NCBI GenBank assembly: GCA_965216465.1
Contig: CBDCFW010000001.1
Span: 1 to 64,000, forward strand
Length of the DNA: 64,000 nucleotides
Reading direction: 5' to 3'
From: Bacteroidia bacterium
Lineage (GTDB): Bacteria > Bacteroidota > Bacteroidia > NS11-12g > UBA9320
Shown one piece after another: positions 1 to 64,000 of this stretch. Numbering within the stretch: position 1 is the first letter of the stretch; every line of letters starts with the position of its first letter. The notes under the pieces were generated by a model that was given only the letters and a program-made list of their open reading frames with translations, searched no databases and was not told the origin of the DNA. Made by a program: the position numbers and the translations under genes.

Positions 1-312
1 AAAAATTGCCTCAACTCTTTTTAGTTGCTCTTCAACTCTGTCATTTAGGTTATCAGGTGTCATTAAAACACTTACCACATCAGTTGAGAAAACCTTCTTG
101 GCTCTATTGAAAAACGATTTCCAATCGTTTACTAGAGTTTGTTTTTTGTTGTCTCGGTTTCTTTTCCACTCGTCAATAACATTTTCAGGGAGTAATATTT
201 TGACATGGCCGTTTTCAATCCAGTATTCTAATGAATCAATAAAATTATTTTCCTCTCCGCTCTCTTTAAGAGAGTTTAGCCAAATGTCGCTATCCAAAGT
301 GAGGTAGATCAT
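1..312 (-). CDS. PIN-like domain protein (DUF4935-like), runs off the left edge of the window
   Basis: Not in the ORF track. Manual translation from ATG at 312 is open to position 1: MIYLTLDSDIWLNSLKES...HVKILLPENVIDEWKRNR. The hhhD(S/T)xhW start and LLPExVxxEW motif resemble PIN-fold proteins. Confidence 0.65.
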   Translation of the reverse strand, partial: MIYLTLDSDIWLNSLKESGEENNFIDSLEYWIENGHVKILLPENVIDEWKRNRDNKKQTLVNDWKSFFNRAKKVFSTDVVSVLMTPDNLNDRVEEQLKRVEAIF

Positions 313-340
313 CAATTCTATTTCTCGGTTATTTTTTCAG

Positions 341-399
341 CATGACCGCCAACAATTGTATACGAGGACAAAAGTTCCTCATACACAACTTATGTGCTT
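341..399 (-). mobile_element. attC-like imperfect palindrome upstream of the PIN-like gene
   Basis: Arms ttgtatacgagga (356-368) and tcctcatacacaa (376-388) pair imperfectly. On the minus strand the hairpin is followed by GTTGGCGGT, about 40 nt before the ATG. Confidence 0.35.
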
Positions 400-619
400 A
401 TTCAAATTTATCGCTGAAAGCCCGTAATTCTAAGGATTTTTTCCTAAGCTTGGAAATATTCCGCAATTGCGTTTATCCAGCTAACCTCAAAAAGTTCTGT
501 TCAAAACTGACCTAGTTCAGGTGCCACAGAGAAATTAACCCACTGGAGAGCGATTTTTTTAGAACATAAATCGCCAAATAATCAATCATTTAATTTTTCA
601 AAAAGTTCGACATAAGGAT

Positions 620-631
620 TGTCGAGGCTAC
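620..631 (+). mobile_element. possible duplicated tRNA 3' end (att-site remnant)
   Basis: TGTCGAGGCTAC resembles a tRNA T-stem/acceptor 3' end and directly precedes an orphan terminator with no upstream plus-strand gene. Confidence 0.3.
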
Positions 632-633
632 TG

Positions 634-664
634 AAAAGGCTTCCAATTTTGGAGGCCTTTTTTA
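634..664 (+). terminator. rho-independent terminator (possibly bidirectional)
   Basis: aaaaggcttcca-attt-tggaggcctttt followed by a T-run. Confidence 0.75.
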
Positions 665-847
665 TTTCTCTATAAAGTGTTGTTTTTCAGTAAAGTGCAC
701 AGGCCTTAACTGAAGTGAAAAGTTCGACCTGAGGTTCGATTCTGCTCGTGGCTTTTTCACTTTTTAGACATAACATTTTGTAAATCTGAAAGTTAGATGA
801 GTTCGGAATTTACAGAAATAAAATCAGAACCTCTGAATATTCGCATC

Positions 848-862
848 TGGCATAAGTCTTGT
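848..862 (+). promoter_or_regulatory. sigma-54 (-24/-12) promoter
   Basis: TGGCAT-AAGTC-TTGT has the TGGCAC-N5-TTGC spacing and lies 25 nt upstream of the ATG at 888. Confidence 0.55.
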
Positions 863-887
863 GCTCTATAGTGCAAAATCACATCTT

Positions 888-1318
888 ATGAAATCTACAA
901 TTACATCCAACAAATCAAAACTTGCATTAAGCCTCCTTATTTTTTTCTTCTCGACAATTGCTCTATTTGGCTTCAAAGATCACAATGCTCAAGCAAAGCA
1001 GTACATGTGCATTACTGTAGATGAGCAACATGACTATCAAATTATATACATTTCGGCTGCTAATAAGCCTATGGAAAGAATTGCCGTATTAGACCCCGCA
1101 CGAACAACGCGGTTTAACTTTCTCAAAAAGACTACACTAAGCGTGGATTTACCATCGACCAAAGGTCGCTTCAATACATTTATGACTACAGTGCTGCATT
1201 CGAAATTGTTAACAAATACGAAAAACAAGGATGGAAATTAGTGAGTCACGGAATCGGATCAAGCGGGTATGACGACATTTCTGACCATAGAAGCAGTCAG
1301 TTTTTGATGACGAGGTAG
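888..1318 (+). pseudogene. small exported protein split by a frameshift (true pseudogene or assembly indel)
   Basis: Signal-peptide-like N-terminus from ATG 888. One extra A in the A5 run at 1125-1129 joins it to ...DYTKRGFTIDQRSLQYIYDYSAAFEIVNKYEKQGWKLVSHG...MTR* (stop 1316-1318), giving 143 aa. Confidence 0.6.
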
Positions 1319-1631
1319 AGCAAGTCTTGAGATATAGCCTATGCAAATTCGAGGGTTAATCATGGTCTAAACAGTCTATTTGCCACTCTTGTGAACTACA
1401 ATCATAAGGCAAGAATTTATCTTAATGAAAATTAGTGTCGTCTCTATCATGTGTTATACACTTTAATAAATCAGCTCTCAGTATTCCCATTGATGTTTCA
1501 TAAAACTAGACTTGAACCAAGTAATGTGAATTGAATCGAATTGGCTCAATATTCTAACATGTGACAACAGCGTTGACAAAATGTGAGCATTTGATGCCTT
1601 CTGGTAGTCACTTAATCGATTTAAGCAATGT

Positions 1632-1639
1632 TACCTTTG
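1632..1639 (+). promoter_or_regulatory. Bacteroidota housekeeping promoter -7 element (TAnnTTTG)
   Basis: TACCTTTG(C) immediately before the first helix of the candidate ncRNA. No -33 TTTG at the usual spacing. Confidence 0.55.
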
Positions 1640-1642
1640 CTG

Positions 1643-2050
1643 AATCTGTTGTTTCACATCTACCAGTTTGTAGTCTAGACACTTTATGGCTCCTGTTGAA
1701 ACTTGAAGTAGACCTATCATCCAGATGGGAATTTATATTCGAAGTCAATCAGCTTGAAAGTTAAAGGTTGGGTCCAAACATTTGTGGGAATAGATTATCA
1801 CTCTTTAGACCTAATTAATCTAAAGAGTGTGAGGTCAGCAAGTAATTAGTGCTGATATCGAAAGGCATGAGTCTTAGGCATTATTTGAAAGATAACAAAT
1901 ATGCTGAACATGTTTTTGGTCACTGATACCAGTTTGGTATTGAGTGAATGTAGGTTTAATTCCACCTGAAGAAAAGAATTGTGAGGCATAGTATGCCTCG
2001 AAAAGAATCATTTAATAAAAGACCAGAGCGAATAGTTCTGGTCTTTTTTT
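1643..2050 (+). ncRNA. candidate large structured non-coding RNA (~405 nt), family unassigned
   Basis: No credible ORF. Helices 1643-1658/1783-1796, 1711-1716/1769-1774, 1799-1809/1819-1829, 1834-1840/1850-1856, 1861-1869/1909-1917, 1920-1931/1935-1947, 1951-1955/1964-1968 and 1982-1989/1993-2000. Bounded by a promoter motif and a terminator. Confidence 0.65.
2017..2050. terminator. bidirectional rho-independent terminator
   Basis: aaaagaccagagc-gaata-gttctggtcttttttt; T7 on the + strand, shorter T-run on the - strand. Confidence 0.85.
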
Positions 2051-2074
2051 GCTTTATAGGATAGCTACTGAAGG

Positions 2075-4063
2075 TCAATTATCATCATTCCACAGATAGT
2101 CTGCTATCTCCATAAGTAGAACGCTGTTATCAAAGATGCCAGCACCCATAAAATCATCTGGAATGCAAGAATCTACGAATCTTGAGAATTCGATGTTATA
2201 AGAATTGATGTGCTGTCCATTGTATTCAAAATGCCAAGGAAGATTCCAAGGTAACGTAGACACATAATAATTGCGTGCAATGTTCAATGTATCATTGTTT
2301 TGATTGACAATCAAAATTTTGAACCAATTGCTAGTTGTACTCCAAACTCCTTCGCGTTGCTCAAAAATTGCTGATATGATGTGATCATCCAAACTGTCAA
2401 GCTTTGAGGGAATGGCGTAATAAAAGTCTTTATCCACCTTCTTTTTTGAACCGTAGCTATAATCTTTTTGCTTTAAGCGTTTGTCAACCTTTGACAAGTA
2501 CTTCTCTATATCTTCAGCTGTAATTTTGAAATCTTTTAGTACAGGTCTTCTTGATGGATTTGAATTCACAATTTTCAGGGCATCATTCAATTGAGCATCT
2601 TCTATACTATTCTTATAGCTACTTGTTTCTTTGTCGTAAAAATCACTGCCCACAACGGCACTTGCAGCAAAGTTGGAATCACTAGTTCTTTTGTAGGCAA
2701 TATCATCGCTGGAGCTATGAAAGCAGCCTCTACTTCCGGAGCTAATTACAAACAAGCTAACCGGAGACTTCAAGAATGTTTGCAAGGGAGATTCTGGGTA
2801 ATATTTTGTGGCTTCGTGAGTTCTCAACGAATAGGTGTAGTTTTTGGTTCCATTCCACAGTATAGCTAGACTATCATCGACTAATTTGAAATCTGAAACA
2901 CTGAAATTGAGGGCATTTTCTCGATACCAGCCTGAGTCATCATCCTGGAGGTAAATTTGGTCTTTGTTTATTCCCCATTTCAGGTTTAATCCCTGTTTCA
3001 CTAATCTGGGTTTAGAAATCTTTTTGTCATGGGTATAGGGTATGGAGCGTGTCAACCCTCCTTGGTTGACTTTATATACATCATATCCTCTTATCACAAC
3101 AAATAAAGAACCATTCACAGCTTTAATATCAATAGGATAGTTCACCAAACTGTAGTTGGTAAACTGAGAATAATTACTTGGGGTAAAAAATGATAAAATT
3201 TTTAAATCACTCGTAACTGCGAACAGCTGGTTGGTCGTTTTATCGAAATCAAAATCAAAAAGATTGCTTGCAAAAGGTTTCCAATCGATATTGTCTTTAT
3301 CGGAATAAAAAATTTGACCATTCTGACTTACAACCAAGTACTTTTTCCAAATTGCAACTCGGGATATTCTATTGTCAACATATCCCCTTGTTTCATCAGG
3401 CTTGTACTTATTCTGATCTAGTGGAGTTTCTATATGCTTTACGCTTTTCCAATTGTCATCAGTAGTTATTATTTCATTTTCGTCTGAACCAGCAATGCCA
3501 ATCTCTGGGTTCTTCATGAATAAGCTATAGGTTCTGTCGCAAGATTTATAGGGCAGCTTAATAGTAGTCCAGCTCTTTCCATAGTCGCTGGAGTAATACA
3601 TTTTCTTGGATAGTCCTCCCATCCAAGCATTCCCTTCACTGTCAACGGTTACTGTATAAATCCAAGAGTTCCCTCCATAGTCTAGAAGCTCCCAACTCCT
3701 TCCTCCGTCGGTTGTTCTGAAATAGCCATTTTTTTTGTATTCTTTTTGACTATGAGAAATGTAACCTGTCATAATCGCTGTATCCTTATTGAAGAATGAA
3801 ATTCTATCCAAATTCGGATGATCTAATCCTGAGTCGTCTTCTGATTCATATAACGGAGTGCCATAATGCCAATTCGAATCAATGTGATTTGTATAATAAG
3901 TCTTACCCATAGCCGTTGTCAGCCAAATCCGCTCATCTGGAGAAACTGAGATATCTGAAACGCGCCCTCGTATACCAAGCTCTGCCCTCCTGTCTTTTTG
4001 TTGTCCATAAGCATCTACTACAAGAAGAATTGCCAATATGCAGACAACTCTTTTAAGTTTCAT
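2075..4063 (-). CDS. secreted BNR/Asp-box beta-propeller protein (Ycf48-like)
   Basis: Asp-boxes RTTDGGRSW, SSDYGKSW and TTDDNWKS. Signal peptide from ATG 4063 (MKLKRVVCILAILLVVDAYG). Confidence 0.8.
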   Translation of the reverse strand: MKLKRVVCILAILLVVDAYGQQKDRRAELGIRGRVSDISVSPDERIWLTTAMGKTYYTNHIDSNWHYGTPLYESEDDSGLDHPNLDRISFFNKDTAIMTGYISHSQKEYKKNGYFRTTDGGRSWELLDYGGNSWIYTVTVDSEGNAWMGGLSKKMYYSSDYGKSWTTIKLPYKSCDRTYSLFMKNPEIGIAGSDENEIITTDDNWKSVKHIETPLDQNKYKPDETRGYVDNRISRVAIWKKYLVVSQNGQIFYSDKDNIDWKPFASNLFDFDFDKTTNQLFAVTSDLKILSFFTPSNYSQFTNYSLVNYPIDIKAVNGSLFVVIRGYDVYKVNQGGLTRSIPYTHDKKISKPRLVKQGLNLKWGINKDQIYLQDDDSGWYRENALNFSVSDFKLVDDSLAILWNGTKNYTYSLRTHEATKYYPESPLQTFLKSPVSLFVISSGSRGCFHSSSDDIAYKRTSDSNFAASAVVGSDFYDKETSSYKNSIEDAQLNDALKIVNSNPSRRPVLKDFKITAEDIEKYLSKVDKRLKQKDYSYGSKKKVDKDFYYAIPSKLDSLDDHIISAIFEQREGVWSTTSNWFKILIVNQNNDTLNIARNYYVSTLPWNLPWHFEYNGQHINSYNIEFSRFVDSCIPDDFMGAGIFDNSVLLMEIADYLWNDDN

Positions 4064-4145
4064 AAGATTTATTGTTCGAAGGGCTTTCATACTTTCATAG
4101 TGAGAACGAATTTTTAGATACAATAGTCTGTGGCTTAGATTCACT

Positions 4146-4853
4146 TCAATAATTTGCCGATCGCTCAACCGTATCAATATTGTAATTGAATTCAACCAAT
4201 CCACAGTTCAGTTCTTTTACGGGGCCCGTTGCTTCAAACGCAAACTTTTCTAACGCCTTAATCGATATCTCATAAAGGTAATTTGAGTTGGTTGTGCTTT
4301 TTGTAGATTTCTTGGTATAATCATCTAGAATTAATCCGTTGGAGTCTAAGCAAACCTCTAAAAACACGATTCCTTGATCATCAGAAGAATTGCCGGGTCT
4401 CAGTCGACGGATATCTTTAAAATTGTCGAAGTGTGTAACCGCTGGATAAGAAACATAAGCAAATTTTGAAGACGAAGTATCTCGTCTTCTTGAATATCCT
4501 TCACCGCTTCTATCTGGCCTATTCATGCTTCTCATGTTTTTCATCTCTTCATAAAACAATAGAGATTCTTGCGGTTTAACTTCAACAGGCTCCTCTTTAA
4601 CAACTTGAATATCTCGATTTTCTGGTTGATTTATTGGGGATGGCTTTGGCGTTAAAACCTTTGACTCGGGCATATCCGCTATAGGTTCTGGGGCTGCAGT
4701 ATCTGATTGATTAGGAGATTGAATCTCAATATCAGAAATAGTATCGATTTGTGCAGTGGTTTCAGCCTCATGTTCATCCTCAGATGATTTATTCTGAGAA
4801 GTTTCCGAACAGGCAAAAAAGAATAAAAGCAAGATGGGTAGCCATTTAGTCAT
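4146..4853 (-). CDS. lipoprotein with Pro-rich linker and TonB C-terminal-like domain
   Basis: Lipobox FFAC, P/E-rich linker, C-terminal GIVFLEVCLDSNG...STTN...FAFE...GLVEFNY resembling Bacteroidota TonB_C. Confidence 0.6.
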   Translation of the reverse strand: MTKWLPILLLFFFACSETSQNKSSEDEHEAETTAQIDTISDIEIQSPNQSDTAAPEPIADMPESKVLTPKPSPINQPENRDIQVVKEEPVEVKPQESLLFYEEMKNMRSMNRPDRSGEGYSRRRDTSSSKFAYVSYPAVTHFDNFKDIRRLRPGNSSDDQGIVFLEVCLDSNGLILDDYTKKSTKSTTNSNYLYEISIKALEKFAFEATGPVKELNCGLVEFNYNIDTVERSANY

Positions 4854-4903
4854 AGAGCAAACTTACAAAACAAGAGACAACTGAATCTAAGCTATTTGAT
4901 TAT

Positions 4904-5665
4904 CTATTCCTTATTACTTGGTACGGATACATCCTGAAATGTCAACATTTCAAACATGCGGTCTGAGGCCCCTTGATAAAACCCAGCTTCTTCTGGAAAT
5001 TCTTTTGGATTTCTAAACGTTCCAAAAATTATATCAAAGATGGGTAAGTCTGAATAATTGAAGTGATGTACGCCTTTTTCGTGATGTACACTGTGACTTT
5101 CTGGACGTTGAACGATATAACCTAGCCATTGTGGAGTTTTGAGGTTGGCATGCTGCAGGAGCGCCAGAAACGTAATGGTAATCAAATTATAGGTTACCAC
5201 CTGTGGCTCAATTCCAATGCAAAGTGCATAGGTTAAGGTGCCAATAAGTGTGAATCCTATCATATCATTCAAACTGAAGTAATTAGCTCCGGGAATATCT
5301 ACTCGTTCAGCGCTGTGATGCATTTGGTGAAACACCTTCCACAGCAGATCTGATTTGTGCATCGCCCAATGCCATACATAGGTAAAGAATTCGTAGATCA
5401 GCAATCCAACTATAAACTGGGTCCAAAGCGGCCATTCGCGTAAATTTAGCAACTGCCACTGCTCTACATGAGGATCCACAAATAGCGGCAAGTAGTTTGA
5501 TACATAAAAGTAGATAAAGAAGAATAACATACCTTTGACTACCCAATTTTTTACTTGCAGTTGTTCTCTTGCAGGAAAAATGCGTTCTATAAAGAAGAGA
5601 AAAAAATACATCCCGATAAACAATAACGAGATAGGATCCAGAAGGATTTCAATGGGGTTTGGCAT
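4904..5665 (-). CDS. sterol desaturase / fatty acid hydroxylase family protein
   Basis: His boxes HWAMH, HQMHH, HAN and HSVHH; TM helices; probable start MPNP at 5665. Confidence 0.9.
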   Translation of the reverse strand: MPNPIEILLDPISLLFIGMYFFLFFIERIFPAREQLQVKNWVVKGMLFFFIYFYVSNYLPLFVDPHVEQWQLLNLREWPLWTQFIVGLLIYEFFTYVWHWAMHKSDLLWKVFHQMHHSAERVDIPGANYFSLNDMIGFTLIGTLTYALCIGIEPQVVTYNLITITFLALLQHANLKTPQWLGYIVQRPESHSVHHEKGVHHFNYSDLPIFDIIFGTFRNPKEFPEEAGFYQGASDRMFEMLTFQDVSVPSNKE

Positions 5666-5825
5666 AGTTAGTGGTTTTTGAGTTTGAGGCCAATTTACAA
5701 CATTTAATCGTTTAATCAACAGAATCTTCTAAACTCACCGGTCTAAATCTTAATAACAAATCGGTTCAAATCACTCTGGCTGAATCCATTATAGAAGCAA
5801 CTAGTATTTAGCCATTTATACCAAA

Positions 5826-5856
5826 GAAGGGTCCTGTTTCCAGAACCCTTGTTTTA
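5826..5856 (-). terminator. rho-independent terminator
   Basis: Minus strand aagggttctg-gaaa-caggaccctt-cttt, just after the stop at 5874. Confidence 0.7.
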
Positions 5857-5873
5857 TTCTTAGCTTAATATTC

Positions 5874-6446
5874 TTACTCCTCAGTGTCTCCTTCTTCCTC
5901 TTCTTCCTCCTCTTCTGAATCTTCTTCATCCTCATCAAACAATACGCGGGCTAATCCTCCTGTATCTCCGTAGAACTGTTGAACACGGATTTTTCCTTCT
6001 TCGTCAAAATCATACGAATGATAGGTTTTGATAATTGCTGATTTTGCCTCCGTAGAATCGGTTGCGGCCACAGACACTTCCCAAAGTCCATAAAAACGAA
6101 CCGAACCGTCGGCTTGCTTAGTGTCTGCCGATACTCCAGGCAAAAAAGTTATTGGATCGGAAAGCAGCTTAAAGTCTAAAGCTTCCCAATTTCTTATATC
6201 CGATTTTTTCATGTCGTCAAGAGACATAGAATCCGGACTTCCTAGTCCTGTTGGAATTAGCATAAAATCGTCGGAATAAATGGCATCGTAGTCTATGCTC
6301 TCTGCTTGCCATCCTTCGAGCATTGCCATTATGGTCTTTGAGTTTTCTTCAAAAAGGGCTTGAGCATCGTTGCCAGCCTCTTCGGTTTGGGTCGCACATC
6401 CGACCAAAATGAGGACACTAAAAAGTGTTAAATAAGTAAATTTCAT
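5874..6446 (-). CDS. NTF2/SnoaL-like lipoprotein with acidic tail
   Basis: Lipobox LVGC; YDFDEEGKI C-terminal strand motif; poly-Glu tail. Confidence 0.7.
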   Translation of the reverse strand: MKFTYLTLFSVLILVGCATQTEEAGNDAQALFEENSKTIMAMLEGWQAESIDYDAIYSDDFMLIPTGLGSPDSMSLDDMKKSDIRNWEALDFKLLSDPITFLPGVSADTKQADGSVRFYGLWEVSVAATDSTEAKSAIIKTYHSYDFDEEGKIRVQQFYGDTGGLARVLFDEDEEDSEEEEEEEEGDTEE

Positions 6447-6565
6447 GTGTAGGTTGTTAATTAATTAGCTTATAAAGCTAAGCAATAGTGAGCGGAAGTG
6501 CAAGAGTTATGAGCTGTTCGAACCGTGTTCTGCATTAAACTTGATTGATTGGCCAAGCATTTATT

Positions 6566-7018
6566 CTAATCTTTGAGTGAATTGTTATGCTTAAAATGTT
6601 CTTTAAACCTAAGTGCCTCAGATGTGCAATAAATGGATAATCCGATCCATGCTGTGAAGTATCCGAAATTAGTCCTTGTTTGAGTGATTTCCGGGTAATA
6701 AAAGAATTCAAATAGGATATATGCAACCAATCCAAACATGGTAAGAACATAAACATAGATAAGCGCAGCTGATAGTAGCTTTCTGAATCCTCCAAGCCCA
6801 ACTAGGTGAATCATGCGATTGACAATAAGAGTACATGACAGTAAAATCAATGGAAGGCCAATTAACACATCCCTGTTCTTCATTTCTGCATGCACATTGT
6901 GAAATTCAAGTACATGACTTCCATTTATATTTAACCGCGTTATAATTGCCCCTCCCAGCACTATAAGTACCATAGAAACTAAATGGTCCTTTAAAAAATT
7001 AGACTTTTTATTGATCAT
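6566..7018 (-). CDS. hypothetical membrane protein (about 4 TM)
   Basis: Hydrophobic helices; overlaps the cyclase stop codon, suggesting an operon. Confidence 0.7.
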   Translation of the reverse strand: MINKKSNFLKDHLVSMVLIVLGGAIITRLNINGSHVLEFHNVHAEMKNRDVLIGLPLILLSCTLIVNRMIHLVGLGGFRKLLSAALIYVYVLTMFGLVAYILFEFFYYPEITQTRTNFGYFTAWIGLSIYCTSEALRFKEHFKHNNSLKD

Positions 7019-10000
7019 CGGCGATTTTGTTGCTCACAAAATACATATCTACCTCACCTTTACCCTTAGCACTAATCTTTCCGCGGTGTTCAAATTCAAA
7101 CAATGCATCATCTTTAATCAGTTCATAGGTTTCTTGAGAGATGTTTACCTTGCCGACCTCACCACTGCTTTCCATGCGAGATGCAGTATTTACGGTATCT
7201 CCCCAAATGTCGTATTGAAATTTCTTTACTCCCACAATGCCCGCAACTACCGGCCCGGTATGAACACCGACACGCATCTTAAACGATTCTTTGCCTTCTT
7301 TTTCAAAGTTTAAGGATCGCTCTTCGATGAATGCTTGCATTTCCAATGCAGCAATAACAGCCTGTTGTGCTACATTAGGTTGTTCTATGGGTAATCCGCT
7401 TGCAGCCATATAAGCGTCACCTATCGTCTTAATTTTTTCAATTCCGTGTTTCTCCATGATTTGATCAAAGGCCTTGAAACAGCTGTTTATGCGTTCAACC
7501 ACTTCTTTTGGATCGAGTTTTGAAGATATCTCTGTAAACTTCACAAAGTCAGTGAAAATCACAGACACTAAATCGTAACCACGGGCTTGTGACTCTCCCT
7601 TCTCTTTCAGTTCGTGTGCTATTTCCTCTGGTAGAATATTTAGAAGCAGCTCATCAGATTTTTGCTTCTCTTTCCTAACTTCAGCTGTTCGATCGTCGAC
7701 TATTCTCTCCAAGCGCTCTTTATCTTGCTTCAATTTAGCGGTACGCCATCGTATAATTAGAATTACGATTATTACACCAAACAATACATAAAATGTGTAT
7801 GCGGTTTTAGAAAAGTACCAAGGCGGAAGTATTTCGAATTGATACAGCCGAGAATCAGACCACTTAAACCCTCCTTTCCTACATTGCACTTCCAGTACAT
7901 ATTTGCCATGTCTGAGAGCCGTAAAGTCGGCAACTGGCTGCTCCTTGGTTTTGCTCCAATGTTGATTTGATCCTCTTAATTTGTATCTATATTGTGTTCT
8001 GTGAGCCGAGCGAAGATCTACCATACTAAATCCAAACCGAATTCTACTTGCAGTGGGGAATAGCTTTAGATTAGTTGGTACATTGGTAAAGTGATCAGCA
8101 GAGTCCCACTTCGCTTTTTTACTTTTTCCATCAGAAGCAAAAGACTGAATCTCGTCATCTACTTCAACCCAACTAATAATCGGAATATTCTCACTTTTAG
8201 ATAGCAATTCATTGGGTCGAACTTTAATAATTGCATCGCCATTTTGAAGGTACAACACCCCATTTAAATAGGCCTCGCCACTATGACTGGCAAAGTAGTC
8301 TGCATTTAAACCATCCAGTTTAGAAAACTCTAAAATCTCCAGCTGGTCATCTTTTCCAGAAAGAACCCTATTTAAGTTAGCCCCTTCTATTACCTGTAGG
8401 CTTTGACCACCTAACCAAGCGTTGCCAAATGAGTCAGTATACAGAACTTTAATGTAATTGCTTGAAAGTCCGTTTTTAATATCCAAACGGAAATATTTTT
8501 CCCCTTTAGTCGCGTAAAAGCCATTTGACCACGACCCATTTAAGAATATGCTGTCTGTGCTCATGGCTGCTGTCCAAGGAAATCCATACACCTCAGAAAC
8601 TAAACTAGTCCACCCGTTATCCAATCTCCGCATAATACCAAAATCTCCATGCGTAACCATAACGTTTCCTTGCTTGTCTAGTGAAAGCGTATTTACAGGT
8701 TGTTTGATATGCGGAATTTCATCACTAAATCGTTCACCATCAAATGAATAGAGATGACTTGGCCCTCCAATCCATAGCTTATTATGACGATCTACTTCGA
8801 GGTCAGAGATAATCATTTCTAATCCTTGTGGCTTGCCGTACATGTACAATGAATCGCCATCAAGTCTTCCAATTTGAGTGCCCGTGCTTATGTAAACATC
8901 TCCATCTTTTAAGGCCAATCTTACGTTGTCTTTCCATCCAAAATGATCAAGTACTTGATTATGTTTCCATATTTCTTCTGTTTCAGGATTATATATATAA
9001 AGCCCTTCTTTGTTCGCTATCCAAAGCTTTCCATTCACTTCAAGGAGATCTGTTTGATCTATCAACTTTTCTTTTAAGTTTATGGTAGAAATTAGTCCTT
9101 CAGCAATAACTTGAAACCCATCGTCAATTGTACTCACCCACACTTGGCCGTTTTGGTCTTCGAACATGTTTCGAATTGTCATTGAGTAAAATGAGTTGTT
9201 ATAGTATGATTCAATGGGCAAGGTAAAAACAATGTTTTCATCAATAACATTCATGTCGTCACCATTACATATCCAAACTTTTCCTTTCGAATCACACAGA
9301 ATTTCTCGTGGCTTTAGACTTGATAAGCCAGAAGATGTGTCGTAAGCCAAATAGTTTTCCTCTTCAAACAGAATTAGCCCTTTATCACTAGCAATCCAAA
9401 CCCGATCATCCACATCGACCCCTACTGAATTTAATACCCCCAGATTATGAAGGTGAGCTGTAATAACTTTTTGGTTTTTCACTATTCCAACATGACCTTT
9501 GCCAACTATATAAACGGTACCATCTGAAGCTGTTGAAGCACTTCTAACTCCTTCGTTCAACCACGGTGCTTTACCGATTTCAACAACCCGATTTCCATCC
9601 AATCTGAATAGCGATGAATCTTTTTGCAATAATAAATTCCCATCATTATTTGTTCCTATAAGGTTTACACCATCCAGACTAGATTGGTTCAGAAAGTTTC
9701 CATCAAAACGCATAAGCCTTTTATCCCAGCCTTTAACAAACCAAATGTTTCCATGTGGGTCTGTAATGGGATCCATTGATGAGGTTAACATGCCTGTTTC
9801 AGGAACGAACAACTTGTTGTAGGTTCCATCAAATGACTTTATTGCTTCGTAGGTATACCATAACACGCCGTTCTTATCTTGTGTCATTCCGCTCACTTTG
9901 TTATCAACCAATCCATTATCTACATCATACATTCTAACTCTGAAGGGTGAGTTGGTTTCGACACTTTTGGCTTGCACCCGTTGCGTTAACGTAGCCTGTA

Positions 10001-10403
10001 ATGCAATACTCCTAAATGTCAAATCGATTGTTTTTGCATTATCTAGCAGCTGTGTATCTATATCTGTGTAGTTGTAATGCTTGGGTTCACCAAGCATCGT
10101 TTGTTGATATGCTTTTCCGAGATATTCCGGCTCATCAATTTTGAACGCTTGAGGTGGATGTGTAGCTGGTTTTAGCACTGGATCGATATGGAACAAGCGT
10201 CTTGTATCATAACCGTTCCCAAGTGTGTCTAAAACGATAAACATGCTGTCAATCTCTTGCTCACTAAAGGTATCAGATAGATTTTCTTGTATAGCGTGAA
10301 CTATGGACTCTGAACTTGTGTCATTCGACAAATTACATGCTGCAAGGGCAATGGAAATTGTAAAAAATCCAATTGCAATTTGGGGTAATTTGAAGGAGTT
10401 CAC
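7008..10403 (-). CDS. membrane-bound class III adenylate cyclase with beta-propeller and Y_Y_Y sensor region
   Basis: Reg_prop-like repeats, QYRYKL (Y_Y_Y), ILPPWY plus TM helix, coiled coil, cyclase motifs FTDFVKFT, EKIKTIGDAYM and YDIWGDTVNTASRMES. Confidence 0.92.
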   Translation of the reverse strand: MNSFKLPQIAIGFFTISIALAACNLSNDTSSESIVHAIQENLSDTFSEQEIDSMFIVLDTLGNGYDTRRLFHIDPVLKPATHPPQAFKIDEPEYLGKAYQQTMLGEPKHYNYTDIDTQLLDNAKTIDLTFRSIALQATLTQRVQAKSVETNSPFRVRMYDVDNGLVDNKVSGMTQDKNGVLWYTYEAIKSFDGTYNKLFVPETGMLTSSMDPITDPHGNIWFVKGWDKRLMRFDGNFLNQSSLDGVNLIGTNNDGNLLLQKDSSLFRLDGNRVVEIGKAPWLNEGVRSASTASDGTVYIVGKGHVGIVKNQKVITAHLHNLGVLNSVGVDVDDRVWIASDKGLILFEEENYLAYDTSSGLSSLKPREILCDSKGKVWICNGDDMNVIDENIVFTLPIESYYNNSFYSMTIRNMFEDQNGQVWVSTIDDGFQVIAEGLISTINLKEKLIDQTDLLEVNGKLWIANKEGLYIYNPETEEIWKHNQVLDHFGWKDNVRLALKDGDVYISTGTQIGRLDGDSLYMYGKPQGLEMIISDLEVDRHNKLWIGGPSHLYSFDGERFSDEIPHIKQPVNTLSLDKQGNVMVTHGDFGIMRRLDNGWTSLVSEVYGFPWTAAMSTDSIFLNGSWSNGFYATKGEKYFRLDIKNGLSSNYIKVLYTDSFGNAWLGGQSLQVIEGANLNRVLSGKDDQLEILEFSKLDGLNADYFASHSGEAYLNGVLYLQNGDAIIKVRPNELLSKSENIPIISWVEVDDEIQSFASDGKSKKAKWDSADHFTNVPTNLKLFPTASRIRFGFSMVDLRSAHRTQYRYKLRGSNQHWSKTKEQPVADFTALRHGKYVLEVQCRKGGFKWSDSRLYQFEILPPWYFSKTAYTFYVLFGVIIVILIIRWRTAKLKQDKERLERIVDDRTAEVRKEKQKSDELLLNILPEEIAHELKEKGESQARGYDLVSVIFTDFVKFTEISSKLDPKEVVERINSCFKAFDQIMEKHGIEKIKTIGDAYMAASGLPIEQPNVAQQAVIAALEMQAFIEERSLNFEKEGKESFKMRVGVHTGPVVAGIVGVKKFQYDIWGDTVNTASRMESSGEVGKVNISQETYELIKDDALFEFEHRGKISAKGKGEVDMYFVSNKIADDQ

Positions 10404-10522
10404 GGGTCTAAGATAGGTAAATGAGTTGTGCTGGTCCTATAAAAGCAGATAATTTGTTGGGATACACTCTCACAATCGGGCCTGCATAATCTTTTTGACA
10501 AATTCCTAAGAGTTAAGAATCT

Positions 10523-11248
10523 TCAATCACAGGAATAAGTAAAACTGAAAGCTCCTCCTGGATCTGAAGAGCTATATGCTGGAAATCCACATTCGTTTAT
10601 CGAATCGTAAGTATAGGTTTTCCAGTCAACACCATTTCTTCTTTCTAAGTGCACATTATTGTACGATCTTCTGAACTGCAGACTAGGTATGCTATAATAT
10701 GGATTTCGTTCTGTTCCGTATTCAAGTTCTGAAGTTGCCACTTCTTCCAAGACCCCATCAAGGTCTGGGTCTGCATACGTCACTCTTGATGCAACATTGC
10801 CATCTTTGTGATGAGAAACAATCATAACAGTAACAATACTATCATTATTAAAAAACCAAGCCGTGTCACTCAATCCGAAGCTTAACAACCAAGCGTTTGC
10901 CTCTTGACCAGGACTATTATAATGTCTAAGCCAGTACTTTGAATCTGATAAGTAGTCTAACACATAGCTTGCTGTCCCATCCTCATTAACTAATGAATCC
11001 AAGCGATTTCCTGTCCAGGCGTATTGCTGCGTATACTCGGTGGAGTCGTTAATTCGTGCGAACGATTCCACAACTCTTCCATTATTATCGTACTTAAACG
11101 TTTCAAGGTTACCTCCCCACTTAATTGAAGTTGTTCTGCACACTGGAGTCTTGGGTTCTGTTGGAGAATCTTTACAGCTAACGGAAAGCAACGTAAAAAT
11201 ACATATGCCTAAAAGAGTTTTATGGATTGACGCTATTGAAACAGCCAT
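10523..11248 (-). CDS. hypothetical lipoprotein with YD-like beta repeats
   Basis: Lipobox SVSC; FKYDNNGRV, YGTERNPY. Confidence 0.7.
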   Translation of the reverse strand: MAVSIASIHKTLLGICIFTLLSVSCKDSPTEPKTPVCRTTSIKWGGNLETFKYDNNGRVVESFARINDSTEYTQQYAWTGNRLDSLVNEDGTASYVLDYLSDSKYWLRHYNSPGQEANAWLLSFGLSDTAWFFNNDSIVTVMIVSHHKDGNVASRVTYADPDLDGVLEEVATSELEYGTERNPYYSIPSLQFRRSYNNVHLERRNGVDWKTYTYDSINECGFPAYSSSDPGGAFSFTYSCD

Positions 11249-11304
11249 TTCTATATAAGATTAAATCGCAATCTTACAAATGTAGGGAATTTCCACCCTA
11301 GGCC

Positions 11305-13023
11305 CTACTCAGAGTGAATACTCAAATCATAAACGCCATTTGAATCAGACTTATTTCTTGCAGCAATCCTCAGAATGTATCTTCCTTTTTCAAGTTTGAA
11401 TTGATGGCCTTGATTTGTTGGCTTAATTACTTTACCATTTGGATTTGTTAATTGCAACACAAACTCGCTTGAATCTGTTAAATCGAAAGTCCACTTGCCT
11501 TTAGATGGGACCATAACGTGCATTTCATGAGCTCGCCCCTCTCCCAGTTCTGGGTAAATTAGGGTGTTTTCATATTCCTCTTTAACCCAATGACCACCTT
11601 GATTAAAGAGTGTTCGGTTACCATTTACATCATAGCCAAAAGAATCAGTGCGAATAAAAGAATCGGCTTGAAAATAGCTAACTGAATGAAGCGACAGCTT
11701 TCCTTCGTTGTTGTACTCGAATTGCTCTTGTTTCATAAAGTCGGGATAACTTTCGGTTATTTTGGATTTAAGAATCCCGTATTCAGCATATGCGAAATGA
11801 ACGTCATCGTTTGGACCGTGTATCACTTCATGCCTAACAATTCTTCCTTCAACATCGTAGTGAAATTTAGTATAACCGATGTACGATCGATAAAACGCCA
11901 TGTAGCCTTCATACCAGCCTTCGTTATAAATGGTGTCCGTTTCTAGGCTTCCTAAATGATAAACTCTTTCGATCTCATTTAGCATAATGTCTGGGTCTGG
12001 CTTAGAATTTTCTACATCGCCATCTTCATCCGTATCCCAATCGTTTAACGTCGACTCTCCTGAAAATTTCTCTTCTCCTGTCAAAATATTTACGAGTAGA
12101 TATTGTTCGTAATCAGCAGCATAAACATGCTCATAGGTAAACCTTTCAGCATGTCTTCCTTGAGCGTTAAGGGTGTAATAAACAAATGAACCGTCTCGCA
12201 TAATTTCGTTATCAAATGCTATTCTTGATGTCAGTCCATTTGCAAAAGTATCGATCTCATAGTCTGGGTGTCCACCGTAATCATAGTGTGCATATTCTTC
12301 ATGAATTAGGGGTTTTTTAGGGTTGATGATAGGAAGCTTGTTGATCAAAGTATCTATTGTTCCATCAGCACTCGTTTTAGTCCGAAGCATTAGCGACCGA
12401 GAAGGAAATGTTTTTAGGCGATCAGTTATTGCTTCTTTCGATGAGGTATTTAGTCTTGTTTCTTCTTGAATATCATTGTCTAAATACTTAATTGTAACAA
12501 CTTCAAAAATCACATCGGGATTGTGGAATCGCTCTATTTTAATGACGTCTTTATTTTCATTCAAATACCACTTTTCTAACAGTGCTTTTGAATGGCTATT
12601 GCCACTAAACATTGACACTTCATTGTCATCATAGTTGTACTCAAAGAATCGTTTCATTCCTTGAATATCATATTCCACTACATCTCCTTGATCGTTGTGC
12701 CTGTTTATTCGTGTAAAGCTTGTGTCGCGATTTGAGTTTATGGTATAAGCCTTTAGTTTCAGTCCGTTTTCGTCAAATTCATTGCAGTACATGGTACCTG
12801 TATCGTTATCCCCGCTAACTCTGTACCATTTAGTTTGTTGTCCAAAGCTATTTCTCTCAGTATATTCGACGCTGGATGGATTAATTTTCTTCGATGTTTG
12901 ATAAAAGGTGTGTTTGACTGAAAATTTATACTCTCCCGGACACTCAAGCACTTTTATTTGGGCTATCAATTGAGCAGGAAAGAGCACGATTAGAATAAAA
13001 AGAAGCGTTTGGAAGAATTTCAT
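11305..13023 (-). CDS. secreted YD/RHS-like repeat protein with C-terminal beta-sandwich
   Basis: Signal peptide from ATG 13023; repeats YDVEGRI, YNNEGKL and YDVNGNR; PPC-like tail GRYILRI...GVYDLSI. Confidence 0.7.
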   Translation of the reverse strand: MKFFQTLLFILIVLFPAQLIAQIKVLECPGEYKFSVKHTFYQTSKKINPSSVEYTERNSFGQQTKWYRVSGDNDTGTMYCNEFDENGLKLKAYTINSNRDTSFTRINRHNDQGDVVEYDIQGMKRFFEYNYDDNEVSMFSGNSHSKALLEKWYLNENKDVIKIERFHNPDVIFEVVTIKYLDNDIQEETRLNTSSKEAITDRLKTFPSRSLMLRTKTSADGTIDTLINKLPIINPKKPLIHEEYAHYDYGGHPDYEIDTFANGLTSRIAFDNEIMRDGSFVYYTLNAQGRHAERFTYEHVYAADYEQYLLVNILTGEEKFSGESTLNDWDTDEDGDVENSKPDPDIMLNEIERVYHLGSLETDTIYNEGWYEGYMAFYRSYIGYTKFHYDVEGRIVRHEVIHGPNDDVHFAYAEYGILKSKITESYPDFMKQEQFEYNNEGKLSLHSVSYFQADSFIRTDSFGYDVNGNRTLFNQGGHWVKEEYENTLIYPELGEGRAHEMHVMVPSKGKWTFDLTDSSEFVLQLTNPNGKVIKPTNQGHQFKLEKGRYILRIAARNKSDSNGVYDLSIHSE

Positions 13024-13074
13024 TTTCGAAGCGAAAATACGAGAATTGAGTTCTGAGAGCAAAGTTCCAATGCC

Positions 13075-14276
13075 TTACCTCTCTTGAATAATTATCGATT
13101 CTTCGAAAATGCCTAAAGTTGTTCGAATAAGCATGCTATAGTGACCTGGCGCTAAATGCTTGATCGACATAGTATAGGCACTTTCAGTTCCATTTGCAAT
13201 CTCTACATCATGCTCCTTCCCCAACATATCATGTACAGTCACCCCCGTAATGTAATATCCTTTTTGCAATTTTATTTTAAGTTCTGTGCTGCTCGGATTC
13301 GGATACACTTGAAGCCAAGCCTGGCTTTCAGTTTCACTTTGAACAGACAACAACGAATCGGTAACCACAATAGTTTGGTCGCATGTATCCGGACAAGTCG
13401 GGGTAAACTCAGGAGGTGTATAATCGGGTATCATCTTAATCTTGTACACTCCAGCTTTATCAAAAGTGTTGGAAATTGTTGAATCGGGATAGAACTTGGT
13501 GAAGGTATCGGTCTTGTTAAAATCCCAAATGTACCGGGTATACAGAGGATCGCAGCTTGCGGTGTAAATTATGTTTTGGTTGCGTGCGACGACGGAGTCA
13601 CTGACTATTATTTCTGCCTCAGCTCTATCGATTATGATGACCATCATTTCTCTCTTGTTCACTAATCTGCTATTCGTATCAGGAAAAACCCTATTGCATC
13701 TCAGGTTTGAACCAGACATATCACTTGTCATTGTCATTGAAAGATTGTAACGACCTGGTTGCTTATAAGCATGACTTGTTGTGCGCCAACCGGCACCAGG
13801 ATTGGTCACTTGACCATCACCCCAATTTATTCCGTAGACCTCATCTAATTTATCGCCACCGCTTAAATTATATATAAATACAGAATCGCCTATGCAGAAA
13901 TATTGTGAATCTCGTTCAATCCAAAAGTCAAAATCAAATTCAGGTTGCGGTCCTGGAACAAATAAGGAATTTGTACCCGAATCTACACATCCAGAATCGG
14001 TTTGAATTTTAATTTAATCCGCATCCATCCTCCTTGAGTATAAGAATGTGCAGGATTCTGAATCAGCGAATTGCGTGTTCCATCACCAAAATCCCACTCA
14101 TACCGAACAATGGGGTCACTTAACGACGATGTGCTTTGGTCACTAAATTCAACCCGAAAATCGCAGTTTATCATGGTGTCAGCATAAGTGAATTCTGTAA
14201 TTAGCGAATCGCACTGTGCAAACGCAAAATTTAAAGTGGTAAATAGAAAGCTAGTAAGCAGCAAAAGGTTTTTCAT
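13075..14276 (-). pseudogene. PKD-domain protein with T9SS type A CTD, split by a frameshift
   Basis: Track ORFs 13983-14276 and 13075-13809 join if one base is added to the run at 14007-14010 (LKIQTDSGCVDS...INWGDGQVTNPG), giving 400 aa. WDFGDG and VYPNPS motifs present. Confidence 0.8.
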
Positions 14277-14378
14277 GGGTCTGTTGTTGGTTTGTTAACA
14301 GACGATAAGCCTCGAAAATGAGTTGCTTTTGTGACAAAAAACGGAATTGAATTATTCTCAACTAGATTTCATTGAGGT

Positions 14379-14915
14379 CTAATTAGTGGTAACAAGAAAT
14401 GAATAATTGACCATAACAGCATTACTCGTATCTCCATTTCCATTCATTACATATCTGAACTTAAAAAAGATCTTGTCGTCTTTAATATAGTTAAGTACGT
14501 TTTGACTAGAAACCACTTCTAGCGGGTTTTCTTCGCCATCACTAACAAATGGCCCTTCCCCTCTAGCTAACAAAATGCTCTCCAAACCATCCTCAATAAG
14601 ATAGACTTCAATCTTGTCAAATAAAGAAATATCCGAAATCGAACCAGAATTGGTTGGTATCTCCTTAACACTAAATTGAGAGGGTACAATATAATTAAGA
14701 TTGTTAATGTTCGCTCCGTGATGCGATACGGCATCAAAGAAATAAGTTCCAAAATAGGGTTCTATTTCAGTATACGTACTATCACCTGCTTGAAAAGGAG
14801 CTAATGCCATACCGATAGCATAATGGGAATAATTAAACTGTAAAGTAACATTGGCCTTTTGGCATGATAGACCACTTATAACTGCAAATGAGACTATGTA
14901 GATAGCGTTTTTAAT
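14379..14915 (-). CDS. hypothetical lipoprotein, apparent ATT start
   Basis: The frame stays open upstream of the track ATG (14810) to ATT at 14915 and encodes KNAIYIVSFAVIRCLSCQK, a lipobox-like LSC. An in-frame TAA lies three codons further upstream. Confidence 0.55.
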   Translation of the reverse strand: MKNAIYIVSFAVISGLSCQKANVTLQFNYSHYAIGMALAPFQAGDSTYTEIEPYFGTYFFDAVSHHGANINNLNYIVPSQFSVKEIPTNSGSISDISLFDKIEVYLIEDGLESILLARGEGPFVSDGEENPLEVVSSQNVLNYIKDDKIFFKFRYVMNGNGDTSNAVMVNYSFLVTTN

Positions 14916-14980
14916 GGATGAAAGTTAAGTGAATATTATGCTCTATGCAAACTGCATTTGTGAAATATTCGCGTGGTTCT

Positions 14981-16852
14981 TCAAAGCTGAAAGTATTTTA
15001 CAGTTGCCTTTAGCCCTGTGCCTGTCAAAACTTGAATGTAGTACATTCCGCTTTCTAAGTCTGATTGTATATCTATCGACTGTTTACCGCCCATATCCAC
15101 TGATTGCACAACTTGACCTAAAGAATTGACTAGTCTACACTCTATTTCTTCAAAATAATTCCCAATTTGTATTCGAATTAAGTTTTCGCCAGGATTTGGG
15201 AAGACCATCAATGGAATCTCAGAGTCAGAATATTGTATCCCTCCTGCGAAATTGTAACATTCAGAAGTGTCGATACAACCGTCCTTTTCAATTATAACAA
15301 GATAGTTTCCCCATTCCAAAGGTGAAAATGACCGCTCTTGGGGAATGTTGTTTATGCGTACCATGGAATCAGAACACTTCAACCACTGATAACTTGCATC
15401 TAACTCTATCGCCTCTAAAGATTCTCCGGTTTGCTTTATTCCTCGAGACAGATGGCTTGGAACAATTTGAAGGTGAATAGTTATTACACTATCGCACCCC
15501 ATTGTGTTGTTGACTGTATCGATGTATGTGCCACTTGTTGACCAAATGAACTTACCGCTTGGGGACCTAAAGTTTTTACAGCTTTCTATAGTTTGTTCTG
15601 AATAGGTTTTATTACAATAGGTAAATATTCGTGCTTGCCCCTTTGGCATATTCATGCTTCCTCCTCTATTCAACCCTGGCACCCCTACTAACAGACTCTT
15701 GTTATAAATAGACGCAGACTGACCAAAATAGTCGCTGTCAGATATTATTCCCCCTTCCAGAATTTGATTAAGAACCCAGACATTGCTCGAATTTCGAGAA
15801 TAGATGTAAACAGTGCCTGAAGCAAAAGAATTGTATTCACAGACAACTAAAAACTTATTGGACATTGAAATCTCATGGCCAAAATAATATCTTGGTGAAG
15901 ACACCTCTTTTGAGATGGTTTGATGATGCTCCCATTTGCCATTAAGCTTAAAAATTGAGACACTTCCTGGGCCAAGTAAAAAGAAACTTCCTCCTTTATT
16001 AGGACTGCCCACGACTAAGAATGAATCTGTTATCGAAACACTTGAACCGAACCACTCATAATCCTGAGGAGCAGTTGAAACCAAGGTGTCAAAGACTTCC
16101 CAGCTATTCTGAGAAGATTTTTTGTAAACTAAAACAGCACCAGCAGAAGTATTCCCTTCTTGATGAGACCCAGGACATCCTATAACTAAAAAGGAATCAT
16201 TGACGGCAATTGAATATCCAAATTGGTAGATTGAATCAAAGTCTGAAGGATAAATTCTCTCGCTAAGAAGCCATGAATTACCCGATTTAGTATAGTGGTA
16301 TACTGCACCTGACGCTGTTTGTTTCATATTAGAGTCTAACCACCATTCAGATGGAGCACCTACATAGATATTGTCATCGAACACCTTAACCTCTTCTCCA
16401 TAGTCTGTGCTCTTTTCCAACAACGGAGGTCTTAAAATCTGTACCTCAGTAAATTGATCATCACCATTTCGTTCAAACACATAAGCCTTTCCTACATTGT
16501 CGCGTTCAACTTGAGAGTGATTGGGATAACTCACCCCTATAACGGCATATTTGCCATTCAGCGAAAGTGAGCTACCAAAAAAATTATCTATGTCGTTGTC
16601 GCTTGCTTGTATTTGTTGAAGTTCAATCCAATTTTTAGCAGAGTCCCGTTTGTAAATGTAGGCTACTCCTTTGGTATCTCTGTATTTTGCACTGACTAGA
16701 GCGTAATTTTCGAATATATCGACGCCACTGCCTAAACCGTCATCATATTTTCCATCTGATGCATATAAGTGATTTGTTAAATGCCACTGCTGAGCTTGAA
16801 CGGACAAAACACTCGACAAAAGGATTAGAATAAAGTTTAGTCTCAAAGTCAT
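14981..16852 (-). CDS. FG-GAP repeat beta-propeller protein with T9SS type A CTD
   Basis: Repeats FGSSLSL, FGYSIAV, FGSSVSI and GAVYHY/GKAYVF; VFPNPG CTD; signal peptide from ATG 16852. Confidence 0.88.
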   Translation of the reverse strand: MTLRLNFILILLSSVLSVQAQQWHLTNHLYASDGKYDDGLGSGVDIFENYALVSAKYRDTKGVAYIYKRDSAKNWIELQQIQASDNDIDNFFGSSLSLNGKYAVIGVSYPNHSQVERDNVGKAYVFERNGDDQFTEVQILRPPLLEKSTDYGEEVKVFDDNIYVGAPSEWWLDSNMKQTASGAVYHYTKSGNSWLLSERIYPSDFDSIYQFGYSIAVNDSFLVIGCPGSHQEGNTSAGAVLVYKKSSQNSWEVFDTLVSTAPQDYEWFGSSVSITDSFLVVGSPNKGGSFFLLGPGSVSIFKLNGKWEHHQTISKEVSSPRYYFGHEISMSNKFLVVCEYNSFASGTVYIYSRNSSNVWVLNQILEGGIISDSDYFGQSASIYNKSLLVGVPGLNRGGSMNMPKGQARIFTYCNKTYSEQTIESCKNFRSPSGKFIWSTSGTYIDTVNNTMGCDSVITIHLQIVPSHLSRGIKQTGESLEAIELDASYQWLKCSDSMVRINNIPQERSFSPLEWGNYLVIIEKDGCIDTSECYNFAGGIQYSDSEIPLMVFPNPGENLIRIQIGNYFEEIECRLVNSLGQVVQSVDMGGKQSIDIQSDLESGMYYIQVLTGTGLKATVKYFQL

Positions 16853-16977
16853 CTTCACAAAGATAGCGAAGAAAATGTTCAAGGCATAAAGCCTTCTTTT
16901 TACACGCTTTGGAATGTTTGCATAAAAGCTTATAACAACCTCAGAAACTAAGACTCTCAGAAGATTATTTTAGTGCA

Positions 16978-18393
16978 TCAATTCGACTTCAACACCCTCA
17001 TCACTCCCACTTGATTGCCAGAAACAAGTTTTATAAAATACATGCCTTGTTGAAATTCAGCGATATTAATTATTTCTTCATTAAGTCCTGAGAATGAATC
17101 AATAGACTTATTGATTAATAGTTGTCCTTGAGCATTGAATACTTGCAAATGCCCATTACCAGATTGTAATGTATAGTATTCAATGGTAAGCTTGCCTTTA
17201 GTCGGATTTGGATAACAGTTTATTGAATTGAATTTACTCGATTTAGTTTGAATAGAAGCAGTTTGCTCTTCGTCAACCACTTTGATAGTATACCCTTGCG
17301 CTTTTAAGAGATTGCCGCTTGAATCCATGCCAACAGAATCGTAGAAGTGAGAAGAACAATGTTCAGTAAAAATATAAAGTTTTACTGGAATTTTTCCAAA
17401 ATGATTCACCTGGTACGTTGGGTTTTTTTCATCAGAGTAATTCCATCGATCAAAAATCCATAAGTACTTTGTTTCATTGTCAATGCCTATGCTGGAATTT
17501 ACAAGGTTAATGGAGTATGAAGTTGTAGAGTCAATAGTCGCGTAATACTGAGCTCTACACATCGAATCTTTGTAAATCACCATACACTGCGTATCTCGAC
17601 AATTGGCAATGGAATCGTATATGTACAAACATGCTTCTACTACTCCACTGTCTGAAGGTTGTAAAACATAAGATGGCCTCCAATCGCTAGATGTTGAAGA
17701 ATTATTAAACACCCAAGTTCTTACGTGGCCATTATAAGATGAGGAAGAATCTCCAAAAACAAGGCTATCTCCGTATGTTGTATATCTAAATTGAGCATCG
17801 CAGTCTGGCCAATCAATCAATTGCATTTGCAAATCACAAAAACGATTTAAACTGTCATACAGGTGGTAAGCAACCATACTTTGCTTGGAATGCACTCTAA
17901 AAGTATAATTGATGTTCTGCCCATCAACCGTAACTTCTTGAGCTCCCTGATGACTTATAATCTTCCATTTAGCACTGCCGCCAGGAGGTACAGCACTGCC
18001 ATTTAAACTTACTTTTTTAAAGTGATCAGTTCCTTTGGTATAAGTAAAGCTTGCATTGCATGCAGAACCATTGGCAACTTGAACGTAGTAGCTGAATGTT
18101 TTACCGCATGTTGTTCCATTTCCATCCTCAAAATGATAGCTGGTTGATACAAAAGAATCAGAACCGCTAAGTGTGAATGAGGTGGTTTGGCCTTGGTCGT
18201 AGTACACATTTCCCCTTATACGAAATGTCCATTTTGCAGTGTAGCCGTATGGAGGTGTACTACCAGTAAAATTTAATTTCTTTGGGTTGGATGGATCTTG
18301 ATCAAAAGTGAAATAGGTTTTACAATTTTGACCAAAAGTAGACTCAATAAAGAGAAAGCTCGAAATGAGAAAGAGGATTCTAAAAGTTTTCAT
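16978..18393 (-). CDS. PKD-like repeat protein with T9SS type A CTD
   Basis: Signal peptide; CxAxFxY PKD-like units; CYPNPTKG...GMYFIKL. Confidence 0.85.
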   Translation of the reverse strand: MKTFRILFLISSFLFIESTFGQNCKTYFTFDQDPSNPKKLNFTGSTPPYGYTAKWTFRIRGNVYYDQGQTTSFTLSGSDSFVSTSYHFEDGNGTTCGKTFSYYVQVANGSACNASFTYTKGTDHFKKVSLNGSAVPPGGSAKWKIISHQGAQEVTVDGQNINYTFRVHSKQSMVAYHLYDSLNRFCDLQMQLIDWPDCDAQFRYTTYGDSLVFGDSSSSYNGHVRTWVFNNSSTSSDWRPSYVLQPSDSGVVEACLYIYDSIANCRDTQCMVIYKDSMCRAQYYATIDSTTSYSINLVNSSIGIDNETKYLWIFDRWNYSDEKNPTYQVNHFGKIPVKLYIFTEHCSSHFYDSVGMDSSGNLLKAQGYTIKVVDEEQTASIQTKSSKFNSINCYPNPTKGKLTIEYYTLQSGNGHLQVFNAQGQLLINKSIDSFSGLNEEIINIAEFQQGMYFIKLVSGNQVGVMRVLKSN

Positions 18394-18453
18394 AAAAGTA
18401 TATTTTACTTATATACGATATGAAACTGAAAATGGTTGGCTGAAGAATTAAAA

Positions 18454-21400
18454 TTAATTCTGATCGCTCACTTCCAATATTAATTCTTTAACTTTTAACA
18501 AGAGTTCATCTTTGCTCTCAACTTCTATTAAGTGTACCTTCCCAAGATCATTTCCGCATACGATTCTAAATTCGGCTTGAATTTTTCCTTCATATGTTCG
18601 GTACAGACCCGAGATTTTACAGCTATTCGGGTACTCAGCACTTTTTATAAACTCTATATTAACTCCCTCATTGTCGCCTTCTTGTTCTAAGAGGAGGTCA
18701 ACCGCTTTTGCCAATTGAAGTGCATCCATTAAAGAATCTTTGTTCATAAACATCGATTGTACAAAGACTGTTTGAGGTGTGGCTAGAGGAATATTTTGTT
18801 TATCCGTGGAGCTTAGAATTCCAATATCAAAAGAACCTCCAGTTGGTACTAAAAGTTGTGGTTCTTGAATCCCTCCTATACCGCTTGCCAACACTGGTAC
18901 TCGCTCACGAGCGTAGTTAACAACTTTGTCTACATCTACCCTATTCTGATTAAATGTTACACCACCTCGCATGGCTTCTAACACCGAATAGGTCAGTAAT
19001 CCTTGTCCATATTTACTGGTCTCATAACTCACTTCATCAGCCGCACAACCCGATAAGATAAACATACCCATTCTGTCTTTCATGCGGTCAAATGCTTTGA
19101 GCTGTGATGCAGCTATGTCTCTGGATGCCAACATTTTATCTATTGCCTTTCCACTTCCGCACGCATCAATTATCATAACTTGTTTCAAAGCATTTATGTT
19201 TTTGAGATAAGTAATAAACTCTTGTGTCGATACGGCATGGCTCCCTAACAATACATCGTCTTCATAAAAGTCTTTATCTGCAGATTTCGCATCCGATGTA
19301 AGGAAATAAAAATCTCCATCATTTCCTCCCCAGCTTAAACCATGACCACTGAGGTAGATGAAAATTACATCCTCCGGTTTAGCTGTCTTTCCAATCTCTT
19401 CAAATACATCTTTAATGTTTTGTTTATTAGGAATTTTTTCACCACTGCTCGATAAGGTATGGATATAAGTGCGTTCTCCAAACAGGTTTTCTGCCCCAAG
19501 TTTCAATGCCTTGGTCACCGCTTCAGCATCGTTGGGTGGAAACTTTAGGTTTATGAATGGATTAGCATAGTCGCCCACTCCAATAACCACTCCATAAAAA
19601 CTGGGTAGAACGGTTTCTTCTTCATCTACCACATAGGTTATAGAAACGCCTTTACCTTGTATAAACCCATCTTCAGATGATGCTCTTATTTCGATGATAT
19701 TGGTGCCACTTTTAAGATAAGGTTGATTAGCCAAAGATAAATTAAGAACTTGGCTCAATGCCGATGTGTCTAATCTAGAACCTCTAATATCATTGCTTAC
19801 CTCTTTACCATTAATTAATACAGTTACTTCTCCATAACCGCCATCACGTTTAATAAGATTAATTGGAAGCATATTGTTTTCGACCTGGCCTAAACGAACT
19901 TCAGGCTGCAGATGTAGCTCATTAAGTCCCTTTACATCGGGTAATGCCTTCCCTTCCATAATCGTTTGTAATAAATTGGGTTGCCAATACCTATTTTTTA
20001 ATTGGGTAAAATCAATAACGTCTAATCCCTTGGTCCAATACATCAACTCCATGGCTTCTGCAGAGGCATCAAAAAAGCCATCCGGGTGAAGGTACACCCA
20101 TAAATCCTCTTTACCTTCAAATTCGAAGTAACGCAATACTTGTTTACCTGAAGTAGGGTCATAAAGTATAAAACTGCCATCAAGTGATGCAGTGACTATA
20201 TACTTACCATCATTCGTAAAAAAAGCTTTAGTTATAGTGTTCTTATGGTCTTTAAAATTGTAAACCACCTTGCCTGTTTTAAGATCAAAAACTCGAGCTT
20301 CATTGCTCGATGAAGCAACGATAATTCGCTTAACATCAGGACTTAACGACCACAATTGAGAGTACAAATTTGGTGCATCAAAATCGAAATATCTATTGGT
20401 GTTAAATTTATAACGAATGTCACCTCGATTAGCCTTGTACACTGTTGTACCGTTTCCACTCGCAATGAGATACGTTTGAGATGGATCAAAACTAGCCCCA
20501 ATATTTTGTTCAAGCATTTCGCCGTCGAGAGTTGGTCTAGCATTAATCGACCTTTCGTAGAACTTCAACATTTCTCCCGTTTTTGTACTGTGAATGCTCA
20601 CTGCACCTGAACTGATTATCAATTCTTTTGAATCTGCCGAGAAACTACAACTATTGATTTCTGGCCAATTGTTGCAACCTTCAAAAATGGATAAGATTTC
20701 TTCAGGAAACTTCTCCGGCAAATTTTCAATTGTTGCTATAAGGGAGTCGTTTTTTACATCGTATAAGTTGACCACATTTCGGGTATAAATGGCACAAAGC
20801 TCTTCGTTGCTTGAGAATACCATTTTATTTCCAGTAACATTTGTAACACGCTCATAATCTGGGTAATTAAATCTTAGATACAGCGTATCTCCATTCGCTC
20901 TGATCAAGTCGTGCTCCATATATCGGTCATCGAAAAACAACTTATCAGTTTCTTCATTGTAATCGCTTGGCAGATCTAGAGCTATTTCTTTTAAGTCTAG
21001 TTTGTTCAATCCTCTGCGGTCCTGCCAAAACAACCAATTGTTATCCTTTGAAAAGTAAACGCTCTGTTCTGCTGGTTTGACCTCAAAGCTTGCAACCCTT
21101 CCCAAATTTCCATATGACTTTGACCATAGCATTAGGCTATTTTCCCAAGCAACTATAAACTCACCATTCGGACTGTGCTTTACTGAAATATGGCCCCCCT
21201 CGTAGCTCTCATAGAGAGGGATGCTCTCTCCTGATGTAAGATCCAAATACTTAGCTTCATTCTTATTGCCAACCAGCATATAGTTTTCTGCTCCACAATA
21301 GGATAAAGAATAAATTTCTTTGTTTCTACCACCCAGTTTATGCTTTAATAGTTTATTCTGCTCATCATATATTTCAAGCACGGATTTATCGTAGCTATTG

Positions 21401-22254
21401 TTTCGTACGGTTAACCTTGAATTTGAACCTTCATTCTCTGGATTCACCAGCCTGTGAAGTCTGCCTCTCACATGTTGACTGAATCCAAATAGTTTCGAAT
21501 TTGCTAGTTCTAATGTATCGTAAATAGTGTCTTGCTGACTTACTAACTTCATGGTTTTCAAGTCATAACGCTTCAGCTTAGCAGAATCTAAAACTAAAAG
21601 CTGATTGTTTTCTATCGCTAGTGAAAACCACTTCCAATGTCTAATGCTATCTAGAACTTTATCACTCAAGCGTTTCCTTTTAACCACGTCGTATACTAAA
21701 TGGTCGTAATCTGTTTCAACCATGTATACCGAGTTTGATAGAAATGTATCATAAGTCCAATTCTCTTCAGGATTCTGTTTTGTAAGTTTCTTTTTAAAAA
21801 CATAAATCAACCTCCCGGTATTCACTTCAAAAAAACGAGGAAGACCCATTTCGGGGATAAGTAAAAGGTAGTTCTCGTCAGGGCTTAGAGCTATTCGTTC
21901 AATCGGTCGATCTAGATCGTACATCTGCAGCAGCTTTGCAGACTCTTTATCATAGAGCATGGCTGTACCATCTTTAGAAGCCGTGAGTATTTTTTCTTCT
22001 TGATGAATAAATCTGGCTTCTACAAGCTCATCAAAATGACCTTCAAAAGAGTGAATCAACACTCCTTCTTGCACATCAATAAGCTGTGCAGTTTTATCTC
22101 TTGAAGCGGTTAGAAGAAATCTTCCATCTTCACTAAATCTGGAAGAAACCACTTCATCAATATGGCTTATAGGCAAGCCTAGCTTCAAATTCTGAGCTTG
22201 AGAAAATAAACAGGCAAGAAGAAAAAGGAATAGTATGGGGATTTTGCGATTCAA
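18454..22254 (-). CDS. exported WD40-repeat protein with caspase-like (peptidase C14) domain
   Basis: WD40 repeats (LLTASRDKTA, IVTASLDG); catalytic His in YLSGHG and Cys in IIDACGSG; TTG start with signal peptide. Confidence 0.9.
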   Translation of the reverse strand: MNRKIPILFLFLLACLFSQAQNLKLGLPISHIDEVVSSRFSEDGRFLLTASRDKTAQLIDVQEGVLIHSFEGHFDELVEARFIHQEEKILTASKDGTAMLYDKESAKLLQMYDLDRPIERIALSPDENYLLLIPEMGLPRFFEVNTGRLIYVFKKKLTKQNPEENWTYDTFLSNSVYMVETDYDHLVYDVVKRKRLSDKVLDSIRHWKWFSLAIENNQLLVLDSAKLKRYDLKTMKLVSQQDTIYDTLELANSKLFGFSQHVRGRLHRLVNPENEGSNSRLTVRNNSYDKSVLEIYDEQNKLLKHKLGGRNKEIYSLSYCGAENYMLVGNKNEAKYLDLTSGESIPLYESYEGGHISVKHSPNGEFIVAWENSLMLWSKSYGNLGRVASFEVKPAEQSVYFSKDNNWLFWQDRRGLNKLDLKEIALDLPSDYNEETDKLFFDDRYMEHDLIRANGDTLYLRFNYPDYERVTNVTGNKMVFSSNEELCAIYTRNVVNLYDVKNDSLIATIENLPEKFPEEILSIFEGCNNWPEINSCSFSADSKELIISSGAVSIHSTKTGEMLKFYERSINARPTLDGEMLEQNIGASFDPSQTYLIASGNGTTVYKANRGDIRYKFNTNRYFDFDAPNLYSQLWSLSPDVKRIIVASSSNEARVFDLKTGKVVYNFKDHKNTITKAFFTNDGKYIVTASLDGSFILYDPTSGKQVLRYFEFEGKEDLWVYLHPDGFFDASAEAMELMYWTKGLDVIDFTQLKNRYWQPNLLQTIMEGKALPDVKGLNELHLQPEVRLGQVENNMLPINLIKRDGGYGEVTVLINGKEVSNDIRGSRLDTSALSQVLNLSLANQPYLKSGTNIIEIRASSEDGFIQGKGVSITYVVDEEETVLPSFYGVVIGVGDYANPFINLKFPPNDAEAVTKALKLGAENLFGERTYIHTLSSSGEKIPNKQNIKDVFEEIGKTAKPEDVIFIYLSGHGLSWGGNDGDFYFLTSDAKSADKDFYEDDVLLGSHAVSTQEFITYLKNINALKQVMIIDACGSGKAIDKMLASRDIAASQLKAFDRMKDRMGMFILSGCAADEVSYETSKYGQGLLTYSVLEAMRGGVTFNQNRVDVDKVVNYARERVPVLASGIGGIQEPQLLVPTGGSFDIGILSSTDKQNIPLATPQTVFVQSMFMNKDSLMDALQLAKAVDLLLEQEGDNEGVNIEFIKSAEYPNSCKISGLYRTYEGKIQAEFRIVCGNDLGKVHLIEVESKDELLLKVKELILEVSDQN

Positions 22255-22318
22255 GGCAAGTTGGGCTTACCAAATATACACAAATTGGCCTAAACCATTT
22301 GATAGATTTACTGAAGCA

Positions 22319-24037
22319 TTAGTACTTGATAATCTTCTTTGCCTGATCTCCAGATTTTACGATATAAATCCCGGGCTGCAAGGTGGTAATGTCAATTTCT
22401 CCATAAGCTCCCCATTCTGTGTCGATTAACAATTGGCCCGCAGAACTGTATACTTGCACAGATTGGCTCTGTTCGCAAAAGTTGTCTGCCAAGTAAAGGT
22501 TTTCAGCAGTTGGGTTAGGATACATCACCAAATCACAATCTTCTTCTTGATAGAAAAATAATCTGAAGGGTTCCGTCCCAAGATTTTCGTCGTAGCCGGC
22601 ATAAATCAATACATCGCCTAAGAATACTGCAGGAGGAATATATCCAGAGGATTGGCCATATTGAGCAACTCCCCCACCTGAATACTTATAACTTTCGGTT
22701 TGATTTGTAGTTAAATCTAGACTAACCCATTGTCTATAACGTGATGAATGCACATTAAACCATAAGCTATTGTTTTTGCGAATGGGTTCAGATAGATAGC
22801 TGGTGCCGTTATGAATCATAATGCTCGACACTTGGTCTCCATCTGTACTGAATACATGGTTATTGAGTTTAAATATTTTCTTGTTTCCTTCTTCGTAGTA
22901 GAGGGTTAAAAACCCAGGTTGATATGGCAATGAAATTTCGGCATCCATAGGTATAGTAGCGAAATTCGTACCGTTATACTTCAAGAAATTATTCCGGTAA
23001 TGAAGCATAAAGTAATCTCCTACCGGAATCATACCACTTACATCCCACTGTTGAAACATAAGGTCGTTGGGAGTCAGTTGTTGCACGATTTGGCCATCAC
23101 TTACGATCGTTAAGACATAATCTCTCCAAAATACCACACCGTGTTTAAATGCTGTTAAATTAGAAGGTGTAAATGTCCAGTACGGTGAAGTCAAAAGCCG
23201 ATTAGCTCTTGTTTCCTGAGCGTCGAATTTGTAAAGATGACCTAAACGGCCATCGATAGTCATCACAAAATAAAGTTGAGCATTGTGTTCAGCATACTGC
23301 ATGCCCCATGGAACTCCATTAATTCTCATGATGCGATAAGTTCCTGCTGTCGTTCCGTCGGTCACCCACATATCAAAACCAGAATTCGCATTCGAACTAC
23401 TTTGAGCAGCAAACACTAACCGATTTTGGAAAGGTTTGAACTCCAATGGATTGTAGGCCAGGCCATCTCGATCACTGCTTAGTTCATATGCTGTGTGATT
23501 TAGTGTATTATATGCCCATAATCGAGTGTCGACAGTAAAAAGTAGCAAATCACCAAAGGATCTGAGTATGGATGGACTAGCTCCGCCAGCGTCATGTTCC
23601 ACTTTTCGAGTGCCTTCAACTGTTCCGTCACTTATCCATAAAACATAGACGTCAGATTCATCCCTAGCCACAAAAAACAGATAGCTATTGAGTACAGAAA
23701 GTTCAGAAACATGGGTCCAGCTAGTCTTTCCCGGGCCATAAGCTAGCTGCGTACCTTCCTTTGTTCCGTCGGTGAACCAAATTTGTCTATATGATTCTGG
23801 TACATTCGCAATGAAGGCTACCAGACCATTAAATTCAGTAAAGTGATCTGGCCTAGAATGACCGATTCGTCCTTCTGCTGAATCTGTCTCTTCGATAGCC
23901 ATTATGTTCTTGACCATCTCGATTTGTTGAGCTTGCGTAGCCATAGCACATAAAGAGGTCAATAGCACGACTAATAACCGTAAATTGATTCTAAAGAAGT
24001 GAAATCTAGTTATATAAAAGAGGTTGATACCAATCAT
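22319..24037 (-). CDS. ELWxxDGT-repeat protein with T9SS type A CTD
   Basis: IWFTDGTKEGT, LWISDGTVEGT and MWVTDGTTAGT; MYPNPT CTD; start uncertain (ATG 24037 follows TAATTTTG). Confidence 0.85.
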   Translation of the reverse strand: MIGINLFYITRFHFFRINLRLLVVLLTSLCAMATQAQQIEMVKNIMAIEETDSAEGRIGHSRPDHFTEFNGLVAFIANVPESYRQIWFTDGTKEGTQLAYGPGKTSWTHVSELSVLNSYLFFVARDESDVYVLWISDGTVEGTRKVEHDAGGASPSILRSFGDLLLFTVDTRLWAYNTLNHTAYELSSDRDGLAYNPLEFKPFQNRLVFAAQSSSNANSGFDMWVTDGTTAGTYRIMRINGVPWGMQYAEHNAQLYFVMTIDGRLGHLYKFDAQETRANRLLTSPYWTFTPSNLTAFKHGVVFWRDYVLTIVSDGQIVQQLTPNDLMFQQWDVSGMIPVGDYFMLHYRNNFLKYNGTNFATIPMDAEISLPYQPGFLTLYYEEGNKKIFKLNNHVFSTDGDQVSSIMIHNGTSYLSEPIRKNNSLWFNVHSSRYRQWVSLDLTTNQTESYKYSGGGVAQYGQSSGYIPPAVFLGDVLIYAGYDENLGTEPFRLFFYQEEDCDLVMYPNPTAENLYLADNFCEQSQSVQVYSSAGQLLIDTEWGAYGEIDITTLQPGIYIVKSGDQAKKIIKY

Positions 24038-24134
24038 GGGGAAAACCAAAATTAAGCTTCTTGACCCATTATTTGCAAGTATACTAAACACTTATGGTTT
24101 GATCAGAGTATCAATTTAAGCGAATAAAGGCCAT

Positions 24135-24170
24135 AAAAAAAGGCCCATTTCGTCAGAAACAGGCCTCTTT
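24135..24170 (-). terminator. rho-independent terminator
   Basis: Minus strand gaggcctgtttc-tgac-gaaatgggcctt followed by a T-run. Confidence 0.75.
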
Positions 24171-24224
24171 GAGGCTCTTACTTAAACAATAAAACCTCTT
24201 TTGGATATTAACAAGTAGATTAAA

Positions 24225-26018
24225 CTATCGAACTACAATCAGTCGGTGTACCTCCGAACTATTTTGGGTATTGATGTACACCAAGTATTGACCATTGCGT
24301 ACACCCGCCAAACTAATACGCGAGTCATTTAGCGGTTGATCCAATACTGTTTGACCAATTGAGTTTACTATTTTGATATCGTAACTTCCTCTCACCATTC
24401 CTTTAACTTCTATAAAAGAATTTGCTGGATTTGGACTTACAGTGAGTAACTTAATTTCTTTTGATGCCAGTGTAACAATGTCAGAGTATTCAACAGAATT
24501 ATCCCAATCTTCTATGCGCAATCTGTAGAAAAGATCTGCTTTAGGAGCGTTGTAATCTACAAACTGATATGCTCGAATTGAATTGCTATTGCCATAGGCA
24601 TCAACTTGCCCCACTGTTTCAAAGTTTTGACCATCTACAGATCTTTCAACAATAAATGCTCTAACATTTTTTTCAGTTGCTGTAGTCCATGATACGATTG
24701 CATCTTCATTCTCTCTGGTCGCCTTAAAGTCAACTAACTCTGCAGGCAATGGGTTTAGAATGAACGCAGAAGCCGTACATCCATTAACATCTGTTGCAAC
24801 AGCATATAAACTGTCTTGGTTAGCATAAAACCAAAAACATGAATCGTAAACGTGATCAACTGAATTTCCATAGTCAGTTAGTCCGTCTGGAAAGTGCCAT
24901 ACAACATTCGAAATATTTTGTCCATCGTACTGTTCAGCAGTGGTTGTGCTATACGTCCATACAAAGTCTTCGCAAAGAATATGATTATCATCAACGTTGT
25001 ATTGAACGGCCAATGTTGGCAACTTATACCAAGTTGCTTGATAAATAGCAGTATCTGCACAGCCAAAGTCGTCATTCACGATAAGGGCATAATTTCTTAT
25101 AGTACTGTCAATCGTTTCATTATGAGTTACATGAATAGATTCAGTGGTTACATCTGTAGAAAAGGTACCGTTGTAATCTAAGTCCCATGCGAAGGTTAAA
25201 GAATCATTTGGATCTCCTCCGCTTAACTCAGATGCAAGCGTTGCTCCATCTAAATCTAAAGTTTCACCTGAACACAGCGTTGCTGCACTTAAACTAGAAA
25301 CGGTAGGTGGCGTATTGATAAAGAAATCTTGATCAACCCACAAAGTGTCTACCAACTGCGATGCAAAAACTTGTCCTGCGTGTGCAACTATATTAACCAG
25401 TTTAATACTTCCTTGACTTCCATTAATATCACAAGGATTTAAGATGTCGGTTAAACCAATACTCATCTCAAAGAAATGCTTACAAGACCCTGCGCAGGTT
25501 GAATCACCAACAGCAACATCAAAAGACACAGCTGGATTTACAACCATTTTAGAAGTCACTGAATTCCAAGTTCTAAGTTCTTTATTGATAATTGTTCCTG
25601 TAGAAAGGTTAAAAAAGATATTCATATCTGCCCCGTTATGATCTAAATCACCGGTGCTTGCATCAAGGTCTGAATCGATAAATACAGAAAATGAAGCATC
25701 TCCTGTACAATTAGCCTTACGTGTAAAAGCGAACATTAAGTCAGAAGTGTTGCTCTGAAACCACACTCGACTGATGTCAGAACTTGAAGGAACCCCTGGA
25801 GGATCAGCTTGATCAACCGCATCAGCAGTTAGACTCCACTCACCTGGACAATTGTTTCCATCAATGGTAACTTGTGCGCTTGCAGTATTAAATAAAAAAG
25901 CAAGAACAACCAAAGTAACTTTCAATCCTTTAGTGGTATTTGTTAAAATAGAATTTGTGATACTGTTGTTGGTAGTAGTCACAAAAAAATCGTGAACAAA
26001 GAGAGTAATCTTCTTCAT
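24225..26018 (-). CDS. T9SS-secreted surface protein (PKD-like domains, LPxEL-Ig module, type A CTD)
   Basis: PLPAELVDFKA...WTTATE...ERSVDG...FYRLRIED module; VSPNPA CTD; start at ATG 26018 fits the upstream sigma-54 site. Confidence 0.85.
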   Translation of the reverse strand: MKKITLFVHDFFVTTTNNSITNSILTNTTKGLKVTLVVLAFLFNTASAQVTIDGNNCPGEWSLTADAVDQADPPGVPSSSDISRVWFQSNTSDLMFAFTRKANCTGDASFSVFIDSDLDASTGDLDHNGADMNIFFNLSTGTIINKELRTWNSVTSKMVVNPAVSFDVAVGDSTCAGSCKHFFEMSIGLTDILNPCDINGSQGSIKLVNIVAHAGQVFASQLVDTLWVDQDFFINTPPTVSSLSAATLCSGETLDLDGATLASELSGGDPNDSLTFAWDLDYNGTFSTDVTTESIHVTHNETIDSTIRNYALIVNDDFGCADTAIYQATWYKLPTLAVQYNVDDNHILCEDFVWTYSTTTAEQYDGQNISNVVWHFPDGLTDYGNSVDHVYDSCFWFYANQDSLYAVATDVNGCTASAFILNPLPAELVDFKATRENEDAIVSWTTATEKNVRAFIVERSVDGQNFETVGQVDAYGNSNSIRAYQFVDYNAPKADLFYRLRIEDWDNSVEYSDIVTLASKEIKLLTVSPNPANSFIEVKGMVRGSYDIKIVNSIGQTVLDQPLNDSRISLAGVRNGQYLVYINTQNSSEVHRLIVVR

Positions 26019-26049
26019 AATGTAAGTAATTAAGGTTGCCATATTAAAT

Positions 26050-26064
26050 ACAACGGCTGTGCCA
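26050..26064 (-). promoter_or_regulatory. sigma-54 (-24/-12) promoter
   Basis: Minus strand TGGCAC-AGCCG-TTGT, 31 nt upstream of ATG 26018. Confidence 0.7.
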
Positions 26065-26256
26065 AAGCGACTTAAAGAACTGCTATATAGCTGATATACA
26101 GAATATTACATGCTTATATTTGGAATTTTATCAGAGCAATTAAACTACTTAAATTCTCTCGTTTATAGACTGTAGTCTCTTTTTGAGAGATAAGTGTCGG
26201 ATGAAATTGGAGCCAAATTTGTGGACTATCGCCTGTCTATCGTTACGCTGTGCTCT

Positions 26257-27405
26257 TTATCGAAAATAAAAATTTTGATTCGTCGATGTAAATGTTAGTA
26301 CCCTTCGGTTACTAAAAGTAATGTCTTCTAACAATGCACCATTAGGATCTAAAAGTTGATCGACACGATACTGACACTTTGCGGCAAACGAGGGTTCCTT
26401 TCTACCAAGCTCTGAGTATTCTTCAACTGCTAGTTTTCTTTGGCCCAAAATTTCATAACACATAGCCAAGTACCATGCGTTCGTATAATTCATTTCTTTT
26501 GCTGCTTGGAATAACTTTAGGGCTTCGTCATTCTGTTTTAATCGCAAATGACATGCCCCTCTATTAAGCAACTCTTGAGTCCCAGAATCAATTTCGAGTC
26601 GAAGTTCAAATCTGCCTAAGGCCTCCACTGTTCGTCCAGAGTCGTAGAGCTCACCTCCAATGATTGAGTGCAATTTCCCTATTTGCTGCAGGGATAGAGA
26701 AGTATCACTTCGTATCATATCATCTACAACCTTGACTCCTTCGTCAAGGCTAATGTCAACATGAGCATAAACTTCCGTAACTTTTTCACTCCAGATAAGA
26801 AGCATTTTAGTTTCAGCGGAAGCTTGTTCCATTATTTGAGGCATTACACTATCGATAGAAGGCATTTCAGGCTCAGAATTTAGGTTAAACATGAAACCTA
26901 CTATTGCAAGCACAATGCTTACTCCCCAACCAGCAATCAAATTTCGGTTACGTTCATCTTTACTGTTCTTCCTTAGCTCATCTAGGTAGGGTCTTTCGAT
27001 CCAAGATTTAATAAGAGCGGACTGAACATCAAGGTATGAAGAGCCTGTAAAAAGTTGATCAGTTTGCTCATCGTGGCCTACAAACCCATGTAAAAAAAGA
27101 AAATCAACAACAATTTTCAGCTCGTCATTATTGAGCACTTCGCTGCTGAGAATTGTAAGATTTAGTCGATCATCAACTATTAACACCTGAAAATCACCGA
27201 TTACAAGATGTAGCCAATCGTCGCTGTGATAAACAAATTCAATCCCTAATTTATTAAGATGATGCATTAGCTCACCCTTCCATTGCATTGAAATAAAATA
27301 GTCACTATCCTCATCTACAGGCGATGAATCTAGCTGATACTTAAACATATGAATATCTCCTTCTTTTAGATTTGGGGCCTTATAAAAAGTAAGTGTATAG
27401 CTCAT
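26257..27405 (-). CDS. single-pass membrane protein with C-terminal TPR repeats
   Basis: Central TM helix LIAGWGVSIVLAIVGFMF; TPR-like LLNRGACHLRL...AWYLAMCYEILG. Confidence 0.75.
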   Translation of the reverse strand: MSYTLTFYKAPNLKEGDIHMFKYQLDSSPVDEDSDYFISMQWKGELMHHLNKLGIEFVYHSDDWLHLVIGDFQVLIVDDRLNLTILSSEVLNNDELKIVVDFLFLHGFVGHDEQTDQLFTGSSYLDVQSALIKSWIERPYLDELRKNSKDERNRNLIAGWGVSIVLAIVGFMFNLNSEPEMPSIDSVMPQIMEQASAETKMLLIWSEKVTEVYAHVDISLDEGVKVVDDMIRSDTSLSLQQIGKLHSIIGGELYDSGRTVEALGRFELRLEIDSGTQELLNRGACHLRLKQNDEALKLFQAAKEMNYTNAWYLAMCYEILGQRKLAVEEYSELGRKEPSFAAKCQYRVDQLLDPNGALLEDITFSNRRVLTFTSTNQNFYFR

Positions 27406-27962
27406 TTCATCTCTGCACTTTGGTCCAAGTTAAGTAGTGCTATGTTTTGCATAACAATTTGGAGCTTTGTTCTTCGTTCTTTTTCAGCAACATGCAAGCT
27501 AGCTGAGAGCTGTTCAAGTATACCATTCTCATCTTCTTGCGTTATAATTAGTCTAACATTATGCTCTTGTTTTTTCATCTGATCTAGTGCGTATACTGCA
27601 TTTCGGAGTATTTCTAGCTTCCAATTGAACTCAAAATCCGTTAACTCTTCTAAAATTAACAATGCATTACTTTCTCTGAACCATTCCCAATGAAATTCTA
27701 ATATTTGATTGATGTTATAACGTTTAGATGTATTTTGTGATCCGTACAATCTATGTTTCCTCAAAAATTCAATGTACTCATCAAAAGTCTTCATCCCTTT
27801 TGAAAAATGATAGGTTTCGCGATCATTTGTGTACTTGAGTTCATTAACTAGCCGTTTACGATCAAGCACACTCCCGCCGACTATAAGCAGGTGCTTTTTT
27901 GCTAGTATTTCGTGAGGTCTAGTTTTATGTCCAATTACAGAATCACTCAAATGATAGCTCAT
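27402..27962 (-). CDS. hypothetical protein, possibly a degenerate P-loop domain
   Basis: HLLIVGGSVLDRKRL (Walker-A-like position lacking GKT) and LLILEE (Walker-B-like); overlaps both neighbours. Confidence 0.6.
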   Translation of the reverse strand: MSYHLSDSVIGHKTRPHEILAKKHLLIVGGSVLDRKRLVNELKYTNDRETYHFSKGMKTFDEYIEFLRKHRLYGSQNTSKRYNINQILEFHWEWFRESNALLILEELTDFEFNWKLEILRNAVYALDQMKKQEHNVRLIITQEDENGILEQLSASLHVAEKERRTKLQIVMQNIALLNLDQSAEMK

Positions 27963-28900
27963 TACAGAATAACAATCTTCCTTCTCAACACCCCTTTAGA
28001 CGTATGAAGTTGAACAACATGCAAACCTTTCAAACTTCCTAATTTGATTGAGTGATCCTTAGGCACGGTAGTCAACACGAGTTGGCCATTACCATTGTAT
28101 ATTTCAACATACTTCAACTCAACATCAGCACCACATTCCACATGCAAGACTTCAGAAGCCGGATTTGGATATAGCTTAACATCTGTTGCAAACAACTCTA
28201 TTCCAGCGGTTTGCCCTCTGTACATGGAGTCAATTTGCTGGTCAGAAAGTGCACAACCAAATATCTTGATATCATCCATACTTCCTTCGTAATCATCATT
28301 TGGATTGCTGTTTAAATTTCGACCTACTCGGAAAAATCCTGGCTTTGTATCCCACGATTTAGCAGCAACAGCCTCTAATTTTCCATTAAGGTATGTTTTT
28401 GCACTGTCTCCATCGTAGGTCGTCGCTAAAAAGAACCATTCATTTAATGGGTAATCGATTAAAAAGCCGTGGTCGTGGCTTTGTCCCCATGCAAAATGGC
28501 GCATAGCCTTACTCCCTTTAAAGTCTAAATTAGTACCCAAAGCAACGCCATAGGCTCCTGCTTGGGAAGTATTTCCCCAAACAACCGGTACGTCCGAATC
28601 TGGATTTACCTCTAAGTACAGCCACATGCTTAAGGTACGGTCTTCGTCTCCAACGGGTAACGAGTCATAGTCTCCCGTCATGTAGTCTCCTCCGGAAAAT
28701 TTGTAGGCACTGTTGCCATTACCATTTCGGTCGGTCGTAAGTGTTGCTCCATTGTTTGTTAGGTGATTCGCATTGGAAGTCAAATCATCTGTATTTCCAT
28801 CAAAAGCATAATGATGAATTAGACATGGACTTTGTGCATAAGCAGAAAAACTGAGCATAGCACAAAACAGGAGATTGAAGGTAATTTTGATAGTTTTCAT
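27962..28900 (-). CDS. LamG / concanavalin-A-like jellyroll protein with T9SS type A CTD
   Basis: YAFDGN, TDRNGNGNSAYKF, WFFLATTYDG, GSMDDIKIFGCALS; LYPNPA. Confidence 0.9.
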   Translation of the reverse strand: MKTIKITFNLLFCAMLSFSAYAQSPCLIHHYAFDGNTDDLTSNANHLTNNGATLTTDRNGNGNSAYKFSGGDYMTGDYDSLPVGDEDRTLSMWLYLEVNPDSDVPVVWGNTSQAGAYGVALGTNLDFKGSKAMRHFAWGQSHDHGFLIDYPLNEWFFLATTYDGDSAKTYLNGKLEAVAAKSWDTKPGFFRVGRNLNSNPNDDYEGSMDDIKIFGCALSDQQIDSMYRGQTAGIELFATDVKLYPNPASEVLHVECGADVELKYVEIYNGNGQLVLTTVPKDHSIKLGSLKGLHVVQLHTSKGVLRRKIVIL

Positions 28901-29035
28901 TAGTCACGAATATATAGAAAACTTAAAATCACAACATCAATTTTAGTCATTTTTACTATTACTTTATATACACATATTTCAGTCTTTCAAATTAAATTTA
29001 CAGCAAACAAGAACTTTTTAACCTATTAATTTATC

Positions 29036-29761
29036 ATGCAATACCAACCTAACCTTAAACGCGAAACCCGCTATGGCGTGCCAGCAGCTGATCAAATTTT
29101 ATACAACCGATTTTATGTCTTAGGTTACTCTTACTACTTTAGGCAAGCTAAGTGGGCCTTAGAAATTATAGGTCCCAAGAATGAAGATGTAGAACGCCTC
29201 GACAATTTCCGTCCCGATTACCGTGTACCAGAACGCTTTAGAGCCGATTTAGTGGATTATAAAAACTCGGGACAAGACCGTGGTCACCTTGTTGCCAGTG
29301 CAAATCAAATTAACTCTGAGATTCAAAACAGCGAAACGTTCCTGCTTTCGAACATGGTTCCACAGGTTCCTCAATTCAATCGAGGTATTTGGAAAAAACT
29401 CGAAGACGCAACGCGTAAGCTCAACAACCAGAGGAGGGTATTAGAAACTTACGTAATCAGTGGCCCGTTGTTTTACTTTGATCAAGAGGTGGTAATGATC
29501 GGTTCAACAGATGAAAATGGTGTTACACTGCCTATTCCTCATGCATTCTTTAAAAGTGTGCTCACCGAAAGTAAAACAGGTACCCTCAATATGTGGTCGT
29601 TTATTATTCCCAATGAAGATGTTGCGGGAAACATTGAAGATTTTAGTGTTTCTACCTCAAAAGTTGAAAAGATTGCAGGCATACATCTGTGGCAAAACCT
29701 AACAGGTACCAAAATCAAACGTAAGAAGAATGCGGTAAAGAAGATGTGGAAGTATCAATAG
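29036..29761 (+). CDS. DNA/RNA non-specific endonuclease (NucA/EndoG family)
   Basis: DRGHL active site; ETFLLSNMVPQ, FNRGIWKKLE; no signal peptide. Confidence 0.92.
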   Translation: MQYQPNLKRETRYGVPAADQILYNRFYVLGYSYYFRQAKWALEIIGPKNEDVERLDNFRPDYRVPERFRADLVDYKNSGQDRGHLVASANQINSEIQNSETFLLSNMVPQVPQFNRGIWKKLEDATRKLNNQRRVLETYVISGPLFYFDQEVVMIGSTDENGVTLPIPHAFFKSVLTESKTGTLNMWSFIIPNEDVAGNIEDFSVSTSKVEKIAGIHLWQNLTGTKIKRKKNAVKKMWKYQ

Positions 29762-29820
29762 AGTAACACGTAGTCCTTTATTATGCTATTCCGTACATTC
29801 GTGTCATTACCTCAATAGTA

Positions 29821-32034
29821 ATGAACAGAACATTCCTAATTATTCTACTCAGCGTTTTAACATTTTCTGCCAATGCTCAGCATCCCAGTTACTCTCCTAA
29901 ACAAAGTGCCCAGCTGGATTTATTTCTAACCTATCCCGAAAGTTTTGATTCTTCTCAGCTTGTATCGACTGTAATTGATGGTGAAACATACATTCATTTT
30001 TTGATGGAAGTCAGCCCCCAACTAGAAACTCAGGAATTACTCGATTTAAATGTTAAGATTGGCACAAAGGCAGGTGCTATTTGGACAGCTCTAGTTCCAC
30101 GAAGTAAAATTCTAGAAGTTTCAAATCTTCAAGGCGTATTGTATCTAGAGCTTGACCGTCCGGTGTGTATGAGTATGGATAGAGCACTTGAAGTAACCCA
30201 CGGTGACTCGGCTCATCAAGGAATTAATCTTCCTCATCCCTTAAGTGGCAAAGGAGTTGTGGTTGGAATAGTTGATGCTGGATTTGAATACATGCACCCT
30301 ACTTTCTACGACACATCTGGAATCAAATACCGTGTGTCAAGAATCTGGGAACAAAAGAAGTCAGGCACTCCTCCTGCCGGTTATTCGTATGGCAATGAAA
30401 TAACAGATAGCAATGCGATGCGGGATTCGCTTACTGATACTGAATTTAGTCACGGCACTCACGTTGGAGGTATTGCGGCAGGTTCAGGTTTTGGAGTTGC
30501 TGATGACCGCACAAAAGGTTTTGCCTTTGAAAGCGAACTGGTGCTGGTGGGAATTCGTCCTGAAGAAAATGAATGGACAAGTACTGGAATGGCATCTATA
30601 ATTGATGGGGCCAAATATGTTTTCGATTATGCCGAATCGGTAGGAAAGCCTGCTGTGGTAAATTTAAGCTGGGGCGGATCAACTGGAGCCAATGACGGCA
30701 GTTCACTCTTCGCACGTGCCCTTGAAGCGATTACAGGCCCTGGAAAAATATTTGTTATAAGTGCAGGTAACAACGGAGGAAGTGCTCTTCATATGGCCAA
30801 AAGCTTTACAAGTCAAGACACACTGATGCACAGTTTTCAAGATTTTGGTTTTAAAAACAGCAACGATACCAAAAGAACATGGATTGACCTGTGGGCAGAA
30901 AAAGACCAAGATTTTTGTATTCAGTACGCACTCTATGTGGGGAGAGACTCTAGCAATCATTCGCCCTGGTATTGTCTTAATTATAGTAACGAAGTAACTT
31001 ATCTCGTTGGTTCTGATGGCGATACCTGCAAAATTTTATTGAGCCGAAGAGAAAAGGATTTTAACGGCAAACCGCATATGTTATTGGACATTCACAACGA
31101 TTCACGTGATATGTTTTCCATTAAGGTTAAGTCAGTGAATGCTGATTTGCATGTATGGTCATACTTCGTTTATGAGTATGTCGGATACGACGGCAGATTT
31201 AGGCAACATATTGGCATGGGAAATTCAGTAGGAGATGATAAGTATTCTCTTGGAACTATGGCTTGTGCAAACAATGCAATCACAGTAGCTGCTTATTCGT
31301 CAAGGTCAGTATTTACGAATATTTCAGGACAAAATATTTCACTAGCTGGAGCTGGTAATGAAGGTGAAATAACTACTTTTTCGAGTTATGGTCCGACCAC
31401 CAATCACCGTATAAAACCTAACATCAGCTCGCCTGGAATGGTACTAAACTCTGGAGTTAGCAAGCACGACCCTGACAATTTGCAAGGAGGCTCGCGGTAT
31501 GTTTATGTAGCAGACAAAGTAAACTTTAAGGACGAAGATTTTTACTATGCCTACTCGCTAGGTACTTCCATGGCGTCTCCCGTAGTTAGCGGCATTGTTG
31601 CACTAATGCTCGAGGTTAATCCGGAGTTAACTCCGGGTTTGGCAATGGATATCATTCACAGTACCGCTATTAGAGATTCGTTCACAACCCAAAACCCCGA
31701 CTCCTCGCATTGGGGATACGGCAAAGTGAATGCCTATGCTGCTGTATTAATGGCTTTAGACAAGGTTTCAGTGGAAGAGCTTGAGGTTAACAATGGTTAT
31801 AAATTATACCCAAACCCTGCTCAATATAGCTTCACGATTCAAAGCGAACAAATGATTAAGTGCCCCAAGATTTCAGTTTATAGCGTAAAGGGAGAAATTG
31901 TATTTGAACAAGACTACGCCAACCATCAAAATGAGCTGAAGATTGAATTACCACCAGATATTTCTTCTGGCATGTATTTGGTTTGTTTGTCACGTGAAGG
32001 TGAACGCAAATTCTTCAAGCTCATAGTGGACTGA
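29821..32034 (+). CDS. S8 subtilisin-like serine protease with T9SS type A CTD
   Basis: Catalytic triad motifs GIVDAG, HGTHVGG and GTSMASP; LYPNPA CTD. Confidence 0.93.
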   Translation: MNRTFLIILLSVLTFSANAQHPSYSPKQSAQLDLFLTYPESFDSSQLVSTVIDGETYIHFLMEVSPQLETQELLDLNVKIGTKAGAIWTALVPRSKILEVSNLQGVLYLELDRPVCMSMDRALEVTHGDSAHQGINLPHPLSGKGVVVGIVDAGFEYMHPTFYDTSGIKYRVSRIWEQKKSGTPPAGYSYGNEITDSNAMRDSLTDTEFSHGTHVGGIAAGSGFGVADDRTKGFAFESELVLVGIRPEENEWTSTGMASIIDGAKYVFDYAESVGKPAVVNLSWGGSTGANDGSSLFARALEAITGPGKIFVISAGNNGGSALHMAKSFTSQDTLMHSFQDFGFKNSNDTKRTWIDLWAEKDQDFCIQYALYVGRDSSNHSPWYCLNYSNEVTYLVGSDGDTCKILLSRREKDFNGKPHMLLDIHNDSRDMFSIKVKSVNADLHVWSYFVYEYVGYDGRFRQHIGMGNSVGDDKYSLGTMACANNAITVAAYSSRSVFTNISGQNISLAGAGNEGEITTFSSYGPTTNHRIKPNISSPGMVLNSGVSKHDPDNLQGGSRYVYVADKVNFKDEDFYYAYSLGTSMASPVVSGIVALMLEVNPELTPGLAMDIIHSTAIRDSFTTQNPDSSHWGYGKVNAYAAVLMALDKVSVEELEVNNGYKLYPNPAQYSFTIQSEQMIKCPKISVYSVKGEIVFEQDYANHQNELKIELPPDISSGMYLVCLSREGERKFFKLIVD

Positions 32035-32055
32035 TAATATCTTACATTGTCTCGT

Positions 32056-32083
32056 AAAAAAAGGCCTCGAAAGAGGCCTTTAA
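32056..32083. terminator. bidirectional terminator between convergent genes
   Basis: aaaaaaaggcctc-gaaa-gaggccttt. Confidence 0.85.
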
Positions 32084-32103
32084 ATAAGGTTATTTGTTAA
32101 ATA

Positions 32104-33360
32104 CTAATCAAGTATTACTGTGGTGATATAGCCATATTCATTTGAGTTCCAGTCAGCATGATCAGATACTGATTGACCAACCATTCCAACGGTATAAGTT
32201 CCAGCAGCTAAACCGGTTATTACACCATTCATTGCAAATGGTATTCGCGTATTTTGCGGGATTCGTAAGCCATAGGTTCCACCTCCAATTGTACTCGGTG
32301 TTGTAGCTGTGCTGCTCTTATATCCAATCCATAATCTTAAATCAGAAGCTCCTCCTGTAGCAGTAGTTCCTAATGATTTAGACACTACAACCATTATCTT
32401 TTGACCTGCCGTAATTGTAACGGTTCGCGTAGGGCCAATAAACGCTTTTGTTGCAGTTACTCCACTACCATTTGATGCGGAGTAGGCTGGTGTTGGGTCA
32501 TATTTGGATAAATCAATGGTACCAGAACCTCCAGAGATTGACAATGTATTTCCAGAGAGTGCTAAATTTTGAATCTCATTGCTCGCGTCGTCGTCATTAT
32601 CAATAGCATAATCTCCTAAATAAACGTGACCGCCATTGCTTAGGTAAAGGGTATCTCCACTAAAGCTGATAGCTTGAATCTCATTTTGTGGATCTGGATC
32701 TGTATCAATTTTATAATTACCTAAATAAACTGATCCTCCATTACTTAAGTATAGGGTGTCGTTGTTAAAGCTTAACGCTTGAATTTCATTAGTTGCATCT
32801 GCATCATTGTCTATAGCATAATCTCCGAGATAAATTTGACCACCATTGCTTAGATAAAGCGTATCGTTGCTAAAGTTTAATACTTGAATCTCATTTACTG
32901 GATCGGCATCGTCATCAATAACATGGTCGATTATAGAAGAGTCTGCTAATTGCGCATGATTACTTGTATTGGAATGCATTGCATAAGGAACACTTAACAA
33001 TTGTGATGTGCCCATTACAGCATACGAAGTACCACCATCAATATCTATGGCTGTTTCGATGAAATAAGGGCCATTAGACCAGTCGATTGCACTAAAGTCA
33101 TCCGTCGTTGTTCCAGTTCCTATATCCATGCTTACCAAGCCAAAGGCGTTTGATGTTGGTCTAAACTCTTCCTGGTAGATTGCTGGTCCTGTAACAGACC
33201 CTTTTAAGATTGACAGTCGAAAACCAACTGCAGTGTTTTTTAAAATGTTGTTTGAGGCATCGCGTACCATTGCTTGATACTTTATCGCCTCGGGTGCCTG
33301 TGCAAAAGCCGCAATTGAGAAACAAAAGAACAGGGTTAGTAATAATGATAACTTTTTCAT
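32104..33360 (-). CDS. secreted fibre/adhesin-like protein with 35-aa tandem repeats
   Basis: N-terminal QAPEAIKYQAMVRD...QLLSVPYA module typical of Bacteroidota fibre-like proteins; DxDxxNEIQ repeats; beta-rich tip domain. Confidence 0.75.
   Translation of the reverse strand: MKKLSLLLTLFFCFSIAAFAQAPEAIKYQAMVRDASNNILKNTAVGFRLSILKGSVTGPAIYQEEFRPTSNAFGLVSMDIGTGTTTDDFSAIDWSNGPYFIETAIDIDGGTSYAVMGTSQLLSVPYAMHSNTSNHAQLADSSIIDHVIDDDADPVNEIQVLNFSNDTLYLSNGGQIYLGDYAIDNDADATNEIQALSFNNDTLYLSNGGSVYLGNYKIDTDPDPQNEIQAISFSGDTLYLSNGGHVYLGDYAIDNDDDASNEIQNLALSGNTLSISGGSGTIDLSKYDPTPAYSASNGSGVTATKAFIGPTRTVTITAGQKIMVVVSKSLGTTATGGASDLRLWIGYKSSTATTPSTIGGGTYGLRIPQNTRIPFAMNGVITGLAAGTYTVGMVGQSVSDHADWNSNEYGYITTVILD
32527..32916 (-). 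repeat. intragenic tandem repeat, 105-bp unit, about 3.7 copies
   Basis: ttgaat(c/t)tcatt recurs at 32569, 32674, 32779 and 32884; encodes DxDxDxxNEIQxLxFxxDTLYLSNGGxxYLGxYxI. Confidence 0.9.
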
Positions 33361-33362
33361 AA

Positions 33363-33827
33363 TTATTGGATTTTGATAAACTTAATTGATTGAACTTGTT
33401 GAAGGTCTTTCTGAATTAGAATAGAATAGCCTCCTTTAGCTAATTCCTGAACCGGAATTTGTGTAATTGGACCAGATAGGTCTCCCTCTAAGATCAACTT
33501 ACCAAAACTGTCATAAATACGATAACTCAATTGAGTCCACACCTCTGTTTGAAGGTGCAAAACGTCATTTGCAGGATTAGGATAAACAGCGATGTCATAT
33601 GAAGTTATGTACTCCTTTACTCCTACTGTTCTCCACGAAATTTGTTGGAAACCTTGGGTAATAATCGACGACCCATCTGTTTCTGTTGTTGTGACTGTTT
33701 CACCAATGGTAAAATCAAGAATAGCGTCAGAGCTTGAATAAGAATCTCCCTGACTGGCAATCACGTCTTGTGCTGATGCCGAAATACATGCAATTAAAAA
33801 AAAGCATAGAACGAAAAGTTGCTTCAT
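33363..33827 (-). CDS. small T9SS type A CTD protein, operonic with the fibre-like gene
   Basis: QDVIASQG...FTIGE...TQGFQQ, then VYPNPA; 2 bp from the next gene. Confidence 0.88.
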   Translation of the reverse strand: MKQLFVLCFFLIACISASAQDVIASQGDSYSSSDAILDFTIGETVTTTETDGSSIITQGFQQISWRTVGVKEYITSYDIAVYPNPANDVLHLQTEVWTQLSYRIYDSFGKLILEGDLSGPITQIPVQELAKGGYSILIQKDLQQVQSIKFIKIQ

Positions 33828-34027
33828 GGCAATAAGGTTAGTTGGTTAGGACCTTTGAAGTTACCCTTTTTACGATGTTTAAGCAAATTTAACCGCTGAG
33901 AAAATACCTTTCAAAAGCAAGGTTTAGAACTAAACCTCTAGAAATCTGCAAGTTGTCTAAAACTGAGAATTAATCCTAAACTGGTGCTATTCTGTAATTA
34001 CAACGAGAATTTTACTTAGTTTTTAGA

Positions 34028-34576
34028 TTAAGGTATTCTCACATAATCAGACTTAAGAAGTCCAAACACCTGTGAATCTTCGATAGCTTTTTCGGTTTTA
34101 TAATGAGATCGCAGATGACCTTCTTTCTCGAATCCTAGTTTTGATACCAACTTTAGTGAAGCATCGTTTGTGGGAGAAATAAATGCCTCAATTCGATTAA
34201 GATTCATTACATCAAACCCATAGTTCACAACCGCCTTTAGTGCCTCAGTCATTAGTCCTTGTTGCTTAAAGTTATCGTCAACTAAATGATAGCCTATCTC
34301 TGCCCGATGGTGATCAATATACCACGTGTGATATCCGCACCATCCGATTACCGCTTTACTTTCTTTGTCTATCATTTGAAAGAAAAGTATCTTCTTGTTA
34401 AATGTCGTGAAACCTCCCTTGTGTCTAAAAATAGCCGTTTCTAATTCTTTCGTGCTTTTGGTCCCTAGAAACTTAATAAGATCAACCGTTTCATAGTTCT
34501 CATGAACAAAGTTCAATACATTTTCGTCTACTTTACGCAGTAGTAGTCGAGATGTTTCTAAATAACTGAATTCCAT
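34028..34576 (-). CDS. GNAT N-acetyltransferase, RimJ/RimL family
   Basis: LETSRLLLR, AEIGY, GLMTEAL, NDASLKLVSKLGFEKEG. Confidence 0.92.
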   Translation of the reverse strand: MEFSYLETSRLLLRKVDENVLNFVHENYETVDLIKFLGTKSTKELETAIFRHKGGFTTFNKKILFFQMIDKESKAVIGWCGYHTWYIDHHRAEIGYHLVDDNFKQQGLMTEALKAVVNYGFDVMNLNRIEAFISPTNDASLKLVSKLGFEKEGHLRSHYKTEKAIEDSQVFGLLKSDYVRIP

Positions 34577-34585
34577 GCCTGCACG

Positions 34586-35911
34586 TTAATTTATTCTTTC
34601 GTTCATTTGTTCTAATGACACTCCCTTTGTTTCAGGAACTTTAAGTTTAACCCATACCAATTGCAACATCATCATCAACGCAAAGAATCCAAAAATATAA
34701 GCGGGTTGAACACGCTCAACTACTATTGGAAATACTAAGGTTAGACTTGCAGCAAATAACCAATGGGTAAAGCTTCCCAAAGCTTGACCACTTGAACGAT
34801 GTTTGTTTGGAAATATCTCCCCAATAAAAACCCAAATTACGGCTCCCTGTCCTACTGCATGAGCCGCTATAAATGCAAAGATGCAATACGGAACAATGCC
34901 GAAATATTCAAAATGAAAAGCCCAAGCACAAAGTCCTAGTGACAAAATGTATCCAACAGAACCTAGATACAATAACGTCTTTCTACCCCAATGATCAATT
35001 AACCGTAGGCCTACCAGTGTAAAAACTAAATTAACTGCTCCTATGCCAATAGATTGTAGTAGTGCTGATGATGCTCCTAATCCTGTTAGTTCAAAGATTC
35101 GAGGTGCGAAGTAGAGTATGGCATTAATACCCGACAACTGGTTAAATACAGCAATCAGGATAGCCAATGAAATAGGTTTCACCAACGCCTTACTGAAAAA
35201 GCCAGCTTTTTCTTGGCTCTGGTCGCTTGATTTTCGAATTTCATCAACAATTAGGTTCACCTCATGTTCTGAAGCAAATGGATTTATTCTTTGGAGTGTT
35301 TGGGTTGCTTTACTGAGGTCTCTTTGGTTTACTATTAACCATCTTGGACTTTCAGGAAGACCTATGGTCAAAAACACATAGGCAATGGCTGGTACGGCTT
35401 CCACACCTAACATCCATCTCCAGGCTGTACTTCCCACCTCACCTAGCAGAGCATTCGACAAGAAGGCGAGTAATATTCCAAGAACTATATTGAATTGGAA
35501 CAAACCTGTAAGCCTTCCTCGCTCTTTAGCTGGGGCAATTTCTGATATAAACAATGGTGCCGCTACTGTTGAAACACCTATGCCTAATCCACCTAAGAAT
35601 CGAAATAGCATGAAAGAGTATACCTCAGGAGCTAAGGCAGAGCCAATGGCTGATATCAGATACAAGAAGCCAATTAGTATTAAAGTTTTTCTACGGCCGA
35701 GCTTTTCTGAAGGTAATCCTCCAACCAAAGCACCAAACAATGTGCCCCACAATGCCATGCTAATTGCTAATCCGTGCATTCCTCCGCTTAGTTGCCAAAG
35801 TGACTGAATAGTTTGCTCAGCCCCGGAGATTACCACGGTATCGAACCCAAACAACAATCCCGCTAATGAAGCAACGGCTGCACTTTTATATACGTGTACG
35901 TGTTTTTTCAT
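34586..35911 (-). CDS. MFS sugar porter (XylE/GalP-like)
   Basis: GLLFGFDTVVISG, EIAPAKERG, PESPRWL, NQLSGINAILYFAP, PETKG. Confidence 0.95.
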   Translation of the reverse strand: MKKHVHVYKSAAVASLAGLLFGFDTVVISGAEQTIQSLWQLSGGMHGLAISMALWGTLFGALVGGLPSEKLGRRKTLILIGFLYLISAIGSALAPEVYSFMLFRFLGGLGIGVSTVAAPLFISEIAPAKERGRLTGLFQFNIVLGILLAFLSNALLGEVGSTAWRWMLGVEAVPAIAYVFLTIGLPESPRWLIVNQRDLSKATQTLQRINPFASEHEVNLIVDEIRKSSDQSQEKAGFFSKALVKPISLAILIAVFNQLSGINAILYFAPRIFELTGLGASSALLQSIGIGAVNLVFTLVGLRLIDHWGRKTLLYLGSVGYILSLGLCAWAFHFEYFGIVPYCIFAFIAAHAVGQGAVIWVFIGEIFPNKHRSSGQALGSFTHWLFAASLTLVFPIVVERVQPAYIFGFFALMMMLQLVWVKLKVPETKGVSLEQMNERIN

Positions 35912-37371
35912 TTGGCTTTGGAGTTATGCAAAAAGATTGGAGAAGGCTTGGTATCTCCCTTTATTTTATAATCTTGGATCTCAAAATTGCTTACATCGTC
36001 AAATACAATTGCTGGCCGATAATCGTTGTTACGAACTTTCAGTTTAAGGTTAGTGATTGATAACCCTTCAGCATGCCGAACATACAAACCCCAAGCGGGC
36101 AACTCACCAAACATTGAAAATTCAGGGTAATCTCCAGGCAATTCGGGAACGTCTTCAACACGATCAAGAGGTAGGTTAGCGTATGCCATGTGGCCCCTAC
36201 CCGGATAAATTATGCTAATGTTTTCAAGCCTAACATTTTGAATGTTGTAACCCGGAAGTCCAGTTATCGATGAAGGAATAGTATTGTGAAAACCTGGAAC
36301 TACTGGTCCTCTTATTCTATAATATTCATCAGGTGCATGAAACGGAACTTTCACTTTTAAATTTCGAATGACTACATTTTTTAGCGTACCGGGTTGCTTT
36401 GCATTTCTAATCTGTCCGATTCTGAGAAAGAGAGCATTACCTGTATTCTTCGCCCTAATATTCTCAATAAGAATATCTTCCAAAACACCTCCCTGAACGG
36501 CTTCAATCGCAATAGCCGAACGATACGTGTCAAATATTCGAATGTCGTGAATATGTACATTTCTGATGGCACTAACCGATGACGTTCCAAATTTTATTGC
36601 ACTACCGCTCGAACGAATTTTGCAGTTGGCAATTATTATACTGTCGCAATATTCTGTTAAATTCCACTCTTCTGATTTAAGGCAGATACCATCGTCTGAA
36701 GCATTGATATACGAGTTAGTAACCGATACATTTCTACAATCCAGAATATCGAGGCCATCATTGTTCCAATAAGCATCACTATCTACCCAAATGTCATCAA
36801 TTTTAATATTCGTACATTGCTCATAGGTTTGAACCCAACTGGCTGAGTTTCTTATTCGCACTCCAGTAACTTGGATGTTATGGCATTGCATAAACTCAAT
36901 AATTTGTGGACGAATTTGCTCTCTCACCCTTTTTTCTGGAAAGCTGTATTGAGAACTATCAAATCTTCCAGCATAAAACATACTATCCATTTTGAGTGCG
37001 AGTTCAGCACCTTGTCCGTCAATCGTACCTTTGCCAGAAATAGCTACATCTTTTTGTCCATCTGCCAAGATTAAAGCGTTCCAACGGTTCAGACTTTTAT
37101 AGTCATCGAAGTTTGTACTTCCTAATAAATAACCTCCCTTTTCAATATGAAGCTCAACCCCTGAACGTAGAATGATGCTTCCGGTTAGGAATTCTCCTTT
37201 AGGCACTATTACCCTACCTCCTGATTTAGCAACTTGATCTATCGCTTTCTGGATGAATGACGTATTTAGGGTTTGACCATCGCCAACAGCCCCATAATCA
37301 ACAATATTGAGGTCTTGTGCTTGGGTTAAACTAAAAAGAGATAGTAGTAATGTCAGTAAGATTGTTCTCAT
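35908..37371 (-). CDS. glycoside hydrolase family 28 (pectin-lyase-fold) protein
   Basis: YGAVGDG, GTIDGQG, NNDGLD, DDGICLKS; signal peptide from ATG 37371. Confidence 0.9.
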   Translation of the reverse strand: MRTILLTLLLSLFSLTQAQDLNIVDYGAVGDGQTLNTSFIQKAIDQVAKSGGRVIVPKGEFLTGSIILRSGVELHIEKGGYLLGSTNFDDYKSLNRWNALILADGQKDVAISGKGTIDGQGAELALKMDSMFYAGRFDSSQYSFPEKRVREQIRPQIIEFMQCHNIQVTGVRIRNSASWVQTYEQCTNIKIDDIWVDSDAYWNNDGLDILDCRNVSVTNSYINASDDGICLKSEEWNLTEYCDSIIIANCKIRSSGSAIKFGTSSVSAIRNVHIHDIRIFDTYRSAIAIEAVQGGVLEDILIENIRAKNTGNALFLRIGQIRNAKQPGTLKNVVIRNLKVKVPFHAPDEYYRIRGPVVPGFHNTIPSSITGLPGYNIQNVRLENISIIYPGRGHMAYANLPLDRVEDVPELPGDYPEFSMFGELPAWGLYVRHAEGLSITNLKLKVRNNDYRPAIVFDDVSNFEIQDYKIKGDTKPSPIFLHNSKAK

Positions 37372-37494
37372 TCTAAGCGAAATACTCGTTTTGATTTGCA
37401 AGTTAATCAATATTTCAAATTTGAGAGTTTGTAATTATTTCATGTTATGAGTTGGTATTAATGAACTTGCACGACAACCAAACGAGGATTAGAT

Positions 37495-38436
37495 TTGTAT
37501 AACTTGAACAGGCTACTTTTCATATGGATTCTTGCAACAAGCTTATTTTTTGTGCCCAGCTGTAGCAATACGAAGAAAGCAGACCCACTTGATGCGGTGC
37601 GTTCACACGCGCTGCTAGCAAGTCGTTTCAAGGATTTAGCAGACTTTGAAAAAGTTGTATCTATCGCTTATTATGGCGATTCACTCTTGTCTGATAGCCT
37701 TAATACACGGCACTCTAAGGTCATTTTGAGCTATACCAGTAATGGTCAGCAAGTAGAAAGTGTTTTGGAATCGGGTGTAAGTCAAAAAGATATTTTAGAC
37801 ATAAAGAAAGGTTCTGAATGGGATAAAACCTTGTTTGTTATAAACACGCCATATGCAGTAAGAAGCCGTATTGAACTAAGTCAAATTTACATGCTTGCTC
37901 GAAGGCGGTTTCACTTGTTTGGAGAAGGGGATGTTGCATTTTTTGATTTGGCACAAGCTGCGGTAAATAAAATTGCCGATCCAAAGCTTGCGTGCATTGA
38001 GCGAAGAGATAGTTCAGAAAAGGGATATATAAACACATTTAACCATGTTACCGCACAGGCATTAATAACGAGTTTGTTTTCAGAAGAAGCTGCAGACTTT
38101 CTTGCAGATGCACACGAGCGGCACGCGATGCCATCGCTGACTACTGGAGTATTTTCGCAGCAAGAGCTTACTGATACGAATAATTATCCGTTAGATAACT
38201 ATGTCGATATGATTAATAACGAAATTGGACAAGAACTCGGTTTGGCGTTAAAACATAAGTATAAAATCTCTCCTAGTACAGTTTGGACTCCCTCCTTATT
38301 ATCGGAATACTTGAATGATTTGCAAAGCTATTATCAATGGTCATTAGGCATCAGATTGAAGCCTTTTAGTGCTGAAGAAGAACTTATGGAACGCTTTGCA
38401 AATAAAATTAACGCGGTTAAAGGTGGAATTTACTAA
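37495..38436 (+). CDS. lipoprotein with DUF6973 / Lipocone (Wnt/SAA-like) helical domain
   Basis: Lipobox-like VPSC; motifs NTFNH...ADAHE...VDMINNEIGQELG. Confidence 0.6.
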   Translation: MYNLNRLLFIWILATSLFFVPSCSNTKKADPLDAVRSHALLASRFKDLADFEKVVSIAYYGDSLLSDSLNTRHSKVILSYTSNGQQVESVLESGVSQKDILDIKKGSEWDKTLFVINTPYAVRSRIELSQIYMLARRRFHLFGEGDVAFFDLAQAAVNKIADPKLACIERRDSSEKGYINTFNHVTAQALITSLFSEEAADFLADAHERHAMPSLTTGVFSQQELTDTNNYPLDNYVDMINNEIGQELGLALKHKYKISPSTVWTPSLLSEYLNDLQSYYQWSLGIRLKPFSAEEELMERFANKINAVKGGIY

Positions 38437-38462
38437 TCAGACGTAGCAATTAATTTAAGCGC

Positions 38463-39677
38463 TTAATTGTCGGTAACGTCTGCTCTAAGAAAGTACAGCA
38501 CGGTTGAATCAATCGTTAAGGAATCTGATTCAACAACATAGTTCTGTTCCAACTGTTCTAAACCCTCATTTTGGAAAGATGCTGTCTTTAAGCTGCTCAT
38601 CCAACTAGAATCTATTTGAACATCTTTCATATTTGCGTCTTGAAGTTTAGTTCTCTTAATAATACCATTTTCTAAGCTACTGTTCTGTAAATCAGCTTTG
38701 GTGAAATCCACTCCAGACATGTCTGTTTCAGCCATGTTTGAGTTTGAAAGAATGCTTGCTTGTAAATTGGTCCAATGTAGATGTGCTCCCTCTAAATTAG
38801 CTCCGGTTAGGTCTGCATTCGAAATATCTGCACCATCCAAATTCGCTTCGATCAAGCTCGCTGAATCGAGTTGCACCCACTTCATTTTGGCTCTTTTAAA
38901 ATCTGCTTGATTTAGGTTAGTGCCTCCCAAGTCTACTCCTTCCAATATTGCAAATTGAAGATTTGTGTTAGACAGGTCACATGCTAATAATTTTGATCCT
39001 ACCCAATAACTCTGATACAAATTCGCACCACTCAAATCAAAGTTTACCAGCTCAGCATCAGGAACATATGCATACGCAAAAGATACTTGTTCCTTTATCT
39101 TTTGAAATGAAGTATCATTCATACGTAGACTTAATAAGCTTAACAACAATTGTCCTCTTTCTGGACTGAAATAGACTACTCCTGTATCGGTATTATGGCT
39201 AACATATGGCTTAAAATAGCGATTGAGGTTTACCAACTGTTCATGGCTAAGAGCACTAATTGCTCGATTAGGACTAGATTCAACCTCATCTTCTACCTTG
39301 TTTAGAACTGCTTTCATGAGCGTCATAACGTGTCCTTGTTGTAATGAGTCAATAGTCCGTTGTTGAATTGCGAGTGTTTCAGATTGCTCATTCACTTCAT
39401 TTCGTAGAGCGTTATTTTTACCTTGTAGAACAGCTGCTATTCCGAGAATTCCGATTATTAAAATGCTAACAATTGTAGAATTTTTCTTTCGCTCAACTTT
39501 GGCCTCCTTTTTTGGCCACATCAAGATCCACAGTGCAAATAATAAGGTTACTCCCCCTATGAAGCCTACCCAAAATGAGTACTGCAATTCAATGTATGGT
39601 ACGCGTATATAACCGAGTACCCAACCCAACACTAAAAAAAATAAGAGAGCTATTATTCGAAGTAGTTTTCGATTCAC
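38463..39677 (-). CDS. membrane protein with pentapeptide repeats
   Basis: 3 N-terminal TM helices, coiled coil, A(D/N)LxxA(D/N)L repeats. Confidence 0.9.
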   Translation of the reverse strand: MNRKLLRIIALLFFLVLGWVLGYIRVPYIELQYSFWVGFIGGVTLLFALWILMWPKKEAKVERKKNSTIVSILIIGILGIAAVLQGKNNALRNEVNEQSETLAIQQRTIDSLQQGHVMTLMKAVLNKVEDEVESSPNRAISALSHEQLVNLNRYFKPYVSHNTDTGVVYFSPERGQLLLSLLSLRMNDTSFQKIKEQVSFAYAYVPDAELVNFDLSGANLYQSYWVGSKLLACDLSNTNLQFAILEGVDLGGTNLNQADFKRAKMKWVQLDSASLIEANLDGADISNADLTGANLEGAHLHWTNLQASILSNSNMAETDMSGVDFTKADLQNSSLENGIIKRTKLQDANMKDVQIDSSWMSSLKTASFQNEGLEQLEQNYVVESDSLTIDSTVLYFLRADVTDN

Positions 39678-39744
39678 GTGGTAAAGATAATGTTATTGAA
39701 CAATAGGTAATTGCATAGCCACCATTAATGCTTATTTTTACTTC

Positions 39745-41748
39745 ATGAAAATGAAGTATTTGCTACTTATAGTTGCTTTTCCATTGCTTATTTTATTAGG
39801 ATGTGCTGATTCAAGCACAGAATCAACCGCAGAAACAGAAACCTTCTATCCTACCTCAAAGCCAGGAACACGGTGGTGGTGGTTCGCTACGAAAATAAAA
39901 GAAGGAGATGTTAAACATCAACTTGATTGGGCCAAGGAAAACAATTTTGGTGCAGTAGAAATAGCATGGGTTTACCCTCTTTATCGCTATCAAAAGATGT
40001 ATGCTCGAGAATTTGGAAGATACTACCCAGAAGATTCTTCAGCTCAAGAGTGGCTGAGCGAAGAGTGGACAGACATTGTTGCATATACCAAGCGCTATGC
40101 TGATTCGATTGGCATTGCTTGCGACTTTACCTTTGGAAGTGCATGGCCTGTTGCAGGAAGTAACGTTGAAAAAAAGAATTGGACACAGATTTACGGCGAC
40201 ACTTCATTTCATCAGAAATTGACCTTTGCATGGTCCTACCCTACTGTTGAACACGTAATTGATCATCTAAACAAAGAAGCTTTTGCTCAATTCTCACAAC
40301 CCGTTGGTGATGCACTCGCTCCGGCATTAGAAGGCACAAAGTCTGCACTATTCACTGATTCTTGGGAGATTAAGCTTAATGCTACCAATAAGATTTGGAC
40401 TCAAGGATTCGATTCTACCTTCAAGATTGCTTTCGGTTACGATATAATTCCCTATATGGAGCAAGGTATAGACTCATTTCCAGATGTTCGGTACGACTAC
40501 ATGATGCATTTAGATGAATATGTCACTAACGGATTTTATATCCCTTATGTTGAGAAATGCAAGGAATTGGGTGCTTGGTCTCGGGTTCAATGTTTGGCTT
40601 CACCAACAGATGTTATGACCACCTACAGTTTGGTTGACATACCTGAAACAGAATCTATGCTAAACAACCCAAACTATTCAAGAATTGTTAGTTCATCTGC
40701 ATGTTTAGCTTCGAAGCCCATGGTGTCAAGTGAAACCTTTACCTGCATGTATGGATTTCCGAGTACATATTTTAGGGAGGAACAAATGGCAGATTTAAAA
40801 ATGGTCGCAGATGCGATGTTCTCACAAGGAGTTAACCAACACTTTTATCACGGTATGCCTTTTAATCCAGCTGGTTCTGATAGTGTTTACTTTTTTGCAA
40901 CAACCTATTTTGGTCCAAACGGCAGTCTCAGTGAAGAACTCCCTGCATTCAATGCCTATATGGAAAAAGTTTCAGGTTATCTTCAATCTGGGAAGACCTA
41001 TAGTGATGTAGCGGTATATATCCCTTATGAGGATGGAGTAATGAAGGGAGCTTATCCACCAGAGCGTCAACGTGTATGGGTATGGGGTGAATACGAAATG
41101 CGTTACATCTACACCCCAGAGGAGTTAGAAGGTTATCATCCACTTTGGATAAATCGGCACTTTTTGGAAAAGGCCAACTTCAAGAATGGCTTGTTAACTG
41201 TAGGGGATGCGTCTTTTTCCAGCTTATACGTAGACGTAAAATTTATGGATGTTCGAGCTCTGGAACGTATACATGAACTAGCAACTCAGGGCTTACCTAT
41301 TTGTATAAAGCAAAATCCTAAACAACCAGGAGTAAATAAATCACCTGCCTACAAAAAATTACTCAAAGAGCTGCAAAGCCTAAAAAATGTTTCTTCAGAA
41401 GTCACTCAGGTTATCGGAGATAAACCTCTGATACATGGTGACAATCTTCCTCAATATTGGGCAAGGGTTTTAGATGATGGAAGTATGTACTTATTCTTGG
41501 CCCAATCGTCATCGAAAAATATTGTTTATCCAATTTATTCGGGTCAATCACATATGAAAGAATCTGAATATAAGGAGCTTACCTTTAACTACAACGGACA
41601 TAATATTTCTCAAACCATTGAGTTTAAGCCTTATCAGTCCGTCATGTTAAAGATTTCGCCTGATGGAGAAATTTCTACCGTAGATATTTCATTTATACCT
41701 AAAGATCCTATAATTCGAGAACGCGAGCCACAAAGGATGCATTTCTAA
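39745..41748 (+). CDS. GH106-like (alpha-L-rhamnosidase-like) glycoside hydrolase lipoprotein
   Basis: Lipobox LLGC; PGTRWWW, FTDSWE, DIPETE, VSSETFT, GVNQHFYHG, DVAVYIP. Confidence 0.8.
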   Translation: MKMKYLLLIVAFPLLILLGCADSSTESTAETETFYPTSKPGTRWWWFATKIKEGDVKHQLDWAKENNFGAVEIAWVYPLYRYQKMYAREFGRYYPEDSSAQEWLSEEWTDIVAYTKRYADSIGIACDFTFGSAWPVAGSNVEKKNWTQIYGDTSFHQKLTFAWSYPTVEHVIDHLNKEAFAQFSQPVGDALAPALEGTKSALFTDSWEIKLNATNKIWTQGFDSTFKIAFGYDIIPYMEQGIDSFPDVRYDYMMHLDEYVTNGFYIPYVEKCKELGAWSRVQCLASPTDVMTTYSLVDIPETESMLNNPNYSRIVSSSACLASKPMVSSETFTCMYGFPSTYFREEQMADLKMVADAMFSQGVNQHFYHGMPFNPAGSDSVYFFATTYFGPNGSLSEELPAFNAYMEKVSGYLQSGKTYSDVAVYIPYEDGVMKGAYPPERQRVWVWGEYEMRYIYTPEELEGYHPLWINRHFLEKANFKNGLLTVGDASFSSLYVDVKFMDVRALERIHELATQGLPICIKQNPKQPGVNKSPAYKKLLKELQSLKNVSSEVTQVIGDKPLIHGDNLPQYWARVLDDGSMYLFLAQSSSKNIVYPIYSGQSHMKESEYKELTFNYNGHNISQTIEFKPYQSVMLKISPDGEISTVDISFIPKDPIIREREPQRMHF

Positions 41749-41807
41749 TTTTGGCAGCATAGTTGTATATTCACAACGTACTAACTATAATTTGTTTTTA
41801 AGACTGT

Positions 41808-43127
41808 ATGAAAGATGACCTAAATCCCCACCCAAAAAAGGAATCAAGAAGAAGTTTCATTCGCTCTAAGCTCTTGGCAACAGCTATTGGTGCCACTGGA
41901 CTACCTCTTCTAGCAAAGCAGTATAACAAAGAAGAAACAAGCTCGCAGCCTAAAGGAATCAGTAAATTTTTAGATGGAAATTCTTCCTGGGATGACATTA
42001 GAAGTCAATTCTATTTGCAAGAAGGGCGGCATTTCTTCAATACTGCTGGTCTTGGGCCCTCTCCTCAACCGGTTGTCGATGCAATATGCGAAAGCTTAAA
42101 ACACCTGGCAAGCGTTGCAAAATCTGGACATAAAGAACGTGATATTGCACATAAGAAAATAGCCGAATTTCTTTCAGTCGACCCTAGTGAAATAGCAGTT
42201 ACGCGTAACGCAACTGAAGGAATAAACATTGTTGCAAGAAGTCTAAATTTAAAAGCAGGCGATGAAATAATTCTCACTCGGCATGAACATATCGGAGGTT
42301 CAGCCCCATGGATTGCCTTGCAAAAAGATCTTGGTGTAGTGGTTAAATTGGTTGAACTTGATCTAACAGGAAGAAACAATTACAAAATCATCAAAGAAAA
42401 CATAACAGACAGAACCAAAGTTGTTTCCTTTTCTCATATCACGTGCACTACAGGTATGAGGCTGCCTGCAAAGAAAATTGTGAAGCTTTGTCGCCAAAAA
42501 GGCATATACTCTTGTGTCGATGGTGCTCAAGCTGTGGGCATGATGAAGGTAAACTTAAAGAAGTTAAAGCCTGATTTTTATGCAGCAAGCGGACATAAGT
42601 GGCTTTTTGGCCCGAAAGGAACAGGAATACTCTATATGAACAAAATGGTCATTAATGAGTGTAAGCCAACCTTTGTTGGTGCATATACGGACAGTAAGTT
42701 TGACCTTGACGAATTATTGCTTGAATACCGCGATGTGGCTGAACGTGAAGAATATGGAACAAGAAGTGCCTCTACCCTTGTTGGACTATCAACCGCTGTT
42801 GACTTCAACACCAGCATTGGAATTGAACGTATCGAAAAACGAGGTTTAGAGCTAGCACAACAATTTATTGATCAAATAATTGATGATGATAAATTTGAAC
42901 TTCTCTCACCGGTAACAGACCGATATCGTGCAGCTATTGTTACTTTTAGAATTAAAGATAAAGACAGTTTACAAGTACGCGATCTGCTTGCTCGAAAGCA
43001 CAACTATCACATTCGTAGAATCTATGAACATCATCTAGATGCGATGCGCATTTCATTCTCTGTGTACAATACCGAAAAAGAAGTTAGTAATCTCACTAAA
43101 TTACTTAAGAAAATTGCTGCCGAGTAA
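41808..43127 (+). CDS. Tat-exported class V PLP enzyme (isopenicillin N epimerase / cysteine desulfurase-like)
   Basis: Twin-arginine SRRSFI; FNTAGLGP, NATEG, VDGAQ, SGHKWLFGPKGTG. Confidence 0.88.
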   Translation: MKDDLNPHPKKESRRSFIRSKLLATAIGATGLPLLAKQYNKEETSSQPKGISKFLDGNSSWDDIRSQFYLQEGRHFFNTAGLGPSPQPVVDAICESLKHLASVAKSGHKERDIAHKKIAEFLSVDPSEIAVTRNATEGINIVARSLNLKAGDEIILTRHEHIGGSAPWIALQKDLGVVVKLVELDLTGRNNYKIIKENITDRTKVVSFSHITCTTGMRLPAKKIVKLCRQKGIYSCVDGAQAVGMMKVNLKKLKPDFYAASGHKWLFGPKGTGILYMNKMVINECKPTFVGAYTDSKFDLDELLLEYRDVAEREEYGTRSASTLVGLSTAVDFNTSIGIERIEKRGLELAQQFIDQIIDDDKFELLSPVTDRYRAAIVTFRIKDKDSLQVRDLLARKHNYHIRRIYEHHLDAMRISFSVYNTEKEVSNLTKLLKKIAAE

Positions 43128-43440
43128 TTAGTTGCTACATGAATTTGCATTTTTTTTAGAGATTTCAATCGATGAAAATTGCCGATTAATGGAGAAAAAC
43201 GAATCTTTCATCTGATAGACAAAACATAAAACTCTTCTTTTTAAAGCCTTCTCAAAAATTTCAAAAAGCGAGGTTCACCTAATCACATTTAGGATACATA
43301 AAACCTCGTTATGAGCTGATTTTCTGTGTATTACATAATATTTACACCACGAATACCTTTTGACACATTAAACTTAATTTAAACTCTTTTTCGCTTCAAA
43401 TTTCACTTCCTATTTATCGAAAACGTCCAAAAAAGGTGGT

Positions 43441-43468
43441 TGTAACTTAAAATCTAGGTTCACGTCTT
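43441..43468 (+). promoter_or_regulatory. ECF-sigma-type promoter
   Basis: TGTAAC-N16-CGTCT upstream of the 43530 gene. Confidence 0.45.
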
Positions 43469-43529
43469 ATGTTCAAAAGGCAAGGGAAAATCCCCCAGCC
43501 AATCAAGTATGAACCATAACCACAATACC

Positions 43530-44204
43530 ATGAAAAAATTAACATTTATTAAGAGAATTTTCAGCCTTACCTTTATTCTCATCTTAGCTTTCAATGCGCA
43601 GGCAAAAGATAAATTTAAAAAAGGTTATTTCATCCAGAACGGAGACACGTTCACCGGATACATTGAGTATAAAAACTGGAAAGAGAGTCCAAACTTTATT
43701 CGCTTCAAAGCAACTCCTGAGAGTGAAGCTAGAATCTTTAGCCCACTGGATGTAGAATACTTCAGTGTTGCAAACAAAGTATTTTTAGGTCGTATCATTG
43801 ATGTAGAAACAAGCTCAAAAGACGATCTTAATCTTGACGCAACTGCAGATGTGAAGCTCAGAAAAGACACCGTTTTTGTTGAAGAAATCTACACCGGATC
43901 AAAGAACTTGTACATCTACAAGGAGCGAAACTTCAACGAGCATTTTTACACACTTGAAGATGATAAATTAGAGTTGCTAGTACACAAAATGTATTACACT
44001 GACAACGACAATGGAGAACGCGTAGTTCGTTACAACAACTCTTTCCAAAATCAACTGCTTACTGAATTTGGAGATTGCGACAAAATGTTTAGCACTGTTG
44101 TAGGAGCATCTTACACCAAAGAATCGCTAAAGAAAGTATTCAAGACTTACGACCATTGTGTGCCTGACAAGAAAAAAGAAACTTCAAAACCAGCAAAGGT
44201 TTAA
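43530..44204 (+). CDS. exported hypothetical protein
   Basis: Signal peptide ...FNAQA; KGYFIQNGDTFTGYI module resembling the N-terminal domain of Bacteroidota OM beta-barrel proteins. Confidence 0.75.
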   Translation: MKKLTFIKRIFSLTFILILAFNAQAKDKFKKGYFIQNGDTFTGYIEYKNWKESPNFIRFKATPESEARIFSPLDVEYFSVANKVFLGRIIDVETSSKDDLNLDATADVKLRKDTVFVEEIYTGSKNLYIYKERNFNEHFYTLEDDKLELLVHKMYYTDNDNGERVVRYNNSFQNQLLTEFGDCDKMFSTVVGASYTKESLKKVFKTYDHCVPDKKKETSKPAKV

Positions 44205-44249
44205 GATATTGGGGGTTACCCCCCTATTCATGTAACACGTAAATTTTCG

Positions 44250-44280
44250 GAGGGACGCTCACAAGCGTCCCTTTTCTTTT
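44250..44280 (+). terminator. rho-independent terminator
   Basis: gagggacgct-caca-agcgtccctt-ttctttt. Confidence 0.85.
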
Positions 44281-44361
44281 GGTTTTAAACAACCTTTAAA
44301 CTCTTTTCAATCCTAGATGCGAAATGGTTAAATTTCTGCGTTGTTTTATAAACCAATAACT

Positions 44362-47300
44362 ATGAACAAATTGCTCCTCTTTCTGACCCTCGTTTTAACC
44401 ATCTCATCTTGCAAGCAAAAAAGAATAGACGTTCCTATAGAGGCGGATCTACATTTTAAACCATTTATTTCTGCCTATACCTCAGGAATAATATCAAAGA
44501 CAAGCCCTATTCACGTGTTTTTAAAGCACGAAATTCCGGATAGTATTCTCAATGACACCAACAGCTTAAGAAAGACAATTAAAACCACTCCAGCATTTGA
44601 TTACACCATCGTTAACTCAACACGCAATAAACTTGAACTTGTTCCTCTTCAAAACCTAGACAATAAAAAACGGTACAAAGTAGACGTTAATATGGAAGAA
44701 CTACTGCGTTTAGACCTAGACCATGAGGTTTTTTCATTGGTATTCGAGACCATTACTCAAGACTACAAAATCAAACAGATTTCACTCGAGCCAAAAAATG
44801 CCTATAAACCAAATAACTTAGAGCTAACAGGCTATATTGAAACCACCGATGTTGCAAAGTTTGAAGACGTCAAGCAAATTATAACATCAGTGGGTAAATA
44901 CAGGCTTGAAGACCTTCGGTTTACGAAATACAATAACAAACGTTTCAAGTTTAGTTTAAAAAACATTGTTAAGCAGAAAGAGAAAACTTCATTCAATCTT
45001 GCTTTTGATGGTCAACCAATCGACCAGCCTAGAAAGGTGAACCAACGAATTGACATCCCAGCTAAGAGTGATTTTTCGTACAGCAAATGGGAATATGAAT
45101 CTTACCCAGACCAGCTCTTAACGCTCTATTTTACTGAACCTTTAAATTCTAAACAAGAGCTTAAAGGCCTGGTAACGCTTGACCAATCTAACAACATGAG
45201 TTTTGAGGTCGACGGTACGAAGCTTAAGGTTTATTTAAATACCAGTCATACCGGACAAGATAAACTGGTGGTTCATAGAGGCATTCAAAACTTCGAAGGA
45301 GAAAAAACAAAAGTACTGGTAGAAGACACCATATACATTGATCCTCCCAGACCGACGATTGAAATTATTGGCGATGGCACGATACTACCCAACTCTCAAG
45401 GATTAATTGTTCCTTTTAAAACTATTGGATTGAAGAAGGTTGATGTTGAACTCTATCGAATTCATGAAAATAACGTATTACAATTTTTGCAAGTAAACGA
45501 GGTCGATGAAACCTATCAACTCCGACGTGTTGCAAACAAACTGACCCATAAAACCATTAACCTCGAAAAGACCAATTCTGGGAAGTTACAGCAGTGGACA
45601 ACCCAGGCCATCAACATTCGCGATTTAATACGGCCTCAACCTGGAGCCATTTACAGGGTACGATTTTCATTCAAACCCAGCTACACATTTAATACCTGCA
45701 CTGATATTGACGATGTTAGTACTCGTAATGATTTTTTCGACTACTATGAGAACTCAGACTTCGATGAGCTAGAGGACACAGATGTTTGCGACCGATATTT
45801 CTATTACAGCTCAACAAAAAGCAAGAACCTCATTGCTTCTGATTTGGGCCTCATAGTAAAGCAAGGAAATGCTGATAATTTCACTGTAATAGCAACTAAT
45901 TTGGTAACAGGTAATCCGATGCCAAACACAACTATTAAGTTTTACAACTATGCACAGCAAGTTATTAAACAAGCAGTCACCAATCAATTTGGGATTGCTT
46001 CTGTAGCAACTACGGAAACCCCAAGCGTTATTGTTGGTTCTCATAATCGACACAAATCGTACATTCAATTGAATCGAGGACTTAGCAATTCTACAAGCAA
46101 GTTCGCCACTGATGGTGCCATGCGCTCGAATGGAGTTGAAGCTTTTTTTTATGGAGAAAGAGGTGTTTGGCGTCCTGGTGACAGCATTTACCTATCCTGT
46201 GTGGTAAAAGATGAATTTAACAAAATAAGACATGGCCAACCTGCAAACCTTAAGTTTATTGACCCCAAAGGACGTGTCGTATCTGAATCGCAAGTTAAAC
46301 TCAACAAAAGAGGAATTCTTTCTTTTCCTTTAAGTACTGACATTGATGCCCCTACAGGCTATTACCAAGTTGTTCTGAGCAGCGGTTCGTACGACTTTAG
46401 AAAATCATTACTCGTTGAAACCGTAAGACCTAATCGTTTAAAAATCAACCTAGACCTAGGAGCAAAAGAAATTGAAACCCACAAAACAAAGAACCTTTTG
46501 CTTAGTAGTCATTGGTTACATGGCAAATTAGCGTCTGACCTAAAGGCAAAAGTTACCATGAGGCTAACACCTTCGCACACCACATTTCCCGATTTTAAGA
46601 ATTTTATTTTCGAGAATAGTACCAAACGAGTCAGTCAATCAGAGCAAGTAATATACGATGAAAACCTAGATAGTTTGGGCCAAGCGAATATTGAACTACC
46701 CCAAGAAAAGATTCAATCTGCAGGCAAAATGAAAGCTCAGTTTATTACAAAGGTTTTCGAAAAAGGAGGAGGATTCTCAATCGACAATTTCAATGCAGTT
46801 TACCATCCCTATACTAGCTATGTTGGCATGAAGCTTTCTTACAACAACTATGGCTATCTGTCGACCAGCAAGCCTAATAAGATTGAAATTGTAAACGTTC
46901 AACCCAACGGCAAAGTGGTCAAAGCAAAGACCAAGCTCAGGCTACAAGTTTTTAAGATTGAATGGAGATGGTGGTGGCAACATAACGAAAGTGACCTTGC
47001 ATCATACTTAAACAACAATAGTTATGAACTTCACACCGATAAAACCCTTGAAATTAGCGGTGAGACCTCTTACAACCTGACCATTCCTGAACACGAATGG
47101 GGCCAATATTTTGTTCAAATCACCAACGAAGAAAACGGACACAGCTGTGGTAAATTATTCTTTGCGGATTATTACGGTAGCACTAGAAATGCAAAGGATC
47201 AATCAGGTGCAATGCTGCTGTCTATAGAATCATCAAAACCGCGATATAAGTTAGGAGAAAACGCACAAGTATCGTTTCAATCACCGGGTAAAGGAAAGGC

Positions 47301-49788
47301 TTTGATAAGCATTGAAAATGATTTAAATGTTGAACACACGTATTGGGTTGATGTTAGAAGAGGTAACAACAATATTAATGTTCCCTTAACGCGAGCGATG
47401 ACACCAAGCTGCTACGTGCATGTTACACTTTTACAACCTCATGTACACCTCAGAAATGACAAGCCCATAAGACTATATGGTGTGATTCCATTAGACGTTT
47501 ATGACGCTTCAACGGTACTATACCCTGAGGTTAAAATTCCAGAAGAAATAAGACCTGATGAAAATATAAATGTAGCCGTATCAGAAAAAAATGGCAAAGC
47601 AATGTATTACACGATTGCTATTGTTGATGAGGGTTTACTAGACCTTACCCGTTATAAAACTCCTAAAATATGGAAGCATTTTAACAAGAAAAGAGCTTTG
47701 GGAATATTGACTTATGATGTATATGATCAAGTAATCAATGCCTTTTCAGGTAAGTTCGAAAATGTTTATCGAATTGGTGGAGATGCAGAAGGTGTTGAAG
47801 GAAACATAGCGAAAGCAAATCGGTTTAAACCTACGGTTAAATATCTGGGTCCGTTTTACCTCAAACCAGGCGGCAGAGCAAATCACAGGATTAAGATTGA
47901 AAATTACATTGGTTCAGTCAAAACCATGATAATTGCCAGAAACGGCAAGGCATTTGGGTCTTCTGATGCTAAAACACGGGTCGTAAAGCCTTTAATGATT
48001 CAAACATCAGCACCACGAACCTTAACCCCTGGCGATGAGCTCGAAATACCTGTAAATCTATTTCTGACCGAAGAAGCCAAACTTCCAGTAACTGTTTCGC
48101 TCAAGGCTAACAACGGAGTGCAAGTTCTAACGAAAAAACTTGTTGTTAGAAAAGCCAAGAATGGTGAAGCCATTGTTAAATTTAAAATAAAAGTTGGATC
48201 ACAAATAGGAGCTTCTACCTTCAAAATAGAAGCAAGTTGTGCCAATGACAAGCATCAGGAAAAGCTCGACATTCCTATCAGATTACCGGGGTATGCCGTT
48301 TCTCAAACAGCATTATTGACCTTAAAACCGGGGCAAAAAGGGCACTTTAATATTCGAAACATTGGCTGGCAGGGAACAAATAGTGCAACGCTCGAAACCA
48401 GCACCTATCCGAGCATAGACCTCGAAAAGCGGCTCAACTATTTAATCCGTTATCCGCACGGCTGCATTGAGCAAACTACATCATCGGTTTTCCCTCAATT
48501 ATATCTTAGCACTATCATGGATATTTCTGAGAAGAGAAAGGAAAAAATTGATAAGAATATCAATGCCGCAATTACAAGGTTAGCAAAGTTTCAAACCTTG
48601 GATGGTGGGTTTAGTTACTGGCCTGGCGGTAACTCCTCCAACGAGTGGGGATCGAGTTATGCTGGACACTTCTTGATTGAAGCTAAAGCGTTAGGATATT
48701 ATGTGCCAGATCATTTGTTGAACGCTTGGTATCAATATCAAACAAAGCAAATTAACGCTTCTAATAGCTATGCTTTTTACCATAAGGAAGACAATCAGGC
48801 TTATCGCTTATACACTCTTGCACATTATGGAAAGCCAGATATTGGTGCCATGAATAGGTTCAAGGAATTAAAATTAACAAGCAACGCAGCTAAATGGCGG
48901 ATTGCTACCGCATATGCTTTAGCTGGGCGACTCGATGTAGCTAAATCAATGATAAAGGAGCTCTCCGAAAATGTGAGATCTTATCGCGACCATGGTCGCA
49001 CTTATGGAAGTGGATTTAGGGATAAGGTTATAATCCTAGAGGCAATGCTTGCTGTAGATGATCAGCGTTACATAAGAGTAATGAAAGAGCTAGCTAACAA
49101 AATGGGAAGCAAGAGCTATCTTAGTACCCAAGAAACAGCTTATGGATTATTAGCTTACTCAAAACTGGTTAAAAAACGCCCAAGTAAAAATGTATCGTAC
49201 GTGGTCACCAAAATTACTGAGGAGCCTGTAACATACAGTTTCGATTCACCTATTCACCAACTTAAGCTCGGAACGCCAAGTAAAATTAAAACGGTTGAAC
49301 TTCAAAACACTTCTGACCAACCTATATTCATTAAAATGATAAATACAGGTACGCCTATATCCTCTACTTTAAGCGATAAATCTAATGGTATTAGCTTAAA
49401 AGTTAGATATGCCAATCAAGAAGGTAAAACGGTTAAGCCTACTCAGATTAAGTATGGCCAAGATTATAAAATGTATATCACTGTAACGAATAAAAGCAAG
49501 ATTAGTAATTTACAAAACATCGCACTATCTACTTTTTTTGCTTCTGGATGTGAAATTGAAAACACACGATTGTCAGGCGGATCAAGAAATAACGCAACAT
49601 ATGAAGATATCAGAGACGATCGATGCTTTGCCTACTTTGACTTGCGATCTGGAGCTAGTAAAACATTTTATTACACCTTTACTTCAACGTACAAGGGCAG
49701 ATTTTTAAATCCAGGTATACATTGTGAAGCAATGTACGACCCATCGATTTATGCATTAAGAAAAGGAGAATATTTAGACTTTAAGTGA
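44362..49788 (+). CDS. bacterial alpha-2-macroglobulin lipoprotein (YfhM-like)
   Basis: Lipobox ISSC; ERGVWRPGD, AIVDEG, thioester motif YPHGCIEQ, DIRDDR, EAMYD. Confidence 0.95.
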   Translation: MNKLLLFLTLVLTISSCKQKRIDVPIEADLHFKPFISAYTSGIISKTSPIHVFLKHEIPDSILNDTNSLRKTIKTTPAFDYTIVNSTRNKLELVPLQNLDNKKRYKVDVNMEELLRLDLDHEVFSLVFETITQDYKIKQISLEPKNAYKPNNLELTGYIETTDVAKFEDVKQIITSVGKYRLEDLRFTKYNNKRFKFSLKNIVKQKEKTSFNLAFDGQPIDQPRKVNQRIDIPAKSDFSYSKWEYESYPDQLLTLYFTEPLNSKQELKGLVTLDQSNNMSFEVDGTKLKVYLNTSHTGQDKLVVHRGIQNFEGEKTKVLVEDTIYIDPPRPTIEIIGDGTILPNSQGLIVPFKTIGLKKVDVELYRIHENNVLQFLQVNEVDETYQLRRVANKLTHKTINLEKTNSGKLQQWTTQAINIRDLIRPQPGAIYRVRFSFKPSYTFNTCTDIDDVSTRNDFFDYYENSDFDELEDTDVCDRYFYYSSTKSKNLIASDLGLIVKQGNADNFTVIATNLVTGNPMPNTTIKFYNYAQQVIKQAVTNQFGIASVATTETPSVIVGSHNRHKSYIQLNRGLSNSTSKFATDGAMRSNGVEAFFYGERGVWRPGDSIYLSCVVKDEFNKIRHGQPANLKFIDPKGRVVSESQVKLNKRGILSFPLSTDIDAPTGYYQVVLSSGSYDFRKSLLVETVRPNRLKINLDLGAKEIETHKTKNLLLSSHWLHGKLASDLKAKVTMRLTPSHTTFPDFKNFIFENSTKRVSQSEQVIYDENLDSLGQANIELPQEKIQSAGKMKAQFITKVFEKGGGFSIDNFNAVYHPYTSYVGMKLSYNNYGYLSTSKPNKIEIVNVQPNGKVVKAKTKLRLQVFKIEWRWWWQHNESDLASYLNNNSYELHTDKTLEISGETSYNLTIPEHEWGQYFVQITNEENGHSCGKLFFADYYGSTRNAKDQSGAMLLSIESSKPRYKLGENAQVSFQSPGKGKALISIENDLNVEHTYWVDVRRGNNNINVPLTRAMTPSCYVHVTLLQPHVHLRNDKPIRLYGVIPLDVYDASTVLYPEVKIPEEIRPDENINVAVSEKNGKAMYYTIAIVDEGLLDLTRYKTPKIWKHFNKKRALGILTYDVYDQVINAFSGKFENVYRIGGDAEGVEGNIAKANRFKPTVKYLGPFYLKPGGRANHRIKIENYIGSVKTMIIARNGKAFGSSDAKTRVVKPLMIQTSAPRTLTPGDELEIPVNLFLTEEAKLPVTVSLKANNGVQVLTKKLVVRKAKNGEAIVKFKIKVGSQIGASTFKIEASCANDKHQEKLDIPIRLPGYAVSQTALLTLKPGQKGHFNIRNIGWQGTNSATLETSTYPSIDLEKRLNYLIRYPHGCIEQTTSSVFPQLYLSTIMDISEKRKEKIDKNINAAITRLAKFQTLDGGFSYWPGGNSSNEWGSSYAGHFLIEAKALGYYVPDHLLNAWYQYQTKQINASNSYAFYHKEDNQAYRLYTLAHYGKPDIGAMNRFKELKLTSNAAKWRIATAYALAGRLDVAKSMIKELSENVRSYRDHGRTYGSGFRDKVIILEAMLAVDDQRYIRVMKELANKMGSKSYLSTQETAYGLLAYSKLVKKRPSKNVSYVVTKITEEPVTYSFDSPIHQLKLGTPSKIKTVELQNTSDQPIFIKMINTGTPISSTLSDKSNGISLKVRYANQEGKTVKPTQIKYGQDYKMYITVTNKSKISNLQNIALSTFFASGCEIENTRLSGGSRNNATYEDIRDDRCFAYFDLRSGASKTFYYTFTSTYKGRFLNPGIHCEAMYDPSIYALRKGEYLDFK

Positions 49789-52064
49789 GAAAAACTCTGC
49801 GCATATTAAGGTATCTTCTGGCAGTATATTTGGTGTACTTCTTATTCTGTCTTCCTTCAAACCTGTTTGATGAGTCGTACTCCAAAGTTTTACTAGACCG
49901 GAACGGAGAGTTTTTAGAAGCACGAATTGCACAAGATCAGCAGTGGCGTTTTCCTCCAATAAATACCACTCCTACTCGTTTTGAAGAATGTATACTCACA
50001 TATGAAGATCAGTATTTCAGGGCTCATCCTGGTGTAAATGTCGTATCGCTATTTCGTGCATTATACCTCAATTTAAAGCATGGCGAGGTTGTAAGCGGAG
50101 GAAGTACAATCACCATGCAAACGGTTCGCTTAATGCGAAAACAAAAAAATCGAACCATCTTAGAAAAATGCATTGAAATTACATGGGCAATGCGATTGGA
50201 AACACGATTCTCAAAAGATGAAATCTTATCTATGTATGTTAGCCATGCTCCATTTGGGGGCAATACCGTGGGACTAGAAGCTGCAACATGGCGATATTTT
50301 AACAGACCACCAGAATCGCTCAGTTGGGCAGACAATGCAATGCTAGCTGTTCTACCCAACTCACCCGGCTTAATTCACCTTAACAAGAATAGAAGCTTGT
50401 TAAAGGCCAAAAGAGATAAGCTTCTAGAATCACTTTATGAGAATGGTACCATAAACGTTGAAACTTTCAATTTGTCTAAAGACGAGCCATTACCTGAACC
50501 TGTAAATGCTTTGCCTCATTATGCATACCACTTAGTTGATCGGCTTTCATCTAAATCGAGTAAGATTGTTTCGACGGTAGACATCGTTCATCAAAAACAG
50601 TTTAACAAAATTGCCAGTCTATATGGGCAACGGCTGAAACAACAAAATATACATAATCTGTCGGCGGTGCTTGTTGACATTGAAACAGGTAATGTTTTAG
50701 CTTATGTAGGAAATAACTGGCGAAACAATCACAAACATGCAGGTAAAGTTGACATGCTGCGTGCGGTTCGTAGTAGTGGTTCAATATTAAAGCCCTTTCT
50801 ATATACAGCTGTTTACGACCAGGGAACAGCTCCAACACAAGGAATACCAGATTATCCCATCAATTTCACCGGATACAAACCGGTTAACTACAATCCGAGC
50901 TTTGAAGGTCTTGTGCCTGCGGGCGAAGCGTTGTACCGGTCACTAAACATTCCTGCAACTTGGTTACTGAGTAAATATGGAGTCGCTCACATGAAGAACG
51001 ATTTATCTAAACTAGGGCTATCATCACTTAACAGATCATCAAAAGATTACGGACTGTCGATAATTTTAGGAGGAGGAGAAGTAAACTTATTGGAGCTTAC
51101 AAGTGCCTACAGTTCATTAGGAGCACAATTAAACAATCCGGATTCTTTCACTGCTTTTAAGACCTACCTGTTGCGAGATCATTCAAAACCTACAATCGAA
51201 TCTCGAAAAACATTCAGTTCAGGAAGCATTTATAGTACGCTCCAAAGTCTAACCAATACCTACCGTCCAGAAACAGAAGCCCATTGGAAGAATTTTAGCT
51301 CAGCTTATCCCATAGCATGGAAAACTGGAACAAGCTATGGCAACAGAGATGCATGGGCGATTGGAGTTACCTCAAAGTATGCCGTTGGAGTTTGGGTTGG
51401 AAACAGCGAGGGCCAAGGCGTTTCGGGCTTAACAGGTCTCAATACTGCGGCACCCTTACTTTTTCAATTATTTGAAACACTTCCAGCCACAATGTGGTTC
51501 AACGAACCTGCAGATATGGACATGTATGCAATATGCTCAGAGAGCGGTATGAAAAAAGGAAAGACCTGTCCAAACGAACGAGAAGCTCTATTGCCAACTT
51601 CACTAGAGACGGGTGTAACCTGTGTTTACCATAAGGCGTTTATGATTGAAGCTCATTCTGGCAAGCGAGCATACAAAGGCTGTGGCGAAGGTTTTTTGTA
51701 TCCTGATACATTTTTTAACCTTCCACCCATTGTTTCGACGTACTATAAACAAAGAAATCCTCGCTATAAAGAATTACCGGAGTGGTCTTCAAATTGCAAC
51801 CGTGGTGATGCATCCATTTCTGTATTATATCCGGTAGATCAAGGCCGACTTTCTATTCCTGTTGGTGAAGAGCGAGAGGTGATTGCTAAAGCCTATTATA
51901 GTTTACCCCAAACTGAGCTGTATTGGGAACTAAACGGAAGTCACATTGGTATTACTGCTGGTAAACACGAGCAGGTAATCATCCCTCAAAAAGGAAGAAA
52001 TCTCTTGGTTCTAAGTGATGAGTTTGGGAATTCGAGGAGAGTAAACTTTGAGGTTGTAAATTAG
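49785..52064 (+). CDS. pbpC: penicillin-binding protein 1C
   Basis: Transglycosylase EDQYF and GGSTITMQ; transpeptidase SILK, SLN and KTGTS; overlaps the alpha-2-macroglobulin stop. Confidence 0.95.
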   Translation: MRKTLRILRYLLAVYLVYFLFCLPSNLFDESYSKVLLDRNGEFLEARIAQDQQWRFPPINTTPTRFEECILTYEDQYFRAHPGVNVVSLFRALYLNLKHGEVVSGGSTITMQTVRLMRKQKNRTILEKCIEITWAMRLETRFSKDEILSMYVSHAPFGGNTVGLEAATWRYFNRPPESLSWADNAMLAVLPNSPGLIHLNKNRSLLKAKRDKLLESLYENGTINVETFNLSKDEPLPEPVNALPHYAYHLVDRLSSKSSKIVSTVDIVHQKQFNKIASLYGQRLKQQNIHNLSAVLVDIETGNVLAYVGNNWRNNHKHAGKVDMLRAVRSSGSILKPFLYTAVYDQGTAPTQGIPDYPINFTGYKPVNYNPSFEGLVPAGEALYRSLNIPATWLLSKYGVAHMKNDLSKLGLSSLNRSSKDYGLSIILGGGEVNLLELTSAYSSLGAQLNNPDSFTAFKTYLLRDHSKPTIESRKTFSSGSIYSTLQSLTNTYRPETEAHWKNFSSAYPIAWKTGTSYGNRDAWAIGVTSKYAVGVWVGNSEGQGVSGLTGLNTAAPLLFQLFETLPATMWFNEPADMDMYAICSESGMKKGKTCPNEREALLPTSLETGVTCVYHKAFMIEAHSGKRAYKGCGEGFLYPDTFFNLPPIVSTYYKQRNPRYKELPEWSSNCNRGDASISVLYPVDQGRLSIPVGEEREVIAKAYYSLPQTELYWELNGSHIGITAGKHEQVIIPQKGRNLLVLSDEFGNSRRVNFEVVN

Positions 52065-52092
52065 TTTGGAGCTATGGCATTTTTTTTAAGCA

Positions 52093-52138
52093 CAAAAAAG
52101 TGCGGAATGAATCAATTAAAACCTCGTTCACTCCGCAC
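52093..52138 (-). terminator. rho-independent terminator (long loop)
   Basis: Minus strand gtgcggagtgaa...ttcattccgcac-tttttt. Confidence 0.7.
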
Positions 52139-52148
52139 ATAAAAGTAT

Positions 52149-53045
52149 TTATTTTGTAGCTGTACCCGTTGGGAAGCTTAAATTTTGGTTCATATCAATA
52201 ACCATGTGTGTTGCGGCATTCGAATCAATTGGTGCAACCAATGGCTTTAGTAAGAAAGGATCTGTACTGTTATCAGGAACTGGTTCAATACTGATTACTG
52301 CTGTGCCCGATCTTAAGTTAGTAGGAAACGTTAATCCTGCCGGTGCATTCATTAGAAAGTCCTCTCCTGGAAATGGAGGTCCTGCAGAGTGACCGCTAAA
52401 AGGAGCAGCGTTATCAGCACCATTTGCATCCGTAAATGTTCCTGTACTAACCGGAACTCCATCAATTACTGCCCATCCTTCGTAAGCCCAACCTGAAGGA
52501 AGACTTGGTAGAGATAGTCCAACGGCTGGACTTCCACTGCTATTATCTAAAAACCAGATTCCGCTTTCTTCATTGTCTCCGTCCATATCTGTTGGAGTTG
52601 CGAGAATGAATTCTCCCATCACCTCACTAAAGTCATTTCCAATCGCCGAAGTATGATCAATTGTAAGACTTGCCTCGCTCCCACTAAAATCTCCTGCAAC
52701 AATGTGAACTGCACTTGGTGCTGGTGTTGGATCTGGAATTGGCTCAATGGTAAGAACAAATCGCGTTGCATTTTTTAAGTCTTTATCGTCAACAGTGAAC
52801 TCGTTTGTTGACATGTTTCCGTTCTCATCAACAGTAAAGGTTCCTGTCGTTACAGGACTTCCATCTACAATAACCCATCCTTCGTAAATGGCAGTAGGTC
52901 CTAAATCTTCAAGACCATTAATTTCAAGTTTTAAAGTGTCTTTAGGTGTGGCTGAATCTTGCTTGCAGGCCTGAAGACCAACAAGAAGTACAAGAACTAA
53001 GAGGAGGTTAAAGTGCTTGGTAAGTGTCTGAATTTTATTTCTCAT
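52149..53045 (-). CDS. lipoprotein with duplicated RskA-C-like beta domain
   Basis: Lipobox LQAC; two copies of YEGWxxxDGxPVxTGTF...x(T/S)IEPxPD. Confidence 0.75.
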   Translation of the reverse strand: MRNKIQTLTKHFNLLLVLVLLVGLQACKQDSATPKDTLKLEINGLEDLGPTAIYEGWVIVDGSPVTTGTFTVDENGNMSTNEFTVDDKDLKNATRFVLTIEPIPDPTPAPSAVHIVAGDFSGSEASLTIDHTSAIGNDFSEVMGEFILATPTDMDGDNEESGIWFLDNSSGSPAVGLSLPSLPSGWAYEGWAVIDGVPVSTGTFTDANGADNAAPFSGHSAGPPFPGEDFLMNAPAGLTFPTNLRSGTAVISIEPVPDNSTDPFLLKPLVAPIDSNAATHMVIDMNQNLSFPTGTATK

Positions 53046-53135
53046 AATTATACATTTTGAATGAGAAAACGGACGGCTCAAAATTACTTACACATATTTG
53101 AGGTCTACAATGCTTTTATGATAGTGTGCTGACAG

Positions 53136-54740
53136 TTACCTATCTGGATAGAGTGCATCCAATATTTGTTCAGATGGTTTTATTACCCATGATTTTCTCC
53201 ATTCTTCGAAAATGGCAAGCAACGCCTCATAGTCTTTATATTCACTTTGTTTAGCCTCAACGCACAGAAAAGCCAGTTTGTAGTATAAATCAGTAGTAAA
53301 TACTTTATCAATGTACTCTCCATCTTCAGTTTTGGGAAAATAAATTGGATTACAATAAGTGGAAGTATCGATTGACTTAAAATACGCAAGTGATCGATCA
53401 AAATCAAACTCTTCACCATTCAAACTTACCTCATACAGCCTTCCAAGAGCGGTAGTGTTACCGTGCAACAGTTCATCTTTTTCTGGGGTTGCTCTAAGCA
53501 TTACCGGACGTGTACGATTGCTATTAACAATATCCAATAAAGCAATTTCATATTTAAGTAGAACACGCTTAGCCGTTAAATCAACTGTGTCTTCCAACTG
53601 AATTATTTGAATGTGACTTGCATTCAAATTCTCCTGATTCTTGCCTTTAAATTCATACAATGCTTTGTACTCAAAATCGTACCATGTTAATGGAGTATGG
53701 CCGTTAAAAATTACAACATTTAAGCTGTCGTAAACATCTTGGCCAATTGATAGAATGACCAGTCCTTCCCTTCTCAATGCTTGAACATAAGCAGGAATAT
53801 TCAGTAAAGAAGCACTAACAACTGCAACATCTGTTCGATAACCTTCGACAATTTGGAGGTAGTGAAGTGGGAAAAAATCATTGTCTCCTGCCGACATATA
53901 TATTGCGTTAGCTGGACAATTGTCGAGCGTATTTCTTGCGTCGGTAAGAATATTTTCGGGATAAACACCTGAACTGACTTGGGCTTCAGCGATAGTCTTA
54001 TTTTGCGTTACGATTAAATCTAAGTACGCCTCCATTACTTCATTAGCATATTTGGTGCGGATAGTTCCAACAATCGTTTTAAAGTTTGGATTTCGATCTG
54101 CCAAAGCTTTAAAATGTATACGTGCTTTGTTAGTATGATAGAGGTACCAATCGAGATAGGAGGAACTCATGCTGTTCCCATTTTTAAGCAACTGTACTCC
54201 GTCGGTTCGCGATGCTCCGCGATCATTGAAGGTGATGCTTGCACTAATCGCTGAATGCGCACGCCCTAAACTATATAAATCTAAATCATTGAGCTCGTCA
54301 CTATGTTCTTCAAAAGCAGAAACAATGTCCTCGCCCCAACCCCTATAGCCATAGTAAGGATGAATTCTAAACATCCGTTCGTTAAATGGTCCAAGGGCAA
54401 AATCTTTATAAGACTTAAACTTGTCTGAAGGATTAGAACCTCTTACAAAAAGATGATCTAGGTTTTCATAAGCTTTTTTTTCAAATGCGTAATACAAATA
54501 ATCATCAGCATGCTTATTGTTCTTTACTAGCTTCAGTTGTACATACCAACCAGTTGGCTTTCGTGCAAACTCAATGTACCGCGAGTCATCTTCTAGATCT
54601 TGATACTCGTTAAAGAAATGATTAACTAGCGTTTCATAATCTGGTGCGTCTGGATACTCTTGAAGTCTACCTACCTGAGCAAAAATATTTACACTTAAGA
54701 AAAAGGCGGTGACCACTCCTACAAAGAGTCTTTTAATCAT
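53136..54740 (-). CDS. exported protein containing a DUF2723/TMEM260-like extracytoplasmic domain
   Basis: Signal peptide only, no TM bundle; NAIYMSAGDNDFFPLHYLQIVEGYRTDVAVVSASLLN. Confidence 0.65.
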   Translation of the reverse strand: MIKRLFVGVVTAFFLSVNIFAQVGRLQEYPDAPDYETLVNHFFNEYQDLEDDSRYIEFARKPTGWYVQLKLVKNNKHADDYLYYAFEKKAYENLDHLFVRGSNPSDKFKSYKDFALGPFNERMFRIHPYYGYRGWGEDIVSAFEEHSDELNDLDLYSLGRAHSAISASITFNDRGASRTDGVQLLKNGNSMSSSYLDWYLYHTNKARIHFKALADRNPNFKTIVGTIRTKYANEVMEAYLDLIVTQNKTIAEAQVSSGVYPENILTDARNTLDNCPANAIYMSAGDNDFFPLHYLQIVEGYRTDVAVVSASLLNIPAYVQALRREGLVILSIGQDVYDSLNVVIFNGHTPLTWYDFEYKALYEFKGKNQENLNASHIQIIQLEDTVDLTAKRVLLKYEIALLDIVNSNRTRPVMLRATPEKDELLHGNTTALGRLYEVSLNGEEFDFDRSLAYFKSIDTSTYCNPIYFPKTEDGEYIDKVFTTDLYYKLAFLCVEAKQSEYKDYEALLAIFEEWRKSWVIKPSEQILDALYPDR

Positions 54741-54793
54741 ACTACAAAACTATGTAAAACAACATAGCTAGGTTTCTTTATATTTGGTAGTCC

Positions 54794-56347
54794 ATGAAGA
54801 TGCATATCCCCTTTACCATTTTCTTACTTGTATTTGGTTTTTCTGTCAGTTATTCCTTGGCCCAATCGCCTAAACCCTACAATGTACTTTTTGTATCTAT
54901 TGATGATCTTGGTCCAAATTTGGGGGCATACGACAATGCTTATATTGTATCACCTAACCTTGATGAATTTGCAAGAAATGGCATGACTTTCAGAAACACC
55001 TATTGTCAAGCTGCTGTTTGTGCTCCTTCACGAGCAAGTTTAATGTCTGGACTGAGACCAGATTCTACACGTGTGTGGCACCTCGGTGATAAATTTCGCC
55101 AGCTGCATCCAAACATGGTGACCATGCCTCAGCATTTTAAAAACTATGGATACCACACGGTATGCATCGGCAAAATTTTTCACAACTACATGCCTGATTC
55201 GGTTTCTTGGGACGAACCAGATCTTAGACCACCTCAATACCTTAAACCCGAATGGTTAAAGCGTGACGGTGAAACCTTTTATGTGAACAAAGAAACCCAA
55301 AGAAAGCAGAAGATTAAAAGAGACAAGCTTGTAAAGCTTAGACCCAATTATTATGCCGATGGATGGAACAACGGTCCAGCTTGGGAAATGGAAGATGTTC
55401 ACGATACCATGTACTTTGACGGTGCACAAACGGAACTAGCTAAAAGAACATTAAGTCGTTTGGCTACGACTGACGAACCCTTTTTCTTAGCCCTAGGATA
55501 TTTCAGACCACACCTTCCTTTTGCTGTTCCAAAACAGTATTGGGATTTATATGATAAAGATAGTCTTCCTTTAGCCTCAAACCCATACTTACCCAAGCAT
55601 TCACCAGTAATGTCAATGAATTCGATGTATGAGTTACGCGGTTATGATGGATTTGCAAAACTCCAACACCCTTCTATAAATGTGATGAACGAAGACACTG
55701 CCCGAATACTCAAACAAGGATATTATGCTTCAGTAAGCTATGTTGATGCACAATTTGGAAAGATTGTGCAGCACTTAAAGGATTTAGACCTTTATGAAAA
55801 CACCATTATCATTGTTTGGGGTGATCACGGTTGGAAGCTAGGTGAACACAATGGATGGTGCAAGCAAACCAATTACAACATCGACATTCACGTGCCCATG
55901 TTGGTTTACAGTCCAGATATGCCAAACAGAGGGGCTCAGAGTTTTGAAATTACTGAGCTAATAGATATGTTTCCATCCTTATGCGATCTCGCAGGTATAG
56001 ACAAGCCTGACTATCTACAAGGAACAAGCTTTGTACCGCTTTTTGAAAACCCCTCACGCGAATGGAAAAAAGCAGCATTCAGTCAGTTTCATCGTCGACC
56101 AAAAGTCACCCCAGATGGAAAAAGATATATGGGTTATTCAATACGCACAAAAGAGTTTCACTACGTAGAATGGTATTACTGGGATCATAAAAATGGGATA
56201 CGACTAGACTTTGTAACTTCGGAGCTCTACGATATTCAGAAAGATCCTGACGAGAATGAAAATATTGCAGAATCTGCAGACCCCAATGTTGTTGCAGACT
56301 TAGCAAAACAACTTAAAGATGGATGGCGAGCTGCCCAGCCAGACTAA
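54794..56347 (+). CDS. Cys-type sulfatase (iduronate-2-sulfatase-like)
   Basis: NVLFVSIDDL, CAPSRASLMSG, GKIFH, RPHLPF, GDHGW. Confidence 0.93.
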   Translation: MKMHIPFTIFLLVFGFSVSYSLAQSPKPYNVLFVSIDDLGPNLGAYDNAYIVSPNLDEFARNGMTFRNTYCQAAVCAPSRASLMSGLRPDSTRVWHLGDKFRQLHPNMVTMPQHFKNYGYHTVCIGKIFHNYMPDSVSWDEPDLRPPQYLKPEWLKRDGETFYVNKETQRKQKIKRDKLVKLRPNYYADGWNNGPAWEMEDVHDTMYFDGAQTELAKRTLSRLATTDEPFFLALGYFRPHLPFAVPKQYWDLYDKDSLPLASNPYLPKHSPVMSMNSMYELRGYDGFAKLQHPSINVMNEDTARILKQGYYASVSYVDAQFGKIVQHLKDLDLYENTIIIVWGDHGWKLGEHNGWCKQTNYNIDIHVPMLVYSPDMPNRGAQSFEITELIDMFPSLCDLAGIDKPDYLQGTSFVPLFENPSREWKKAAFSQFHRRPKVTPDGKRYMGYSIRTKEFHYVEWYYWDHKNGIRLDFVTSELYDIQKDPDENENIAESADPNVVADLAKQLKDGWRAAQPD

Positions 56348-56355
56348 GCTAACAG

Positions 56356-57894
56356 CTAGATATGGTCAACCGCAACCTTATAGGTCGGATCTTCCATAAT
56401 ATTTACATCAATTAGCTTGTCGGCGTTCTTAAGCAATTTTCTACAATCTTGACTTAAGTGACGTAAGTGCACTGTTTTACCCAGTTTTGCATAGCGCTCA
56501 GTAAGTTTATTTACTGCTTCAATTGCACTCATATCTGCAATTTTACTTTCTGCGAAGTCGATAATAACTTCATCAGGGTCGTTTTTAACATCAAACTTGT
56601 CAGCAAATACAGAAGTAGATCCAAAAAACAAAGGCCCAAATATTTCATAGTGCTTCACTCCTTCATCATCGATATATTTTCTGGCACGAATTCGTTTTGC
56701 ACTCTCCCACGCAAACACTAAAGCAGAGATAATTACGCCAATTAATACCGCTAATGCTAGATTGTGCATGAATATGGTTATTAAGATAACTACGAACATC
56801 ACAAAGATGTCGTGCTTCGGCATCTTGTTTAAAGCTCGAACGCTTACCCACTCAAAGGTTCCAATCGAAACCATAATCATTAGTCCTGTTAATGCCGCTA
56901 TAGGCACCTGCTCAATAAGTTTAGAGCCATACATCACAAATACTAATAGCATAATGGAAGCTACAATACCAGAAAGTCTAGCACGAGCACCATTTGATAT
57001 ATTAATCAAACTCTGACCAATCATAGCACAGCCCCCCATTCCAGAGAAAAAGCCTGTTACCAGGTTGGCTGCTCCTTGAGCCACAGCTTCTTTATTTCCA
57101 GAACCTCTTGTTTCTGTAATTTCATCAACCAGATTTAGGGTTAACAAACTTTCAACCAAACCAACTGCCGCAACAATTACAGCGTATGGCAGTATGATCA
57201 TAAAACTTTCCCAATTAATCGGGATTTCAGGAATATGAAATGGTGGGAATCCTCCTTTAATAGATGAAATCGTACCTACTGTAGCCGTGTCAAGGTTTAA
57301 TAGTTTTACAAGACCAAAGATTACTAGAATTGCCGCCAGCGATGAAGGTACAATACGCGTTAGCTTTGGTAAGCCCCAAATGATTAGCATAGTAAGTAAT
57401 ACTAAACCCAGCATGATAAACATCTCTGCTCCGTGTAACCAGGGTGCGGTTCCTTTACCTCCTACTTTGAAATAGTCAAGTTGAGACATAAATATCACAA
57501 TGGCCAAACCATTTACAAAGCCGAACATAACGGGTTGTGGTACGAGACGAATAAACTTACCCAAACGTAAAATGCCAGCTATCATCTGAATAACACCAGC
57601 TAACACAACTGCAGCAAAAATGTATTCAACCCCGTGTGATTTAGCTAAGGCTACAATTACAATGGCAACTGCACCTGTAGCCCCTGATATCATACCGGGT
57701 CTACCTCCAAAAATTGAAGTAATCAAACCAATTGTAAATGCTGCATACAATCCAGTTAAAGGATTTAATCCTGCTAGAAAAGAGAAAGCAACTGCCTCAG
57801 GTACAAGAGCTAACGCCACTGTCAATCCCGACAAGATTTCGGTTGCATAGTTTACAGGTTGTTTAAAATCAAAGAGATTTAAATACTTTTTCAT
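56356..57894 (-). CDS. SulP family anion transporter with STAS domain
   Basis: GLTVALALVPEA, GGRPGMISG, GGCAMIGQS; STAS GPLFFGS. Confidence 0.95.
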   Translation of the reverse strand: MKKYLNLFDFKQPVNYATEILSGLTVALALVPEAVAFSFLAGLNPLTGLYAAFTIGLITSIFGGRPGMISGATGAVAIVIVALAKSHGVEYIFAAVVLAGVIQMIAGILRLGKFIRLVPQPVMFGFVNGLAIVIFMSQLDYFKVGGKGTAPWLHGAEMFIMLGLVLLTMLIIWGLPKLTRIVPSSLAAILVIFGLVKLLNLDTATVGTISSIKGGFPPFHIPEIPINWESFMIILPYAVIVAAVGLVESLLTLNLVDEITETRGSGNKEAVAQGAANLVTGFFSGMGGCAMIGQSLINISNGARARLSGIVASIMLLVFVMYGSKLIEQVPIAALTGLMIMVSIGTFEWVSVRALNKMPKHDIFVMFVVILITIFMHNLALAVLIGVIISALVFAWESAKRIRARKYIDDEGVKHYEIFGPLFFGSTSVFADKFDVKNDPDEVIIDFAESKIADMSAIEAVNKLTERYAKLGKTVHLRHLSQDCRKLLKNADKLIDVNIMEDPTYKVAVDHI

Positions 57895-57973
57895 GTTGGT
57901 TCTTTTTGGCCTTTCCGTTAAAGGGCGGCAAAAGTAGGCTTTCCTACTGCATTTTGGTGCTTCTTTATTTGAA

Positions 57974-59491
57974 TTAGGGTTCTAATGGCTCAACTAGAAT
58001 AACTTCCTCCCTATCTACTTTAACCAGCCCAGGTGTAGCACCTTTAGGCTTTCGTACGAATTTTCGCTCGGTGTAGATAACGGCTGCAATAGATTCATTT
58101 TTGGCCTTTGAATTGAATGCAGCCACCGATGCTGCATATTCGATAACCGAAGCAGGTATTTCTTTCTTTCTTGTATTGACAATAATTACGTGACTCCCAG
58201 ATACGTCTTTGGCATGAAGCCACAAATCATGCTTCGAAGTAAAATTTCTCAAAAGTTCATCGTTATCTCTGGCCCCTTTTCCTATTCTCAGTTCATAATC
58301 CCCAAATGTGATCTTACGATAAGGTAGTCTTTGCCTGTTCTTCTCTGTAGCTTTTTGTGCAATAGACTTTAGCGACTTAAAATCTTCTAGTTGTTCATAG
58401 TTCTCAATCTCCTGCATTTTTAGTGCTTTAGAAGTTTTAAGTTCATTCGCCGATTTGTATGCAAATTCTAGTTGTTTCTTCTCATTTTTGGCTTTGTTGT
58501 AATAGCGTTCGGCATTAGCCTGTGGACTTAATTGCTTATTTAATTTGATTCGAACCTTACCCGTGCCATCAAACTTATCCAATTCAACCGCACTTAAACC
58601 TGCTTGAATTTGATAGAGATTTGCCATTAATAAATCACCCATTTCACGGTAGCTATATGCATTGTTCAAAGCTTCAATTCGCTTAGCATTTGACTTGAGC
58701 TTTCGTTCGATAGCTTGAAGGTCTTTTCTCAGGCTGGCAAGATGTGATTGTTTGGTCTCACTAAACGTTCGCTGTGCGATATACAAGCGCGAATATTGAT
58801 CTAGAGCATCAAGAATATTATCCAGTTGTGTAACCGTATTTTCACATGCTTCATTGGCTAAGGTATACTCCTTATCATTTTTGCATATGAAGAATGCTTT
58901 TTGGTTACTTAGTTTGCTTGATAAGTCCGTTAACAATTGCTGCCTAACCTCGATATTAGCGTTTATAAAACCGTTATCAACCAAATGGTCGTATTCATTA
59001 TCATTCAGAAATGGAAGAGTTTTCTTCAGATCTAATCCCAGATTTAACCTCTCTAAAATAAAAGGAAGCTTGCTTGAAATTGGGATATATTCATCTATGA
59101 TTTTAGCCTTTGCAGGAAAGTTTGAAAGTGCTTTTGAATGCTGATATAAACCTATTTGGCTAAACCTTCCAAACAAGTGAAAAACAAGCAGAAAGTCATT
59201 ACTAAATTCAATAAAAAACTGTCTGTCAAATTCAACTGCTTGCACCCCTCCCACTTGAACTTTTGTGCCTTGTAGCTCTTTGAACTGAGGTAGTCGATTT
59301 TTTTTCTGAAGTTTATTAGGGTCTGGAAATTGAAAATAGGCTTGGCCGTGAAAGAATGTGACCTTTATGGCCCAATTTTCAAACTCTAAAAATAGGTCGT
59401 TCAAGCTTGTCGAAAAGCAGTTAAGTAGTCTAACACCTTCTATTCGTTTACCGATTTCAATAGAAAGTTGTTTAACCGCAAAAGCCCGCAT
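57974..59491 (-). CDS. rqcH: NFACT / RqcH ribosome quality control protein
   Basis: LSPQANAERYY, IGKGARDND, LWLHAKDVSGSHV, VRKPKG. Confidence 0.85.
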   Translation of the reverse strand: MRAFAVKQLSIEIGKRIEGVRLLNCFSTSLNDLFLEFENWAIKVTFFHGQAYFQFPDPNKLQKKNRLPQFKELQGTKVQVGGVQAVEFDRQFFIEFSNDFLLVFHLFGRFSQIGLYQHSKALSNFPAKAKIIDEYIPISSKLPFILERLNLGLDLKKTLPFLNDNEYDHLVDNGFINANIEVRQQLLTDLSSKLSNQKAFFICKNDKEYTLANEACENTVTQLDNILDALDQYSRLYIAQRTFSETKQSHLASLRKDLQAIERKLKSNAKRIEALNNAYSYREMGDLLMANLYQIQAGLSAVELDKFDGTGKVRIKLNKQLSPQANAERYYNKAKNEKKQLEFAYKSANELKTSKALKMQEIENYEQLEDFKSLKSIAQKATEKNRQRLPYRKITFGDYELRIGKGARDNDELLRNFTSKHDLWLHAKDVSGSHVIIVNTRKKEIPASVIEYAASVAAFNSKAKNESIAAVIYTERKFVRKPKGATPGLVKVDREEVILVEPLEP

Positions 59492-59500
59492 GTGTTGAGA

Positions 59501-60280
59501 TTAGTATTCTCCGTAAACGTCGGTTAGGAGCTCACATCCAGATGGTGTAATTAAAATTGTGTGCTCAAATTGAGCTGACAACTTATAATCACGTGTTCTT
59601 GCTGTCCACCCATCTCCTTTGTCAATAATGCACTCCGCTACGCCTTCATTAATCATCGGTTCAATGGTGAAAATCATACCTGGCTTCATTCGTTTACCCG
59701 TATTCTTTTGACCTACGTGGCTTACTTCTGGGTCTTCATGAAACTTTAGTCCTACACCATGACCACAAAACTGCCATACCACACCATATCCCTTACCTTC
59801 TGCATAACGCTGAATTTCGTAGCCTATATTTCCGAAACGGTTACCTGGTCGGCATTGCTCTACCCCTAAACGCAAGCACTCTTTGGTTACATCGATCAGG
59901 TTTTGTGCATTTTCAGAGATTTTGCCTACAGGATACATTTTGCATGTATCACCATAATAGCCATTAAGAATAGTTGTTACGTCGATGTTTAGAATATCAC
60001 CTTCTTTTAGTACCGTTTCATTTGGAACACCGTGGCATATCACTTCGTTTAAGCTTGTACAAACAGCACCACTGAAAGGAATCACCCCATGTCCGCCGTA
60101 TCCCAGCGTTGCAGACTTTGCTCCATGGTCTAAAATGAACTCTAGAGCTTTGTCGTTGATGTATTTAGTTGTATTCCCTGGAACGACAAATTGCTCGAGG
60201 TATTTCAACGTTTTAGCAGCAAGCTGAGAACTCTTGCGAATTCCTTCAATTTGCTTTGCATTTTTAATCTTAATTGCCAT
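59501..60280 (-). CDS. map: methionine aminopeptidase type I
   Basis: NEVICHGVP, NIDVT, GDT, GHGVG, FTIEPMIN, AQFEHT. Confidence 0.97.
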   Translation of the reverse strand: MAIKIKNAKQIEGIRKSSQLAAKTLKYLEQFVVPGNTTKYINDKALEFILDHGAKSATLGYGGHGVIPFSGAVCTSLNEVICHGVPNETVLKEGDILNIDVTTILNGYYGDTCKMYPVGKISENAQNLIDVTKECLRLGVEQCRPGNRFGNIGYEIQRYAEGKGYGVVWQFCGHGVGLKFHEDPEVSHVGQKNTGKRMKPGMIFTIEPMINEGVAECIIDKGDGWTARTRDYKLSAQFEHTILITPSGCELLTDVYGEY

Positions 60281-60366
60281 TCAGGCCGCAAAGATATAAC
60301 TCCCATTGCAATTTAGTTGTGCACTGGCTTCAAGCTCAATAACATTTTTTGTATTTTAGGGCCATT

Positions 60367-60711
60367 ATGGCATACGATAATCATCTTGCAGAACGCATTA
60401 CACGAATATTTGAAGACAAGAAGCTCAACACTGAAGAGAAGAAAATGATGGGGGGATTGTGTTACATGCTCGACGACAAAATGTGTTGCGGGATAGTTAA
60501 AAATGAGCTGATGGCAAGAATTGGGCCCGATAAGTACGAAGAAGCACTACAAATGCCTGGGTGCAACGAAATGAATTTTACAGGCAGACCGATGAAGGGC
60601 TATGTGTTTATTGATGGTGACGCCATAGATACAGAAGATCAACTGGAATATTGGATTGATTTGTGTATAGCTTTTAATCCGTTGGCTAAAAGCAGCAAAA
60701 AGAAGAAATAG
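60367..60711 (+). CDS. TfoX N-terminal domain protein
   Basis: MAYD...EKKMMGG...KMCCG...LMARIG...FTGRPMKGYV. Confidence 0.88.
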   Translation: MAYDNHLAERITRIFEDKKLNTEEKKMMGGLCYMLDDKMCCGIVKNELMARIGPDKYEEALQMPGCNEMNFTGRPMKGYVFIDGDAIDTEDQLEYWIDLCIAFNPLAKSSKKKK

Positions 60712-61464
60712 TTAAATCTCGACCTGATCTTGGATAAATGGCAGCTTGCTTCGAAATAATTCAAGATCATCCTTATTAAGCTCATACTCTACCACATCTT
60801 TTTTGTACGAAAATGCAAGGCGATCGCCATTGGCTGAATATATACTAGAATGGCCTGGATAGAAGAGCTCATTGTATTCACCAATTCGATTGCATCCTAT
60901 CACATACGCCTGATTTTCAATAGCTCTAGCTTTTAAAAGTGTATCCCAATGATCAATGCGTTGGCTTGGCCAATTGGCTGAACAAACGAGCACGTCGTAA
61001 TTCGAATCATTCACTGCCACTCGCGGAAATCGAAGATCGTAACAGATGATTGGTCGAATTTGAAATCCATTTACTTCAAATTGTACGAGCTTGTTTCCAG
61101 GCTTAATACTTTTATCTTCATCTCCCATTTTGAAAAGATGAACCTTATCGTATTGAGCAATCACCTTCCCTCCTTCCACAGCCACAAAGCGGTTCACACA
61201 ATCTCGTTCATCCATACAAAAGAAACTCCCACAAATGGTGGCATTTTTTACGACCGACAACTCTTTTAGATAGGCCATTGTTGGGCCATCCATCTTTTCA
61301 GCCACCCATGACTCGCCAATACAGAACCCGGTTTGGAAGGCTTCTGGCAACACAATGAGGTCTGCTTTCACGCCTCGTAATGCTTCATTAATCTTTGAAA
61401 AATTTGCTGGTTTGTTCTCGTATACAATATCGTATTCAACAACTGCTACACGTAGGGATGACAT
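60712..61464 (-). CDS. nitrilase-family carbon-nitrogen hydrolase (omega-amidase / YafV-like)
   Basis: Catalytic triad motifs LPEAF, YDKVHLF and ICYDLRFP; ARAIENQ. Confidence 0.92.
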   Translation of the reverse strand: MSSLRVAVVEYDIVYENKPANFSKINEALRGVKADLIVLPEAFQTGFCIGESWVAEKMDGPTMAYLKELSVVKNATICGSFFCMDERDCVNRFVAVEGGKVIAQYDKVHLFKMGDEDKSIKPGNKLVQFEVNGFQIRPIICYDLRFPRVAVNDSNYDVLVCSANWPSQRIDHWDTLLKARAIENQAYVIGCNRIGEYNELFYPGHSSIYSANGDRLAFSYKKDVVEYELNKDDLELFRSKLPFIQDQVEI

Positions 61465-61512
61465 GCTGACAAAGTTAGGATATTCATGAGATAGACTTAC
61501 CTTTACCGCTCA

Positions 61513-63414
61513 ATGAAAAAACTATTTATAATCGCTCTATTCTTACCGTTAATGGGACTAGGGCAAAATTCGTTGCTCTATGAAGTAAAAAAGCCCGGCA
61601 CGAACAATGTTAGCTACCTGTTTGGAACTATGCATGTACAAGATGAGCGTGCGTTTCATTTCAATGACAGTGTGGTTTGGGCTATCGATCAATGCGACAA
61701 AGCAGCGTTTGAGCTGGACTTAAGTGTTGAAGCACTTAAAGAATTTGATATGGATGTACTGATGGAAGCAGTTGATACGGGATTCATCCGTAGCCTTGCA
61801 GAGTATATTCAACAAGACTTTATTCCAAAATTGGTAGATCAAGTTCCTGCGGATGATTTAGCACAAAAAATTACTTCCGACATTATTCCAGCTTACATGA
61901 ATTTGGTAATGGAAATGTACAACCGAGATAACCGAACAGACTTTGTAGATGCCTATTTACAAAACTATGCATCGAGTCAAGGCAAAGAGATTATTGGGAT
62001 TGAAACCCTACAAGAACAGCTTATTGCACTTCTAGGAGAAACAAAAAATATAGATTTATCAAAGCGTGATTACAGCAATATTATCATCAAGCAATTGAAC
62101 AAAGACGACTGGAAATTCAATTTCTTGCAGTCGCTTAGCGCCAATGATGAAATGATTGAGATTTACGCCAAACATGATTTAGAAGGTCTGATGAGCTATA
62201 TCGACAAATACAGAAAAGAAGGAGGTGTATTTATTGATAGATTCTACAAGAGACTCTTAGACGATCGAAATGATTTAATGTTCGAACGAACTAAAGACGA
62301 TTTAGCAAACGGCGGCATGTTTATAGCTGTTGGAGCGGGTCACCTTGGCGGTAAAAGCGGTTTAATCAACCAATTTGAAGATGCTGGATACAGTATTCGT
62401 CCTATTAACGTATCAACTCCATTCAGAAGAGAAACAAACTGGACTACCCGTGATTTTGAAGGATATAGCGTAGATCTACCAGAAGGTATTGAGTTGAGTA
62501 GTATTTCAATGAATAGTATTTACATGGGTAGAGTTGAGCAAGAAATGAATGCGAACATCCACTATACTGGATTGGGCAAAGCATCTTTTGACATTTCAGA
62601 AAGACCGAACCATGGTGATGAAGCTGTAGAAGAGGCTTTTGATATGCAGGCGTTTTTAGAGGCCATGGGTGATATGCAAGAATCTCAAACTGAAGAAGCA
62701 GTAGAATACTATGAAGAAATAGACGAAGCTGAAGCCATAGAAGAGGGTGATTATGATGCGGTGCCTGAACAAATAGATATTGAAGAAGATGTGGTGTATG
62801 AAATAGTGGATGACAATATTGAAATTGATGAGATTGAAGAAGTCACTCCTCCCACAGAAGTGTACATTGAAGCTGATTACGACGAGCTCATTGAATACAG
62901 TGATGAATATGCAGTTGAAGAAGCAGTCGAAGAAGCAGCAGGAGACGCTATCGAGTATGCGGGTGAGGATGTTGAAGTTACTGATGATGGCAGCTATTAC
63001 TATGAAGAAAGTCATGATCATGATGAGGATTATTCATATGAGGAAACCTACGATTACGAAGAGTCGGAGCCTAACCCATTCTCACGACAAAGTTTTATGT
63101 CGGCTTTAACTGAAGAGCAAGAGCAGTATTTTGAGACTGTAGGCACAGCGGTTGAAAGTCATTTCAAAGAAAGCATGAGTCAATACATGTCTACCCTAAT
63201 GGCTGACATGATGGGTGGAACTAAAGATACGCTGTATTACAACATCAATGGAGAAGAAACCATGGCAATCTTAACTAAGTCAATGTTAAATCAGTCGCTA
63301 CAAGCTGAAGTTGTTACTGAAGAAACCATTTATACACTAACGGTAAATGGTGATCCAAGCTTACTTAAATCTGATGAGATTGAGCAATTCTTCACTAGTT
63401 TTAAATTGAAATAA
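61513..63414 (+). CDS. TraB/GumN family protein with long acidic insertion
   Basis: SYLFGTMH, GIETLQEQ, LLDDRN, FIAVGAGHL; Glu/Asp/Tyr-rich segment in the C-terminal half. Confidence 0.88.
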   Translation: MKKLFIIALFLPLMGLGQNSLLYEVKKPGTNNVSYLFGTMHVQDERAFHFNDSVVWAIDQCDKAAFELDLSVEALKEFDMDVLMEAVDTGFIRSLAEYIQQDFIPKLVDQVPADDLAQKITSDIIPAYMNLVMEMYNRDNRTDFVDAYLQNYASSQGKEIIGIETLQEQLIALLGETKNIDLSKRDYSNIIIKQLNKDDWKFNFLQSLSANDEMIEIYAKHDLEGLMSYIDKYRKEGGVFIDRFYKRLLDDRNDLMFERTKDDLANGGMFIAVGAGHLGGKSGLINQFEDAGYSIRPINVSTPFRRETNWTTRDFEGYSVDLPEGIELSSISMNSIYMGRVEQEMNANIHYTGLGKASFDISERPNHGDEAVEEAFDMQAFLEAMGDMQESQTEEAVEYYEEIDEAEAIEEGDYDAVPEQIDIEEDVVYEIVDDNIEIDEIEEVTPPTEVYIEADYDELIEYSDEYAVEEAVEEAAGDAIEYAGEDVEVTDDGSYYYEESHDHDEDYSYEETYDYEESEPNPFSRQSFMSALTEEQEQYFETVGTAVESHFKESMSQYMSTLMADMMGGTKDTLYYNINGEETMAILTKSMLNQSLQAEVVTEETIYTLTVNGDPSLLKSDEIEQFFTSFKLK

Positions 63415-63431
63415 AGTTCTAATAGCAAATA

Positions 63432-63466
63432 AAAAAAAGGGTCCTGAAATATCAGGACCCTTTTTT
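63432..63466. terminator. bidirectional terminator
   Basis: aaaaaaaagggtcctga-aata-tcaggaccctttttt. Confidence 0.9.
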
Positions 63467-63478
63467 ATACCTCTAGAT

Positions 63479-64000
63479 TTATCGTAAAACAGTGACCGTT
63501 CCTTTTAATGTAATTGGTCGTTCTGTCTTTTGATCTACATAATGCACTATCCAAACATAAACATCTTGTTGAACAGCTTTTCCTTGATAATATCCATCCC
63601 ATTTGATTTCAGGATCATTTGAAACGAATAATCTCTCTCCCCATCTGTTAAATATCTTGAATTCGTAGTTTCTCATATCACATTCGTGAACAGGAGCAAA
63701 CGATTCATTTAACCCATCGTAGTCTAAACTGAATGCAGAAGGAACAAATACCTCACACGCAGTACATTTTAAGTCTATGATGTTAATCTCATCTCGAGCC
63801 ACACATCCTTTTTCGTCAATGATGTCTACAGTATAGCGGCCAAAGTTCTTTGTAGTCAGGCTTGTGCTGGTGCTACCGTTGTTCCATCTAACCTCGCTTA
63901 CATCAGCAGGAAGATCTAAATCGATATGGGCTACATCTCCAGCACATTTGGTGATATCACCATACGGCTCAATATCTACAGTGCTGATGTTTAACATAGT
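63479..64000 (-). CDS. 3' end of a T9SS type B (gliding-motility-associated, CHU_C) CTD protein; begins beyond the window
   Basis: FVPSAFS..DGLNESF...IFNRWGE...WDG...VYVW...KGTVTVLR*. Confidence 0.9.
   Translation of the reverse strand, partial: TMLNISTVDIEPYGDITKCAGDVAHIDLDLPADVSEVRWNNGSTSTSLTTKNFGRYTVDIIDEKGCVARDEINIIDLKCTACEVFVPSAFSLDYDGLNESFAPVHECDMRNYEFKIFNRWGERLFVSNDPEIKWDGYYQGKAVQQDVYVWIVHYVDQKTERPITLKGTVTVLR

Follow-up and report, generated by a model that had tools for sequence, protein, structure and literature searches.

Genomic neighborhood of the cluster

The 64-kb window, the whole stretch of DNA analyzed here, contains only three gaps longer than 300 nt. One of them, at positions 1320 to 2074 (755 nt), is ORF-free with stops in all six frames, and is flanked by accessory genes that converge on it, close to a hot spot of integration at tRNA-Met. 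Its upstream neighbor is a small plus-strand gene (888-1319) with an N-terminal hydrophobic segment and no Pfam match. The downstream neighbor is a convergent 709-amino-acid gene on the minus strand (2075-4204) with weak matches of the BNR/sortilin type. With the queries used, the flanking genes had no counterpart in 60 relatives, and neither gene had a relative in viral contigs. Two relatives of the 709-amino-acid gene (53 to 54%) were found in metagenome contigs, both of which end inside the gene. A full-length relative at 37% was present in genome G044, where the next gene follows after 80 nt and there is no hairpin cluster. The G044 locus has five terminator-like sites, none of which lies in the 80-nt gap after the stop.

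A tRNA-Met(CAT) gene is located about 5 kb upstream of the cluster (L121 10014-10088). Partial copies of its 3' end occur about 100 nt after the tRNA gene (L121 about 10175-10200) and at window 734-747, the latter being a 14-nt exact match, and these copies look like integration scars at a tRNA hot spot. About 1 kb separates the cluster itself from the tRNA-fragment repeat. The ORFs scanned around the cluster included no recombinase, transposase, relaxase, or replication gene, and the genome contains neither a terminal repeat nor a second copy of the element.

Several other features were observed near the start of the contig. Contig C3 ends in 204 nt (382119-382322) that overlap window 1-204 without a mismatch, and C3 therefore joins C1. 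A PIN_12-domain ORF on the minus strand (window 1-315, starting at 315) continues into C3 (L121 11230-15000); it would total about 1,290 amino acids and has no other Pfam match. Just upstream of its start, window 281-440 shows strong excess structure on the minus strand (z of -3.4 and -4.4 in 120-nt windows) and could be a structured 5' leader. Window 629-741 is non-coding, with a terminator followed by about 80 nt, and shares 88% identity with a genome of the same genus (G005, C209:418-529). The similarity stops at the right edge of this segment, and nothing beyond it has a counterpart there. A conserved small RNA or 3' end could lie here, or the segment could mark the border of the variable region. 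The gene at 888-1319 carries a frameshift near 1124 in an A-run. In a metagenome contig of the same strain, an additional A at 1124 would leave the reading frame open, so that the shift would reflect an error in the assembly or else a strain-level or phase difference.

Predicted structure of the hairpin cluster

The right-hand part of the gap is occupied by a compact cluster of about 260 nt (1793-2051), made up of six hairpins, with hairpins 1 and 2 coming first, and a strong intrinsic terminator. The features of the gap are as follows.

1320-1792, no strand assigned: upstream ORF-free stretch without excess structure (z between +2.5 and -1.9)
1754-1784, plus strand: promoter-like site, TTG, 20 nt, AACATTTG, with one mismatch to TAnnTTTG
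1793-1796 with 2006-2009, plus strand: closing helix, predicted 4 bp, enclosing the six hairpins as one multibranch domain
1799-1829, plus strand: hairpin 1, 11-bp perfect stem, 9-nt loop CCUAAUUAA (1810-1818)
1830-1860 (core 1834-1856), plus strand: hairpin 2, core stem 1834-1840/1850-1856, 9-nt loop AGUAAUUAG (1841-1849)
1861-1917, plus strand: hairpin 3, long interrupted stem of 9+2+5+5 pairs including two internal G-U pairs, loop AAAGAUAA
1920-1947, plus strand: hairpin 4, 12 pairs with one bulge, loop GUU
1951-1968, plus strand: hairpin 5, 5 pairs, 8-nt loop UUAAUUCC with UAAUU (DNA form TTAATTCC)
1982-2000, plus strand: hairpin 6, 8 pairs, loop AGU
2017-2054, plus strand: intrinsic terminator, 13-pair stem (2017-2047) followed by a T-run

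The plus strand of 1793-2055 (263 nt) folds to -85.1 kcal/mol, compared to -54.1 +/- 4.4 kcal/mol for 200 dinucleotide shuffles (z of -7.1), and none of the 200 shuffles folded as well. The minus-strand fold of the cluster is equally strong (z of -7.7) because most of the stems are perfect palindromes, and perfect-palindrome hairpins would look alike as DNA-level features. In sliding-window folding, the excess structure was limited to about 1760-2080, with 1320-1760 at background. A decayed gene may underlie the upstream part of the gap (1320-1790). A large ornate RNA of about 750 nt, which had been considered for the locus, is ruled out by the restriction to 1760-2080. The cluster contains six perfect hairpins in 260 nt, and a density of at least six was found at only 48 of the 9,915 hairpin positions in the genome.

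Hairpins 1 to 5 are not accompanied by T-runs. On the minus strand, hairpin 6 is followed by a T-rich tract and has a terminator-like score (1999-1983), and the terminator stem at 2017-2047 also reads, more weakly, as a terminator for the convergent minus-strand gene. Two further observations were made within the gap. A 19-codon ORF (ATG to TGA, 1867-1926, plus strand) lies inside hairpin 3 and is probably due to chance. A 17-nt direct repeat (1654-1670 and 1920-1936) is 82% identical between its copies, which have the common core TACCAGTTTG and each top a small hairpin.

Strand and transcription signals

On the plus strand, 10 of the 87 predicted pairs are G-U, and three of these lie inside the helices of hairpin 3 and the terminator, where the minus strand would have A-C mismatches instead. 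When the minus strand is folded, loop 1 shrinks to 5 nt and pairs are lost from hairpin 3 and the terminator. The plus strand also has the longer T-run behind the terminator. The internal G-U pairs, the T-run, and loop 1 lean toward the plus strand as the RNA strand in the predicted folds.

We take TTG/TAnnTTTG to be the Bacteroidota promoter consensus. The promoter-like site at 1754-1784 would put the RNA start near 1790, just before the closing helix. However, this site is not significant by itself, as 871 nt of plus strand contain nine sites with one mismatch. An exact TAnnTTTG occurs just once on that strand of the gap (1632-1639), and it has no TTG upstream. A search of sequencing runs for this DNA gave no RNA run, and the same-strain contigs from the one DNA run listed leave 1590-2142 uncovered. 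From sequence features of this kind, we infer that the cluster is transcribed and which strand is used.

Hairpins 1 and 2 and their loops

An earlier note on this DNA had described neighboring stems capped by loops at 1810-1818 and 1841-1849, and both stems were recovered when the sequence was read directly and the hairpins were re-derived. Hairpin 1 is formed by CACTCTTTAGA (1799-1809) and TCTAAAGAGTG (1819-1829), with 11 Watson-Crick pairs and the DNA loop CCTAATTAA. The core of hairpin 2 is formed by GTCAGCA (1834-1840) and TGCTGAT (1850-1856), with six Watson-Crick pairs, a closing G-U pair, and the DNA loop AGTAATTAG. In the minimum free energy fold, hairpin 2 gains three outer pairs (1830-1832/1858-1860) and then abuts hairpin 1. 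Partition-function folds in four sequence contexts gave mean pair probabilities of 0.98 to 0.99 for hairpin 1 and 0.92 to 0.95 for hairpin 2, and every base of the two loops had a probability of at least 0.92 of being unpaired.

The complementarity that the note reported is present in the sequence: CTAATTA (1811-1817) and TAATTAG (1843-1849) are exact reverse complements, and each loop has the palindrome TAATTA. The palindrome occupies positions 3 to 8 of both 9-nt loops, giving a common 2+6+1 register with the layouts CC-UAAUUA-A (loop 1) and AG-UAAUUA-G (loop 2). The flanks of loop 2 are therefore the purines A, G, and G, and those of loop 1 are C, C, and A, with pyrimidines on the 5' side. 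Six of the seven complementary bases follow from the same palindrome sitting in both loops. The seventh loop-loop pair, C1811:G1849, weighs little because the opposite flank (A1818/G1842) is unpaired.

A third apical loop nearby, that of hairpin 5 (1956-1963), contains TAATT. All three TAATT occurrences in the 263-nt cluster (at 1812, 1843, and 1957) are in apical loops; these motif statistics are post hoc and come from an A+T-rich stretch (35% G+C). Genome-wide, TAATT is present in 26 of 1,731 hairpin loops of 8 to 9 nt, likewise a post hoc count. The third loop moves the simplest description from a mutually complementary pair to a single A/U motif displayed on several loops, in an argument that depends on a post hoc count and on a hairpin 5 stem of only five pairs.

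Rarity of the pair within the genome

TAATTA occurs 1,543 times in the 3.23-Mb genome, and 12 copies lie inside a loop closed by at least six perfect pairs. Among these 12, only loops 1 and 2, which are 31 nt apart, have the same register. The 9,015 perfect hairpins of the genome form 357 adjacent pairs (gap of at most 12 nt), and loop complementarity of at least 6 nt was found in just one of them, hairpins 1 and 2, with 7 nt; the next best pair reached 5 nt. This survey found no further twin hairpin with complementary loops in the genome, and together with the loop-register survey, it ruled out a genome-wide family of TAATTA-loop hairpins. A dispersed repeat of the REP or MITE type was also looked for, and no second copy was detected in the organism's own genome by BLASTN or by the covariance model R1 described below.

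Six first-order Markov genomes of equal size contained 273 to 301 adjacent pairs each. None of the six reached 7 nt of loop complementarity, and three reached 6 nt. By extrapolation, roughly 0.1 such hairpin pairs would be expected per genome by chance. The hairpin 1/2 pair is thus unusual for a single genome yet within reach of a scan over very many windows, and given this chance expectation, its context counts for more than the pair by itself.

Search for relatives

No Rfam family matched at the gathering score anywhere in the 64-kb window (4,227 models, which presumably include guanidine-II, OLE, ROOL, GOLLD, raiA, HEARO, and the Bacteroides sRNAs). At E values up to 10, the regions 300-2200 and 1785-2060 gave only terminator look-alikes and chance matches of at most 30 bits. 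The best of these weak matches fell on the plus strand and concerned the terminators of leaders and sRNAs, and no Bacteroides sRNA family matched over the hairpins.

BLASTN of the region found no match in any of the 60 relatives, and none in phages and plasmids. Within the class, 97 of 400 genomes gave matches at E values up to 0.1, each of 19 to 58 nt, with a best E value of 0.0013. We take these as chance matches because they are short and scattered over the query.

The loops were also searched as a pattern requiring both exact loops 16 to 28 nt apart, in which altered loops would be missed. One genome per species (185,579 species) gave 78 stretches and viral contigs gave 8, with 90 matches. 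In none of the 90 were both loops closed by at least five pairs, and the best had 5 and 4 or 2 and 5 pairs. One chance match of the loop pattern fell in a Saprospiraceae metagenome-assembled genome (L039/L056, contig CALLAW010000099.1; also L096 and L099), where there is a tandem array with a 279-nt period and further copies on another contig.

The covariance model R1, a single-sequence model of 1793-1950, found only itself in its own genome and had no relative in 150 relatives searched. Across 150 genomes of the class, it gave one 69-nt match (E of 0.05, 19 bits). This match was rejected as chance; it resembles hairpin 1 only, agreeing at 19 of 21 core positions, and a second hairpin is absent. 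By the tests run (Rfam, BLASTN, R1, and the loop pattern), the predicted structured cluster belongs to no known family.

Comparison with known systems

The layout of the HIV-1 DIS loop is in part general background. As described in the accessible part of a published account, it is a 9-nt apical loop with a 6-nt palindrome, two flanking bases on the 5' side, and one on the 3' side (PMC7357161), like the loops of hairpins 1 and 2. However, the DIS palindrome is G/C-rich, whereas that found here is all A-U and does not provide a stable G/C helix. The DIS also has one loop per RNA in a viral leader, in contrast to two or three loops here in an element that is not part of a viral leader.

The SL1-SL2 (SL-C/SL-D) elements of the MoMuLV leader are adjacent stem-loops with the same self-complementary loop that pair crosswise (SL1-SL2'/SL2-SL1'), according to the sections available to us of the same source (PMC7357161). 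By analogy, they would be the nearest architectural parallel to the idea of intermolecular pairing. They differ in having GACG tetraloops with two G-C pairs and stacked adenines and in acting as a packaging signal, whereas the hairpins here have 9-nt loops with an A-U hexamer and lie on a bacterial chromosome.

Guanidine-II (mini-ykkC) riboswitches are bacterial tandem hairpins with two near-identical loops that carry a small palindrome. They are listed as palindromic kissing loops in Table 1 of that account, within its accessible part (PMC7357161). In contrast to the present hairpins, they have ACGR tetraloops and lie upstream of the genes they control; here, the loops differ, neither strand has a gene downstream, and Rfam gave no matching family.

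OLE, ROOL, and GOLLD RNAs are much larger than about 260 nt. The palindromic bridges of OLE, GOLLD, and ROOL are backed by palindrome-to-palindrome covariation, as far as the available portion of the report describes (bioRxiv 10.1101/2024.12.08.627333). These are conserved families with covariation support and many A-minor contacts, unlike the orphan of about 260 nt described here.

Among regulatory RNAs, Bacteroides sRNAs of the GibS and FopS type act via single-stranded seeds and bind RbpB in single-stranded regions, according to the accessible text (PMC11697453). The seeds of FopS are in a 5' single strand and not in loops, unlike the motif at this locus. CsrB and RsmZ also differ, as the CsrB motif is GGA and that here is UAAUUA. 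Bacteroides lack CsrA, as stated in the part of the source available to us (PMC13370968).

Interpretation of the locus

We tentatively favor the interpretation that hairpins 1 and 2 form the 5' end of an orphan structured RNA, about 260 nt long and read from the plus strand, with a repeated A/U palindromic loop motif, which we judge possible, if open to considerable doubt. Such an RNA would span about 1793-2051, with six stem-loops and then the strong intrinsic terminator, and would be strain specific. It could be a small RNA driven by a weak promoter of its own, or it could be the folded 3' end of the upstream small gene's transcript. Of its four large apical loops, three would present a single-stranded A/U core (UAAUUA, UAAUUA, and UAAUUC), and these loops may serve as a repeated recognition motif, held on rigid stems, for one partner. 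The partner might be an RNA with a complementary A/U stretch or a single-strand RNA-binding protein, as in multi-loop regulatory or sponge RNAs, and the complementarity of loops 1 and 2 would be a by-product of the palindromic motif. We infer all steps of what the loops would do. In the accessible parts of the literature searched, there was no A/U loop motif bound by Bacteroides RbpB. In favor of this interpretation are the excess structure confined to about 1760-2080, the hairpin density, the plus-strand terminator, the internal G-U pairs, the position of all three TAATT in apical loops, and the stops in all six frames. Several points count against it. The minus strand folds with as strong a z-score, the promoter-like site is not significant, and the motif statistics are post hoc. 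The locus is also made of variable DNA next to integration scars, a setting in which non-functional remnants are common, and the sequence searches gave no homolog that could point to selection on the stems or loops.

The earlier note had proposed that the two loops kiss, either between molecules, giving dimers or higher oligomers, or within one molecule. The intermolecular form would consist of closed dimers (loop 1-loop 2', loop 2-loop 1') or open chains. We consider pairing of this kind highly unlikely. Both loops are predicted to be unpaired on stable stems, their complementarity is unique in the genome, and the flanks of loop 2 are purines, as in the DIS, although the 5' flanks of loop 1 are pyrimidines. 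The calculated energies are weak: the six A-U pairs, plus one C-G in the hetero pair, give -4.1 kcal/mol between loops 1 and 2, and self-pairing yields -2.4 and -2.0 kcal/mol, compared to -13.9 kcal/mol for a G/C palindrome control of the same layout (nearest-neighbor duplex energies). A value of -4.1 kcal/mol corresponds to a calculated affinity of about millimolar for a single contact, and two contacts in a closed dimer could reach micromolar affinity. Real kissing complexes are often more stable than nearest-neighbor duplex energies imply. The shared 2+6+1 layout of the DIS and the cross-kissing of adjacent self-complementary stem-loops in the MoMuLV leader, both in the accessible part of PMC7357161, favor pairing, as do the symmetric palindromic kissing loops that bridge chains in OLE, GOLLD, and ROOL according to the available portion of bioRxiv 10.1101/2024.12.08.627333. 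However, the natural kissing examples contain G/C in the accessible parts of the cited literature. An intramolecular kiss between loops 1 and 2 is unlikely on geometric grounds because the stems are 11 and 7 to 10 bp long and a stacked kissing complex would overreach the linker of 0 to 4 nt left by the abutting hairpins. An intermolecular loop-loop contact is physically conceivable. The third loop with the same motif allows loop identity to account for the data without pairing, and it is at least as compatible with one repeated motif as with two loops suited to one another. A more elaborate version has a very slim chance of being correct: a strain-specific small RNA would use a DIS-like module, a rigid stem displaying UAAUUA, two or three times and become self-multivalent via all-A-U kissing loops, forming dimers or open chains as a minimal, recent counterpart of the OLE, ROOL, and GOLLD bridges. 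Short RNAs are able to build large assemblies, according to the part of the report available to us (bioRxiv 10.64898/2026.07.01.735769).

The cluster is placed exactly between convergent genes, with terminator-like hairpins for both strands (2017-2047 in both directions and 1999-1983 on the minus strand) and an equally strong z-score on both, as would be expected if it were a passive 3'-end structure that terminates both convergent transcripts or protects their ends against exonucleases while its loop sequences are idle. We regard this as unlikely, since termination needs far less than six hairpins over 260 nt, hairpins 1 to 5 lack T-runs, and a motif common to three loops of otherwise unique sequence would be left unexplained. 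In G044, moreover, the one full-length homolog of the 709-amino-acid gene examined is followed by an 80-nt gap with no terminator-like site. It is likewise improbable that the element is a non-functional remnant left at the tRNA-Met hot spot by a mobile element that has decayed, or a set of protein-binding or recombination sites acting on double-stranded DNA. The flanking genes that were not found in 60 relatives with the queries used, the tRNA-Met gene about 5 kb upstream with its partial 3'-end copies, the perfect, DNA-like palindromic 11-bp arms, and the lack of detected conservation all fit a remnant or DNA site. However, no mobility or replication gene was found among the ORFs scanned around the cluster, the genome holds neither another copy nor a terminal repeat, about 1 kb separates the element from the tRNA-fragment repeat, and the internal G-U pairs favor a plus-strand RNA. 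Core sites of tyrosine recombinases have a spacer of 6 to 8 bp, which the 9-bp spacer here exceeds. Simple chance, in which an A+T-rich intergenic stretch happens to hold two hairpins with TAATTA loops, we consider decidedly improbable. Loop complementarity of 6 nt did arise in three of the six simulated genomes, TAATTA is common (1,543 copies), and the pair was singled out after the fact in a very large scan. In contrast, 7 nt arose in none of the simulations, and chance would also have to cover the 11-bp stem, the same register, the third motif loop, and the z of about -7 of the context.

Significance

The feature is real and non-random in its own genome. Its value is as yet modest because it is a single copy in one genome. 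Little is known so far about RNA-binding proteins in the Bacteroidota or about how sRNAs act there. If transcribed, the cluster would be an example of a young, lineage-restricted structured RNA in this phylum, and the motif on three loops would offer a concrete handle for a partner pull-down. If the loops self-pair, weak all-A-U palindromes would be able to drive RNA self-association when they are multivalent, and RNA quaternary structure would extend to small orphan RNAs.
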